A stretch of 64,000 nucleotides of DNA from positions 729,294 to 793,293 of the forward strand of contig CAWJGT010000034.1 of the NCBI GenBank assembly GCA_963842525.1. The letters are read 5' to 3'. The notes beneath the pieces are model-generated. The model did not search any database, had not been told where the DNA came from, and saw nothing but the letters and a program-made list of their open reading frames with translations. Position 1 is the stretch's first letter. Each line of letters begins with the position of its first letter. The stretch comes from an uncultured Holophagales bacterium (lineage in GTDB: Bacteria > Acidobacteriota > Thermoanaerobaculia > Multivoradales > UBA5704). The position numbers and the translations under genes were made by a program. Positions 1 to 64,000 of this stretch are shown here, piece after piece.

Positions 1-9622
<9,622 letters not shown>

Positions 9623-9651
<29 letters not shown>

Positions 9652-11755
9652 CAGCGGCGGTGAACGCGTGGATTTCGCCGAAGCAGGGGAAGAGCTCCAG
9701 GTGCGCGATGTCGCCGGGGTCGTCGCAGACCGACTCGAGCGCACGCTCGCCGGGAAACTCGGGGAGAGGCCAGCGCAGCGAGATCTCGTTCAACCCCTCG
9801 TTGACCGCTTCGCCGGGGACCACCATGTCCCATGTCTCCCATGCGCAGCCGATCTCGATCTTCACTTGGGGACGACCGTTCAAGGCGAGGACGAGGTCCC
9901 CCCGGGACGGCGCGTCTCCCGGCAGGCGGCAGGTGAGGCAAAGCCGCACCGGGCGCCCCGCTTCGCCGACAAATAGGAACCGCGAGTCGATCCAGTAGGC
10001 CTTGTAGAAATCGTTCCGCTTGCCGTGGACTGCCACTTCGCGCGGCAGCACCCACATTGCCTCCTGCGGCTGCAGAGCGGCCGAGCAGTAATAGAAATCG
10101 AGCAGATCGGTCGCACCGCGGGTGAGGCTGTGCTCCTCCCGGCGGAGCTGCCCCAGGCGTGCCCGTACATCGACGCCGATCTCATGCAGGGCCTCGGCAA
10201 TGGCATCGATCAGCAGCCGATCCAGTTGCTGGTAGTTGTGGCGCAGCAGGTAATACTGGAGCTGCCGCGATGCCAGCCCTGCGATCTCCTCCGCTGCCCG
10301 GCACATCAGCATCGGCGTCCGGCGCGTCTGGATCTCGATGAACCGGGTCATCACCTGGACGATCGCCGGCGAGGCCTGGGCCGCGACCGAGCAGTAGTGG
10401 CGGACCACATCCTGGGACTGCCACCAGTGTGCATTGTGGACGGCGGCCAGGAAGGCGGCGTGGGCTTCCACCTCGTTGCTCGGCGCGAGGCGCTCGTCGA
10501 TCAGGTCACGCCACGGAACCTCCACTCCCTGGAGCGCCCGCAGCACCGGGGATGCGGCTGCGGCCATGGCCACCCGGATGCCGGCTGCCGTCAGATGACA
10601 ATAGTCGAGGAACATCCGGCGGTCCGGGATGGCTTCGCCGAGGTGCTCGCGGAAGATCCGCGGCAGGTCGACCAGAGCGCTGCCCTGCTTGCGCGCCTGG
10701 CAGCGCAGAGCCTCCTGGGCGATCCCGTAGGCCCGGGGCGCGATATTCCGCGACGGATCCCAGATCACGGCGTCACGGGCCAGCTCCAGATGGCGTCGCG
10801 CCGCTTCGGGGTCGGCGGACCGCCGGCTGCACTCGGCCAGCATGTAGAGCCCGGCGACGCAGACTCCCTGATCGATCTCGACCATCCGGCGCGCCCGCTC
10901 CGCGGCCTGCTGCAGGTCTCCATGGTCGCAGGCCTGCCGCGCCGCCTGCCAGTGCTCCAGCCAGTCCCGGTTGGCGGTCCCGGGCAGATGAGGAGCGTTG
11001 GTGATCGGGTCCCGCCAGTCGCCGAGGTTGAACTCCGGGACGAGCCACACCAGAGGGATCTCCCTGGCGCGGTACAGCGAGGAGACCTCGCTCACCATGC
11101 TCCGCACCTTCGCCGCGAGCTGGTCCTCGGCAAAGCGCTTCAAGCCGGCGATTCCCTCCTCAAGCAGCAGCGAGCTGACCAAGGCCATCTCCGCGATCGA
11201 CGGCGCGGAGACGTTCCAGTTGTTGCCGGCGAAGATGACCACGGCATCAGGCTCCAGCAGCAGCGCCGATCTGGCGAGCTCTCCTACCTCGATCCCGAGG
11301 TCCGTCCGGGCGAGATCGATCACTTCGACCCTCTCGCCCATGTGCCGCTTGAGGATCGTCTGCAGCACCATCGCCGGGGTGAACAGCGGATCGTAGAGAT
11401 ATCCTCGTGCGACCGACTCGCCGACCAGCACGACCCGGCGCCTGACACCCTTCGGCTCGATCCGCCCGAGGTTTGCCCAGAGATTCCACTCGCTGGCTTT
11501 GTCCATGCGACGGACGAAGCCGGTCTCGCCGTTCCTGCTTTCGCGCGCCCAGATGCCTACGCAGTCCGAGCTCGCAGGCGCCGGCTTGCGCCAGACGGGT
11601 CCCCCGTCTTCGACCGGCCCGCCAGCAGGATGGAACGGCTCTCCCAGCATGCCCGTGAGCCGGAGCAGGCGAGCGAGCTGCGCACCTTCGGTGGAGGCGG
11701 CGGCCGCGGCGATCCGGTTGCAGAACACTTTGAGCGATTCTGGCGGGGCTCTCAT
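9623..11755 (-). CDS. NRPS-cluster protein with SGNH/GDSL-like motifs
   Basis: About 710 aa from ATG 11755; motifs VVLVGESVARG, IFAGNN, FLDYCHLT; overlaps the NRPS start. Confidence 0.7.
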
Positions 11756-11774
11756 TGCAGGGCGTTCTTGCGCT

Positions 11775-13617
11775 CTACAGTAAAGTGTAGACGAGATGAT
11801 CGACGGTGCCACCGTCCCCGCGCTGACCGAGCACTTTCTGGGCCTGCAGATTCCACAGCTCCGGCAGGCCCGGGCGTTCCAGGACGAAGTCCTCGAGCAC
11901 CAGCACGTCGATCTGGCAGCGGACGAAGCACAGCAGCGCGTCCAGCGCCGTGCACACGATGGGCTCACCACGCATGTTGAACGATGTGTTGAGCAGGATC
12001 GGGCAGTTGGTACGCCGGTAGAACTCCGCGAGGAGCGCGGCGAAGCGCGGGCTGGTTTCGCAGCTCACCGTCTGCACCCGCGCCGAGCCGTCGACGTGCG
12101 TGACAGCCGGCAGTGCGATCGGCGAGGTGACCCTGCAGGTCTCGAGCATGAAAGGAGACGGATGATCGAGGTCGAAATGGTCGCGCGCCGCCGACTCCAA
12201 CACCGCCGGGGCGAAAGGGCGGAAGGCCTCACGCATCTTCACCAGGGCGTTGATGCGGTCCCGCATCTGCGGTTGCCGCGGATCTGCCAGGATCGACCGG
12301 GACCCCAGCGAGCGCGGCCCGAACTCCATCCGGCCGTGCGACCAGCCGATCACCTTGCCCTCAAGGAGCCGGTCGACGGTGTAGCGGAGGAGGGCGTCTT
12401 CCCGGCCTCGGAGATCGAGGAACTTGGCCGACGACGACCTCAGGATCCGGTGGATCTCTTCGGGGGAGCTCGCCGGCCCCAGGTAGACGTGCAGCAGCCG
12501 CCGCCTCGGAGGCGCCTCGCCGGTGAGCCGGACGTGAGCCGTCGCAGCAGCCCCTACCGAGCACCCCGCATCGCCCGCCGCGGGCTGCACGAACAGACGC
12601 TTGAACGGCCCCTCGGCCAGGCAACGTCTGTTGGCCACGACATTGAGAGCCACGCCGCCGGCCATGCAGAGGTTCTCGCTCGGGATCCTGGAGTGCAGAT
12701 AGCGGACCTTCTCGAGCAGGATCTCTTCGAGGACGACCTGGACGCTCCTGGCCACGTCCTTGTGGAACTGCAGAAGCTCGGAATCCGGTTTCCGCGGCGG
12801 CTGGCCCAGCAACGAGACCAGCTCCTCACTGTACATGGAGTCTCTCGGTCAGGAAGCCGAAGTACTTCATGTTCAGCCGGTACTGCCCTGCGGACGTCAC
12901 GGCGATGAGCTTGCGCATCTGGTCGACGTAGCGCGGAGCCCCATATGGGGCGAGGCCCATGACCTTGTACTCGCCCTCATTGACCTCGAATCCCAGATAG
13001 CCCGTGATGGCGCTGTAGAAGAAGCCGAGCGAGTCCGGGAAGTCGACCTGCTCGAAGCGGCTGATATGGGAGCCGCTCGCTGAGCCATAGGTCGTGGTGG
13101 GCCAGTCGCCAACTCCGTCGACGGTGAGAATCGCCGCTTCGTCGAAACCGGAGTAGAAGTAGCTGCTGGCCGCATGAGACAGGTGGTGGTCGACGATCTC
13201 GATCGGCCCCGCGTAGCCAAACACCTCGCGGATCACCTCCTGCGGTTGCTTCTGACTCAGGCGCGAAAGGATCGAGGCGCGCTTCTCCGGAGACAACTCC
13301 GGCGCCAGCGCCATCCAGACCTGGCGTCCCAGCTTCAGGACCGGATCCTCGTAATAGGCGACGCAGTCGATCTCGGAGAGCGTCAGCCCGCCCGCTTCGA
13401 GGCAGTATCTGAAAGCCTGCCGCGGGATCGACTTATCGTTCTTGACGCGGGAAAAGCGCTCCTCCTGGGCTGCGGCGACCAGGGAGCCCTCCTGCAGCAG
13501 ACAGCACGAGGAGTCGTGATAACCCCAAGAGATCCCGATGACGTTGAGATGGGGTCTGGCCGGCCGCTTCCCGAGCTTCACGCCCGCCTGAAGGGGCTCG
13601 TTCAGGGTCTGCGTCAT
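11775..13617 (-). CDS. Carbamoyltransferase, CmcH/NodU/TobZ family (1-bp frameshift near 12837)
   Basis: YHDSS, EERFSRVKND, HHLSHAAS, DGVGD, GEYKVMGLAPYG in the N-half; AGGVALN, MEFGPRSLGSRSILADP, VKMREAFRPFAP, LLNTSFN in the C-half. The halves join on removing one C (ERL-C-MYSEE). Confidence 0.92.
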
Positions 13618-13907
13618 GGCCAACTCCCGGAGGACGCGGGTGCACTCGGCCCCGCCTCTCCAGGGGCATTAACAGAGTCGATATGAGTCCCGCATTAACT
13701 AAGGTGCCTAGACCCCCAGAAGCGGGACAGGCAATGCCAACTTGTTGAATCGAGCAGTAACAGGAGGCCCAGAAATCGGCAGTGCCGGCTCCGCAGGTGG
13801 CCGGGTACAGGCAAGGAACGCCCGCCTCAGTGTAGACTCAGCAGGTTTTTCGCCCCGCGCCGCCGCTCCAGGACGGGCAGCGGCGGCTGTTCCGCTTGGA
13901 GGGCGGC

Positions 13908-14051
13908 ATGCACTGGAGGAGACTCGGACGCGCAGCGTTGGCGGTGTTCGGAGCGTTCCCCGCTCGGGCCCTGGCGCTGGGCCAGGCCTCGGACCTCGGG
14001 GCGCGGATCGACCGCGCCGTCGAGCAGACGGCGCCCAGGATCGTGGAGTAG
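13908..14051 (+). pseudogene. N-terminal remnant (47 aa) of a secreted M20-type amidohydrolase
   Basis: GGAGG RBS, signal-peptide-like MHWRRLGRAALAVFGAFPARALA then IDRAVEQTAPRIVE*; resembles M20 N-termini cut just before the RR..H.HPEL motif (family is inference). Confidence 0.45.
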
Positions 14052-14063
14052 AGAGGGTAGTCG

Positions 14064-15777
14064 ATGAAAGACGAGAAAAACCCCAGGCTGGTTCTGGGCC
14101 TACCGATGAATGAACCGCCGGTGGCGTACACCCAAAAAACCAACGTCGAGGAAATGATTTATGGCCAATCGGTGGTGACGCATGACATGGCCACCGCACT
14201 CCTGCGCCACGGATCCGCAGAGTCGGTCGTGTTCCTCGTCGGGCCGCAAGACGTGCCCGCCTACGCGGCCCACTTCAAAAGCTATCCTAACGCCAGGGTG
14301 AAGATGGAGATCGGCATTCTTCGGGATGGGGTCGAGCGCTTCGGGCTCACCGCCTGGCACGACATTCGCGGAAACCCTTCCGCGCCGTCGTTCAAGATTC
14401 GAACCGGTCTGGCCTCGCGAAAGCCTTACCCCATCACACTGACGATTCACTGTCTCTCGTCGCAGCCTTTCATCGGCACCTTGGTTATTCCGTTGTTGAC
14501 CGAGTCGGTACTGCCCTGCGACTCAGTCATCTGCACCTCGCGGGCATGCCGCGACGCCTTCCAGAATCTCCTCGAGCAGGTGGCGTCCACTTTCAACCGC
14601 CGACATGGCGCGAACCTTTCGTACAAAGGGCGGCTCGACGTCCTGCCCCTGGCGACAGACACCGAATTTTTTCGGCCCATTCCCCAGGCGGAATGCCGCC
14701 GGAAGCTCGGCCTCCCGCAGGACGCATTTGTGCTTCTGTGGTTCGGGCGTCTGTCCGCAGCGGACAAGGCGGATTTGTTCGTCATGCTTCGCGTGGTGGA
14801 GAGGCTTCGGCGCAAGAACCCGCAGCGAAAGATTTTGCTCGTCCTGGCCGGTAGTCAGGAGCCCCAGTTGCCGTTCGCCCCTGGGCTGCATCAGTACGCC
14901 AAAGACCTGGGCATCTCGGAGCACGTCATCATCAAAGAGGCCTTTCCTCCTTCCGAAAGAAACTCTCTCTACTGCGCGGCAGACGTCTTCGTGGCGCCCG
15001 CGGACAACATCCAAGAGACATTCGGTCTGACGCCTCTAGAGGCCATGGCCTGTGGCTTGCCGCAGGTCGTCGCGGACTGGGACGGCTATCGAGACACCGT
15101 GCAGCATGACGTGACCGGGTTCTTGGTGCCCACCCACTGGGCTGCCTGCGATGAGGACATCTCGAACGTGTCACTGATGAACCTGGACATCCTGGTGGAC
15201 CACTTTCAGTTGGGACAGTCGGTGGTAGTCGACCTTGAGAAGTACGAGCAATACCTGCAGAGGCTCATGGATCAGCCCGCACTGCGAATCAAGATGGCCG
15301 AGGCGTCGCGGCGGCGAGCGGTAGAGGTCTTTGGGTGGAGCCCCGTCATCAAGCAATACGAAGCACTGTGGGCAGAGCTGTCTCAGCTTGCTCGCAACAC
15401 TGAGCTTCCCAAGCCTCACGCACAGCCACTCTCGGCCACGGTACTTCGACGTGTTCCGCGGCTACGCCACCAACATCGTCTCGGGATCCGCGCCGATTTA
15501 CCTCACCGCCGAAGGGCGCCGACTCTTGTCGCGCGAGCATACGATTCCGTCTCAATATAGTGGGTTCGAGCAGCTTTTGTTCGACGTGTCGCTGTTGCGA
15601 AGCATTCTCGCCGCGCTTGGTGAGCCATCGCGAACAGCTCCCATCACCCTGGACACGCTGGTCGGTTCTCTAAGTCAGGAGGGCGACGGTTCCGTCCCCG
15701 GCGCTAGAGATCGAATTCGCAGGCATGTGCTGTGGGTCTTGAAGCACGGGTTCGCTTCCCTCACCGAACAAAGGTAA
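14064..15777 (+). CDS. Glycosyltransferase family 4 with C-terminal extension (frameshift near 15410-15420)
   Basis: FGRLSAADKAD and QETFGLTPLEAMACGLPQV (Ex7E); continues in ORF 15331..15777; visibly lower GC than flanks. Confidence 0.85.
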
Positions 15778-15847
15778 GGTGGGAGGATCTCCTAAATCCG
15801 AGTATAGGATGAAGGAGGAGGTCTTCTCCTCCCGGTCCGCTGCTCTG

Positions 15848-15995
15848 GTCGCGCCCCGCGCGGGGGCGTGGATTGAAACCGAGAATTGAGCCCGACGCGG
15901 CCGTCGCCCTACCGTCGCCCCCCGCACGGGGGCGTGGATTGAAACTGCTTGCCGAGGTTGAAGAGTCGCTCGGCGAGGCATCGCCCCCCTCAACC
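15848..15995 (+). CRISPR. Orphan type I-C-like CRISPR mini-array: 2 repeats, a degenerate third, 2 spacers
   Basis: 32-bp repeats GTCGCGCCCCGCGCGGGGGCGTGGATTGAAAC (15848-15879) and GTCGCCCCCCGCACGGGGGCGTGGATTGAAAC (15914-15945); 34-bp spacers 15880-15913 and 15946-15979; degenerate ATCGCCCCCC at 15980. No cas genes in the window. Confidence 0.85.
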
Positions 15996-16206
15996 CAGCC
16001 GGCTTTCGACAGTCTGGACGCACCGACCTCTTACCGCCGCATGACGGTCCGCGAGCTCCACGGTGATGGTTTGTTTCTCCACGGCCTCGCGTGCGCCGTC
16101 TCGAATTCGCGCCCTTGAGACCAAGGCGCGGCCACGGCCGGCCTCCCCTCCCCTCGGGTCCTGGCGGCTCGTCATGAACGGACCCAACCACGAAAGGAGA
16201 GCCACC

Positions 16207-16734
16207 ATGGCCAAGCAAACCAAGAAGACCGTCACCCTCTTCGGCAACCTCGGCGCAGACCCCCGACTCCATCAGATCCCCGCACGGACCGAGACCCGCA
16301 ACGTCTACGACCCCATCATCGACGACGTCGTCGAGAAGAACTTCGACCGGAAGGCCCAGGAGTTCCGCACCTTCTCCCTCGCTGTCTCCGCTGAGTGCCA
16401 GGAGGAGACCCGCTGGATTCACTGCATCGACTGGGCTGGCAACGCCAATCTCTTCCGCAAGGGCGACCGCGTCCGCCTGACCGGTTACTTCCAGGTCCGG
16501 GCCTACAAGAAGGACGGGGAGGACAAGCGCATCCGCCAGTTCGTCGTCGAGACGGCCAACCTCGAGCGGGCAAAGATCCGCCACGAGAACGCGGCCTCTC
16601 TCCTTCTCCACTGCCGGTCGACAAGCCCAGCGCGGGCCAGACCGGATCGGCCTCCGGCGGCACGCCCCAGACGAAGTCGGCGTAGGAGGCGCGGACCGTG
16701 TCCACCGGATCGCCGTCGTCGTCGCGCACCGTGA
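16207..16734 (+). CDS. Single-stranded DNA-binding protein-like (OB fold); native end about 16596, then read-through into unrelated DNA
   Basis: RBS GAAAGGAG; VTLFGNLGADP, FSLAV, TRWIHCIDW, KGDRVRLTG are SSB signature segments; lacks the acidic C-terminal tail. Confidence 0.8.
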   Translation: MAKQTKKTVTLFGNLGADPRLHQIPARTETRNVYDPIIDDVVEKNFDRKAQEFRTFSLAVSAECQEETRWIHCIDWAGNANLFRKGDRVRLTGYFQVRAYKKDGEDKRIRQFVVETANLERAKIRHENAASLLLHCRSTSPARARPDRPPAARPRRSRRRRRGPCPPDRRRRRAP

Positions 16735-16845
16735 TCGGGATCAGGGTCGCGATCCGCCCGCCGAATTCCTTCTCGAAGCCGGCGGCGACCTGGCGCTGGA
16801 TGCCCAGGCCGTAGGCCACGTGGCCGGAGCCGACGAGCACACAGT
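16597..16845 (-). pseudogene. Internal fragment of a ChaN-like lipoprotein gene
   Basis: VLVGSGHVAYGLGIQRQ...ASYADFVWGVPPE with no start or N-terminal part; family assignment from motif recall. Confidence 0.5.
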
Positions 16846-16959
16846 CTGCGGCTGCTATCCGCACTGAGCGCTCCGCAAGCCATGAGACGCCGGCCACGAT
16901 CCGCAGGCCGCTGACCTTGCCTGACGGCGCCTTGACCGCAATCCGATTGGCATGGATCC

Positions 16960-17520
16960 GGGGGCGCCAACCAGCCGCATAGGCCAGCGAGCCATTGACC
17001 CCGAAGCGCGAGCCAGCGACCTGGAGCTGAAAGCCATTGGCCCGGAGGCGCCAGCCCGCGACATAGTCAGTGAGCCCGCGGCATAGGCCAACGAGCCAGC
17101 AACCCGGAGGCGCGGGCCAGCCGCATAGGCCAACGAGCCAGCGACCGCGAGCAACGAGCCGCTGACCCATGTCAAGGAGACGTTGCCCCATGTCGGCGGG
17201 CCGTTGGCCGGGACCGACGAGCCAGCGACCTGGGGCAACGAGCCAGCGACCGCGAGCGACGAGCCGCCGACCCGTGTCAAGGAGACGTTGTTCTATGTCG
17301 GCGGGGTGTTGACCGGAGCCAACGAGCCCGCAGCATAGAGCAGCGAGCCGGTGACCGATGCCGATGAAACGCTGATCTATGTCGGCGAGCTGTTGACAGG
17401 AGACGGCGAGCCCGCAACCGTGAGCAACGAGCCGCCGGACGCTGTCGATGTGACGCCACTCCCTGTCAATGGGCCAAGGACAGGGAACAACGGGCCGGGG
17501 GCAACGAGCCGTCCGCCGCT
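16960..17520. repeat. Degenerate 21-bp-period tandem repeats with a 105-bp higher-order unit
   Basis: Recurring (A)ACGAGCC(A/G)(G/C) at 21-bp spacing; GTCAAGGAGACGTTG at 17171 and 17276. Confidence 0.8.
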
Positions 17521-17659
17521 GTCGCTGAGACGCGATTCCCTCTCGGAGGAGGTCATTGGTCCGGACCTCCAGGAGATGCGGAGCATCGAGTTCGCCGGCG
17601 CCGAGCTGTCGGGCGTCTACGAGCTCTTCCACGACGAGCCCTATCATGTGGACCTGCCG

Positions 17660-17740
17660 GGCAACCACGCTTCCTTCCTCAAGGACCTGGTCCCTTTGCC
17701 AGGGCGCGACCTCAGCCTGGCGCTGCGGATGACCTTCTAG
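17660..17740 (+). pseudogene. C-terminal fragment of a TonB-dependent receptor-like gene
   Basis: NHASFLKDLVPLPGRDLSLALRMTF*: PGR motif and terminal Phe typical of TonB-dependent receptor ends; upstream part absent. Confidence 0.5.
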
Positions 17741-17780
17741 CAGTAAAAGGCCTAAACAACTTGTTCTGAGTGAGTTACGA

Positions 17781-17855
17781 TGGAGCCGACGGCCGGGATT
17801 GAACCGGCGACCTGCTGATTACGAATCAGCTGCTCTACCGCTGAGCTACGTCGGC
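17781..17855 (-). tRNA. tRNA-Thr (CGT)
   Basis: GCCGACGTAGCTCAGCGGTAGAGCAGCTGATTCGTAATCAGCAGGTCGCCGGTTCAATCCCGGCCGTCGGCTCCA: cloverleaf, CGT anticodon, encoded CCA. Confidence 0.97.
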
Positions 17856-17898
17856 CCGGGGAGGAAAATCGGCAGGGGATCTCCCGGAAGCGGGCGGT

Positions 17899-17928
17899 AT
17901 TGTACGGGCATCCGTACCCGCCGCGCAA
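17899..17928 (-). promoter_or_regulatory. Sigma70-like promoter of tRNA-Thr
   Basis: TTGCGC-N18-TACAAT on the minus strand upstream of the tRNA. Confidence 0.55.
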
Positions 17929-17930
17929 CC

Positions 17931-17964
17931 GGGAGCTGGGCCGGCGAGACGCCGGCGCTCCCAG
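17931..17964 (-). terminator. GC-rich hairpin or REP-like element downstream of the TonB gene
   Basis: GGGAGC..GCCGGCG-AGA-CGCCGGC-GCTCCC inverted repeat. Confidence 0.45.
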
Positions 17965-17998
17965 GGGGCGATGCTCGGCCTCCGCGCCGACTGCATCT

Positions 17999-18568
17999 CT
18001 ACGACGGACCCTTGGCGACCTGGAAGTTGACCGTCAGGGTGTAGTAGACGGGAACGGGGTGGCCCTTGAGCATCGCGGGGCGAAAGACCCATCGCTCGAT
18101 CGTCCACTTGGCGCTCGCGTCCAACTCGGGGTGGCGGCCCTGCACCAGGCGTGTGTCGCGGACGCAACCTTCATGGTCGATCGTCGCTTCGTAGATCACA
18201 ACGCCGCTGACCCCCTCCTCGCGTGCCTTGGTGGTGTAGCGCGGGGGCTCTCCATAGATCTTTTCGGGCCGGCGGACATCTCCTTCCACTTTCATGGGCT
18301 CGTTTTCCAAGCCTGGTGGCGGAAGGTTTCCGGCCAGGCGCGCGGTACACAGGATTGTCCGTGCCGTCACGGCATCCTTTCCTTCGGGGTTGTCGACAAG
18401 ATAGCCCCGGGCCCCCTCGGCGGCCTGCTCGAAACGCTTCTCTGCCAGTAGAGTCCGGAGCTCGTTCATGAGATTCGGATCGCTCGACGGCGGCGCCGCT
18501 CCAAGGAGAAAAAGAAGCGATAGAACCACAAGGACAGGCCGCATGTTCAGAGTGAGATCGCGTCGCAT
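17999..18568 (-). CDS. Energy transducer TonB-family protein (TonB C-terminal domain)
   Basis: Signal peptide, then PPRYTTKAREEGVSGVV...WVFRPAMLKGHPVPVYYTLTVNF. Confidence 0.85.
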   Translation of the reverse strand: MRRDLTLNMRPVLVVLSLLFLLGAAPPSSDPNLMNELRTLLAEKRFEQAAEGARGYLVDNPEGKDAVTARTILCTARLAGNLPPPGLENEPMKVEGDVRRPEKIYGEPPRYTTKAREEGVSGVVIYEATIDHEGCVRDTRLVQGRHPELDASAKWTIERWVFRPAMLKGHPVPVYYTLTVNFQVAKGPS

Positions 18569-18588
18569 GGCGGAATCCTCGCGCCTTT

Positions 18589-19254
18589 TCATTCTGCCGC
18601 TACATGGGTCCGGTGGCCGTCGACCCACCAGGCCCAGGGGACAAAGAGCCAACTCAGGAGCGCGATCCAGGCGAGCGTCCGCTCGTCGGGCGGAGGAGGT
18701 CCGAAGCTGGCCGAGAGCCACAGGACGTACAAGAGCACGAGCAGCGACCACAGCCCCCAGCGGCCGATCGCGTCGCGGGCCCGGGTGGCGCGCAGATAGA
18801 GGAAGATCCCGAGCGCGTACAGCACGGTTTCGAGCGTCAGGGCGATCGCGGGATGATTCCACAGGCCGAGGCCGACGTAGGGACCCCGGACCAGGATCGG
18901 CAGGTCGTCGGCGTGGACCAGCAGGTCGAGGAGCCAGTGACTGAAGACCCCGGCACCGAGGAGGAGCCCTCCCCAGCGCTGGCCCTTGCCGCGCGTCAGA
19001 AGCCGGTAGCCGATTGCGAAAGCGACCGACCAGCCGAGCGCGCCCACCAGGCTGTGGGTGATCGGATAGTCGTAGAAGTAGAGGGGGTTGAGCTTCGTGA
19101 TGCCGGGCGCGATCCGCACGTGCTCCAAGCCGAGGAGCAGGAAGATCGGCCACAGCAGGTCCAGGAATTGGACCGCGAGGAACCAGGTACCCAGGGAGAT
19201 CCGCGGCGTCTTCGCCCGGCCGGCCAGCGCAATCGCCTCATATCCGACGAACAT
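18589..19254 (-). CDS. Membrane-bound metal-dependent hydrolase-like protein
   Basis: LDLLWP, YPITHSL, SHWLLDLLVH; multiple TM helices. Confidence 0.75.
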   Translation of the reverse strand: MFVGYEAIALAGRAKTPRISLGTWFLAVQFLDLLWPIFLLLGLEHVRIAPGITKLNPLYFYDYPITHSLVGALGWSVAFAIGYRLLTRGKGQRWGGLLLGAGVFSHWLLDLLVHADDLPILVRGPYVGLGLWNHPAIALTLETVLYALGIFLYLRATRARDAIGRWGLWSLLVLLYVLWLSASFGPPPPDERTLAWIALLSWLFVPWAWWVDGHRTHVAAE

Positions 19255-19411
19255 CGGAGCCTCCTCTCCTCTCGAAGCGCTGCTTGCGAGTCCCGGGCAG
19301 TATAGCCGGCGGGCAGGACGAGTGTAACGCGCCGCCGCCCTCGAACGCCTACCTTGCAGATGAGCTAAAATGGAGCCGTCGTCGACAGCAGGTACCGAGG
19401 AGGAGCGCTCC

Positions 19412-21216
19412 GTGAAGGTCAGAATCCCCATCATGATCGACGACCCCTACGGCGGCAGGGGTCTGGCGAGCCCGTTCGAGATGTTCACCAGCCAGGATGA
19501 GGAGCTCTTCCTCGATGGGCCGGTGACCCGCCGCGTCGCGGTGCTCGACTTCGACCCCACCACCGGCGCGCTACGGCCCGGCGCGCGCTATCGGGCGCCG
19601 GAAAACGGCCACGACCTCGGGGCGTACGAAACGGAGGGCCCCGACGGCATCTACGGCGACAGCTTCCTCCAGGTGAACGTCTTCGCCACCGTGCTCCAGA
19701 CCATGTCCCTGTTCGAGGAGCCGGACGCTCTCGGCCGCCGCCTCACGTGGGCGTTCGAGGCCCCGCAGCTCCTCGTGGTGCCGCGCGCCGGCGAAATGGC
19801 GAACGCCTTCTACGAGCGCGAGTCGCACAGCCTGCAGTTCTTCTTCCTGCCGCCGCCGGCGGACGGCGAGCGGCCCGTCTACACCAGCCTGTCGCGCGAC
19901 ATCGTCGCCCACGAGACCGCGCATGCCATCCTCGACGGCATCGCTCCGTCGCTCTACAACGCCCTGACGCCGCAGGCGCTCGCTCTGCACGAGGCGATCG
20001 CCGACCTCACGGCCCTGCTCATGTCGTTCCGCAGCCGCAAGCTGCGCGAGGCCGTGCTGGCCGGCACCCAGGGCTCGCTCGACGATTCGAGCGCCTTCAG
20101 CACCGTGGCTCCCGAATTCGGCCACGCCCGCGATCCGGCGAACAAGGCCGAGTTCCTGCGCAACCTGAACAACCGGGCCAACCTGATCCCCGGGAACCCC
20201 GACCGCGTGAGCCGCTACGAGCCGCACTCGCTGAGCGAGGCCCTGAGCGGCGCCCTCTATGCGGTGATGATCCGGACCTACAAGGCGGTCCGCGAGGAGA
20301 GCCCCGACTGGCCCTCCGGCAAGGCCCTCTTCGTGGCCGCGGCGCGCTTCAAGCGGATGATCGTCCGCGCGCTGGACTATCTTCCGCCGGGAGAGGTCTC
20401 CTTCGCCGACTATGGCCGCGCCATTCTCGCCGCCGACCAGGCCGCGCATCCCGACGACAGCCAGGAGCGCCAGTGGATCTGCGAGCAGTTCGTCACGCGC
20501 GGCATCGTGCCGGATGCCGGAGCGCTCGCCGTCGAGACGAACGTCCCTTTCCCCGCCATCGAGAAGGTCGATCTGCAGACGCTCCTCGACAGCGACTGGG
20601 CGGCGTATGAGTTCGCCAATCAGAACCGGCGGTTCCTCGGCATCCCCGAGGGCATCCCGTTCCGCGTCCGGCCGCGGCTGGACACCACCAAGCTCTACTA
20701 CCTGCGGAAAGGCGAAAAGCCGGAGGAGATCCGCGAGCTCATCTTCAAGGTCGCCTGGGACCAGAAGGAGCCGAGCGGCCTCGGGCCGGCCCTCGCCGAT
20801 GTCCGGCAGATCACCGTCGGCACCACGATCGCGCTCGACTGGACGAGCCGGAAGGTCCGCGCCCGCCTCACCTCCGAGCAGAGCCAGGAGGAGAGGGAAA
20901 GCCGCGACGGGCTCCTCCATCTCCTGCTCGACGAGGGGGTCCTCCGGGTCGGCGACGAGGCGAAGGGACCGGACGGCAAACCCCTGCGCGGCGCGGTGCG
21001 CGCCGAGACCCTGGACGGCGTGATGCGGGTGCGCGGCGCCGCCCGCATGCTCCACATCGCGCGCATGGCAGGCGGGGCCGCAACAGGCGGCGCGCCGGGG
21101 CTCACGGTCCCGAACCCTCCGCCCGGTGTGGACGCCGGGGCGTTCTATGATTTGGCGGCTGGCGCTTTACATGGACTTCCACTTTCCAAAAAACCCGAGG
21201 AGCACCCCATGCCTGA
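19412..21216 (+). CDS. Gluzincin (M4/M36-like) metallopeptidase; appears fused to the next gene, probably through a 1-bp deletion near 21157
   Basis: NAFY, DIVAHETAHAILD, ALHEAIAD; GAGGAG RBS before GTG 19412; a -1 shift gives a stop overlapping the next ATG (ATGCCTGA). Confidence 0.75.
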
Positions 21217-22327
21217 CCAGCAACAACCCGACCAGGAAACGACCCCTCACATTTGCGTCGACATGGAGCTGCCGCCTGAGCTGGAGGTGGAGGCCGCGGA
21301 CCGGGCGATCGAAGAGAACCCCGCCAACCTCCCCGTCTTCCGCCACCGGCCCGGCCTGGGCGTTGCCACCTCGCCGCGCAGCCTGGCGCTGCTCACCGGC
21401 AAGAAGTGGCAGAACGGCCGCACCCTGCGCGTCCGCTTCCTCGGAGGGGAGCCGGCGATTCATGCCAAGGTCAAGCAGTTCGCGCAGCAGTGGAGCGAGG
21501 TCGCCAATATCCGCTTCGAATTCGACAACAGCCCCGACGCCGAGATCCGCATCGGTTTTCTGAGGGGCGGCGGCTCGTGGTCCTACATCGGCACCGACGC
21601 CCTGAGCATCGCCAAGAACCAGCCGACCATGAGCTATGGCTGGTTCACCTCAGCGACGCCGGACGGGGAGATCGCGCGCACCGTGCTCCACGAGTTCGGG
21701 CACGCCCTCGGCTGCATTCACGAGCACCAGCACCCCACCGCCAACATCCCCTGGGACCGGGAGGCGGTCTTCCGCTATTACACGGGCCCTCCGAACAACT
21801 GGAGCCGGGACAAGGTCGAAACCAATCTCTTCAAGAGGTATTCGCAGTCGCAGACCCAGTTCTCGCAGTTCGATCGCGACTCGATCATGCTCTATCCGGT
21901 CGACGAGGAGCACACGGTCGGCAACTTCCGGGTGGGTTGGAATACCAGGCTGTCGCAGACCGACAAGACCTTCATGGCCAGCATGTATCCGAAGCCGCAG
22001 ACTCCGGTGGGAGACACGACGCCGGTCCTGACCGTCGGCGGCACGGTACAGGGGTCCATCGGCAAGCACGGCGAGGAGGATCTCTACCGTCTCCCCGTGA
22101 CCGCGAACGGCCGCTACACGATCGAGACGAGCGGCCCGACGGACGTCGTGATGGCCCTCCTCGGCCCCGAGACCCAGTCCCGTCTCGTGGCCGAGGACGA
22201 CGACAGCGGCGCGGACCGCAACGCCAAGATCGGCACCAACCTGGCCCCCGGCACCTATTGGGTGCGCATCCGGCATTTCAGCCCGAGCGGCAGCGGGAGC
22301 TACGGGTTGTCGGTCCAGAAGGGGTGA
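21209..22327 (+). CDS. Astacin/M12A-like metzincin peptidase with C-terminal PPC domain
   Basis: Own RBS GAGGAG at 21197; HEFGHALGCIHEH, Met-turn SIMLY, PPC-like tail (EDDDSG, LAPGTYWVRI). Confidence 0.85.
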   Translation: MPDQQQPDQETTPHICVDMELPPELEVEAADRAIEENPANLPVFRHRPGLGVATSPRSLALLTGKKWQNGRTLRVRFLGGEPAIHAKVKQFAQQWSEVANIRFEFDNSPDAEIRIGFLRGGGSWSYIGTDALSIAKNQPTMSYGWFTSATPDGEIARTVLHEFGHALGCIHEHQHPTANIPWDREAVFRYYTGPPNNWSRDKVETNLFKRYSQSQTQFSQFDRDSIMLYPVDEEHTVGNFRVGWNTRLSQTDKTFMASMYPKPQTPVGDTTPVLTVGGTVQGSIGKHGEEDLYRLPVTANGRYTIETSGPTDVVMALLGPETQSRLVAEDDDSGADRNAKIGTNLAPGTYWVRIRHFSPSGSGSYGLSVQKG

Positions 22328-22349
22328 TTGCTTCCGGCACCGCGGGGTC

Positions 22350-23234
22350 TTGCGACATGATGCGCCGGTGCCGCGCCGCCCCCTCCTCCTGATGGGTCTC
22401 TCGTCGGTCTGCTTCGCCGTCATGGCCTTGGCGGCGAAGCTGGCCTCGGAGGACCTTCCCGGCAGCCAGGTGGCGTTCCTCCGCTTCGCGTTCATGCTGC
22501 TGCCGGTCGTGCTGGTGCCGTCGCTCGCCCGCAAGGCCGTCACCTTCCAGCGCCTGGACCTGCTGTTCTATCGCGGGGTGTTCGGAGGCACGGCGGTCCT
22601 CCTCTACTTCCTGGCCCTCGCTCACGTACCGGTGGGGATCGCCACGCTTCTCAACTATGCCTCGCCCATCTTCAGCGTCGCCTTTGCCGCGCTCTTCCTC
22701 GGCGAGCGAGTGGACCGGAGGCTCCTCCTTCCGCTGGCCGCCGCCCTGGGCGGCATGGTGCTCGCCGCCGGCGGAGGGGCGAATCTGCGAGAGGGGCTGC
22801 GTTTCGGCGTCTGGGAGCTGGCGGGGCTGGCCTCCTCGGTCCTCTCGGGCGCCGCGGTCACCGCGATCCGGGCGGCCCGCCGCACCGAGGGCTCGTGGGC
22901 AATCTACGGCAGCTTCACGATCTTCGGCCTGCTCGCCGCGGCCCCGTTCGGGCTCGCAGGTTTCCGGCCGCCGACGCCACGGCAGTGGTTGTTCCTCGCC
23001 GTCGTGGGCGCCTGCTCGATCGCCGCTCAGCTCCTCATGACCTACGCCTACCGCTGGGTAACCAACCTGCAGGCCGGGGTCATCAACCAGCTCACGGTCG
23101 TCCTCGCCATGCTGCTCGGCGTCGCCGTCCTCGGCGACCGGCTGACGCCGGTTCAGCTCTTCGGGAGTCTGCTGACCCTGGGCGGCGTCGTCGGCGTCGT
23201 CTGGCTTCAGTCGACGCCGCGCGCCGTCGAGTGA
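22350..23234 (+). CDS. EamA/DMT family transporter
   Basis: About 10 TM helices, duplicated EamA halves with LFLGE and VLGD motifs; start uncertain. Confidence 0.85.
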   Translation: MRHDAPVPRRPLLLMGLSSVCFAVMALAAKLASEDLPGSQVAFLRFAFMLLPVVLVPSLARKAVTFQRLDLLFYRGVFGGTAVLLYFLALAHVPVGIATLLNYASPIFSVAFAALFLGERVDRRLLLPLAAALGGMVLAAGGGANLREGLRFGVWELAGLASSVLSGAAVTAIRAARRTEGSWAIYGSFTIFGLLAAAPFGLAGFRPPTPRQWLFLAVVGACSIAAQLLMTYAYRWVTNLQAGVINQLTVVLAMLLGVAVLGDRLTPVQLFGSLLTLGGVVGVVWLQSTPRAVE

Positions 23235-23328
23235 AATCTTAATTGTTTCTAAAAACTCAAATCGGGTCCGCTCGGCTCCACGAGGCCGCTCCTTCTGCTA
23301 GAGTTGGGTCCGGTAATTCGGATCCAAG

Positions 23329-24267
23329 ATGACGCCCGAGCTGACGATCATCCTCGTCGTAGGGGAGCGCCGCGACCGCGCCGGGCGTGCGCTCGCTTCG
23401 CTGCTGGCGCAGAGCGCCGTCGATCGGATGGAGGTGCTTCTCTATGACCTCGGTCCGGGCGAGCCGCCGCCGGTCCCCGGCAGCGACCATCCGGCGGTGC
23501 GGACGGTGAGGATGCCGCCGGACGCCCTCTTCTCCCGGGTGAAGGCCGAGGGGGTGAAGATCGCCGCGGCGCCGGTCGTGGTGTTCGTCGAGGAGCACAC
23601 CCGGGTGTACGAGGGCTGGGCCGAGGCGCTGATCGAGGCCCACCGCGGACCCTGGGCGGCCGTCGGCGCCGAGGTGCACAACGGCAACCCGGGGGTGCGG
23701 TTCAGCCGCGTGCTGGAGATCATCAACTATCACCCCTGGCTGCCGCCGGCGCCGCGGGCCGAGTTCGGCATGCTGCCCGGGCACAACTCGTCCTTCAAAA
23801 GAGACCTGCTGCTCGCCTACGGCGACGACCTCGAGGAGCTGCTGCGAGCCGAGATCGTGCTCCACCAGAGGCTCCACCGCGACGGCCACCGCCTCCTCGT
23901 CGAGCCCGCGGCCCGGTTCGAGCACCTCAACGAGAGCACGTTCCCCAGCGCCGCCCGTGGCCGCTTCCTCTGGAACCGCCTCTATGGGCCGATGCGGGCC
24001 CGGTTCTTCGGCTGGTCGCGGACGCGGCGCCTCGTCTACCTCCTGGCCACGCCGCTCATCCCCTTCTATGCGTTGGCTCGGATCACCTGGTTCGCGGCAC
24101 GGCGGCGGCCGGAGCTCCTGGCGCGGGTCCTCCTCGGCTCACCGGTGCTCTTCGCGGTGCAGCTCGTGAGCGCCCTGGGGCACTCGACCGGCCTGCTGCT
24201 CGGGATGGGGGACGCGGAAGCGCGCTTCACCTGGTTTGAAATGAATGAATTCAGGGATCCCGGGTAG
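23329..24267 (+). CDS. Glycosyltransferase family 2-like protein
   Basis: ELTIILV...SLLAQ...EVLLYD GT-A N-terminus; EEH replaces DxD. Confidence 0.75.
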   Translation: MTPELTIILVVGERRDRAGRALASLLAQSAVDRMEVLLYDLGPGEPPPVPGSDHPAVRTVRMPPDALFSRVKAEGVKIAAAPVVVFVEEHTRVYEGWAEALIEAHRGPWAAVGAEVHNGNPGVRFSRVLEIINYHPWLPPAPRAEFGMLPGHNSSFKRDLLLAYGDDLEELLRAEIVLHQRLHRDGHRLLVEPAARFEHLNESTFPSAARGRFLWNRLYGPMRARFFGWSRTRRLVYLLATPLIPFYALARITWFAARRRPELLARVLLGSPVLFAVQLVSALGHSTGLLLGMGDAEARFTWFEMNEFRDPG

Positions 24268-24283
24268 CCGCCGGAGGGAGAGT

Positions 24284-25216
24284 ATGGAAACCGTCACGAG
24301 GCCGGTCCTGTCGATCGTCATCCCGGCCTACAACTCGCACGACACGCTGGCCGGCTGCCTGGAATCCCTCGAACGGCAGAGCTTCCGCGACTTCGAGGTC
24401 GTGATCGTCGACAGCGGGCCCGACGCCACGTCGCAGCGGATCGCCGCCGAGCGCTTCCCCTGGGTCCGCTTCGAGCGGAGCCCCCGGCGCCTCCTCCCCC
24501 ACGCGGCACGCAATCGCGGCGTCGAGCTGGCGCGGGCGGAGCTGCTGGTCTTCACCGATCCCGATTGCTATGCCCATCCCGACTGGCTGGAGCGGCTGCT
24601 CGCCATGCACCAGGAGACCGGGGGCGTGGTGGTCGGAGCCCTGGCCTGCCATGGCGGCCGGTGGACGGACCAGGGGATCCACCTCTGCAAGTTCAGCAAA
24701 TGGCTGCCCGGCGGGCGACCGCGGACGGTGGACATGAGCCCGACCGCGAACATGCTGCTCTCGCGGCGGGACTTCCAGGTGGCGGGAGGCCTGCCCGGCG
24801 AGGAGATGCTGGGCGACGTGACGCTCTCCCGCGCGCTCCGCGGCGGCGGGCGCGAGCTGCGCTTCGCGCCGGGCGCCGTGGTGGACCACCACCATATTCA
24901 GACCGTGAAGGACTTCCTCCGCGAGCGGTACAAGCGCGGCAAGATGTTCGGGGACCTGCGGTGTGGCTGGATGGGAGGGCGCCGCAGCACCATCCTCGGT
25001 TATCTGCTGGTCACGCTCCTCCCGATCCGCCTGGCCCGGATCACCACCCTGGTGGGGACCCACGCCTGGCGCGCCGGCCAGATGGGGCGCTTTCTGACGA
25101 CCTTGCCGCTGATGCTGGCGGGGCATGGCGCCTCTCTCGCCGGTGAGGCCGCAGCCTACCTCCGTCGCCTGTCCCCCGTCCGTTCCCGCCGGACGGCGCC
25201 GGCTCACAGCCTGTGA
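24284..25216 (+). CDS. Glycosyltransferase family 2
   Basis: SIVIPAYNS, EVVIVDSG, ARNRG, FTDPDC. Confidence 0.9.
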   Translation: METVTRPVLSIVIPAYNSHDTLAGCLESLERQSFRDFEVVIVDSGPDATSQRIAAERFPWVRFERSPRRLLPHAARNRGVELARAELLVFTDPDCYAHPDWLERLLAMHQETGGVVVGALACHGGRWTDQGIHLCKFSKWLPGGRPRTVDMSPTANMLLSRRDFQVAGGLPGEEMLGDVTLSRALRGGGRELRFAPGAVVDHHHIQTVKDFLRERYKRGKMFGDLRCGWMGGRRSTILGYLLVTLLPIRLARITTLVGTHAWRAGQMGRFLTTLPLMLAGHGASLAGEAAAYLRRLSPVRSRRTAPAHSL

Positions 25217-26649
25217 CCGCCGATTCCTCCGCGCGGGTCGCGCTCCCTGGTGCCGCGGCGGGCACCCGGATCGCCCGCGACACGGCGCTCAACCTGGCCG
25301 GCCAGGTGCTGCCCCTGGGGCTGGCCCTGGTCGCCGTGCCGGGCACGGTCGAGCGGCTGGGCACCGGCCGGTTCGGCGTGCTCGCCCTGGCCTGGACGAT
25401 CCTCGGCTCCTTCAACGTCTTCGACCTGGCGCTCGGCCGGGCGGTGACCCGGTTCTCCTCCGAGGCCCTCGGCCGCGGCGAGCCGCAGCGGCTGCCGAAG
25501 ATCCTCGGCAACGCCGTCGCGCTGCAGACCGCGCTCGGCGTCGCCGGCACGCTCCTCTTCCTGACGGCGTCTCCGTGGCTCGCCGGCGGCGTGCTCGGCC
25601 TGTCCGGCCCGCTGGCCCGCGAGACGCGGATCACCTTCCAGATCCTGGCCCTCTCGTTCCCGCTGACCCTGGTGACCGGTTGCCTGCGCAGCCTCCTGGA
25701 GTCGCTGCGGCGCTTCGATCTCATCAATCTGGCGCGCGGGCCGGCCGGAGCGGCCACGTTCGCGATCCCCTGGCTCGGGGCGATGGCGGGGCTCGGCCTT
25801 CCCGCCATCGTCGGCCTGCTGGTGGCGGCGCGGGTCGTCCTCCTGGGGGTGCACTGGACCTTCTGCCGCCGTCTCGTGCCGGGCCTCACGCAGGGCTTCG
25901 CGCCGGAGCGCGCCGAGCTCCTCCGGCTCGCCCGCTTCGGCGGCTGGGTGAGCGCCGCGAACCTGGTCCCGCCGGTCCTGGTCCTGGTCGAGAGGTTCCT
26001 GATCGGCGCCCTGATCTCGCTGGAGGCGGTGGCCTGGTTCTCGATCCCGTACGAGATCGTCAACCGGCTGTGGGTCCTGCCGACAAGCGTGATCGCCGCG
26101 CTCTTCCCGGTGCTGTCGGCGGCGAGCGGCCGGGGCGATGCCGAGGAGGTCCGCAGGCTGGCGACGCGGGCGGTCCGGGGCGTGCTCCTCCTCCTGGCCG
26201 TGCCGGTCGTGGTGGCGGTCGTGGGGGCCCAGCCCCTGCTCCATCTCTGGCTCGGCCCGGAGCTCGCCGCGGCCGGTGCTCCGGTCCTGCGCCTCCTGGC
26301 CCCGGCGCTCCTCCTGTCGTCCTTGTCCAGCATCGCCGCCGCCGTGCTCCAGGCATCCGGAAGGCCCCAGGTGACGGCGCGCCTGCGCCTCTTCGAGCTG
26401 CCCCTGACGGCTCTCCTGAGCTGGGGCCTCACGGTCACCCTCGGCGTCGCCGGCACGGCGCTCGCCGCTCTCCTTCGGGCAGCCCTGGACGCAACCCTGT
26501 TATCCTGGATGTCGGGCTTGGCCGGCTGGCGGGATGGCCGCGCGGCCCAAGCGCGAATAAACTCGTCCGCCTGCCGGTTGGCAGGCTCTGAACCCCAATT
26601 CCGGCGGCGATCCTCGGATCCCGCCTCCGAGGACACCACCCATGTTTGA
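25213..26649 (+). CDS. Wzx-like polysaccharide flippase (C-terminus may be truncated)
   Basis: LG...FGVLAL, FDLALGRAVTR, ERFLIGAL, LFP; about 12 TMs then a polar tail. Confidence 0.85.
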   Translation: MTADSSARVALPGAAAGTRIARDTALNLAGQVLPLGLALVAVPGTVERLGTGRFGVLALAWTILGSFNVFDLALGRAVTRFSSEALGRGEPQRLPKILGNAVALQTALGVAGTLLFLTASPWLAGGVLGLSGPLARETRITFQILALSFPLTLVTGCLRSLLESLRRFDLINLARGPAGAATFAIPWLGAMAGLGLPAIVGLLVAARVVLLGVHWTFCRRLVPGLTQGFAPERAELLRLARFGGWVSAANLVPPVLVLVERFLIGALISLEAVAWFSIPYEIVNRLWVLPTSVIAALFPVLSAASGRGDAEEVRRLATRAVRGVLLLLAVPVVVAVVGAQPLLHLWLGPELAAAGAPVLRLLAPALLLSSLSSIAAAVLQASGRPQVTARLRLFELPLTALLSWGLTVTLGVAGTALAALLRAALDATLLSWMSGLAGWRDGRAAQARINSSACRLAGSEPQFRRRSSDPASEDTTHV

Positions 26650-27760
26650 ACACAACACCCCGACCCGCTCCCTGCTCTGCCTCTCCCTCGTGCTTCTCGT
26701 GGCGGGCGTTTTCGGCTGCTCGCGCAGCTCCCAGGGCGAGGAAGGCCAGGCGGACCAGCCCGCCGCCGGCTCCGCCACACCCGCTGCACCCGGACAGGCC
26801 GCCGCGCCGGGAGCCGGACAGCCGGGATCTCCCTCGCCGGCGGACGCCAAGCCTGTCAAGCCGGAGGAGCTGCCCGCCGTGGTGGCCCGGATCAACGGCA
26901 AGGAGATCAAGAAGGAAGACCTCCTCGAGCACGCCCAGAAGATGCGCGCCCAGCTCGCCCGGGCGGGAGCGGGCGAAGCGCCGATGAACACCCAGTTCTA
27001 CCGCGAGGTCCTCAACGCCCTGGTAGCCCAGTCCCTCCTCGAGCAGGAGGCCAAAGAGCAGGGCTTCAAGGTCTCCGACGCCGAGGTCGACAAGCAGATG
27101 GAGGCGCTGCGCGGCCGGTTCCCCGACGCCGAGCAGTTCAAGAACGCCCTCGCGTCGGAAGGGATGAGCGAAGAGCGGCTCCGCCAGCAGATGTACCGCG
27201 ACGGCAGCATCCAGAGGCTCGTCGAGGCCAAGGTCTTCTCGGCAGTGAACGTCACGGACGCGGAGGCCAAAGACTTCTATGACAAGAACCAGGACAAGAT
27301 GAAACAGCCCCCGGGGGTACACCTGCGGCACGTCCTGGTGAAGGTCGACCCCAAGGCGCCAGACGCCGACAAGCAGAAGGCCCGCGCCAAGGCCGAAGAC
27401 CTGCTCAAGCGGGCCCAGAGCGGTGAGGACTTCGCCAAGCTGGCGAGCGAGAATTCAGACGACCCCGGCTCCAAGGTGCGGGGAGGCGACCTCCCCTGGA
27501 TCGCGCCGGGCCAGACCCCGCCGTCCTTCGACAAGGCCGCGTTCGCGCTGACCAAGCCGAACGAGCTCAGCCCGCTCGTGGAGACCGGCGACGGGTACCA
27601 TGTGATCCAGCTCCTGGAGCGCAAGGACGCCACGGTAGTCCCCTTCGATCAGGCCAAGGAGCGCATCACCGGCTTCCTCAAACAGCGCCAGATCCAGGAA
27701 AAGCTCCAGGCCCACGTCGAAGCGCTAAAGACCAAGGGGAAGGTCGAGACGTTCATCTGA
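26642..27760 (+). CDS. Parvulin-type peptidyl-prolyl isomerase lipoprotein (PrsA/SurA-like)
   Basis: Lipobox VFGC, VVARINGKEI, HVLV, FAKLASENSDDPGSKVRGGDL, GYHVI. Confidence 0.92.
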   Translation: MFEHNTPTRSLLCLSLVLLVAGVFGCSRSSQGEEGQADQPAAGSATPAAPGQAAAPGAGQPGSPSPADAKPVKPEELPAVVARINGKEIKKEDLLEHAQKMRAQLARAGAGEAPMNTQFYREVLNALVAQSLLEQEAKEQGFKVSDAEVDKQMEALRGRFPDAEQFKNALASEGMSEERLRQQMYRDGSIQRLVEAKVFSAVNVTDAEAKDFYDKNQDKMKQPPGVHLRHVLVKVDPKAPDADKQKARAKAEDLLKRAQSGEDFAKLASENSDDPGSKVRGGDLPWIAPGQTPPSFDKAAFALTKPNELSPLVETGDGYHVIQLLERKDATVVPFDQAKERITGFLKQRQIQEKLQAHVEALKTKGKVETFI

Positions 27761-27777
27761 CCGGGTTGATCCCGGTC

Positions 27778-27808
27778 CCCTCTCCCCTTGGGCCAGGGGA
27801 GAGGGGGT
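27778..27808 (+). terminator. Hairpin after the PPIase gene (CCCTCTCCC-type)
   Basis: CCCTCTCCCC-TTGGGCCA-GGGGAGAGGG followed by TTTT. Confidence 0.6.
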
Positions 27809-28300
27809 TTCAAGACACAGCCGTGCGGACTACGACAAAACGGCTATCGTCGAGATTGATGGATTCCGCAAAGCGCTCTCCCCCAAAACGACCTCAAGTA
27901 CCTCAGGTTGGAAACGCCCACACCTTGGGCCGGAAGTCCCGAGGAGCGATCACCAAGCATCGCCAAGCCATGGAGATTGTGACGTACCGCTCGATGTCGA
28001 GGTAACGCTGAACCTCTGGGCCTCGACGACCACTGTGCCAGATGCCTGTTGGGGATCTCGGCGATTCAGAGCTTACCCTCCCGCATCGGCAGGGCGCACG
28101 ATCCTGCGCGCCGCGGCGCCTGTAGGCCAACGCACTCTCGGCGCGTCGAGAGTGCTCGCGAGTCAGGCGCTGACGAAATAGGAACCCGTCGTGTCGTTGA
28201 TGGAGGGGGATCGGTGCTGTCTCCCGATGGGCGCAGGTCCCGCCTCGGGTGTTGGCCGGAGATCCTGCTGATATAGTATGTCCGGAAGATAGAATAGCCA

Positions 28301-29236
28301 ATGAGCATATCGAGCTATGGCGAAGGGGAAAGAATGGAAAGCGAGAGCAACGGAAGCACGCCTCGCAAGGGGATGCTCCGAGCATTCTGGGATTGGATGG
28401 CAGAAGCAAACCCGCGACTGAATACCGTCGCGAGCCTTTCCGGAATCGTCGGGTTCTTTGCCACTGTGGGGCTGTTTCCATTTGTCTGGCACCTCTTCGA
28501 ACGTAAGGATCATTTTGTCGAACTCTATTGCCCGGATAGCATCCGCTCGCACGAATACTTTGTCTTTGGCCGCTTCGCAGGCAAGGCGCACCAGATTCGC
28601 GTCTATGTAGGCCCGAATGATGGCACTGCCAAGTATTGGATCCTAGCTCCTCCCTATCAATCAACTGCAACCGGTCAGTGGAGCGTGAAGGCACACTTCG
28701 GCAATCCATACGGTTGGGATCAGCTTAAGGAGTTACCTCTTGAGTATGATGTTGTAGCCGCTCTCGTTCCCGCGGACAAGCTCTCGACCCTACCGGGGAG
28801 CAAGCGACTGGTCGTACAACTCGAGCCGGGTGAGGACCTGGCCGACGAGCTCGAAGAGTTTGGCATCGACAGGATCGAGAGGTGTACCATCAGGCGTGAT
28901 CCAGAGGACTGCCAGAATTTCGCTCGAATACTTTCTCCCGAGCTGTCTGCGACTCCAGGGAAATACATGGACATCAATTCTCCCGTACGGATCGTTTGGG
29001 AACCCAACGTCCCGATGTTCGTAGAGCTTTGGCGCGGAGGCGAGCCGCTTCGCGGCATCTCGCATCGGGAATGGTCGAACATCCAGGAAGTGTCTCTTGC
29101 TCCCGGTGTGTACCAATTGAAGGTGGGTTATAAGAGAGGAGCCGAGTGCAACGCGGTCTTGTGGTTCAGCGTGCTCCTCCGGCGCACGACACCAGCTCCC
29201 TCAGCGCCACAGCAGGTGCCCAACCCATCCAAATAG
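28301..29236 (+). CDS. Hypothetical protein, N-terminal TM anchor and beta-rich domains, low GC
   Basis: 311-aa ORF in low-GC DNA; no recognised motif. Confidence 0.7.
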   Translation: MSISSYGEGERMESESNGSTPRKGMLRAFWDWMAEANPRLNTVASLSGIVGFFATVGLFPFVWHLFERKDHFVELYCPDSIRSHEYFVFGRFAGKAHQIRVYVGPNDGTAKYWILAPPYQSTATGQWSVKAHFGNPYGWDQLKELPLEYDVVAALVPADKLSTLPGSKRLVVQLEPGEDLADELEEFGIDRIERCTIRRDPEDCQNFARILSPELSATPGKYMDINSPVRIVWEPNVPMFVELWRGGEPLRGISHREWSNIQEVSLAPGVYQLKVGYKRGAECNAVLWFSVLLRRTTPAPSAPQQVPNPSK

Positions 29237-29595
29237 ACCGAGGCGCGTAGAACAATCTTCGGCTCAAGGGCTGGTACAACTGGCCGCCTAGAGTGCACGA
29301 AGTCGAGGCCTGCTATGCGAGGGCTCAGCATGTCGGCATTCCCGACACCGGCGGAGGCGCTCAAGGCGCCCTGCACGAGGAAGCCGACTGCCACGACTGA
29401 GGTCGCTGTAGGTGCCACGCAGCGTCCAGTTGCCCCGCTCGACCTGCGAGGTGCCCGGCCCTCATCCGGAAGCTCCGAAGATGGTCACTTTCCTATCCCA
29501 CCCCTGGAGGTGCTTGAGTTCTGCTAACGATTCCTTTAGAGTCTCTGAGAAAGCATTCTTGGCTCTTCGAAGCTCTTCACTGTCCGGAGGTGCTC

Positions 29596-30582
29596 ATGGC
29601 ATGGGCCGGGACCAAGGTCTTCGTCACGGGGGTCGACGGCTTCGTGGGCGCCAACCTCGCGCGCACCCTTCTGCACCAGGGCGCCGAGGTCAGCGGCCTC
29701 GTCCACCAGCCTCCCCAGGAGGGCTGCTCGGGCCTGCTGACCTGGGGGATCGCCGGCGCGGTCCACACATGGGTGGGCGACGTCGCCGACGAGGAGCGGC
29801 TCGGCGCGATCCTGGCGCAGGCCCGGCCGCAATGGATCTTTCACCTCGCCGCCCAGGCGACGATCTCCAAAGCGCAGGACCGCGCGTTCGAGACACTGCA
29901 GACCAACGTGGCGGGGACCTGGAACGTGGTCCACCTTGCCGCACGACTGCCCGCTCTCGAGGGGATCGTAGTCGCCTCAAGCGACAAGGCCTACGGTTCG
30001 AGCCCCGAGCTCCCCTACCGGGAGGAGATGCCCCTGCGCGGCGGATCTGTCTACGACAGCTCCAAGGCTTCCGCCGACCTGATCGCTCGCACGCTGGCCC
30101 AGCGCTTCAACCTCCCGCTGGCCGTCACGCGTTGCGCCAACATCTACGGGCCGGGCGACCTCAACTTCACCCGGATCGTGCCGGATACGATCGCGGCGCT
30201 GTGCCGGGGCGATCGCCCGCAGATCCGGGGCAATGGGCTGCACGAGAGGGACCTGATCTATATCGACGACGTCGTGATGGCCTACCTGACTCTGGCGGCG
30301 CGTGTCCGTGCGCTGCGGATATGCGGCGAAGCGTTCAATTTCGGCTGCGGAGAGGCCGTCCGCGTGATCGATCTCGTCCATCGCATCGTCGACCTGTCGG
30401 GCGCCGGGATCGAGCCCGTCGTCCTCGGAGCGGACACGCCTGTCGAGATCTCTCGCCAGCGGGTCGACGCCGCGAAGGCGCGGCGCCTCCTGGGCTGGTC
30501 TCCGGCGGTGCCCTTGGACGAGGGATTGCGGACCACGATCCACTGGTACCGAGAGCTCTTTCGACGGGAGGACGGTCGATGA
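29596..30582 (+). CDS. NDP-sugar dehydratase/epimerase (extended SDR)
   Basis: GVDGFVG, FHLAAQA, SSDKAYG, YDSSK, NIYGPGD. Confidence 0.92.
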   Translation: MAWAGTKVFVTGVDGFVGANLARTLLHQGAEVSGLVHQPPQEGCSGLLTWGIAGAVHTWVGDVADEERLGAILAQARPQWIFHLAAQATISKAQDRAFETLQTNVAGTWNVVHLAARLPALEGIVVASSDKAYGSSPELPYREEMPLRGGSVYDSSKASADLIARTLAQRFNLPLAVTRCANIYGPGDLNFTRIVPDTIAALCRGDRPQIRGNGLHERDLIYIDDVVMAYLTLAARVRALRICGEAFNFGCGEAVRVIDLVHRIVDLSGAGIEPVVLGADTPVEISRQRVDAAKARRLLGWSPAVPLDEGLRTTIHWYRELFRREDGR

Positions 30583-32721
30583 TCCCCAGCGAGCGGCAAA
30601 CGACCCCTTGGCGAAAGCACGATGGCAGGCTGTATCGTTGGATCGACGCCTTCGTCCTATGCCTCGGACTCGGCATCTGCATCCTGATCTGCAGGGCAGC
30701 GTTCGGGAACACGCCGGCAGCGGTCATCTGGACGGCCCTGATCTGCTTCTATTTCATTTTCTATAGCAGGATCATCCAGATTATTTATTGGTCGTGGGAC
30801 ACCTTGCGCTATCTGCGGAGATCCTGGGCCCCGCCCGGCACATCTCCCGCCACCGGCGCGGACGAGGAGCAGCTCCCAGTCTTCCACATCCTCGTCGCGG
30901 CCTATGAGTCCGCCGAGAGCATCGGCCCGGTGATCAGGGCCATCGCGAACCAGGGCTATCCGGCGAGCCGGCTGCATGCCTGGTTCATCTGCGAGCACTC
31001 CGAGAAGTTGAAGAAAGAAGAACAGGCGCGGCAGCTCGCCGGTAATGCAACGAGGCCCCTCCCGCCGGACGCCGCCGTGCCGGGAACGCTCTTGCGCTTC
31101 TACTGGCGGTGCGCCGGCGAAGGCCTCGGGTCGCTCGATTCATATCTGCACGAGGTGACCCGGGGCAGGCTGTGCGGTTATCTGAACGACCCGGAGGTCT
31201 GGCCCCTGGCTTTGGAGGATCTCTTGCTGTGGTTTCTCCGCACCCCGGGTCGCAAGCCCGGGATGCTCGCCACCCTGGCTCGTTCGCAGAGCCAGCAGCT
31301 AGGGATCGAGCGCGAGGCGGACCGCATCGAGCAGACGGTCGACCGGATCGTAGAGGATTTCACCCGCCTCCTCGGCTCGCCCGACGTCTACCGGCGATCC
31401 GACCTGGAACTGGAACTCGTCCGCGCCGCGATCCGGAAGCGACCATTGCGCAGGTTAGCCCGGGAGCTGTTCGCCCCGCTGGCGGCAGCCGGTATGGAAG
31501 TCTGCATCCCGGACCTTGCGGTGATCGAGCGGACCGCCCGGCGCCTGACGCCCTCGACCCAGGAGGTGGTCCAGCAGGCGATCGAACGGCTGCCGAGCGG
31601 TAACCTCCACCTGCTCGATCCCCACAACCGGGGCTTCAAGCCGGGCGCCCTCAACGCGGCCTACCGCGAGATCAAAAAGGCAGGCCTGCTGGCAAATCCC
31701 GGGGATGTCTATTTCCTGATCATCGATTCGGATTCCCTCCTCCCGGCGAACGCGCTACGGGCTGCCGCCGCGGAGGTACTCCGCAACGGCCAAGAGCGCT
31801 CGATCCTACAGATGGCCTCGATACCCACCGCCAATTTCTTCGCCGAGGGCTGGTTCTCGAAGTTCATTGCCTTCGCCGATGCCATTGGGGCGGTCGGCAA
31901 ATGGTCGCGCAGCACACGGCGGCAGCTCAAGCCCGACCTGCACGCCGGCTCGGGCGTGGTCGTCCCCGCCACGCTGACCGAGATCGTCGAGCGGATTGCG
32001 GGCAGGCCCTGGGACGAGTCGACCCTGACCGAGGACGCGCGTCTCATCATCGGCCAGTTCGGCCTCATGAACGGCGCCCGCAACAAGACCGGGATGGTCC
32101 CGGTCTATCTCCTCGAGGCGGTACCGAACCAGCCGGGAGCTCCTGGCGACCTACAGATCGTTCTGGAACCAGAGAAAGCGTTGGACGACCGGGGGATACG
32201 ACGAGTTCCTTAATCTGCTGTTCCCTCCCTCCTCCCTTCTCTACACCCGCTTCGATCCCGACGCCGGCCGCTGGGGAACCTTCATGCCGGAGCGCCGCGA
32301 GCGGGCCACTGCAAGGGTCCGGCAGATCTCTCGTCTCTTGCACTGGAGTCTGGACCACTTCTGGTGGGGTATAGGCGGCTTCATCGTGATGACGCACTGG
32401 TGGATCATTTCCCTGACCGTCACCGCACCGGGCGGGCTGATCCCCGCGATCGGCATGGCCACCCTGGTGTTGACCCCGCTCGTCTGCCTCTCGACGTCGG
32501 CGTCGCAACTGTCCTGGTTCATTCCCGGGGGGCTCTCCTTTCGCAGGCTCTGCGCCCTGTACCTCCAGGCCTTCCCGGCCATCTGGCTCTACTGCATGCC
32601 CGTTGTGGTGACGCAGTTGGCTTGCGCCCTCGGTCTCCGCCAGCGCTATATCGAATGGAAGTCGACGCAGAAGCCCCGGTATCAGGAGAGTTTCGACAAC
32701 CTTGGGGGGATTCCTCGCTGA
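30579..32721 (+). CDS. Membrane GT2 glycosyltransferase with large insertion (frameshift near 32137)
   Basis: KPGALN, IDSD, LTED, and QRKRW in the shifted frame; N- and C-terminal TMs. Confidence 0.8.
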
Positions 32722-32737
32722 GGTCTCCTTGCTCGAT

Positions 32738-33481
32738 ATGCACCTGGTGAGCCATTTCTGTTCCGCCTTGTGCGCAGGAGTAGCAGCCTCCGCCCTCCTG
32801 AGGGACCGCACCCACGGCTCTCTTTTCACCGTGCCGCTCCTCCTCGGCGCCGGCGCGGTGTTGCCCGACATCGATTCGGTGTCCGTGCTGGTGAGCCACC
32901 AGGTCTTCTACGCAAGCTCCTGGTACTCCCATCGCGGCATGGCGCACTCGCCGTTCGGGGCCCTGCTCCTGGCCGCCGCCGCAGCCACGATGGCGGGGAG
33001 CTTTCGGAAAGGCACTGCCTGGCTCGCGCCGGCCCGGCCGTGGCTCGTGCGCTTCACCTGTCTCTCTTTGGGCGCGCTCCTCCATATCGTCGAGGATCTG
33101 CCTTGCCCGCGAGACCCCTGGCAGGGATTGATGCTGCTGTTCCCCTTGTCCGATCACCGGTTCGGCGGCTGGGGCCATATCTTCTGGGTCAACGAATTCC
33201 TGATGGTCCTGTTCTCGGCCGGGGCGCTCGCGTCGGCCGGCCTCCTGCTCTTCCTGCAACGGCGGCCGAAGCCACGGAGGGCCGGCCCCATCACGGGGCT
33301 CCTGGTCGGTCTGGACGCAGCGGTCCTGGCGTTGGCCCTCGTCTTCGTGACGGTCTCCAGGTATGAGTCGCCGGAGCAGTGGCAGCGTCATCAGGAACGG
33401 CTCATGGGTCCGGCCCTGTACCGGGCCGCCAAGTCTCTCAACCAAGCGGTCGAGCCGATCTGGTCGCGGGAGCTGCTGTGA
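32738..33481 (+). CDS. YdjM-like membrane metal-dependent hydrolase
   Basis: SH, LPDID, HRGMAHS, HIVED motifs. Confidence 0.85.
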   Translation: MHLVSHFCSALCAGVAASALLRDRTHGSLFTVPLLLGAGAVLPDIDSVSVLVSHQVFYASSWYSHRGMAHSPFGALLLAAAAATMAGSFRKGTAWLAPARPWLVRFTCLSLGALLHIVEDLPCPRDPWQGLMLLFPLSDHRFGGWGHIFWVNEFLMVLFSAGALASAGLLLFLQRRPKPRRAGPITGLLVGLDAAVLALALVFVTVSRYESPEQWQRHQERLMGPALYRAAKSLNQAVEPIWSRELL

Positions 33482-35091
33482 CCGAGCCGCGAGAGCCGGC
33501 GCCACGCGGAGGCCTCGGGGTCCTGGCGGGATTTCTTTTCGCTCTGTGGATCGCGATTTCGATCACCTGGGTCCGGCGTCAGGGCGCGATGCAAATGCTC
33601 TGGTTTTGTGACGTCGCCCTGCTCATGACCGCTCTCGGTCTGTTCCTCCGGAGCGCGCGTCTGGTCACGGCCCAACTCGTGGCCCTCCTCCTGTTCCACG
33701 CCATATGGAGCCTCGAGCTCTGGCTGTGCCTGCTGGGAGGGTACCTGCCCCTCGGGGCAACCGCGTACATGTTCTATCCGGGGTTCAGCCTGTGGGAGAA
33801 GACTCTCTCCTTTTTCTCCCATACTTTCGTCGTACCGGCCGCTCTCTATGGAGCGTTCGTGCTCGGGGCGCCTCGCCGGGCGTGGCTCTTCCAATGGGCC
33901 CAGACCTGCGCAATTTTCGGCCTGACCTTCCTGCTCACCAATCCGGCGGAGAACATCAACTGGCTTTTCGGCATGGAGCTGCTGCGACCGGCGACCCGGG
34001 AACAATCGATCCTCTATTACTCCGCCATGGTCGTGCTTCCTCCGTTCCTCGCCTACCTACCCACCAACCGGCTGATCACCTCACTCGCACAGCGGCACGC
34101 ACCCTCCGAGGCCTGGAGGATCTCTCCCCTCCAGCTCTTGGCTGCGCTGCTCGCCGCTGTCGCGATTTCGTTCGGAGTCTCGCTGTGGATCGATCGGGAA
34201 TTCGGGTGCGACTCGCGCTCTGTCGCGACGGTAACGCCGGAGCCGTCTCCCATCGAGAAGCTCCCGACGTCCCGCATCTCCACCACGGTCGATCACATCG
34301 GGTTCGGGCCGGGATCGGCTCGGCGTGCGGTCTTGCGAACGCTCCCCTCCACCGAGCTTCCACGGCAGCCGTCCGGGCCCGAGGGGCGCTGGCGGGTGCA
34401 TATGAAGCCCCTGCTGCACGTCGTCCCGGCCGGCCTGCTGCCCGCCGTTCCCCAAGAGGTCGTGCTGGCAGGAAGACGCAGCGTTCCCGGGAGCATCGTC
34501 TATGGGGTCGTCGCCTCCGACGACGTCTATCTGCAGCCGCTCAGCGATCTGCACCGCCATCGCCGCCGGTTCGAGGTCCCGCTCCAGATCGGCGGGCGCG
34601 GTCTCTCGGAGTTCGTGGACCCGCAGACGGGCGAGCTCTATGAGCCGACGGACCAGAATGAGATCCTGGGCAATGGGACCGGCGGCGTCTATGCCGTCGG
34701 CGCCCTTGAGGTTGTCGACCGGAAGGTCGTGGCGCGCTCCCCCTTCTTCCTGGTCAAGCGACAGGGAATCCGATTTCCCGAGGACCTCTGGTTCACGCTG
34801 CGGGGGAGCCGCCGCCGACCTCTGCTCGCCCGCGCCGGCAAGCCGCGCGGATTCCGGATCGCCTTCCAATCCTCGCCGTTTCCGGACAAAGTCCCTCCCG
34901 ATGTCTACATTGCCGATTTCTTTGGCTATGACGTTCGGAACGTCAGCAACACACCGCGAGCGTTCAACGGGTTCGTAGGGCCAGATGGGTCTTCTTGTGG
35001 CGCGACGGGCTGGAGTGACCCGGAGACGCTCCGGTACTGCACCGATCTGCGGGGGACCCTCGCGATCGCCGAAGCGCGCGTGATCGACTGA
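33478..35091 (+). CDS. Hypothetical integral membrane protein with C-terminal extracytoplasmic domain
   Basis: WFCD, H, NINW motifs in about 8 TMs; GTGA overlap with the upstream gene. Confidence 0.7.
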   Translation: MTEPREPAPRGGLGVLAGFLFALWIAISITWVRRQGAMQMLWFCDVALLMTALGLFLRSARLVTAQLVALLLFHAIWSLELWLCLLGGYLPLGATAYMFYPGFSLWEKTLSFFSHTFVVPAALYGAFVLGAPRRAWLFQWAQTCAIFGLTFLLTNPAENINWLFGMELLRPATREQSILYYSAMVVLPPFLAYLPTNRLITSLAQRHAPSEAWRISPLQLLAALLAAVAISFGVSLWIDREFGCDSRSVATVTPEPSPIEKLPTSRISTTVDHIGFGPGSARRAVLRTLPSTELPRQPSGPEGRWRVHMKPLLHVVPAGLLPAVPQEVVLAGRRSVPGSIVYGVVASDDVYLQPLSDLHRHRRRFEVPLQIGGRGLSEFVDPQTGELYEPTDQNEILGNGTGGVYAVGALEVVDRKVVARSPFFLVKRQGIRFPEDLWFTLRGSRRRPLLARAGKPRGFRIAFQSSPFPDKVPPDVYIADFFGYDVRNVSNTPRAFNGFVGPDGSSCGATGWSDPETLRYCTDLRGTLAIAEARVID

Positions 35092-35097
35092 ATGGGC

Positions 35098-36369
35098 CTA
35101 CGAGAGGCTCTCCTTCTCGTTCTCCACCAACCCCTCTCCCCCCTCCACCCCCCGCACCACCTTGTCGACGATCTCCAGGGGCTCGATCTCGTCGCCTCCC
35201 GCGGCGCCCAGTTCCTGGAAGCGGCGGGCGGCGGGGAGGACGCGGCTTTCGAGCGAGCCGACGGCGCGGTTGTAGGCGTCGACGCTCTGGCCGAGCGAGC
35301 GGCCCATCTGGTCAAGGTGGGTGGCGAAGGTGCGCAGGCGCTCGTAGAGGGACTTGCCCAGATCGCTGATGGCGCGGGCGTTCTGCTCCACCTGCTCCTG
35401 CCGCCAGCCGTAGGCCACGGCCCGCAGCAGCGCGATCAGAGTGGTCGGGGTTGCCAGGATGACCCGCTGCTCCACCCCGACCTCGATGAGCGACGGGTCC
35501 TGCTCCAGGGCGGCGCTGAAGAAGGTCTCTCCAGGGAGGAAGAGCACGACGAACTCCGGGGCCGGCTCGAACTGGCTCCAGTAGCTCTTCATGGCCAGTT
35601 TCTGGAGATGGACCCGGATCTGCCGGGCGTGCTCGCGGAGCCGGGCTCGGCGTCCTTCGTCATCCGGCATATCAAGCGCGTCGAGATAGGCATCGAGCGG
35701 CGCCTTGGCGTCGATCACCACGTGCTTGCGGTTGGGCAGACGCACCACGAGATCGGGCCGCAGCCGGCCGTCGCCCGTGTCCACCGTGGCCTGGGTCGCG
35801 AAGTCGCAATAGGCCACCATCCCGGCCATCTCGACCACGCGCTGGAGCTGGATTTCCCCCCAGCGTCCGCGCGCCGCCGGGTTGCGCAAGGCGCCCACCA
35901 GCCGGACGGTCTCGCGTTCGAGCCTCGACTGCGCCTCGGCCAGGCCCTGGAGGTGCGCGGTGAGGCCGCTGTAGGCCACGGCCCGCGCGGTCTCGATCTC
36001 CTGGATCTTCCGGTCCATCTTCTGGAGCGACTCGGCGAGCGGCCGGACCACCTCGCCGATCGCCTGCTGGCGCAGGTCCAGGTCGCCCCGGGCCGTCTCC
36101 TGGAACCTTTCCAGCGTCGCCTTCGCCAGGTGCAGGAACGAGGCGTTGTTGCCCTGGAGGGCCTCGGAGGACAGCGCCTTGAAGGTGTCCCCGAGCCGCG
36201 CCTGTGCCTGGTCGAGGAGCCGCAGCTTCTCCGCCGCGGCCTGCCGCTCCTTCGCCAGCTCGGTCTCCAGTCGGGCGATCTCGGCCCGGGCGAAAAGCCA
36301 CGCCCCGGCCGCACCCAGGCCGAAGCCGAGGACGGCCAGAACAAGTGCGGTGAAGGAAAGCTCCATCAC
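35098..36369 (-). CDS. rmuC: DNA recombination protein RmuC
   Basis: [40 protein letters not shown]. Confidence 0.95.
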
Positions 36370-36410
36370 CGGACAGGATAGCGGAAACGGGGCGAAATGG
36401 GGGTGAGGAC

Positions 36411-37602
36411 CTACCCCTGCAACAGCGAACGCGCGATCACCAGCCGCTGCATCTCGCTGGTGCCTTCATAGATCGTGGTGACGCGCACGTCGCGGTAGAG
36501 GCGGGAGATCTCGTAGTCGGCATGGAAGCCGTTGCCGCCGTGGATCTGCAGGCTCTCGGCACAGGCGCGGTTGGCGGCTTCCGAGGCGTAGAGCTTGGCC
36601 TGCGCGGCGAAACGCCCGGCGTGCGGCGTGTGGTCGAGGGCGGCGGCTCCGTGCGTCAGAGTGCGCGCCGCGGCAAGCTCGGTCGCCATCTGGGCGATCT
36701 TGAACTGGATCGCCTGGTGCTGCGCGATGGGCACCCCGAACTGCACCCGGTCCCTGGCGTACTCGATGGCCAGCTCGAACGCCCGCCGGTGGATGCCGAC
36801 CGCCTGCGCCGCGATGCCCAGCCGTGAATGGCTCGAGTGTCGCGAAGGCGATCTTGAGCCCCTGGCCTTCCTGGCCCAGGAGGTTGCCCGCCGGCACGCG
36901 GCAGCCGTTGAAGTAGATGTGGGCCGTGCGCGAGGCGTTGAGCCCCATCTTCTCCTCGGGCTGCCCCACCGAGAAGCCGGGCGCATCGGACGACACCACG
37001 AAGGCCGAGAGGCCGCGCTTGCCGGCTTGCGGGTCCGTGCGGGCCACCACTACGTAATAGCGCGCATACCCGGCGTTCGTGATCCAGGCCTTCTCGCCGT
37101 CGAGCACCCAGAAGTCGCCGTCGCGCCGCGCGGTGGTGCGCAGGCTCGCGGCGTCGCTCCCGGAGCTGGGCTCGGTCAGGCCGAAGCCGCCGAGGGCCTC
37201 GCCCGTGGCCAGCGGCGGCAGGACCCGGCGCTTGAGGTCCTCGCTGCCGAACTGCACGATCGGCCAGGAGCAGACCGAGTTGGTGACGCTCATGGTCACC
37301 GACGTGGCCGGGCACACGCACGCGATCTCCTCCATCGCGAGCAGATAGGTCAGCGTGTCGAGGCCGGGGCCGCCGTACTCTTCAGGGATTATCATGCCGA
37401 GCAGGCCCATCTCCCCCATCTCGCGCAGGACCTCCTCGGGGAACCGGTGCTCGCGGTCGCGTTCCGCCACGCCGGGGCGGATGCGCTCCTCGGCGAAACG
37501 CCGCACCTCCTGGCGCATCAGCTCCTGGTCCTCGGTCAGCGAGAAGTCGATCCCGGAGGCGCTCGCGGCGCCTACGGCGCTTTCAGCAAGGATGGCGACC
37601 AT
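36411..37602 (-). CDS. Acyl-CoA dehydrogenase (frameshift near 36833)
   Basis: [37 protein letters not shown]. Confidence 0.9.
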
Positions 37603-37614
37603 GGCGGCTCCGCA

Positions 37615-38769
37615 TCAGGCCTTGTTGAGGACCCAGTCGGCGATGACCATCTTGTGGACCTCGCTGGTGCCCTCGTAGATCTCGGTGATGCGCGCGTCGC
37701 GGAAGTAGCGCTCCACGTTGTACTCGCGGGTGTAGCCATAGCCGCCATGGATCTGGAGCGCCTTGTTGGTCACCCGCTGCGCCGCCTCGGCGGCGAACAG
37801 CTTGGCCTGCGCGGCTTCCAGGGTGTAGCGCTTCTGGTTCTCCTTGGCCCAGGCCGCCTTCCAGGTGAGCAGGCGCGAGGCGTCGATCTCGGTCGCCATG
37901 TCGGCCAGGTAGAACTGGATGGCCTGGAACTCGGCGATGGGCTTGCCGAACTGGTGCCGCTGCTCCGCGTAGACGAGCGCCTCCTCGAAGGCCCCCTGGG
38001 CGATCCCGACGGCCTGGGCGGCGATGCCGACACGCCCGCCGTCCAGCGTCGTCATGGCGACCTTGAAGCCCTCGCCCTCCTCGCCCAGCCGCCAGCGGGC
38101 CGGGATCCGCATGTCCTGGAACGACAGCTCGGTGGTGCCCGAGGCGTTGACCCCCAGCTTGTGCTCATGGGTGCCATGGGCATAGCCCGGGGTGTTCGTC
38201 GGGACGATGAAGCAGGTGATCCCGCGGTGCTTCTTCTCCAGGTCGACGCTGGCGAAGACGATGGCGACGTCGGCGTCGGTCCCGTTGGTGATGAAGACCT
38301 TGTTGCCGTTCAGGATGTAGTCGTCCCCGTCGCGAACATCGCGGCGCGCCGTGGTGCGCAGGGCGGCGGGGTCGCTGCCCGCGCCCGGCTCGGTCAGGGC
38401 GAAACAGCCGAGCTTCTGGCCGCTCGCCAGGGGGGTCAGGAACTCCCGCTTCTGCTCCTCCGTGCCGTACTTGAGCAACGGATCGCAGACCAGCGAGTTG
38501 TTGACCGACAGGATTACGCCCGAGGAGGCGCAGACGCGGCTGATCTCCTCGATGACCAGGCAGTAGGAGACCGTGTCCATCCCGGCGCCGCCGTACTCTT
38601 CGGGGACGGAGACCCCGGCTAGGCCGATCTCGCCGGCCTGGTCGTAGAACGAGCGCGGGAACTCGCCCGTCTCGTCGATTTCCTTGGCCCGCGGCTTGAC
38701 CACCTCTTCGGCAAACCGGCGGATGTTCTCACGCAACAGCTTCTGCTCTTCGCTGAGCTCGATCTTCAT
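37615..38769 (-). CDS. Acyl-CoA dehydrogenase
   Basis: ALTEPGAGSD, QIHGGYGY, EIYEGTSE. Confidence 0.95.
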   Translation of the reverse strand: MKIELSEEQKLLRENIRRFAEEVVKPRAKEIDETGEFPRSFYDQAGEIGLAGVSVPEEYGGAGMDTVSYCLVIEEISRVCASSGVILSVNNSLVCDPLLKYGTEEQKREFLTPLASGQKLGCFALTEPGAGSDPAALRTTARRDVRDGDDYILNGNKVFITNGTDADVAIVFASVDLEKKHRGITCFIVPTNTPGYAHGTHEHKLGVNASGTTELSFQDMRIPARWRLGEEGEGFKVAMTTLDGGRVGIAAQAVGIAQGAFEEALVYAEQRHQFGKPIAEFQAIQFYLADMATEIDASRLLTWKAAWAKENQKRYTLEAAQAKLFAAEAAQRVTNKALQIHGGYGYTREYNVERYFRDARITEIYEGTSEVHKMVIADWVLNKA

Positions 38770-38821
38770 GGTGGCAGGGATCGTAGCAACGGGGGTCGGA
38801 GGGGGTCAAGGAAGGGGGGTC

Positions 38822-38854
38822 CGGGCGGGTCACCGGAGCTCCGGGACCCGCCCG
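38822..38854 (-). terminator. Hairpin downstream of the DUF2188 gene
   Basis: CGGGCGGGTC(A)CCGGA-GC-TCCGG-GACCCGCCCG. Confidence 0.5.
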
Positions 38855-38872
38855 AGGATCACAGCAAATCAG

Positions 38873-39124
38873 CTAGCCCGGGTACTCGGGTGGATCCTCC
38901 CCGTAGGTCGACTCGTACTCCATGTTGCCGTCCTTCTTGTGGACCTTGATCTGGCCAAGCTCTGCCTGCTGGGCCAGCTTCCGGGCCTCTTCGAGGGCCT
39001 CCTCCTTGGTGTCGTGCTCTGTACGGTACGGCGCGTTCTCCTGCGAGACGACCCACCTCTCGCCCGACGCGTTGGGAACCACGTGATAGACGACCCTCCC
39101 GTTTGCCTTGCTTGCTGTAGGCAT
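38873..39124 (-). CDS. DUF2188 family protein
   Basis: YHVVP..W.V, TKEEALEEARKLA, VHKKDG, TYGEDP. Confidence 0.85.
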   Translation of the reverse strand: MPTASKANGRVVYHVVPNASGERWVVSQENAPYRTEHDTKEEALEEARKLAQQAELGQIKVHKKDGNMEYESTYGEDPPEYPG

Positions 39125-39219
39125 GGCTCTCACCTCCTTCGTTGACACTACAGAAGCAATGGCTATGCCAGCATCCCTGTTCCCAGGCGGCCCCCGCTCG
39201 TGACAGAATTCCAGGCGCG

Positions 39220-39462
39220 ATGAAGACCAACGAGCCGTTCTCCTTCACCGAGACCGAGATCCGCAGCTTTCTGCCCACGGGCTGGAGCTTGATCGGGGAC
39301 GGCCCCGGCACCTGGGACCCGAAGAAGAAGGTCTGGCGCTTCCGGGTGATCGACGGCGTCGACTTCGACTGGCCGGTCGAGGTCAAGGCCAGCGAGGGCG
39401 ACAACCGCCTGGAAGCCCTCCGCCGCGCCATGGACCGCGTCTACCGCGAACGGCTGGGCTGA
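39220..39462 (+). CDS. Small hypothetical protein (80 aa)
   Basis: High GC3 codon pattern; SFTETEIRSFLPTGW. Confidence 0.65.
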   Translation: MKTNEPFSFTETEIRSFLPTGWSLIGDGPGTWDPKKKVWRFRVIDGVDFDWPVEVKASEGDNRLEALRRAMDRVYRERLG

Positions 39463-39790
39463 GCGCCTCGGCCTCTTCTTCGGCGTCGATCCGCCAAGAT
39501 CGCATGCCTTCCATTTCCGAAGGCTTCCAAAAACTTCTGGAAGGCTCCGGAAGAGTTCTGAAGCCTTCAAACAAAAGAACCAGCCGAAAATTGCCGCCGA
39601 GATAGCAGCCCCGGCCATGGGCGAAGGTTTACCGCGGCTCGTCCCGGCCTCGCTCACCTCGCAAGCCTGGCGGAGTCGTCTCATGCTACTTCGGAGCGAC
39701 CCGAAGAGTGCGCGCATCCGCATAGTGAGCGATGTTCATTTGACATTTACCCCGGCCGCCCCGAGAGTAGGGTCGAGCGAGGTTGACAAG

Positions 39791-41341
39791 ATGGCGACAC
39801 GGAAACGTCCGCGCATGAAGAAGCCCGAAGCGGAGAAGAACGAGCGCCGCGAAGAGCTGCGCAGGGACATGATGCGGTCGATCGTCACCGAGCCGCTGCT
39901 GACTCAAGTCAAGAAGAGCCCCAAGACCAGGAAGTACGAGGTCATCATCGCGTTGAACGAGCTCTACGAAGGAGGTATAGGCGAGGCCTACCAGAAGGTC
40001 GAGCAGCGGGCGAAGGAATGGGACGTCAAGTACGCGATGGTGTCGCATTACTGCTTCGCCTGCCTTACCGGCAAACAGATCCTGACCCTCGCCGAAGAGG
40101 CGCACGACCTCATCGAGGAGCATGGCCGGCGCTGGAGCGTGGTCTACCGGATCTGGGAAGACAACGACATCTCCGTGTCCCTGACCCGCTCGCTGACGAC
40201 CGTCAAGGCGGACGCCGCACAGCGGGCTTTCATGGCGCTTGGGGAATCCATCGTCTGGGCCGTGCTGGATTCGGGGATCGCGGGCGATCACCCGCATTTC
40301 AAAGCTTCCAAGTCACCCTTCGGTCCCATCGACACGCTCAAGGTCGCCGATCCGCTGACCCATACGGATTTTACGCCGTTGCAGAACGGAGCACTGGTCG
40401 ACGGTTTCGGGCACGGAACCCACGTCGCCGGAATCATCGCAGGCTATTGGAATTCGGCGGAGGAGGAAGGTGCTCCTGTCGTCGGCACCGAAATGCGGAA
40501 CGAAGCCAGCGACGAGCCGATCCGCCAGCGGGAAAAGCTCCGCTCGGTCTCCGGTGTCGCGCCACGCTGCTCCCTGGTGAGCATGAAGGTCATCGCCGAC
40601 CAGACGGTGAGCGGCGCGACGAAGCAGACCGCCGGGCAGGGCAAGGTGAGCTGGGTGCTTCTGGCGATCGACCAGATCCAGAAGTGGAACCAGAACGGGA
40701 AACGCCTGCTCGTCCATGGCGTCAATATGAGCCTCGGCTACGATTTCGATCCGCGCTGGTTCGGCTGCGGCCAGAGCCCGCTGTGCGTCGAGGTCAACCG
40801 GCTGGTGAAGAGCGGCGTGTCGGTGGTCGTCTCGGCCGGCAATGCCGGCTATTCGTCGGTCATTACCGCGGCCGGAAAAGCGGAAGCCCGGTACAACGAC
40901 CTGAGCATCTCGGATCCGGGCAACGCCGATCTCGCGATCACCGTCGGCTCGACGCACCGCGAAATGCCGCACCTCTACGGCGTCTCGTATTTCTCGTCGC
41001 GCGGCCCCACCGGTGACGGCCGCATGAAGCCGGACCTCGTCGCGCCCGGCGAGCGCATCATCTCCTGCGCGGCAGGAATCGAGGCCCAAAAGTACGGCAC
41101 ACTACAGGACGCCGGCGGGAACGCGATCCCGGTGCTGTATTGCGAGCAGACCGGCACGAGCATGGCCGCACCCCATGTGTCGGGCTCGATCGCCGCGTTC
41201 CTTTCCGTCCGGCGCGAGTTCATCGGCCAGCCGGAACGTGTCAAGGAAGTCTTCCTCGCGAACACCATCGACTTGCGTCGCGAACGCAAATTTCAAGGGG
41301 CGGGCCTTCTGGACGTCATGAAGGCGCTCCAGGCCGTCTAA
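39791..41341 (+). CDS. S8 subtilisin-like serine peptidase, no signal peptide
   Basis: AVLDSG, HGTHVAGII, SAGN, GTSMAAPHV. Confidence 0.95.
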   Translation: MATRKRPRMKKPEAEKNERREELRRDMMRSIVTEPLLTQVKKSPKTRKYEVIIALNELYEGGIGEAYQKVEQRAKEWDVKYAMVSHYCFACLTGKQILTLAEEAHDLIEEHGRRWSVVYRIWEDNDISVSLTRSLTTVKADAAQRAFMALGESIVWAVLDSGIAGDHPHFKASKSPFGPIDTLKVADPLTHTDFTPLQNGALVDGFGHGTHVAGIIAGYWNSAEEEGAPVVGTEMRNEASDEPIRQREKLRSVSGVAPRCSLVSMKVIADQTVSGATKQTAGQGKVSWVLLAIDQIQKWNQNGKRLLVHGVNMSLGYDFDPRWFGCGQSPLCVEVNRLVKSGVSVVVSAGNAGYSSVITAAGKAEARYNDLSISDPGNADLAITVGSTHREMPHLYGVSYFSSRGPTGDGRMKPDLVAPGERIISCAAGIEAQKYGTLQDAGGNAIPVLYCEQTGTSMAAPHVSGSIAAFLSVRREFIGQPERVKEVFLANTIDLRRERKFQGAGLLDVMKALQAV

Positions 41342-41367
41342 CTTGCAGAAAGGCAGGAGTAGTCGCC

Positions 41368-42711
41368 ATGGAATCGATTCACGGGTTCGATTTTTTTCGG
41401 CTGAGATTCGACGCGGACGGCAAGCTGCAGGATGCACAGGCTTTCGAGCAGCTCAAGCAGCGCGCCAATGCGACAGGCGCCACGGACGCCGTCCTGATCG
41501 CGCACGGCTTCCGCAACGATGAAAACGACGCGACCGGGCTCTACACCCGATTCCTCGAGACGTTCCGGAAAAACCTGGGGAGACCGGAGCTTCAACCTGC
41601 GCTCGCTGCACGCAAGTTCGTCGTGGCCGGAATCTATTGGCCGTCCAAGGCCTTCCGGGAATCGTTCAATGAGGGCGAGGGATCGGTGCAGGGCCTGGAC
41701 GAAGAGCTGGCGCAGAAACAGGCCGCCAAGGCACAGCTCGAGGAGCTGAAGGCCGAGGCCACGTCCCCGGAACAGGCAGCGAAGATCGATCACGCGATCC
41801 AGTTGCTGGATGAATTGAAGGACGACAAGGCAGCGCAGGATCAATTCGTCGAGGACGTCTTGTCCCTGCTGGCAGGCGTCGAGGCGGACCCGACGGAAGG
41901 CCTCGAAGAAATTCGCGCCAAGGCGGGCTCGGAGCTCCTCGACGCGTTGGCGACTCCGATCATCCTCCCGACCGCGGGCGGCTCCGACGACGAAGGCGGC
42001 GCCGCGGCCGCCGGCTCGATGTTCGTCCCCGGGGAAGGTGGAACGCAAGGGCTCGGGTCCCTCTTCGGCTCGATCTTCGGACGCATCGGACAGTTCCTCA
42101 ATCTGACCACCTGGTACCTCATGAAGAACAGGTCCGGCATCGTCGGCGCGAAGGGCATGGCGAAGGCCGTCCGCGACCTCAAGGCGAGCCGGCCGAGCCT
42201 CAAGATCCAACTCGTGGGACACAGTCTCGGCGGCCGCCTGATGGCCGGCTGCGCGAAGTCTTTGGCCTCGCCGAAGCTGCAGCCGGACTCGCTCACGCTG
42301 CTGGAAGCCGCCTTCTCCCATTACGGCTTCAGCCCGGACAACGGTCACGGCACCGCCGGCTTCTTCCGCCCCGTGGTGAGCGAGAACGTGGTGCGTGGAC
42401 CGCTGGTCGCCACCTTCTCGGCGCTCGATACCGTGGTGGGAAAGGTCTACGCGATCGCGTCCCGCCTGGCGGGCGACAATGCCAAGGCGATCGGCGACGC
42501 GAACGATCCCTTCGGCGGTATCGGCCGCAACGGCGCCCAGAGAACCCAGGAAGCCGTCGTGGACCTGCTCCATCCCGTCGGCCAGGCATACCACTTCACC
42601 AGCGGGAAAGTGATCAACCTCGACGGCTCAGCCGGCCTGATCACCAATCACGGCGACGTCACGAACGACAAGGTCACCTACGCCTTTGCCTCGGCCGTGG
42701 CGCAGACGTAG
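41368..42711 (+). CDS. Alpha/beta-hydrolase-fold protein
   Basis: AHGF, GHSLG nucleophile elbow, C-terminal His (NHGD); AGGAG RBS. Confidence 0.75.
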   Translation: MESIHGFDFFRLRFDADGKLQDAQAFEQLKQRANATGATDAVLIAHGFRNDENDATGLYTRFLETFRKNLGRPELQPALAARKFVVAGIYWPSKAFRESFNEGEGSVQGLDEELAQKQAAKAQLEELKAEATSPEQAAKIDHAIQLLDELKDDKAAQDQFVEDVLSLLAGVEADPTEGLEEIRAKAGSELLDALATPIILPTAGGSDDEGGAAAAGSMFVPGEGGTQGLGSLFGSIFGRIGQFLNLTTWYLMKNRSGIVGAKGMAKAVRDLKASRPSLKIQLVGHSLGGRLMAGCAKSLASPKLQPDSLTLLEAAFSHYGFSPDNGHGTAGFFRPVVSENVVRGPLVATFSALDTVVGKVYAIASRLAGDNAKAIGDANDPFGGIGRNGAQRTQEAVVDLLHPVGQAYHFTSGKVINLDGSAGLITNHGDVTNDKVTYAFASAVAQT

Positions 42712-42735
42712 CTCGGGGAGGTGCCGGATGCCGCC

Positions 42736-43692
42736 TCACCCAATCCGCACCACGATCTTCCCCCGCACATGCCCGCTCTCACTTGCTTCGTGGGCTTGTC
42801 GGATTTGTTCCAACGGGAAGACCCGATCGATCACAGGACGTAGGCGGCCTCGGTCGATAAGGCCGCCCAGGAAGGCGAGGTTGTCGCCGCTCGGCCGGAC
42901 GCGGACCCAGCGCGAGCGGCGGGTGGTGCCGAAGAGGCCTGCGATCGAGCTGAAGATGCCCCGGAAGATGTCGGACGGTCCGGGCGTCGTGGTCACGTAG
43001 ACGCCGCCGTCCCCCAGGATCAGATCGCAATCCTGGAATGAGCTCTTCCCCACCGCGTCGAAGACGACGTCGAAGGTCTCGTCGTCGCGGGTGAAGTCCT
43101 CCTCCTTGTAATCGATGGTGCGCTCGGCTCCGAGCTCGCGCAGGAATTCCTGATTGCTCCCGCTGGCTACGGCCACGACGCGGGCGCCCAGGGCTGCGGC
43201 GATCTGGACCGCGAAATGGCCGACGCCTCCGGAGGCGCCGTTCACGAGCACCCGCTCGCCTTCGGCCAGCTCGCCCTTGTCGCGGAGGGCCTGGAGCGCC
43301 GTGAGCGCCGCGAGCGGAATGGCAGCGGCCTCTTCGAAGGTCAGCCGGTCCGGCTTCAGGGCCGCCGCGCTCTCCCCCACCACGGCGTGCTCGGCATAGC
43401 CGCCTCCGTGGCGCCCGTCGAGCATGGCGTAGACCAGGTCTCCCGGCTCGAAGCGGGAGACCTCCGGGCCGATCGCCTCCACCTCGCCGGCGACGTCGTA
43501 GCCGAGGATCAGCGGAAAGCGGGCCGGCAACACCATACGCAGGCTGCCCTTGCGGATCTTCCAGTCCACCGGGTTCACGCCCACCGCCCGCACCCGGACG
43601 AGGAGCTGTCCCGGGCCGGGTTGCGGCGTCTCGACCTCCGCGATACGGAACCGGTCCGCCCCGCCGTAGCCGTCGATCACTGCTGCTCTCAT
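42736..43692 (-). CDS. NAD(P)-dependent MDR/quinone oxidoreductase
   Basis: GVNPVDWK, GASGGVG, GKIVV. Confidence 0.92.
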   Translation of the reverse strand: MRAAVIDGYGGADRFRIAEVETPQPGPGQLLVRVRAVGVNPVDWKIRKGSLRMVLPARFPLILGYDVAGEVEAIGPEVSRFEPGDLVYAMLDGRHGGGYAEHAVVGESAAALKPDRLTFEEAAAIPLAALTALQALRDKGELAEGERVLVNGASGGVGHFAVQIAAALGARVVAVASGSNQEFLRELGAERTIDYKEEDFTRDDETFDVVFDAVGKSSFQDCDLILGDGGVYVTTTPGPSDIFRGIFSSIAGLFGTTRRSRWVRVRPSGDNLAFLGGLIDRGRLRPVIDRVFPLEQIRQAHEASESGHVRGKIVVRIG

Positions 43693-43818
43693 CGCGGTGC
43701 AATCTATCGAATGACAATTGTCAGGGGCAACTCGTGACCTCCGTGACTCTTGCAGCAGCACGGCTGCGGGCGAGACTCATAGTGTGAAACGATCCTGACG
43801 ACCACAAAGGATAAAACC

Positions 43819-45648
43819 ATGAACCGATTCGGAGCTTTCCTCGTCGCTTTCCTGACCCTGTCCCTGGCGTGCGGCCCGAGCGCCGCGGACCAAGCGCAGA
43901 CGGCTGGCACCCCCGCAGCCTTCGCCATCACCAATGCCCGGATTTTCGACGGCACCCGGATGCTCGGCAAGGGGACCGTGGTGGTCCGCGGCGGCAAGAT
44001 CGAAGCCGTAGGGACGGACGTCAAGGTCCCCGAAGGGGCCGCGACGATCGACGCCGGCGGCGGGACCCTGCTGCCCGGCCTGATCGACTGTCACGTCCAC
44101 ACCTGGGGCGACGCGCTGGTGCGGGCCCTTGTCTTCGGAGTCACCAGCGAGCTCGACATGTTCGCCTCCCCGGACCTTTCCCGGGTCCTGCGCGCCGAGC
44201 AGGCCCGGCCCGAAGGCGCTCCCGGCCGCGCCGACCACTTCAGCGCCGGGTATCTGGCGACCGCACCCGGCGGGCACGGCACCCAGTTCGGGCTGCCGGT
44301 CCCGACGCTCACCAAGCCCGAGGAGGCCCAGGCCTGGGTGGACGGCCGCACCGCCGAGGGCTCAGACTACATCAAGATCGTCTCCGAGGACGGCGCGGCC
44401 TACAACCGGACGAGGCCGTCGCTCGACCGCGCGACCATCACGGCCCTGATCAAGGCTGCCCACAGCCGCGGCAAGCTCGCCGTGGTCCATGTCAGCACCG
44501 CGGAAAGGGCCCGGCAGGCGATCGAGGACGGCGCCGACGGGCTCGTCCACCTCTTCACGGACAAGGCGCCGGACGCGGGGTTCGCCCGCCTCGTAGCGGA
44601 CAAGAAGGCCTTCGTCGTCCCCACCATGATCGTGCTGGAGGCCACGAACGGGGTCGCGGGCGGCCGTTCCCTGCCTGCGGACCTCCGCCTGAAGCCCTAC
44701 CTGACCGTCGACGAGAGCACGAACCTCCAACGGTCCTTCCCGTCGCACACCGAGGGCGGCATGCAGATCGCACGGGACACCGTGCGCCAGCTCCGCGCCG
44801 CCGGTGTGCCGATCCTCGCCGGCAGCGACGCGCCGAACCCCGGGACGGCTCACGGCGCGGCGCTCCACCGCGAGCTCGAATTACTGGTCGAGGCCGGGCT
44901 CACGCCGGTCGAGGCGCTGGCGGCGGCCACGTCCGTCCCGGCCAAGGCCTTCCGTCTGGCCGATCGCGGCCGGATCGCTCCGGGCCTGCGCGCCGATCTG
45001 GTGCTGGTGGCCGGCGATCCGACGACCGACGTCACGGCGACCCGCAACATCGTCCGCATCTGGAAGGGGGGTGTGCCCTTCGAGAGGCCGTTGGCGCCGC
45101 AGCCCGTGGCCGCCGAGGCGCCATCCGCCCCCGCCGGCGCGGCGGATGGCCAGATCAGCGACTTCGAGGACGGCACCCCCGCAGTCCGGTTCGGCATGGT
45201 CTGGCAGGACTCGACCGACTCCATCCGCGGCGGCGCCTCGGTGGTGCGCAAGGAGGTCGTGGAAGGCGGCGCGGACAGCAAGCGGGCGCTGGAGATCTCG
45301 GGCGAGCTGAAGCCGGGCTTCGACTTCCCCTGGGCCGGCGTGATCTTCTTCCCTGGCGACCGCCCCATGGCCCCGGCGGACCTGTCTACGGCGCAGGCCC
45401 TGGAATTCTGGGCCAAGGGCGAGGGCAAGACCTATCAGGTGATGTTCTTTGCCAGCAGCCTGGGGATGATGCCGGGCCTGAAGTCCTTCACGGCCGGTCC
45501 CGAGTGGCAGCGCATCACCGTCCCGCTGACCGACTTCCCGGGCCTCGATCCGAAGGGGGTCATGGGCATCTACATCGGCGCCGGCGCCGACCTCGGCGCG
45601 TTCCGCCTCTGGATCGACAACGTGCGGCTGGTGCCGGCGGCGAAGTAA
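43819..45648 (+). CDS. Secreted or lipoprotein amidohydrolase with C-terminal CIA30-like carbohydrate-binding domain
   Basis: PGLIDCHVH, AGSDA, GRIAPGLRADLVLV; C-terminal ISDFE...LWIDNVRL. Confidence 0.88.
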   Translation: MNRFGAFLVAFLTLSLACGPSAADQAQTAGTPAAFAITNARIFDGTRMLGKGTVVVRGGKIEAVGTDVKVPEGAATIDAGGGTLLPGLIDCHVHTWGDALVRALVFGVTSELDMFASPDLSRVLRAEQARPEGAPGRADHFSAGYLATAPGGHGTQFGLPVPTLTKPEEAQAWVDGRTAEGSDYIKIVSEDGAAYNRTRPSLDRATITALIKAAHSRGKLAVVHVSTAERARQAIEDGADGLVHLFTDKAPDAGFARLVADKKAFVVPTMIVLEATNGVAGGRSLPADLRLKPYLTVDESTNLQRSFPSHTEGGMQIARDTVRQLRAAGVPILAGSDAPNPGTAHGAALHRELELLVEAGLTPVEALAAATSVPAKAFRLADRGRIAPGLRADLVLVAGDPTTDVTATRNIVRIWKGGVPFERPLAPQPVAAEAPSAPAGAADGQISDFEDGTPAVRFGMVWQDSTDSIRGGASVVRKEVVEGGADSKRALEISGELKPGFDFPWAGVIFFPGDRPMAPADLSTAQALEFWAKGEGKTYQVMFFASSLGMMPGLKSFTAGPEWQRITVPLTDFPGLDPKGVMGIYIGAGADLGAFRLWIDNVRLVPAAK

Positions 45649-45709
45649 ACCCTCACCCCCCTGGCCCCCCTCTCTCCGCACTCCCTGCCCCCGGGAGAGG
45701 GGGAAAAGG
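45649..45709. repeat. REP-like element (CCCTCACCCC...GGGAGAGGGGG)
   Basis: Shares CCTCACCCCCTGGCCCCC..TCTC and GGGAGAGGGGGAA with 52060-52116; lies between convergent genes. Confidence 0.65.
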
Positions 45710-48028
45710 CTAGAAGGCAATGGGAGGGAGACAGGCGTCGGGGATGCCGAACGCGTCGACCAGCGGCAGGGCGTGGCTGCGGACCTCGGCGCACAGCCGG
45801 TCGACCAGAGAGCGGATCGCCTTGGTCTTGTTGCCCTCCATGTGGCCCGTCTCCAGGAACCAGCCGCGGTCCGCCTCGATACGCCACAAGGCAAAGAGAT
45901 CGCGCAGGGTCTCCAGGATCCTGCGCAGCTCCCCCTCCTCCACACCGCCCACCGCCGCGACGAACCGCTCCAGGATCACCCGCTCGACATAGGCATTGGC
46001 GAGCCGGAGCAGGTGGTCCTGGCACTCCTGGAAGGCGCTGAAGGAGTCGGTCCCCTTTTTGATGCGGGTTTCGAGGCGCCGCGCCGCCGACACCAGCAGA
46101 TGCTGCTCGCGGTGGCGCAGGGCGGCGAGCTGAAACTCCGGGTCCCGCAGGTGCTCCTCGCTCGTATTGCGGGCAAGGATCGGATTGAGGTCGGCCAGGA
46201 CCAGAGCGGCGCGCGAGGCGATGTAGCGCAATAGGGTGGCGGCGTTCAGATCGTGGAACTGGTCACGATACTGTGTGAGGCACCCCTTGGCCACGAGCTG
46301 CATCAGGACGGTGTTGTCCCCCTCGAAGGTGGTGAAGACGTCGGTGTCGGCCTTGAGAGCAGGCAGGCGGTTGACGGTCAGATAACCCTGGCCGCCGCAG
46401 CACTCCCGGCAGTTCTGCAGGGTCTCGACGGTCTGCCAGGAAGCCCATGCCTTGAGCCCGGCGGCGAGCCCCTCGACCTCGCGGGCGTCCTGCTCGGTCC
46501 GCGCCAGGTAGCGCCGCACCAGGTCCTTGTGAGCGAAGTCCAGGGCATAGCAGGCGGCGAGGCGCGGCATCAGGCGGCGCTGGTGCGAGGGGTAGTCGAG
46601 GAGGACCACCTCGGGCCGGCCCGGCGGACCGAACTGCCGGCGCCGGCTGCCGTAGCGGACGGCGATCGCCAGCCCCGATTTGGCAGCCGACAGGGCCGCG
46701 GCGGCCACGCTGATGCGCCCACCCACCAGGGTGCCGAGCATGGTGAAGAAGCGGCGGGACGAGCTGCTGATCGGGCTGCTGTAGACCCCTTCCGCGCTCA
46801 CCGAGGCGAACCGGTCGAGGAGGTTCTCCCGCGGCACCCGCACGTGGTCGAACGTCAAGCGGCCGTTGTCGACCCCTTCGAGCCCCTCCTTGCCGCCGCA
46901 GTCCTCGATATGGACGCCCGGCGCGGGAGCACCATCGGCGCCGCGGATCGGGACCAGGAAGGCGTGCACGCCCTGCGGCTCGCCGCCCACCTCGAGCTGC
47001 GCGAACACGGTGGCCATGCGGCCGTGCAGGGCCGCGTTGCCAATCCAGTCCTTGCGCGCCAGGGGATCGGGCGTATGCAGGACGAAATCGCCGGCCGCCG
47101 GATCAAACCGCACCGCGGTCTGCAGGTCGGCCACGTTGGAGCCATGGCCGGTCTCCGACATGGCGAAGCAGCCGGGAAGGTCGAGCGTCCCCACCTCCCG
47201 CAGGTAGGCGTCATGGTGGCGCGCGGTGCCGAGCTGTTGGATGCTGCCGCCGAAAAGCCCGAACTGGACTCCGAACTTGACCAGCAGACCGAGGTCGCCG
47301 AACGCGAGGGTCTCGAACGCGGCGATGAACCGCCCGAGATCGCCGCCGCCCCCCTGCTCCACCGGGTAGCCGAGAGCTCCCAGGCCGTAACCGGCCAGCT
47401 CGCGGCACCAGGCCAGGACCTGCTCGCGATAGGCCGCGCGGTCGAGCTCACGATGTCCGGCAAAAGCGGGGCTCGCAATCAGTGTGCGGACCTTGTCGCG
47501 CACATCGCCATAGGGCGCATCGAGAAAGGCCTGGAGAGAGCGCGGGTCGAACGCCGGCCGGGCTTCCTCCTCGGCGGTCTCCGGCTGCGGCCGGCCGGCA
47601 TCGAGGAGCCGGAGGGCGGCCTCGGGCGTCGCCAATCCCAAAGACCGCTCGATTCCTGTGAGCGCCGCCCAGATGCCCGGGCCCGGCTCGGGCTCACCGG
47701 GAGCGATCTGGCGGGCCAGCTCGAGGCCGAGTCCGGCAAGAGAAAGAGAGCCTGTGTCCGGGAGCTTCTCCGCCGCAACGCGCAGCGCTCCCAGGATCCG
47801 GCGCAGCCGCGCGGCGGGAGGCGGGCTCGCGGGATCGAGCCACGGCCGCAGGAGGTCACGGAGACCGCCGTCCAGAAGCCCGAGCCAGGTCGAGATCCCT
47901 GCGACTTCGGCCGGCGTCAGCTCTCCGTCTGCCCAAGCCGCGCAGAGCACCGGCAGGAACGGCGCCACCGCCCGGTCCTCCGGCGCCAATCTCAGAGCCT
48001 CCGGCAGTGCTTTGTCGCTCTCGGCCAT
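45710..48028 (-). CDS. Acyl-CoA oxidase/dehydrogenase with N-terminal helical extension
   Basis: GCFAMSETGHGSNV, GVDNG, CRECCGGQGY, TTFEGDNTVL. Confidence 0.9.
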   Translation of the reverse strand: MAESDKALPEALRLAPEDRAVAPFLPVLCAAWADGELTPAEVAGISTWLGLLDGGLRDLLRPWLDPASPPPAARLRRILGALRVAAEKLPDTGSLSLAGLGLELARQIAPGEPEPGPGIWAALTGIERSLGLATPEAALRLLDAGRPQPETAEEEARPAFDPRSLQAFLDAPYGDVRDKVRTLIASPAFAGHRELDRAAYREQVLAWCRELAGYGLGALGYPVEQGGGGDLGRFIAAFETLAFGDLGLLVKFGVQFGLFGGSIQQLGTARHHDAYLREVGTLDLPGCFAMSETGHGSNVADLQTAVRFDPAAGDFVLHTPDPLARKDWIGNAALHGRMATVFAQLEVGGEPQGVHAFLVPIRGADGAPAPGVHIEDCGGKEGLEGVDNGRLTFDHVRVPRENLLDRFASVSAEGVYSSPISSSSRRFFTMLGTLVGGRISVAAAALSAAKSGLAIAVRYGSRRRQFGPPGRPEVVLLDYPSHQRRLMPRLAACYALDFAHKDLVRRYLARTEQDAREVEGLAAGLKAWASWQTVETLQNCRECCGGQGYLTVNRLPALKADTDVFTTFEGDNTVLMQLVAKGCLTQYRDQFHDLNAATLLRYIASRAALVLADLNPILARNTSEEHLRDPEFQLAALRHREQHLLVSAARRLETRIKKGTDSFSAFQECQDHLLRLANAYVERVILERFVAAVGGVEEGELRRILETLRDLFALWRIEADRGWFLETGHMEGNKTKAIRSLVDRLCAEVRSHALPLVDAFGIPDACLPPIAF

Positions 48029-48106
48029 GCACCGGGAAGTCTACACCCGAGGCCGTCTCCGCCTGGATGGGACAGCCTGCTAGAATGAGGATTCGCGGAG
48101 GCGCCC

Positions 48107-48343
48107 ATGGCCGTCGATCTATCCATCCGAAACGTTCCCGACACGCTCTTGACCCGCTTGCAGGATCGGGCTGCTCGCCAAAACCGCTCGCTGGAAGGCG
48201 AGCTCCTGGCGATCCTGGAAGGTGCGGTGGCCGAATCGGCCCGGCTGACGCCGGACCAGGTTCTGGCTCGCGTGAAGGCTCTCGGGCTCCAGACTCCTCG
48301 CGAGTCTGTGGCCATGCTCCGCGAAGACCGGGATGCCCGTTAA
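48107..48343 (+). CDS. FitA/Arc-like ribbon-helix-helix antitoxin
   Basis: LSIRNVPD...RAARQNRSLEGEL...LREDRDAR. Confidence 0.85.
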   Translation: MAVDLSIRNVPDTLLTRLQDRAARQNRSLEGELLAILEGAVAESARLTPDQVLARVKALGLQTPRESVAMLREDRDAR

Positions 48344-48626
48344 GGTCGTCGACGCTTCCGCCTTGGCAGCGCTTGTCTTCGGAGAGCCGGATGCGGAAAT
48401 AGTAGCGGCTCGTCTCGAAGACGCCACACTGATGGTTCCTCCAATTTTTCGTACAGAGCTCGCCAACATCTGTTGGAAGAAGCTCCGTCGTCATCCTGAG
48501 CGGCGCGAAGTGCTCCTTAGCATGGAGGCCCACATGATGGTGCATACCGTGGGAGAGATCGCGCTCTTTCCCTACGACTTCACGCCCCAGGCGATGTCCA
48601 CCAGAGCTGCTCAGGCCAGGCCGTAG
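48333..48626 (+). pseudogene. vapC: VapC PIN toxin, C-terminally truncated
   Basis: VVDASAL, ELAN; diverges after about residue 62 and lacks the second half of the PIN domain. Confidence 0.65.
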
Positions 48627-49235
48627 CCGAGATCTCGGGCGACACTGGCGAGGACGGACAGCAGGGCGGGATCGATCAATGGCCGATGAAAGACGGGAGT
48701 GCTCGCAAGCGCTCCACCCGCCCTCTCGTAGAGGGCTACGGCGGGACGGTTCGCGTGCATGGAAGAGGGGTAGAAGTGGCCCTCGATCTCCGGATAAGCC
48801 TCGTAGATCGTCCGCGACCAGCGCTGTGCGCGGGGCCGTGGTCCGGCGCTCAGGAGCATGGAGGCTCCCGCTCGGGTCGGCCAGGTGCCTGTCAGATCCA
48901 GCAAGGTGACGGGCCGCCGAAGCTCGAAACCAGCGAGCCAGGGGAGCTCTCGCGGACCGGTCGATCAACCGCGTGTCCTGGAAGGCCTCGGCCAGACAGG
49001 TCGACCCGACCTCGGCAGCGTAGAGGATGCGCCGGACTTGAAGCCGCGGCGGAGGCAGTTGGTGATCGAAGCGGCTCCCTGTCGGACCAAAAGCTCGAAA
49101 CGCGTTCCAGAACGTCGGGTGAGGACCTCTTCGAAAATAGAGGCGCCAGAGGATCGATCCGGCGGGCAGGACCCGCGGCTGAGGAGAGACCTTCGCGAGA
49201 TCCTCGACGGAAGGAGGCTCAGGGAACTTTGACAA
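48611..49235 (-). CDS. RES-domain toxin (frameshift near 48942)
   Basis: LWRLY, GSRFDH, ILYAA, LAEAFQ, YPSS, ALYER. Confidence 0.85.
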
Positions 49236-49245
49236 GTTGGAGAGC

Positions 49246-49855
49246 CTAGAGATCAGCCGCCAGATCGGCGACGGGCTGGACAGGGAGACCGAAGAGGAGC
49301 CAGTCCCGCGGGCTCAGGCTGCGGCTCTCGTCCTCCACCATCAGGTCAGGATTTGGGGTGGTGAACCAGCGATGAACCGCAACGGGATGGAGCTCCGGGT
49401 CGAGACGGGCTACCACATCACCGATCCCCGGGATCAGCCGATCGCCGTCGAACTGGAGGCTCGGGCACCACCCAGCCCGATTCGAGACGGATCCCATATA
49501 GGCTCGGCGGTTGCGAGGTCAGGCGCTGGCGGATGCGGCTCGGGTCGACCCCGAGCTTCTGGGCTGCCATGGCTGTGGTGAGGCTTCCTCTGAGAATAGC
49601 TGCGAGCTCAGCGGCCGTCCGGGCAAGCGGATCGTCCGCTCCGAGATCCTCCGGTTCCAGCACGAAGCCGCCGCGCTGTAGAGCCTCAGCCTCGCCTTCC
49701 GTCAGATCGGCACGGGGATCCTCCGGGTAGAGAGTCTGGTGCAGGCGGAGGATGGCCTCCTTCATCATCTCGTCAAGCACGCCCGGGGAAACCCGGATTC
49801 CATAGGAATGGAGGAACGCGACAGTAGGATCGACCTTCAACTTGCGGCGCATCAT
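49246..49855 (-). CDS. Antitoxin partner of the RES toxin (HTH; frameshift near 49459)
   Basis: AAQKLGVDPSRIRQRL HTH; C-terminal WFTTPNPDL...SPRDWL. Confidence 0.75.
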
Positions 49856-49966
49856 CCCTCCTTCTCACGCTCACTCACGCCGTGAGCCTGCGAGAAGGAT
49901 ACCATAACCAACTCATCCTCCATGCACCCTTCGGTCAACGGCTTACCCATGCTAGCCTTCCCCACC

Positions 49967-50671
49967 ATGCCCAAGCGACTCCTCCTGGTCAGCACGTCGA
50001 CGACGTACGGCACGGGGTACCTTGACCACTGCGAGGACGAGGTCCGAAACCTGCTGGGACCCGTCCGGCGGCTGGTTTTCGTGCCCTATGCGCTGTTCCA
50101 TTACGACGCCTACACCGCGAAGGCCCGCGAGCGGTTTGGCCGGATGGGGTACGAGCTGACCTCGGTCCACGAGGTCGAGGACCCCGCGGAGTTGGTGCGG
50201 TCGGCCGAAGCGCTCTTCATCGGCGGCGGCAACACCTTCCGCCTGCTGACCCGGCTTTACGAGAAGGGCCTGCTGCGGCCGATCCGCGAACGGGTCGAAG
50301 GGGGCATGCCCTATCTGGGCGCGAGTGCGGGCTCGAACGTGGCCTGCGCGACAATCAAGACCACCAACGACATACCGATCGTCGAGCCGCCCAGCTTCGA
50401 CGCCCTCGGCCTCGTGCCCTTCAACATCAATCCGCATTATCTCGATCCTGACCCTGCTTCAAAGCATATGGGCGAGACCCGCGAGGAGCGGATCGTCCAG
50501 TTCCTCGAGGAGAACGACAACACGGTCATCGGCCTCCGCGAAGGCGCCATGCTGCGGATCGAAGGATCGACCGTGACCCTCAAGGGGCATGCGGGAGCAA
50601 GGATCTTCCGGCGCGGCCAGGTACCCCTGGAGCACCAGCCGGGGGATTCTCTGGACTTTCTGCTGGCGTAA
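49967..50671 (+). CDS. pepE: Dipeptidase E (S51)
   Basis: GGGNTF, GASAGSN, INPHY, HMGETREERI. Confidence 0.93.
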   Translation: MPKRLLLVSTSTTYGTGYLDHCEDEVRNLLGPVRRLVFVPYALFHYDAYTAKARERFGRMGYELTSVHEVEDPAELVRSAEALFIGGGNTFRLLTRLYEKGLLRPIRERVEGGMPYLGASAGSNVACATIKTTNDIPIVEPPSFDALGLVPFNINPHYLDPDPASKHMGETREERIVQFLEENDNTVIGLREGAMLRIEGSTVTLKGHAGARIFRRGQVPLEHQPGDSLDFLLA

Positions 50672-50798
50672 TTCAGCGGTTGTCCGGGAAGTCGTCTTTG
50701 TCCTCTGGAGAGGACAACTTCAAAACTCAGAATCCCCGCTTCCGAGGAGAGATGATGCCGCCAGGGACCCGGTATGACCTGTGAATAGAGCCCGCAAT

Positions 50799-52058
50799 AT
50801 GAAAGTTTTTGCTCGTTTCCTCTTCCTATCCCTGCTCTCGCTGTACCCGGCGTCCGAAGCCCTGGCCGAGCCTCAGGAAGTGGGCGGCATCCTCTCCCTG
50901 GCGGTCGATGGCACCGATACCAACTACGCTCCCGCCGTGGCCTCCGACTCCCAGGGCGATTACGTGGTCGTGTGGGACCGCTTTCTCGACCAGGAAGGAA
51001 GCCGGGCCGAGGTCGTCTTCCGCAAGTACGAGTCCGGCAACAAGCCCCTCAGCGCGCGCCGTGAAGTCAACCAGTACCGGACCGGATGGCAGCATGATCA
51101 CGATGTGGCCATGAACGGCTCCGGGTTGTTCGCCGTCTCCTGGGTCAGCAACGACCAGGACGGGTCCGGCCCCGGCGTCTACGCCCGCCTCTATGCGGGA
51201 CGCAAGCCGGTCACCGGCGAGATCAGGGTCCCCACCAGCGTGGCTGGGAGCCAGCGGTTTCCCCGCGTCGCGATTGACCGGGCCGGCAATTTCGTCGTGG
51301 TCTGGGAGTCCCCGGGCTCGGCCCCTGACGCGCTCTTCGACATCCTGGCCCGCCGGTTCGAACAAGACCGGCAAGCCTCTCGGCAAGCCCTACCGGGTCA
51401 ACACCCACGTTACCAGTTGGCAGACCGATGCTGCCGTGGCCATGCGGCCCGACGGCCGGCACGTGGTGGTCTGGAGGAGCTGGAACCAGGCCGGGCCCGG
51501 AGCAGGCATCTACGCACGGCGCTTCGACGCGCAGGGGCGGCCTCTGGGAGGCGAGATCCGCATCCACCAGAGCGCCATCCCCAGCTTCACCACCCATCCG
51601 GCGGTGGCGATCGGCCCGGACGGCGGATTCGCCGTGGCTTGGGACCGTTGCGACACCTCGGATTTCCTGGCGGGATGCACCGTGCTCGTCCGGCGCTACG
51701 ATGCCTCCGGCCGTCCCCTCTCCGGCGAGACGCAGGTGAGCTTCGAGGACACGGACCGGCACGTCGAGCCCAAGGTGGCGTTCGCCGGCAACGGCAGCTT
51801 CGCCGTCACCTGGGACCTCTGCCAGAGCGACTCGGAAGGCCAGAATCACGGCTGCCGGATCGCCACCCGGTTCTATGACCGGCAGGGCCGTCCGTACTCG
51901 CATGTCCCGGTCGTCGACTCGACCATCAACCTGCGCTCCCCGTCCATCACGGCCCTGGGCGACGACTTCCTGGTGGCCTGGTACAGCGAGGCCTGCGACA
52001 GCGCCAGTTGCGGCACCGGGCCCGAAGGCGTGTTCGCCAGCGGTATAGGGTGGAGTAA
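50799..52058 (+). CDS. Secreted beta-repeat (propeller-like) protein (indels near 51361 and 52037)
   Basis: Signal peptide; repeated P.VA...G.FVVVW...ARRFD..G.P...E..V units. Confidence 0.75.
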
Positions 52059-52059
52059 A

Positions 52060-52202
52060 ACCTCACCCCCTGGCCCCCCTCTCCCATCCGCCCTCCCATC
52101 CTGCGGGAGAGGGGGAAGAAGATAGAAGCAAGAGAAAAGTGCTTGAGGCTCCCCTCGCCCGAGGTCTGGGAGGGCGGATGGGAGAGGGGCTGGGGGTGAG
52201 GG
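52060..52202. repeat. REPIN-like long inverted repeat
   Basis: CCTCACCCC..CCCCTCTCCCATCCGCCCTCCCA pairs with TGGGAGGGCGGATGGGAGAGGGG..GGGGTGAGG. Confidence 0.75.
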
Positions 52203-52256
52203 GCCGCCATCCCGTATCCTATGCTGGCAGCTCAGTCAGGGATGGAGGGTCCGCGG

Positions 52257-53006
52257 ATGATCGAGATCGACAGCCTCGTCAAGGTCTACGAAGGCAACCC
52301 GGCGGTGGACGGCCTTTCGTTGCGGGTCCCGCCGGGAGAGATCCTCGGCCTCGTTGGACCGAACGGGGCGGGCAAGACGACGACCTTGCGGTGCCTGTCC
52401 GGGATCCTGCCTCCGACGTCGGGACGGATCGCCATCGGCGGCTTCGACCTCAAGGACCAGCCGGTCGAGGCCCGGCGGCGGCTCGCTTTCGTGCCGGACG
52501 AGCCGCGGCTCTTCGAGAACCTCACGGTCATGGACCATCTGCGGGTGGTCGGGCGGCTGTATGGCGTCCCCGATGCACTGGAGCGGGGCGGCGAGCTGCT
52601 CGCCCACTTCGAGCTCGCGGACCGGCGGAATGCTTTCCCGGGCGAGCTCTCGCGCGGCATGAAACAGAAGCTGATGATCGCGACGGCGCTGCTCCACAAC
52701 CCGTCGGCCCTGATCCTCGACGAGCCGTTGACCGGGCTCGATCCCGGGGCCATGCGGCGGGTCAAGAGGACGATCGTCGAACAGGCCGGGAACGGCGCGG
52801 CTGTCCTCATCTCCTCGCATCTTCTCCATCTGGTCCAGGAGATCTGCGGACGGGTGGCCATCCTGCGGGCGGGCCGCAAGGTCGTCGAGGGGACGCTACC
52901 GGAGATCCGCGCCGCGTTGCCGAACCTGCGCGAGGGCGCGGACCTCGAGGAGATCTTCCTCCATGCCACCGAGGGCGGGGAGCCCGACAAGGACGGCGCC
53001 GCATGA
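52257..53006 (+). CDS. ABC transporter ATP-binding protein
   Basis: GPNGAGKTT, LSRGMKQK, LILDEP. Confidence 0.95.
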   Translation: MIEIDSLVKVYEGNPAVDGLSLRVPPGEILGLVGPNGAGKTTTLRCLSGILPPTSGRIAIGGFDLKDQPVEARRRLAFVPDEPRLFENLTVMDHLRVVGRLYGVPDALERGGELLAHFELADRRNAFPGELSRGMKQKLMIATALLHNPSALILDEPLTGLDPGAMRRVKRTIVEQAGNGAAVLISSHLLHLVQEICGRVAILRAGRKVVEGTLPEIRAALPNLREGADLEEIFLHATEGGEPDKDGAA

Positions 53007-54808
53007 ACCGCGCTCTCCTCGAGCTCGTGGCGCTCAGCGTGCGCGGGCGCCTGGTGCGCTGGTTCCGCCTGCTGCGGCAGCCCAAATACCTCCTCGCGTT
53101 CCTCGCGACAGTCGGCTATTTCCTCTGGGCGTTCGGCTTCCGGTTCCTGGGCGGCACGTTCCGACGGAGCCCGATCGGAGCCGTGCCCGAAGACCTGGGC
53201 GCGGCGTTCCGGCTCGGCATCGGCCTCGTGTTCGCGGTGGTCGTGACGGGGGTCTGGATCTTCACCTCTTCGCGGCCGGCCTTGAAGCTCAGCGAGAGCG
53301 AGATCCACCTGCTTCTGCCGGCTCCGCTCACCCGGCGGGAGATCGTCCTGTTCGGCGTCCTCAAGGAACAGCCCGGAATCCTCATCGGAGCTGCGTTCTT
53401 CACCTTCTTCCGATCGGCGGGATCGCCGGGCTCGCGCCTGCTGGGGTTCTTCACGACCTGGGCCCTGCTGGCGCTGATCGACTTGCACATCAAGGCGGTA
53501 AGCCTCTGGAAGGCCCGAGTGCGCGAGCTGCCGCCCGCCGGCGCGCGGGTCCGGCGGACGCTCGCCGTCGTCCTGGCCACGGCCTGGTGGGCCGCGGTCC
53601 TCTGGGCCGTCGTCCAGGCCTGGCTGTCGGCCTTTCCGACGGGCCTGGCTTCGTTCGACAATCCGGGCGTCATGGCCCGCGACCTGTCCCGTGCGCTGTA
53701 CGCCGGCGCTCTGGACGAGCTGTTGGCGCCCTTCCTCTGGCTCTCCGCTCCGTTGACGGGCGGCTCTCTCCTCCTCCGCCTGGCCGGGTTCCTCCTCCTG
53801 CTCCTCGTCATCGCGGCGCACGTCGAGTGGGCGGTCCGGTCGCGTTTCCAGTTCGAGGAAGCAACGCTGGAGCGGGCGCGGCGCGACCTCGCCCGGAAGG
53901 ACCGGGGCCGCCGGAGGGCGCTCGCGTCCGCGCGGTCACGGACCCGCGAGCCGTTCATCCTTGCGCCCACAGGGCCACCCGAGACGGCGATCCTCTGGAA
54001 GAACCTGATGCTCCGCGGCCGGACGCCGCTGAAGGCTGTCGTCGGCCTGGCGATCGGAGGGACTCTGATCCTGACCGTCGCCGGGGCCGCCTTCGGCGGT
54101 GCGGCCACGGGCATCGTGGGCACCGCCGGGATCGCGCTCCTCTGCGCCATGCCCCTCCTGGCCGGGCTGATGCTGCGCAACGACCTGCGGGTGGACCTCC
54201 TGCACCTCGACGTCCTGCGCACCTGGCCGATCTCAGGGCGCCGGCTGGTGGTGGCGGAGATGCTCGCCCCGGCGGCCGGCATCCTGGTGATGCAGCTCTT
54301 CGGGTGCTGCCTGCTGGTCGCCGCCGTGCTGGGGGATTCCTTCAGCGGACGTGGAGAGATCCGGATCCTGCCGGACCGGCTCGTCGCCAGCATGCCGCCC
54401 GGGGTGGCCCTGTTCCTCGTCGTCGTCAGCGCGATCATCCTGGGGATGGCCCTGGCGCTGCTCTCGATCGCGATCCAGAACCTCGCCGCCCTAATGCTCC
54501 CCGGCTGGGTCGGCCTCGGCATGGAACGCCGCCGGGGGACGTCGATGATCGGCCAGAACATCCTGCTGGGCATCGGCCACCTGCTGGCGCTCACGCTCGC
54601 GACCCTTCCCGCGCTCCTCGCGCTCGGCGCCGTGCTGGCCCTCCTCCACCTCGTCCTCGACCTGAAGTTCATGCTCTGGGAGCTGCCGCTCCTCGCCGTG
54701 GTCACCGCCCTGCCGCTCCTCCTCGTCACCGGCGTAGTGGTCCACATCGCCGGGAAAGCCTGGGACCGGCTGGACCCGTCCCAGGAGATCCTCGAGCCGG
54801 CCGAGTAG
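53003..54808 (+). CDS. Putative ABC exporter permease
   Basis: Multi-TM protein with ATGA overlap to the ATPase; LLPAPLTRR, AILWKN. Confidence 0.85.
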   Translation: MNRALLELVALSVRGRLVRWFRLLRQPKYLLAFLATVGYFLWAFGFRFLGGTFRRSPIGAVPEDLGAAFRLGIGLVFAVVVTGVWIFTSSRPALKLSESEIHLLLPAPLTRREIVLFGVLKEQPGILIGAAFFTFFRSAGSPGSRLLGFFTTWALLALIDLHIKAVSLWKARVRELPPAGARVRRTLAVVLATAWWAAVLWAVVQAWLSAFPTGLASFDNPGVMARDLSRALYAGALDELLAPFLWLSAPLTGGSLLLRLAGFLLLLLVIAAHVEWAVRSRFQFEEATLERARRDLARKDRGRRRALASARSRTREPFILAPTGPPETAILWKNLMLRGRTPLKAVVGLAIGGTLILTVAGAAFGGAATGIVGTAGIALLCAMPLLAGLMLRNDLRVDLLHLDVLRTWPISGRRLVVAEMLAPAAGILVMQLFGCCLLVAAVLGDSFSGRGEIRILPDRLVASMPPGVALFLVVVSAIILGMALALLSIAIQNLAALMLPGWVGLGMERRRGTSMIGQNILLGIGHLLALTLATLPALLALGAVLALLHLVLDLKFMLWELPLLAVVTALPLLLVTGVVVHIAGKAWDRLDPSQEILEPAE

Positions 54809-54846
54809 ATCCGCCCCTTGCAGACTTCAAGCTAGAGGTTTTTAAC

Positions 54847-56331
54847 TTGCAACCTGGACGCAATCGCCAGCTCGTCACCGCCTCCGTGATGCTGGGCATG
54901 TTCCTGGCGGCCATGGAGGCCACGGCGGTGGCCGCGGCCGTGCCCACCGCGGTCGGCGAGATGGGCGGCGTGGCGCGCTACAGTTGGGTTTTCTCGGCCT
55001 ACCTGCTGACCTCGACCACCACGATGCCGCTCTTCGGCAAGCTGGCGGACCTGTACGGCCGGCGGATGATCTACCACGTCTCCGTGGCGCTGTTCCTGCT
55101 CGGCTCGGCCCTCTCGGGGATGGCCGGCTCGCTCGAGCAGCTCATCCTTTTCCGCGCCCTCCAGGGGCTTGGCGCGGGCGGGGTGACCCCGATTGCCATC
55201 ACCATCACGGGAGACATCTACAGCCTGGAGGAGCGCGGGCGGGTCCAGGGGCTCTTCTCCGGCGTCTGGGCCCTCTCCAGCCTGGTTGGGCCCCTGCTGG
55301 GAGGCTGGATCACGGACGCCTTCTCCTGGCGTTGGGTGTTCTACATCAACCTCCCCTTCGGCATCGCTTCTGCACTCCTGCTCCAGCGCTATTTCCGCGA
55401 CAAGGAGACGCGGCGCGAGCACCGGCTGGACGTGCTGGGCACGATCAGCCTGACCGCCGCGGTGACCCTCCTTCTGCTGGCCCTTCTCGAAGGACCGGAC
55501 ATCTGGGGCTGGAGCGACGTCCGCACCCTGGGGCTCTTCGCCGGCTCAGCGGTCTCGCTCGCCTTTTTCCTCTGGCAGGAGCGGCGCGCGGCCGAGCCCA
55601 TCCTGCCGCTGGACCTCTTCAAAAACCGCCTGATCGCGGTGGCGAGCATGGGCAACACGCTCCTGGGCTCGCTGCTCTTCGCCATCACGGCGTTCGTGCC
55701 GATGTTCGCCCAGGGCGTGCTGGGCGGGACGGCCATGGACGCGGGCACGATCCTGACTCCCATCCTGGTCGCCTGGCCCATCTCCAGCATGCTGGCGGGA
55801 AAATACCTGCTGCGCGTGGGGTATCGCCGGTTTGCCCTGTTCGGAAGCCTGGTGGCTCTCGCCGGGACCGCGCAGCTTGCGATGGTGGACGCTTCGACGA
55901 CGCGGCTCTGGGTCCTGGTCTCGATGGGGCTCATCGGCTTCGGCCTGGGCTTCATCTCCATGCCCTACCTGCTCGGTCCGCAGAACGCCGTGCCCTGGCA
56001 GCAGCGGGGCGTGGCCACCAGCTCGGTGCAGTTCTTCCGTTCGATCGGCGGCGCGGTGGCGGTGGCGGCACTCGGTGCGTTCTTCAACGCCCGCTGGACG
56101 GCCCTGGCGCCGGGGATCGATCCAAACACCGCCCTCGATCCAGCGCTGCGCGCCAAGGCCGATCCCACGGCCCTGGCGCAGCTCGGCGCCGCCCTTCTCC
56201 ACGGCCTTCAGGGGGTCTACCTGGTGCTCGCCGTGATCGGCGCCGCCTGTGTGGTGGTGGCCTGGGTGTTCCCCAAAGGCACCGCCAGCTCGCACGCACA
56301 TCCAGGGCGCGACGCCATGGCCGAAGGATAA
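54847..56331 (+). CDS. MFS multidrug transporter (DHA2-like)
   Basis: GKLADLYGRR, FRALQGLGAG, WRWVFYINLP. Confidence 0.92.
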   Translation: MQPGRNRQLVTASVMLGMFLAAMEATAVAAAVPTAVGEMGGVARYSWVFSAYLLTSTTTMPLFGKLADLYGRRMIYHVSVALFLLGSALSGMAGSLEQLILFRALQGLGAGGVTPIAITITGDIYSLEERGRVQGLFSGVWALSSLVGPLLGGWITDAFSWRWVFYINLPFGIASALLLQRYFRDKETRREHRLDVLGTISLTAAVTLLLLALLEGPDIWGWSDVRTLGLFAGSAVSLAFFLWQERRAAEPILPLDLFKNRLIAVASMGNTLLGSLLFAITAFVPMFAQGVLGGTAMDAGTILTPILVAWPISSMLAGKYLLRVGYRRFALFGSLVALAGTAQLAMVDASTTRLWVLVSMGLIGFGLGFISMPYLLGPQNAVPWQQRGVATSSVQFFRSIGGAVAVAALGAFFNARWTALAPGIDPNTALDPALRAKADPTALAQLGAALLHGLQGVYLVLAVIGAACVVVAWVFPKGTASSHAHPGRDAMAEG

Positions 56332-56387
56332 CCTCATCCCCTGTCCCCATAGGCGCTAACTTTTTCGCCGGAGGGCCCCCCTGGACA

Positions 56388-56783
56388 CTCGCAGTGGTCC
56401 CGCGGGACCGACAGGATTCACCACGGGACCATGGACGTTCCCTGCGGTGGCTCGCAGTGGTCCCGCGGCACCGGCAGGATTCACCACGGGACCATGGACG
56501 CTCACTGCGGTGGCTCGCAGTGGTCCCGCGGGACCGGCAGGGTTCACCACAGGACCATGGACGCTCACTGCGGTGGCTCGCAGTGGTCCCGCGGCACCGG
56601 CAGGAGCCACCACGGGACCATGGACGCTCACTGCGGTGGCTCGCTGTGGTCCCGCGGCACCGGCAGGAGCCACCACGGGACCATGGACGCTCACTGCGGT
56701 GGCTCGCAGTGGTCCCGCGGGACCGGCAGGAGCCACCACGGGACCATAGACGCTCACTGCGGTGGCTCGCAGTGGTCCCGCGG
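56388..56783. repeat. 63-bp tandem repeat array, left part (6 full units plus the start of a 7th)
   Basis: Unit CTCGCAGTGGTCCCGCGGGACCGGCAGGAGCCACCACGGGACCATGGACGCTCACTGCGGTGG at 56388, 56451, 56514, 56577, 56640, 56703, 56766. Confidence 0.97.
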
Positions 56784-56961
56784 GTAGTGGTTCAGTTTGA
56801 CCGCGGCTTAAATATCGTTTGAAATCAACAGTTTACAGACGGTCGGAACCGGTGTAGGGTCCTCTCCGAAGGAGAGGGAATCGCCCACTCCTGTCCTCAA
56901 CAGCGGCCCGATGGAGTGCTAGCCACACCCCACCGGACCTAGCCGAGCACGGAGATACCCC

Positions 56962-57324
56962 ATGCCCGACCACGACCAGTGTAACCCGCCTGCCTCACCC
57001 ACGATCCCCCCGAAGACACGAGACGAAGTCGTCGCGCAACGTCTCATCCGATGTGCGGCCGGCAAGCTGCGCGAGGCTGCTGCCGTTCTCCGCGGCGTCC
57101 AGCGCTCTCTTCCCGAGCTGTACGACAGCGCCACCGCTGAAGCGATGGGCGAGCACCGCGCGCCGCAGTCTTTGACGTACAGCCTGATCGGAAGTGTTGA
57201 AGCCTGCCTGATGGACGATTTGGAGCCGGCAATCGAAGTGCTCGACGAGGCGGGCGATCTGACACCGGCCGAGCTGTATAACGAATGGCTGGAACGGAAG
57301 GCCGAAAGGGAGGAGCCGAAGTGA
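56962..57324 (+). CDS. Hypothetical helical protein (transposon cargo)
   Basis: 120 aa, GGAG RBS, stop overlaps the next GTG. Confidence 0.75.
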   Translation: MPDHDQCNPPASPTIPPKTRDEVVAQRLIRCAAGKLREAAAVLRGVQRSLPELYDSATAEAMGEHRAPQSLTYSLIGSVEACLMDDLEPAIEVLDEAGDLTPAELYNEWLERKAEREEPK

Positions 57325-57680
57325 AGATCCCGCTCCCGCTCCAGTGGCGTCGTCGTTTTCTGGCGGTCCTTCTCTGGCGCGTAGGTGCGCCTCGTACGCC
57401 GTTCGCTGAGGTCGCCCGGGTCCTGGTAGCCGGCCCCTTCTGTATCGCTCGCGGGTCCCGCTACGGCCTGGACTCCCGCGGGTGTTTCACCTTGTTCCAC
57501 ACCCCCTCGCAGGCCCCCATGTTCACCCTGCCGCGGCAACGGCTCTGTCGGGAAGCGGCGGCCGAATTGGCAACCTTGGACCTTGCCTGGGAGTCTGCCG
57601 ACCCTCTCGCCGTCACCGGTCCCGACTTCGGGCCGGCGGCCGAAGTCCATCGGAAGTGGCAAGCCCGGGAGCGCGCATGA
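57321..57680 (+). CDS. Hypothetical protein (transposon cargo)
   Basis: 119 aa, GTGA and ATGA coupling on both sides, GGAGG RBS. Confidence 0.7.
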   Translation: MKIPLPLQWRRRFLAVLLWRVGAPRTPFAEVARVLVAGPFCIARGSRYGLDSRGCFTLFHTPSQAPMFTLPRQRLCREAAAELATLDLAWESADPLAVTGPDFGPAAEVHRKWQARERA

Positions 57681-58136
57681 AGACGTCCTCTTTCACGGTC
57701 CACGCGACCCCGGAGCAGTCTCTCCGGTGGAAGCGGGCGGCAGAGGCTGAGGGTCACCGCTCGGCCGGTACGTGGCTCGCGATGGCAGCAGACGCCTATC
57801 TGAAGGTCAGGGCAAGAGCAGGGCTTCCCATCCCGCTCGCGTGGCACCGCGGCCGGTTCTCTGTACGCCTGGAAAGCGGCGAGACGGTCCCCGTCAAGGG
57901 GCACCTATCGCCGCCGTTCGGGTCGTTCGCCGGAACCGAAGAAGGGCCGGCTACCTACTTTGGGCGGCATCGGCACGCGCTCGTCTACTTGCCGGACTCC
58001 CGGATCATCGCCACTCTCCGGCGCTTCGCGCAGTGCAAGGCTCTAGCCTCCGAAATCGCTCCCGTGTTGATCCGTGGCGATCCCCTTCCGCCCGCCGCGG
58101 GGATCGTTCGAACGGCATCGCCGGGAGGCGATGTAG
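57677..58136 (+). CDS. RHH-like N-terminus plus unknown domain (probable extra T near 58107)
   Basis: SFTVHATPEQSLRWKRAAEAEG..SAGTWL; removing one T gives IVERHRREAM*. Confidence 0.65.
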
Positions 58137-58189
58137 CAGGACAAGGGCGGCGCCAGGACGGGCCGCCCTTGGTGTGTTACGATAGGAGC

Positions 58190-58441
58190 ATGCCAGACCG
58201 CACACGCAAGCCCAAGCGTCCCCGCGACATCAACCAGCTTGCCTACCAGATCGTCCAGGAAGCCACGGGGCAGGCCCCCAAGCAACCCGAGGAGCCGGAG
58301 GACCCTATCCGCGCTGCCGCTGCTGCGCTAGGCCGATTAGGTGGCCTGAAGGGCGGCAAGGCCCGGTCAGAGAAGATGACTCCAGAGGAACGCAGAGAGA
58401 GTGCCAGGAAGGCCGCGCAGGCCAGATGGAAGACACCCTAG
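58190..58441 (+). CDS. Small basic KGG-motif protein
   Basis: KRPRDINQLA...LGRLGGLKGGKARSEKMTPEERRESARKAAQARW; AGGAG RBS. Confidence 0.85.
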   Translation: MPDRTRKPKRPRDINQLAYQIVQEATGQAPKQPEEPEDPIRAAAAALGRLGGLKGGKARSEKMTPEERRESARKAAQARWKTP

Positions 58442-58471
58442 AGGACTCTAATCGAGCGCCGCTTAGGGTGC

Positions 58472-58500
58472 TTGACAGACACGGTGTTCACATATAAGAT
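58472..58500 (+). promoter_or_regulatory. Sigma70 promoter of the TAC operon
   Basis: TTGACA-N17-TAAGAT with an ACAC-G-GTGT inverted repeat in the spacer. Confidence 0.75.
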
Positions 58501-58544
58501 CACAACAGGCAGAGGGGGAAAAGTGTCCCCTCTAGGAGGCTAAG

Positions 58545-58963
58545 CTGCCCAAGGAACCCATAGAGGAAGGTGCGCGCGGGCGCGTCTATCAGTTCAGGCG
58601 TCCAAGCCGGGGACGAGGAGGAGCACTCGGCCGGTGTCCTGCTGCCGACTTCTTGAAGGGTTGTGACCACAAAATGAAAAAGAAGTTCCAAGGCGCTTTC
58701 CGTGCAATTGGCATCATGGGAGCAGTTGCCACCATGGGCAGCGGTTTAAGCCTTTGAAAGGTAAAGGCGATCCTCTCTGGGAGTTTAAGGAGCACGATCA
58801 TCGACTCTATTGTGTGCGCAATGTCAATGGAAGTTTCGTCGAGGTGATTTTATTGTCTGGATGGAGCAAGGATAAAGAAGGAAAATCGAAGGAAGAGTCC
58901 GTCCAGATAGAGAGTGCGATGCTCCTGTATCAAGAGTACCTAGAAGAAGAGAGGAGGACTTAG
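58545..58963 (+). CDS. RelE/HigB-like toxin (CTG start; 1-bp deletion near 58723)
   Basis: AGGAGG 5 nt before CTG; GRCPAADFL...[shift]...FKPLKG..LWEFK..RLYC...ILLSGWSK...IESAMLLYQEY. Confidence 0.72.
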
Positions 58964-58965
58964 CC

Positions 58966-59331
58966 ATGAATGCTTGGCTGATAAAGAATCGACAGCAGCA
59001 GGAAGTCGATGTGGAGATATTGGAAGAGGCGGCCCTTTTTATGGCTCAGGCCACAATCCAGAACGCACTCACCGGGAGCGGCATGACAAGGGCCGAATTC
59101 GCGCGTCGGCTCAACAGGCCGCCCTCGTTTGTCTCGCGCATGCTCAGCGGCGATCACAACTTGACGATCAAGACGATGGCGCGAGCACTGGCCGCGTGTG
59201 GTCAGGAGGTCAGATTCGGTACCGCGCCGCTGGTGTGGGTCTGGTCGCGATCCGAGAATGCGCGGGTTGCGGAACAGCCCATTGACGCCAAAACAATCGA
59301 GTCCGCCGCGAAGCAACTGCTCGCCGCTTGA
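58966..59331 (+). CDS. HigA-like XRE HTH antitoxin
   Basis: GMTRAEFARRLNRPPSFVSRMLSGDHNLTIKTMARAL, plus a C-terminal extension. Confidence 0.88.
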   Translation: MNAWLIKNRQQQEVDVEILEEAALFMAQATIQNALTGSGMTRAEFARRLNRPPSFVSRMLSGDHNLTIKTMARALAACGQEVRFGTAPLVWVWSRSENARVAEQPIDAKTIESAAKQLLAA

Positions 59332-59351
59332 GAGGAACGGAGGTCGTCCTT

Positions 59352-59861
59352 ATGCCTACCACCGAGAACGAGGTGGACATCAGCGCGCTTGCGCGGGTTG
59401 CTAGCAACGTTGACTTGTCGGAAATTCGGGTTTTTCGGCTTGAAGCAAGTCGCGGACCCATGCAGAAAGGACCGCTTGAGCCACAGATTCACTACGAAAG
59501 CTCTGGCCAGCGAGTCGCGCCGAATCAACTCAACGTGGTCTGCATCTACTACTTTCGTGTCCAGTGCGAGGGGGTGGAGGTGGTTAAAATCGACGTTGGG
59601 TACCTCATGATGTATGAGCTGCTGGGAGAGGTATCCGAGGACGACATCAAGCATTTCTCCGCCGCAAACGGTCTATACCACTCTTGGCCGTTCTTGAGGC
59701 AGCTCCTCTTCGATCTGACTTCGAAGATGGGGTTTCCTCCGTTAACGCTGCCCGTCTTCCAGGCGATTCCTCGCGGTAAGCCTCAAAAGGTGAAGGATGC
59801 CCCCGCTAAGAGTGAGGCCAAGAAGCCGCGCGCCGCGTTGCGCAAACGACAGACGGCGTAA
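59352..59861 (+). CDS. SecB-like chaperone
   Basis: Beta-sheet core then FSAANGLYHSWPFLRQLLFDLTSKMGFPPLTLP, the SecB-type C-terminal signature. Confidence 0.82.
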   Translation: MPTTENEVDISALARVASNVDLSEIRVFRLEASRGPMQKGPLEPQIHYESSGQRVAPNQLNVVCIYYFRVQCEGVEVVKIDVGYLMMYELLGEVSEDDIKHFSAANGLYHSWPFLRQLLFDLTSKMGFPPLTLPVFQAIPRGKPQKVKDAPAKSEAKKPRAALRKRQTA

Positions 59862-59975
59862 CAGCCCCCCTCCCCTCGGCCCCACAATGGACGCCGGCCG
59901 ATGGGAGATCACCCCGCCTTCCTTTCACCCCTTGAGGTGGTGTAGGGCTGTTGTGTATTCCTTCAAGGAAAGGTC

Positions 59976-60004
59976 TTGACTTTCCCAAACCGCTCTGGCA
60001 TAAT
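59976..60004 (+). promoter_or_regulatory. Transposase promoter (probably leaderless mRNA)
   Basis: TTGACT-N17-CATAAT ending 7 nt before ATG 60012. Confidence 0.7.
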
Positions 60005-60011
60005 AGTCAGT

Positions 60012-60861
60012 ATGGCAAACATCCTGAAGGCCGAGAAGCGAGCCGCCGTCATCTCTGCGCTGGTCGAGGGCAACAGCGTTAACGCAACTGTCCGGATGAC
60101 GGGCGTGGCGAAGAACACGATCCTCAAGCTCATCGTAGAGCTGGGGACGGCCTGCGCTGCCTACCAGGACGAGCACCTGCGGAACCTGCCCTGCAAGCGC
60201 GTCCAGGTGCGATGAGATCTGGGCTTTCTGCTACGCCAAGGCGAAGAACGTACCGGCCGAGAAGCGCGGCACCTTCGGTTTCGGCGACGTCTGGACCTTT
60301 ACCGCCATCGATGCGGACACGAAGCTCGTTCCCTCGTTCCTCTGCGGCCTCCGGGACACCGGAACGGCTACCGAGTTCTGCCAGGATCTGGCCTCCAGGA
60401 TGGCCGGCCGAGTCCAGCTTACGAGCGACGGGCACAAGATGTACCTCCAGGCCGTCGAGGACGCTTTCGGTGGTGACGTTGACTACGCCATGCTCCAGAA
60501 GATCTACGGAGGCGGCCCGACCGACAGCGAGCACCGGTACAGCCCGGCTACCTGCCTGGGATCGGAGAAGCGGACGATTCAGGGCACGCCCAACCCTCAC
60601 CACGTTTCGACGTCCTACGTCGAGCGCCAGAACCTCACGATGCGGATGAGCATGAGGCGTTTCACCAGATTGACGAATGCTTTCTCGAAGAAGGTAGAGA
60701 ACCTCATCGCCTCGGTAGCGCTTCACTACATGCACTACAACTTCTGCCGGCCGCACATGAGCTTGGGCGGGCGGACTCCGGCGATGGCAGCAGGGGTGGA
60801 GACGCGCAGATGGACCGTCCAGGACGTGATCGCCCTGCTCACGGAGCGCGGCGCCATTTAA
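60012..60861 (+). CDS. IS1-family DDE transposase (extra G near 60207)
   Basis: HTH LVEGNSVNATVRMTGVAKNTI; VQCDEIW, LTSDG, TSYVERQNLTMRMSMRRFTRLTNAFSKK. Confidence 0.9.
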
Positions 60862-60885
60862 GGCGAGGTCAAACTGAACCACTAC

Positions 60886-60958
60886 GTCCCGCGGGACCGG
60901 CAGGAGCCACCACGGGACCATAGACGCTCACTGCGGTGACTCGCAGTGGTCCCGCGGC
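60886..60958. repeat. 63-bp tandem repeat array, right part (rest of unit 7 plus partial unit 8)
   Basis: Resumes in register after the TSD. Confidence 0.95.
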
Positions 60959-60977
60959 GTGCAGCCTCCCTGCCCCC

Positions 60978-61004
60978 AGATCTTTCGCTACGCTCAGGAT
61001 GACA
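60978..61004. repeat. Solitary REP-like half element
   Basis: AGATCTTTCGCTACGCTCAGGATGACA resembles the widespread GTCATCCTGAGCG..GCGAAGGATCT repeat; no partner arm nearby. Confidence 0.45.
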
Positions 61005-61221
61005 CGACGGGTCTGGGGTCCCAGGACAGACCTTGTCAGCTCGCTAGAAGGCGCCGTTGAAGAGCCGAAATTGAGACACTTATTTTGTGACGAACCCGGT
61101 AGGAGATGGGAGAGGGGGAACGCATCTGAAGCTGTTTCGCGAGCTCACCACCACGGCTTCAACAACCCGATCCGTGGTATGAAAGCGCCGCATCCCGAAC
61201 CTGCCTGCCAAGGAGGAAGAC

Positions 61222-61821
61222 GTGCCGGAACGAAAGAGGTCCACCGCCGCCGAACGCGTCCGCTGCGCCTGGGTGAGCGACGATCCGCTCTACCTCGCCT
61301 ACCACGACGAGGAGTGGGGCGTGCCGGTTCACGACGACCGGAAGCTCTTCGAGATGCTGATCCTGGAAGGGGCCCAGGCCGGGCTCTCCTGGATCACCAT
61401 CCTGCGCCGGCGCGAGAGTTACCGCCGTGCTTTCGACCGCTTCGACGCGAAAAAGATCGCGGCTTATGGGCCGGAAAAGGTGGCGCGGCTGCTGGACGAT
61501 CCCGGCATCATCCGCAACCGCGCCAAGGTGGAGGCGGCGGTCGGCAACGCCCGCGCCTTCCTGGAGGTCCGCGAGCAGGCCGGGAGCTTCGACCGCTTCC
61601 TCTGGGACCTCGTCGGGGGCGAGCCCCTGCAGAACCGCTGGCAAAGCCTGAAGGAGGTCCCGCCCGAGACGCCGGCTTCGAAGGCGATGAGCAAAGAGCT
61701 CCGGCGCCGGGGCTTCCGCTTCGTCGGCCCGACCATCTGCTACGCTTTCATGCAGGCCGTCGGCATGGTGAACGACCACGTGACCGGCTGCTTCCGGCAC
61801 CGGGAGGTGCAGGGAGGCTGA
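61222..61821 (+). CDS. tag: DNA-3-methyladenine glycosylase I
   Basis: RCAW, YHDEEWG, EGAQAGLSW, IIRNRAK, GMVNDHVTGC. Confidence 0.96.
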   Translation: MPERKRSTAAERVRCAWVSDDPLYLAYHDEEWGVPVHDDRKLFEMLILEGAQAGLSWITILRRRESYRRAFDRFDAKKIAAYGPEKVARLLDDPGIIRNRAKVEAAVGNARAFLEVREQAGSFDRFLWDLVGGEPLQNRWQSLKEVPPETPASKAMSKELRRRGFRFVGPTICYAFMQAVGMVNDHVTGCFRHREVQGG

Positions 61822-61826
61822 GGACC

Positions 61827-62699
61827 GTGTCGCAGGATCCGACCTTCGACAGGATCTACCGCAATGCACCGCCGGCCGAGGTCGAAGCCCTCCGGCGGTT
61901 CCGCGCCGAGCACCCCTACCAGCGCGTGGACATCCAGTGGGCCCAGTGGGATTACATCGCCGCCGGGCAGGATGATCGAAGCGACCGAGCGCTGCTCCTC
62001 CTGCCCGGCTCCCTGGGCACCGGAGAGTCGGTATGGCAGAGCATCGGCCATTTCGCTCCCCGATTCCGGGTGATCGCTCCTTCGTATGCGGGCGTCCCCA
62101 CCATGGCCGAGCTCACGGACGGAATCGCCGCACTGCTGGACCGCGAGGGGATCGAGCGGGCCGCGGTGATCGGAGGCTCCTACGGCGGCATGGTGGCGCA
62201 GGTCTTCGTCCGCAGGCATCCCGGCCGGACCGAGCGCCTGATCCTCTCGCACACCGTCCTCCCCGATCCCGCCCGGGGGCGTCAGGTCGCCGGCGTGCTC
62301 CGCTGGCTCCCCCACCTCCCGATGCCCCTGCTGCGCGCCCTCTTCCGCATGCGCATGGGCGGCCTGCTGCCCAAGGTCCCCGAGCTCGCGATGACCCGCG
62401 CCTATCTCGCGGAGGTCGTCGTCCGCCATCTGAAAAAAGAGCGGATGATCCCCGGCTACCGCTGCGTCGTCGACTTCGATACCAATTACCGCTTCGCGCC
62501 GGAAGACCTCGACGGCTGGCCGGGCCGCATCCTCCTCCTCATGGCGGACAACGACCCGTCCACGCCGGAGCCCCAGCGCGAAGCGATGAAGGCCCTCTAT
62601 CCGAGAGCCGAAGCCCGGATCTTCCACGGTTCCGGCCACGCCACGGCGATCCTCCAGCGCGAGGAGTATCTCAAGGCGATGGATGAGTTCCTGGCGTGA
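61827..62699 (+). CDS. Alpha/beta hydrolase
   Basis: GGSYGG, DND, GSGH. Confidence 0.88.
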   Translation: MSQDPTFDRIYRNAPPAEVEALRRFRAEHPYQRVDIQWAQWDYIAAGQDDRSDRALLLLPGSLGTGESVWQSIGHFAPRFRVIAPSYAGVPTMAELTDGIAALLDREGIERAAVIGGSYGGMVAQVFVRRHPGRTERLILSHTVLPDPARGRQVAGVLRWLPHLPMPLLRALFRMRMGGLLPKVPELAMTRAYLAEVVVRHLKKERMIPGYRCVVDFDTNYRFAPEDLDGWPGRILLLMADNDPSTPEPQREAMKALYPRAEARIFHGSGHATAILQREEYLKAMDEFLA

Positions 62700-62753
62700 A
62701 GGTTCCCGGAATGCGGAAACTGTCTGTTACAGTACTCCGGGAGGAGAGAACCC

Positions 62754-63044
62754 GTGGGGCGTGACGACGTTCTGGAAATCCTGAAAGCGCACCGTGGAGA
62801 CCTCGACAGCTTCGGGGTCGAGACCCTACGTCTCTTCGGCTCGGTAGCACGAGGCGATGCCTCCGCTGAGAGCGACGTGGACCTCCTGGTCCGGTTTCGC
62901 AGCACTCCGTCGTTCTCCACCTTCATGAAGCTCCGGATCTTTCTCGAAGACGTCCTGGGCCGGAAAGTCGATCTCATCACCGAGTCCGGCCTCCGCGACC
63001 GTGTCCGGCCCTCCGTCGAGAGGGACGCCATCCGTGTCGCGTGA
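62754..63044 (+). CDS. Minimal nucleotidyltransferase (MNT) antitoxin
   Basis: LFGSVARGD...SDVDLLV. Confidence 0.92.
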   Translation: MGRDDVLEILKAHRGDLDSFGVETLRLFGSVARGDASAESDVDLLVRFRSTPSFSTFMKLRIFLEDVLGRKVDLITESGLRDRVRPSVERDAIRVA

Positions 63045-63378
63045 TCCCCTCCTCTTTCTACAGGATATCGAGAAAAGCTGTCTCAAGATCGTCAATCATA
63101 CGGCGGGCCGCGAGCGAGATGAGGCATTCGCCGACGAATTGGCCTTTGACGGCGTTCTTTTCAATCTCCACGTCATTGGCGAGGCCGTTAAGAACCTTCC
63201 TCAGGATCTGCGCCAGAGATATCCCGACGTTGCCTGGCGCGAAATCGCAGGCCTTCGTGATTTCGTAGCCCATGCCTACTTTGCTCTCGACCTCGAGATT
63301 CTCTGGGATGCGATCCAGCGAGATGTCCCGGCACTGTTGATCAGCATCCGAGAGATCCTCGCGAACGAGGGCGGATGA
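63034..63378 (+). CDS. HEPN/DUF86 ribonuclease toxin
   Basis: IGEAVK, W..IAGLRDFVAHAY (Rx4H). Confidence 0.92.
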   Translation: MSRDPLLFLQDIEKSCLKIVNHTAGRERDEAFADELAFDGVLFNLHVIGEAVKNLPQDLRQRYPDVAWREIAGLRDFVAHAYFALDLEILWDAIQRDVPALLISIREILANEGG

Positions 63379-63384
63379 TCGAAA

Positions 63385-64000
63385 TCAAGCAAACCCCCGT
63401 GCCTTGAGCCGCTGCTGGACGCGCCGGCTCGACATGCTCTCGGGCGGCCCGCCCCAACGGTTGATCGAGGTTTCGCGGTCGGACCCGCGTCGATCAGCAG
63501 GTCGACGACGGCGCAGTAGTCGTCGTCCGCCTTGCGGCAGTTGATGGAGCCGTGGGCGGCCCAGGCCAGCGGCGAGCTGCCGTATTCGCGGTCGCGGATG
63601 TTCACCGGCGCGCCAAGGTCGAGCAGGAGGCGCACCATCGACGGTCTGCCGTGCCAGGCGGCATGGTGCAGCGGCGTTCCTCCGCCGGCCCCTTCCCAGC
63701 TCAGGTCGAACCCCAGGTCGGCCATGAGGCGCACGCTCGCCTCCCTCCCCTCCTCCGAGGCGAGGGAGAAGACCTGCTGGTCCTCCGGGGTGAGCCCCTC
63801 CAGCAGCCCCGGATGCCGCGCCAGGAGATCGCGCGCCCTGGCCTCGTCCGCGGCCATGCAGGCGCCGAGAAGCTCGTCCACCGGGGTCGACCGGCTCACG
63901 TCCGCACCCTGCTGGCGCAGGAACTCCGCGACCGCGACGTTGCCGGTGCGCACGGCGAGCACATAGGCGGTGCGGCCGTCGGCTCGCGGCTTGTCCAGCT
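63385..64000 (-). CDS. Ankyrin-repeat protein, 5' partial (indel near 63482)
   Basis: GGTPLHHAAWHG..MVRLLLDLGA, SSPLAWAAHG. Confidence 0.85.
   Translation of the reverse strand, partial: AGQAASRRPHRLCARRAHRQRRGRGVPAPAGCGREPVDPGGRASRRLHGRGRGQGARSPGAASGAAGGAHPGGPAGLLPRLGGGEGGERAPHGRPGVRPELGRGRRRNAAAPCRLARQTVDGAPPARPWRAGEHPRPRIRQLAAGLGRPRLHQLPQGGRRLLRRRRPADRRGSDRETSINRWGGPPESMSSRRVQQRLKARGFA

Follow-up and report, generated by a model that had tools for sequence, protein, structure and literature searches.

Ends of the insert and its target site

In the window, the 64-kb stretch of DNA analysed here, a 4102-bp insert interrupts an array of tandem repeats in host DNA; from left to right it holds a left inverted repeat (IRL), three passenger ORFs (A, B and C), a small gene referred to as KGG, a toxin-antitoxin-chaperone (TAC) operon, a transposase gene and a right inverted repeat (IRR). 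IRL lies at 56784–56813 on the forward strand (starting with GTAGTGGTTCAGTTTGACC; family consensus GGTAGTGGGTCAGTTTGA) and IRR, located by repeat search, at 60856–60885 on the reverse strand, and the two 30-nt repeats agree at 28 of 30 positions (93% complementary), as an earlier note on this DNA had described. Two copies of their 19-mer core, and no more, are present in the window, on opposite strands (0 expected, 100 shuffles), and a search with this core found no second copy of the element in the 64 kb.

The left part of the host array, the insertion target, spans 56388–56783; Tandem Repeats Finder reported a period of 63, 6.3 copies and 95% matches at 56388–56784, and the 63-bp motif was found nowhere else in the window. 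On the other side of the insert, 60886–60957 comprises the right copy of the target duplication and the last host unit, a 99% identical copy. The 9-mer GTCCCGCGG is present at both flanks, as the last 9 bases of the left array (56775–56783) and again at 60886–60894. Because this 9-mer is part of every host repeat unit, the evidence for insertion lies in the phase of the array and not in the mere presence of flanking 9-mers: array copies are spaced by 63, 63, 63, 63, 63 and then 4174 bp, and 4174 − 4102 − 9 = 63, so that excision of the insert together with one copy of GTCCCGCGG puts the 63-bp phase back exactly. The earlier proposal that removal of the element restores the repeat unit thus held.

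The perfect 9-bp duplication of the same note held in that both copies are identical, but its length is not unique. The G at 56783 can be counted with the duplication or with the repeat, and both assignments fit equally well; with IRL this G would form GGTAGTG, a family-like left end, the duplication would be the 8-bp GTCCCGCG, and the right end would lack its last C. IRR here indeed has no terminal C after CACTAC, a base seen in 57 of 57 relatives. The 8-bp reading is closer to the family rule, because a G...C pair stands outside the GTAGTG/CACTAC core in all 57 bounded relatives.

Related elements share the ends and the target duplication

These relatives come from a survey of species-representative genomes, in which at least 602 related loci were present and 80 were fetched for comparison. 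Elements with the same ends (GGTAGTG..TCAGTTTGA) and 8-bp target duplications were delimited in 57 of the 80, and these duplications were perfect in 56 and had one mismatch in the other. The genome search proposed in the earlier note, for these ends together with the transposase and KGG, has thereby been run, with a positive outcome. The bounded elements range from 1336 to 4969 bp (median 3106, n=57), the smallest (L010) consisting of IRL, KGG, transposase and IRR. The remaining 23 loci gave no bounded element, 16 for want of a scorable repeat pair, in several cases because the contig stops near the transposase, and 7 with candidate repeats but no duplication. The bounded architecture with perfect 8-bp duplications recurs across many phyla, and cultured examples with 8-bp duplications are found on plasmids of Mesorhizobium loti (3370 bp) and Acidiphilium multivorum (2634 bp).

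The insert could in principle be a composite, formed by chance from a 1.3-kb IS, unrelated neighbour genes and a stray left repeat of another copy. A single copy is visible in the window, and with the 9-mer in every array unit the flanking identity by itself is weak, both of which would suit such an origin. The exact restoration of the 63-bp phase, however, speaks against it, as do the same architecture with perfect 8-bp duplications at 56 other loci in many phyla and the recurrence of the ORF C-KGG arrangement in three relatives (L001, L006 and L008), and we regard a composite as very improbable indeed.

Core genes: KGG and the transposase

The KGG gene (58190–58441, forward strand) encodes a small basic helical protein of 83 aa, as judged by tblastn, alignment and an AF2 model. 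It had tblastn matches in 53 of the 80 loci and is present beside the left end in 50 of the 57 bounded elements, starting 63–66 bp after IRL in 19 loci. KGG is hence a core gene of the element family and not cargo: of the seven passenger genes counted previously, seven ORFs do precede the transposase, but only six are passengers. Profile searches of Pfam and NCBIfam returned no family match for KGG, and the AF2 model (three helices, pLDDT 81.5, pTM 0.39) had no structural neighbour in the search made with it. A homologue on the Mesorhizobium loti plasmid is annotated as ‘histone H1’, and we propose that KGG is a DNA-binding accessory or regulator.

The transposase gene (60012–60861, forward strand; Pfam DDE_Tnp_IS1 and three-frame translation) encodes an N-terminal HTH and a DDE domain, and its stop codon TAA (60859–60861) lies inside IRR. 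The overlap of a single transposase with the right repeat, as described earlier, is therefore present, but the reading frame is interrupted: frame 0 ends with a stop at 60213–60215 and the catalytic part is encoded in frame +1, the break being one extra base at 60210, directly before the first catalytic Asp (DEIW), where relatives read KRVQVDEIWAF within one frame. Intact relatives are 279–299 aa long in one ORF. A Sigma-70-like promoter, TTGACT-17-CATAAT, was found by motif search upstream of the gene (59976–60004, forward strand); 7 nt separate the end of its −10 box from the ATG, ahead of which a Shine-Dalgarno sequence is absent. The stretch ..GCTCAAGCATAATGGTCAGTATG upstream of the transposase is conserved in most of the 57 elements, and the putative promoter is part of the conserved element core. 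Two Sigma-70-like sites were found in the element, compared with 0.5 expected.

The affiliation of this transposase with IS1 rests on several lines that do not all point the same way. Its catalytic part, with D2, D74 and E139 invariant, has at least 8000 relatives at E≤1e-3, and the best 120 of these are mostly single ORFs of 279–299 aa, many of them named ‘IS1 family transposase’. The Pfam DDE_Tnp_IS1 model reaches only its cut-off of 24.1 bits (25.3 for the catalytic part in the window and 23.9 for an intact relative), and among NCBIfam families transpos_IS1 fits the intact relative P0002 best (E 3.5e-13) but at 49.9 bits stays below its cut-off of 100, with the IS481 (2.6e-6) and IS6 (7.8e-6) models matching as well. 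Classical IS1 has a zinc finger and a −1 frameshift, whereas this transposase has neither and its relatives are single ORFs; moreover, tblastn of 72,556 plasmids returned 18 records and no classical IS1 copies. These points would suit a separate DDE family whose likeness to IS1, IS481 and IS6 is confined to the catalytic core. Nevertheless, the E-value of IS1 is the best among the NCBIfam families, with a lead of seven orders of magnitude, the match extends over the HTH and into the DDE domain, of which it covers the first part, and both JGI and NCBI names for these proteins are IS1 family. Hallmarks of IS1 (ISfinder) are ends of the type GGnnnTG and a duplication of 8–9 bp, and the ends and duplication here fit them. 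We therefore consider a separate family unlikely, and place the element in a divergent single-ORF branch of IS1.

Passenger genes of this copy

All passenger genes are read on the forward strand. ORF A (56962–57324, 120 aa; from the ORF list, as is ORF B) is the first gene of the upstream passenger operon; its GC by codon position is 0.71/0.47/0.74, a GGAG motif lies upstream, and it had no match in Pfam, NCBIfam, PADLOC or PHROG. ORF B (57321–57680, 119 aa from a GTG start) overlaps A and C by 4 nt each, and over its C-terminal half it shares 54% identity with the translation of the beginning of L001, a locus in which the ORF C homologue follows just downstream. ORF C (57677–58136, about 153 aa) is a conserved passenger, with homologues in L001 (69%), L006 (66%), L008 (42%) and L002 that always lie just upstream of KGG. 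Its N-terminus is possibly a ribbon-helix-helix (Atlas scores 0.86–0.88), which we note as a lead. One base more than in the homologues interrupts the frame of ORF C at 58109, so that as assembled the frame stays open without a stop into KGG; the homologues end ...VERHVRES[F/V]stop, and in the window ...ERHRREAMstop is read in the next frame only.

Between KGG and the transposase lies the TAC operon, preceded by a Sigma-70-like promoter, TTGACA-17-TAAGAT (58472–58500, forward strand; motif search). The toxin gene (58674–58963; intact relatives 96 aa) is assigned to the RelE/HigB fold through the intact relative P0121, with which it shares the last 73 residues at 100% identity and whose frame reads through; in the window one base fewer breaks the frame between 58720 and 58721. 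The AF2 model of P0121 (pLDDT 85.3) gave as top Foldseek hit the S. pneumoniae HigBA toxin 6af4 (E 1e-3, TM 0.57), followed by Mtb HigB1 7awk, YoeB and RelE. At the sequence level the toxin family had no Pfam match, and hhalign to Gp49 proteins gave 2.7% probability; the structural match behind the predicted HigB fold is moderate. The antitoxin (58966–59331, 121 aa) is HigA-like, with Pfam HTH_31/HTH_3, PADLOC PDC-M64B (E 2.8e-12) and PDB 3eus_A (E 1e-4) matches, and it has a C-terminal extension with a conserved W-x-W motif and the final residues ...LLAA, a ChAD-like tail; it has 1104 relatives, and in an alignment P..W.W follows the HTH and many tails end in AA. The chaperone (59352–59861, 169 aa) is SecB-like: its best solved relative is 5mtw_C, ‘SecB-like chaperone Rv1957’ (E 1.5e-6), with weak matches to Pfam SecB (E 1.7e-4, below cut-off) and PADLOC PD-T4-9_C (E 1.1e-3, near threshold), and 4 of its 19 relatives have PF02556, the JGI name being ‘preprotein translocase subunit SecB’. 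Relatives of toxin and chaperone agree in the length of the longest contig in 6 cases, and in one of these their NCBI locus tags are two genes apart. Toxin fold, chaperone sequence and antitoxin tail together support the reading as a TAC module made in the earlier note. The module has a GC of 0.46–0.59 (toxin 0.46–0.48), compared with 0.68–0.70 in the host and 0.60–0.65 in the transposase, and its composition is foreign to the host. None of the 80 fetched loci contains relatives of its genes.

Frame breaks and the state of this copy

One-base breaks thus affect three of the nine element genes (transposase, toxin and ORF C), and it is possible that this copy can neither transpose nor poison. 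The insertion had been called recent, a claim that these three broken frames do not bear out. They could be real mutations of a dead relic, a decaying insertion fixed in place with its toxin disarmed; the aberrant right terminus would agree with this, as would three breaks in 4.1 kb against two confirmed in ~60 kb of host DNA, although the host count was not systematic. Chromosomal toxin-antitoxin modules commonly lose their toxin. However, if the indels are set aside the copy looks young, with a perfect duplication and 28/30 repeats, and the last 73 toxin residues equal those of an intact relative. Two host genes of ordinary metabolism, a carbamoyltransferase at ~12.84 kb and an acyl-CoA dehydrogenase at ~36.8 kb, are split alike, which points to indel errors of assembly; because of these, error and decay are inseparable here. 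A dead relic is plausible but rather doubtful in our judgement.

Cargo across the family

It was previously stated that IS1-family elements normally carry no passengers, and this fails for the present branch, where 56 of the 57 bounded elements hold extra DNA. The swappable slot proposed between KGG and transposase does exist, its DNA differing among close relatives, but it is one of three, the others being IRL-KGG and transposase-IRR; cargo lies downstream of the transposase in 28 of 57 elements. Pairs of elements are 63–83% identical in nucleotides over IRL plus KGG and over the transposase, with cargo that is not common to them. On the transposase tree cargo classes required 10 changes, compared with a mean of 10.7 after shuffling (198 of 500 shuffles were as low), and the cargo differs between sisters that have strong support (L019/L026 at 97, L012/L029/L045 at 99, L006/L008 at 100).

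Pfam matches at E≤1e-5 were obtained for 50 of 149 cargo ORFs and none for the other 99. PADLOC at E≤1e-10 matched 27 of the 149 ORFs, in 20 of the 56 cargo-bearing elements (a raw count), and these are single known or candidate anti-phage proteins, not complete called systems. They include both Rosmer proteins, RmrT and RmrA, in 4 elements and only RmrA in one more, PD-Lambda-2_B in 7 elements, methyltransferases with or without nucleases in 4, and HEC-06/GmrSD, HEC-04, SoFic, PDC-S13, PDC-S42 and NYN in one element each. Toxin-antitoxin-type cargo is frequent (Gp49-HTH, PIN_10-DUF433, Panacea antitoxins, Fic and the TAC of the window). With the shared ends and the retention of KGG, these matches support the suggestion of a transporter-IS family that is a vehicle for defence genes.

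A model of core and cargo

The element is very probably a transporter IS, that is, an IS with passenger genes, in which a conserved core is combined with exchangeable cargo. The core consists of two inverted repeats of about 30 bp starting with GGTAGTG, KGG about 64 bp inside the left end, and the HTH-DDE transposase, which would be expressed from the conserved promoter with almost no leader. By extension from the family, the transposase would bind the repeats and insert the whole unit at a staggered cut of 8 bp, which in this copy was of 8 or 9 bp, possibly helped or regulated by KGG. The core accepts foreign DNA at the three places, which in relatives are occupied by small modules of toxin-antitoxin and anti-phage type, different even between sister transposases, and cargo would be exchanged probably by recombination between conserved core segments of different elements. 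In this copy the IRL-KGG slot contains the three-gene operon A, B, C, and the KGG-transposase slot the low-GC TAC operon of a predicted ribonuclease-type toxin, its antitoxin and the chaperone, which would need to hold the aromatic C-terminal tail of the antitoxin for the latter to survive. The TAC mechanism is treated in PMC5105189 and bioRxiv 10.1101/2024.02.24.581848; by analogy, the module would penalise loss of the element, abort infections by phage, or have both effects, and retention of the element would be favoured as a consequence. Such an element would be a very small (4.1-kb) vehicle for moving toxin-antitoxin and anti-phage genes between bacteria.

The emphasis on defence may nevertheless be wrong, if the cargo serves the element as an addiction module, penalising its loss or excision, and not the host. 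Much of the cargo is of toxin-antitoxin type and positioned between the two core genes, and PMC12548467 describes toxin-antitoxin systems as selfish stabilisers of mobile elements. On the other hand, the cargo homologues of restriction-modification, GmrSD/HEC-06, Rosmer and PD-Lambda-2 belong to systems described as defending against phage rather than as addiction modules, protection from phage by TAC systems is shown in bioRxiv 10.1101/2024.02.24.581848, and the two roles are mutually compatible; we put service to the element alone at a little short of an even chance. A parallel that would favour it is found in Tn3-family transposons, for whose toxin-antitoxin pairs such a role is proposed; according to PMC7157771 these pairs are integrated into the transposition module.

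Ends and insertion site of the element

The element is a 4102-bp insert bounded by terminal inverted repeats of 30 nt at 56784–56813 and 60856–60885 (IRL and IRR), which are 93% complementary (28/30), as the earlier note had read them, and GTCCCGCGG is present on either flank. A 19-base core of the repeats occurs in exactly two copies in the 64-kb window, on opposite strands, with none expected from 100 shuffles. At the host site, a 63-bp unit is repeated in tandem 6.3 times (56388–56784) and once more after the insert (60886–60957), and the start-to-start spacings of the units are 63, 63, 63, 63, 63 and then 4174. Because 4174 − 4102 − 9 equals 63, the array regains its phase on excision, and the claim that removal of the element restores the repeat unit is borne out by exact arithmetic. 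The flanking 9-mer is present in every array unit; thus the phase, and not the flank alone, is the evidence for insertion.

The host array (56388–56783 and 60886–60957) contains the palindrome GGTCCCGCGGGACC and has as neighbours genes for an MFS transporter on one side and a 3-methyladenine glycosylase on the other. Its motif has no occurrence elsewhere in the window and no Rfam family, and an Rfam scan of 56000–61300 gave no family.

Related loci share ends, core genes and three cargo positions

One scan of species-representative genomes returned at least 602 related loci, and the 80 best (57–70% identity) were analysed together with flanks of 10 kb. In 57 of the 80, the end motif of the window element recurs as an inverted pair with an 8-bp target duplication (56 perfect duplications, one with a single mismatch); a further 16 had no scorable repeat pair, several of them with a contig end close to the transposase, and seven had candidate repeats without a duplication. 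The genome search that the earlier note had proposed recovered shared ends in these 57 loci, together with KGG (a small basic helical protein encoded near the left end) in 50 of them and variable cargo in 56.

These bounded relatives bear on the length of the duplication in the window, for which 9 bp had been given. The same 9-mer does stand on both sides, but the G at 56783 is ambiguous, and an 8-bp duplication GTCCCGCG with GGTAGTG as left end and a right end minus its last base fits equally well. A G before GTAGTG and a C after CACTAC are present in 57/57 bounded elements, so that GGTAGTG forms both of their ends; the window has it at the left end, and at the right end without the outermost base. 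The duplication is 8 bp in all 57 relatives, and 8 or 9 bp in the window.

Bounded elements are 1336–4969 bp in size, with a median of 3106 bp. Among the hosts of the related loci are Acidobacteriota, Chloroflexota, Actinomycetota, Pseudomonadota, Verrucomicrobiota, Planctomycetota and others. Plasmid copies with 8-bp duplications occur in cultured Mesorhizobium loti (3370 bp, KGG annotated as ‘histone H1’) and in cultured Acidiphilium multivorum (2634 bp). In the latter (L082, NZ_CP041717.1), a RES-domain toxin with an Xre-type antitoxin (5880–6718) was considered as cargo and rejected, since it adjoins the right repeat on its outer side. Cultured Mycobacterium interjectum also has a bounded copy (L035, NZ_LT546237.1, 8220–11107), with an 8-bp duplication and a P63C protein, and the KGG gene of this copy has an extra inserted segment of ∼50 residues.

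Only one of the 57, L010, is minimal, in the order IRL, KGG, transposase, IRR. Extra DNA of more than 400 bp between KGG (or IRL) and the transposase is carried by the other 56, more than 300 bp after the transposase by 28 of the 57, and extra DNA before KGG by about ten elements, among them L006 and L008, the closest relatives of the window element. All-against-all blastn of element pairs showed that IRL with KGG and the transposase are common to both members, at 63–83% nucleotide identity, and that the cargo is not. Four recurrent cargo classes mapped on a transposase tree of the 57 elements required 10 changes, compared with a mean of 10.7 after shuffling, and 198 of 500 shuffles were as low; different cargo was also found in well-supported sister elements. 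The tree came from a quick search, with stops in six rows coded as X and one row on a long branch.

The transposase probably belongs to a divergent branch of IS1

The transposase gene (60012–60861) has its stop within the right repeat on our reading of the ORFs, as had been stated before. Its catalytic part has at least 8000 relatives at E ≤ 1e-3, many of them named ‘IS1 family transposase’ by JGI or NCBI, and the closest among those scored are P0001 (95%) and P0002 (92%). For the intact relative P0002, the best family by far was NCBIfam NF033558 (IS1), with an E-value of 3.5e-13 and 49.9 bits, below the curated cut-off of 100; this match begins at model position 41, and thus the N-terminal zinc-finger part is absent. 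Pfam PF03400 (DDE_Tnp_IS1) gave 25.3 bits for the catalytic part of the window protein and 23.9 for P0002, around a cut-off of 24.1; among the 120 relatives listed, most have this domain in their precomputed annotation. In the catalytic part, D2, D74 and E139 do not vary among 29 sequences.

Ends starting GGnnnTG and a duplication of 8–9 bp are hallmarks of IS1 in ISfinder. The present elements share both, together with an N-terminal HTH and a DDE transposase best matched by the IS1 profile. Unlike classical IS1, they have no zinc finger and no −1 frameshift between two ORFs (InsA and InsB′), the relatives being single ORFs; they show no tblastn-detectable similarity to it, and they possess the conserved extra gene KGG, with extra DNA in 56 of 57 bounded elements. 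Judged from these sequence features, the transposase is best placed in a divergent single-ORF branch of IS1 and not in classical IS1. The ISfinder family table lists an ISMhu11 subgroup of about 0.9–4.6 kb with two ORFs. Size and ORF number would presumably fit a KGG–transposase core with passengers, and the clade may be that subgroup; a search for the name ISMhu11 found nothing in the literature searched.

Most of the loci L004–L080 share a conserved stretch of about 35 bp ahead of the transposase ATG (59980–60011 in the window), in which a CATAAT box stands 7 nt from the ATG; a sigma-70-like promoter is predicted at 59976–60004. This arrangement, with no Shine-Dalgarno sequence, suggests a nearly leaderless transposase mRNA. 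Many elements have a perfect palindrome ATGCTTGA-N4-TCAAGCAT in this stretch, which is a candidate operator; in the window, its left half-site is not conserved.

Genes of the window element

Upstream of KGG (58190–58441), the window element carries a three-gene operon of ORF A (56962–57324), ORF B (57321–57680) and ORF C (57677–58136). ORFs A and B had no match in any library searched. ORF C is a conserved passenger with a frame break: it is found upstream of KGG in L006, L008 and L002, and also in L001, there with part of ORF B. It has no PDB relative, and its Atlas matches lead to ribbon-helix-helix or NikA-like clusters with scores below 0.9. Downstream of KGG, a second predicted sigma-70-like promoter (58472–58500) precedes genes for a HigB-like toxin (58674–58963, with a frame break), an HTH antitoxin (58966–59331) and a SecB-like chaperone (59352–59861). 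Two sigma-70-like sites were thus observed in the element, with 0.5 expected. The GC content of the toxin–antitoxin–chaperone (TAC) genes is 0.46–0.59, that of the transposase 0.60–0.65 and that of the host 0.68–0.70, which agrees with the low-GC cargo described from the sequence. The TAC genes and ORF A gave no tblastn match among the 80 fetched loci.

A predicted toxin–antitoxin–chaperone module inside the element

The toxin family comprises 48 relatives, all unnamed and without a Pfam domain. A profile search against PDB sequences returned only a chance match (E 0.95), and the C-terminal part of the window toxin was unmatched by PADLOC. The structural model of P0121, an intact 96-aa relative, has a pLDDT of 85.3, and its top Foldseek matches are HigB 6af4/6af3 (TM 0.57) and M. 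tuberculosis HigB1 7awk, followed by YoeB and RelE. By fold only, the window toxin is predicted to be a HigB/RelE-type protein encoded upstream of the antitoxin, in a copy whose frame is broken. A sequence link to HigB/Gp49 was sought and rejected, as hhalign against three Gp49 cargo proteins gave a probability of 2.7%.

The antitoxin matches PADLOC PDC-M64B at 2.8e-12, and the chaperone matches PD-T4-9_C at 1.1e-3 only. The chaperone gene starts 20 nt past the antitoxin stop, directly downstream. Among solved structures, the protein is closest to Rv1957, the TAC chaperone of M. tuberculosis (5mtw_C, E 1.5e-6), and PF02556 (SecB) was found on 4 of 19 chaperone relatives. In six cases, toxin and chaperone relatives were on longest contigs of the same size, and in one of these the NCBI locus tags were two genes apart, which suggests that toxin, antitoxin and chaperone form a conserved triplet. 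The HTH of the antitoxin is followed by ∼40 residues with a conserved P..W.W, and the tail ends in LLAA; endings in AA are frequent in the relatives.

To our knowledge, the chaperone-addiction (ChAD) regions of TAC antitoxins share no sequence similarity, hence homology cannot identify the antitoxin tail as ChAD. By analogy, the tail would be ChAD-like and fits the published description, part of which (PMC5105189) has a SecB-like chaperone holding the aggregation-prone, aromatic C-terminal ChAD extension of the antitoxin. Part of another report (PMC8165232) describes a ClpX-dependent degron in HigA1, and part of a preprint (bioRxiv 10.1101/2024.02.24.581848) a phage protein able to compete for the chaperone and so to free the toxin. 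[quoted passage not shown] It differs from described TACs in a toxin family that Pfam does not recognize (in PADLOC, this applies to the C-terminal part only) and in the interrupted toxin frame. Moreover, TACs described in the portions of the literature covered are on prophages, plasmids or islands and not inside an IS, whereas the predicted TAC of the window is inside one.

Outside the element, 1.9 kb downstream, overlapping ORFs at 62754–63378 (+ strand) encode an NTP_transf_2 nucleotidyltransferase and a HepT-like ribonuclease; from its domains, this pair looks like a toxin–antitoxin system of the MNT-HEPN type.

Cargo of the relatives

For the cargo set, overlapping ORFs in the 56 cargo-bearing elements were reduced to the longest and a minimum length of 80 aa was applied, which gave 149 ORFs and excluded 28 ORFs of 55–79 aa. 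Pfam matches at E ≤ 1e-5 were obtained for 50 of the 149, and 99 had none. The matched types were HTH-peptidase M78, P63C, Gp49 with HTH, Panacea antitoxins, PIN_10 with DUF433, Fic, NYN, N6/N4 methyltransferases with Mrr or HNH nucleases, GmrSD, AAA_21, SDH proteases, a dCTP-deaminase-like protein, a GNAT acetyltransferase and Bro-N. PADLOC at E ≤ 1e-10 matched 27/149 ORFs in 20/56 elements; these are raw counts, in which single-protein matches are not called as systems. Both Rosmer proteins (RmrT and RmrA) were found in four elements and RmrA alone in one, PD-Lambda-2_B in seven, and type II/III methyltransferases in four, accompanied in one by a type II nuclease; HEC-06/GmrSD, HEC-04, SoFic, PDC-S13, PDC-S42 and NYN each occurred in one element.

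A TAC-like layout of Gp49 (HigB-like), HTH and DUF3467 was seen in two relatives (L026:7012–8073 and L068:8524–9698, − strand), and a third (L052:8366–9606, − strand) has an unmatched 109-aa ORF in third place instead of DUF3467. DUF3467 was rejected as a SecB-like chaperone because four such proteins, compared with the SecB-like alignment by hhalign, scored a probability of 0.2%, and these triplets are thus not shown to be TACs. In another element with a perfect 8-bp duplication (L066:11074–11892), the gene downstream of the transposase encodes orotidine 5′-phosphate decarboxylase, a housekeeping-type protein unlike the rest.

KGG is a core gene

By tblastn, 53 of the 80 loci have a KGG homologue, and inspection of the first ORF after IRL added seven, for a total of 50 of the 57 bounded elements; the KGG start lies 63–66 bp after IRL in 19 loci. 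KGG had been counted among the passengers, and this distribution makes it a conserved core gene instead. It has no Pfam or NCBIfam family; a PDB profile search gave only a chance match to a bHLH basic region (E 0.89), Foldseek gave nothing below E 4, and the Atlas matches are unnamed or ‘histone H1’ clusters. The C-terminal motif GGxKGGxARA..L.....R.EIA.KAA.ARW is also the N-terminus of P63C cargo proteins in three relatives (L033:9580–9663, L019:3106–3189 and L021:6796–6879, − strand), and may be a portable nucleic-acid-binding module. KGG appears as a conserved, uncharacterized protein tied to transposition and accessible to simple genetics.

Relation to known carriers of passenger and defence genes

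The element is of a familiar kind, namely an IS1-family IS that has passengers and carries a known type of toxin–antitoxin system. The tIS concept, in part of PMC9330008, covers IS derivatives with passenger genes, and the window element and its relatives share with these one IS-type transposase, terminal repeats, passengers inside and a target duplication outside. No tIS with TAC or anti-phage cargo, three cargo positions or a conserved small accessory gene was found in the literature searched, nor was any IS1-type element with an additional conserved core gene, with three places for cargo, or with TAC or anti-phage cargo.

Tn7-like transposons, according to part of PMC8649781, also have variable cargo rich in defence systems, and their boundaries were computed from ends and duplications. 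They have several transposition proteins and span tens of kb, whereas the IS1-like elements have one transposase, 1.3–5 kb and one or two small modules each. Toxin–antitoxin pairs lie within the transposition module of Tn3-family transposons (as stated in part of PMC7157771); that family differs in transposase and mechanism, and has two-gene pairs where the window element would have a chaperone-dependent triplet.

A far-reaching reading of the family, at a probability just short of even, is that of an IS1-derived ‘defence shuttle’ that spans phyla. Its core of ∼1.3 kb would consist of KGG and an HTH-DDE transposase with a nearly leaderless mRNA. At three cargo positions, compact toxin–antitoxin and anti-phage modules (Rosmer, PD-Lambda-2, restriction-modification, GmrSD, TAC) would be swapped at a rate above that of transposase divergence. 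If this is true, few autonomous vehicles of bacterial immune genes would be smaller, KGG would represent a novel type of accessory or regulatory protein in transposition, and unknown defence or toxin–antitoxin systems would be concentrated among the 99 of 149 cargo ORFs that Pfam does not match. Should the family behave as the comparison suggests, a 1.3-kb element with a single transposase would suffice to carry entire small modules for immunity or addiction from one chromosome or plasmid to another. Because the ends GGTAGTG..TCAGTTTGA and the 8-bp duplication delimit the cargo exactly, unannotated genes inside are good candidates for new defence or toxin–antitoxin systems. A chaperone-dependent toxin–antitoxin system within an IS would also provide a route for the horizontal spread inferred in the TAC papers. 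Current annotation names the genes singly (‘IS1 family transposase’, ‘histone H1’, hypothetical proteins) and does not mark the elements as mobile units.

Frame breaks in the element and in the host

Three genes of the window element are out of frame as assembled. Relatives of the transposase read ...KRVQVDEIWAF... in a single ORF of 279–299 aa, and the window gene has one extra base at 60210, directly 5′ of the first catalytic Asp codon, so that frame 0 stops at 60213–60215. A programmed frameshift is unlikely here, because thousands of relatives are single ORFs and the break is an extra base (+1) without a slippery motif. The last 73 residues of the toxin are 100% identical to P0121, which reads through where the window gene is one base short (58720/58721). 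Homologues of ORF C end in ...VERHVRES[F/V] before the stop; the window gene reaches the corresponding ...ERHRREAM and stop only with a change of frame, owing to an extra base at 58109, and ORF C as assembled continues in frame into KGG.

Real decay of the element would account for these breaks, and so would indels in the assembly. Two host genes are split as well: a carbamoyltransferase gene at 11778–13668 (− strand), in which Pfam N-domain positions 2–246 are in one ORF and positions 273–345 with the C-domain in the next, overlapping ORF, and an acyl-CoA dehydrogenase gene at 36469–37614 (− strand), whose frame switches mid-gene and whose C-terminal domain is in the other frame. These two genes suggest either assembly indels or decay of the genome. 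Since host genes are split in the same way, the three breaks do not by themselves separate decay from assembly indels, and we regard real decay of the element as possible but less likely than not. At the start of the window, non-ribosomal peptide synthetase genes at 6–9789 (− strand) encode condensation, AMP-binding and PP-binding domains; in the second of these ORFs the PP-binding match is truncated at the end and a 340-nt overlap with the first is present, which may mark a further frame break.
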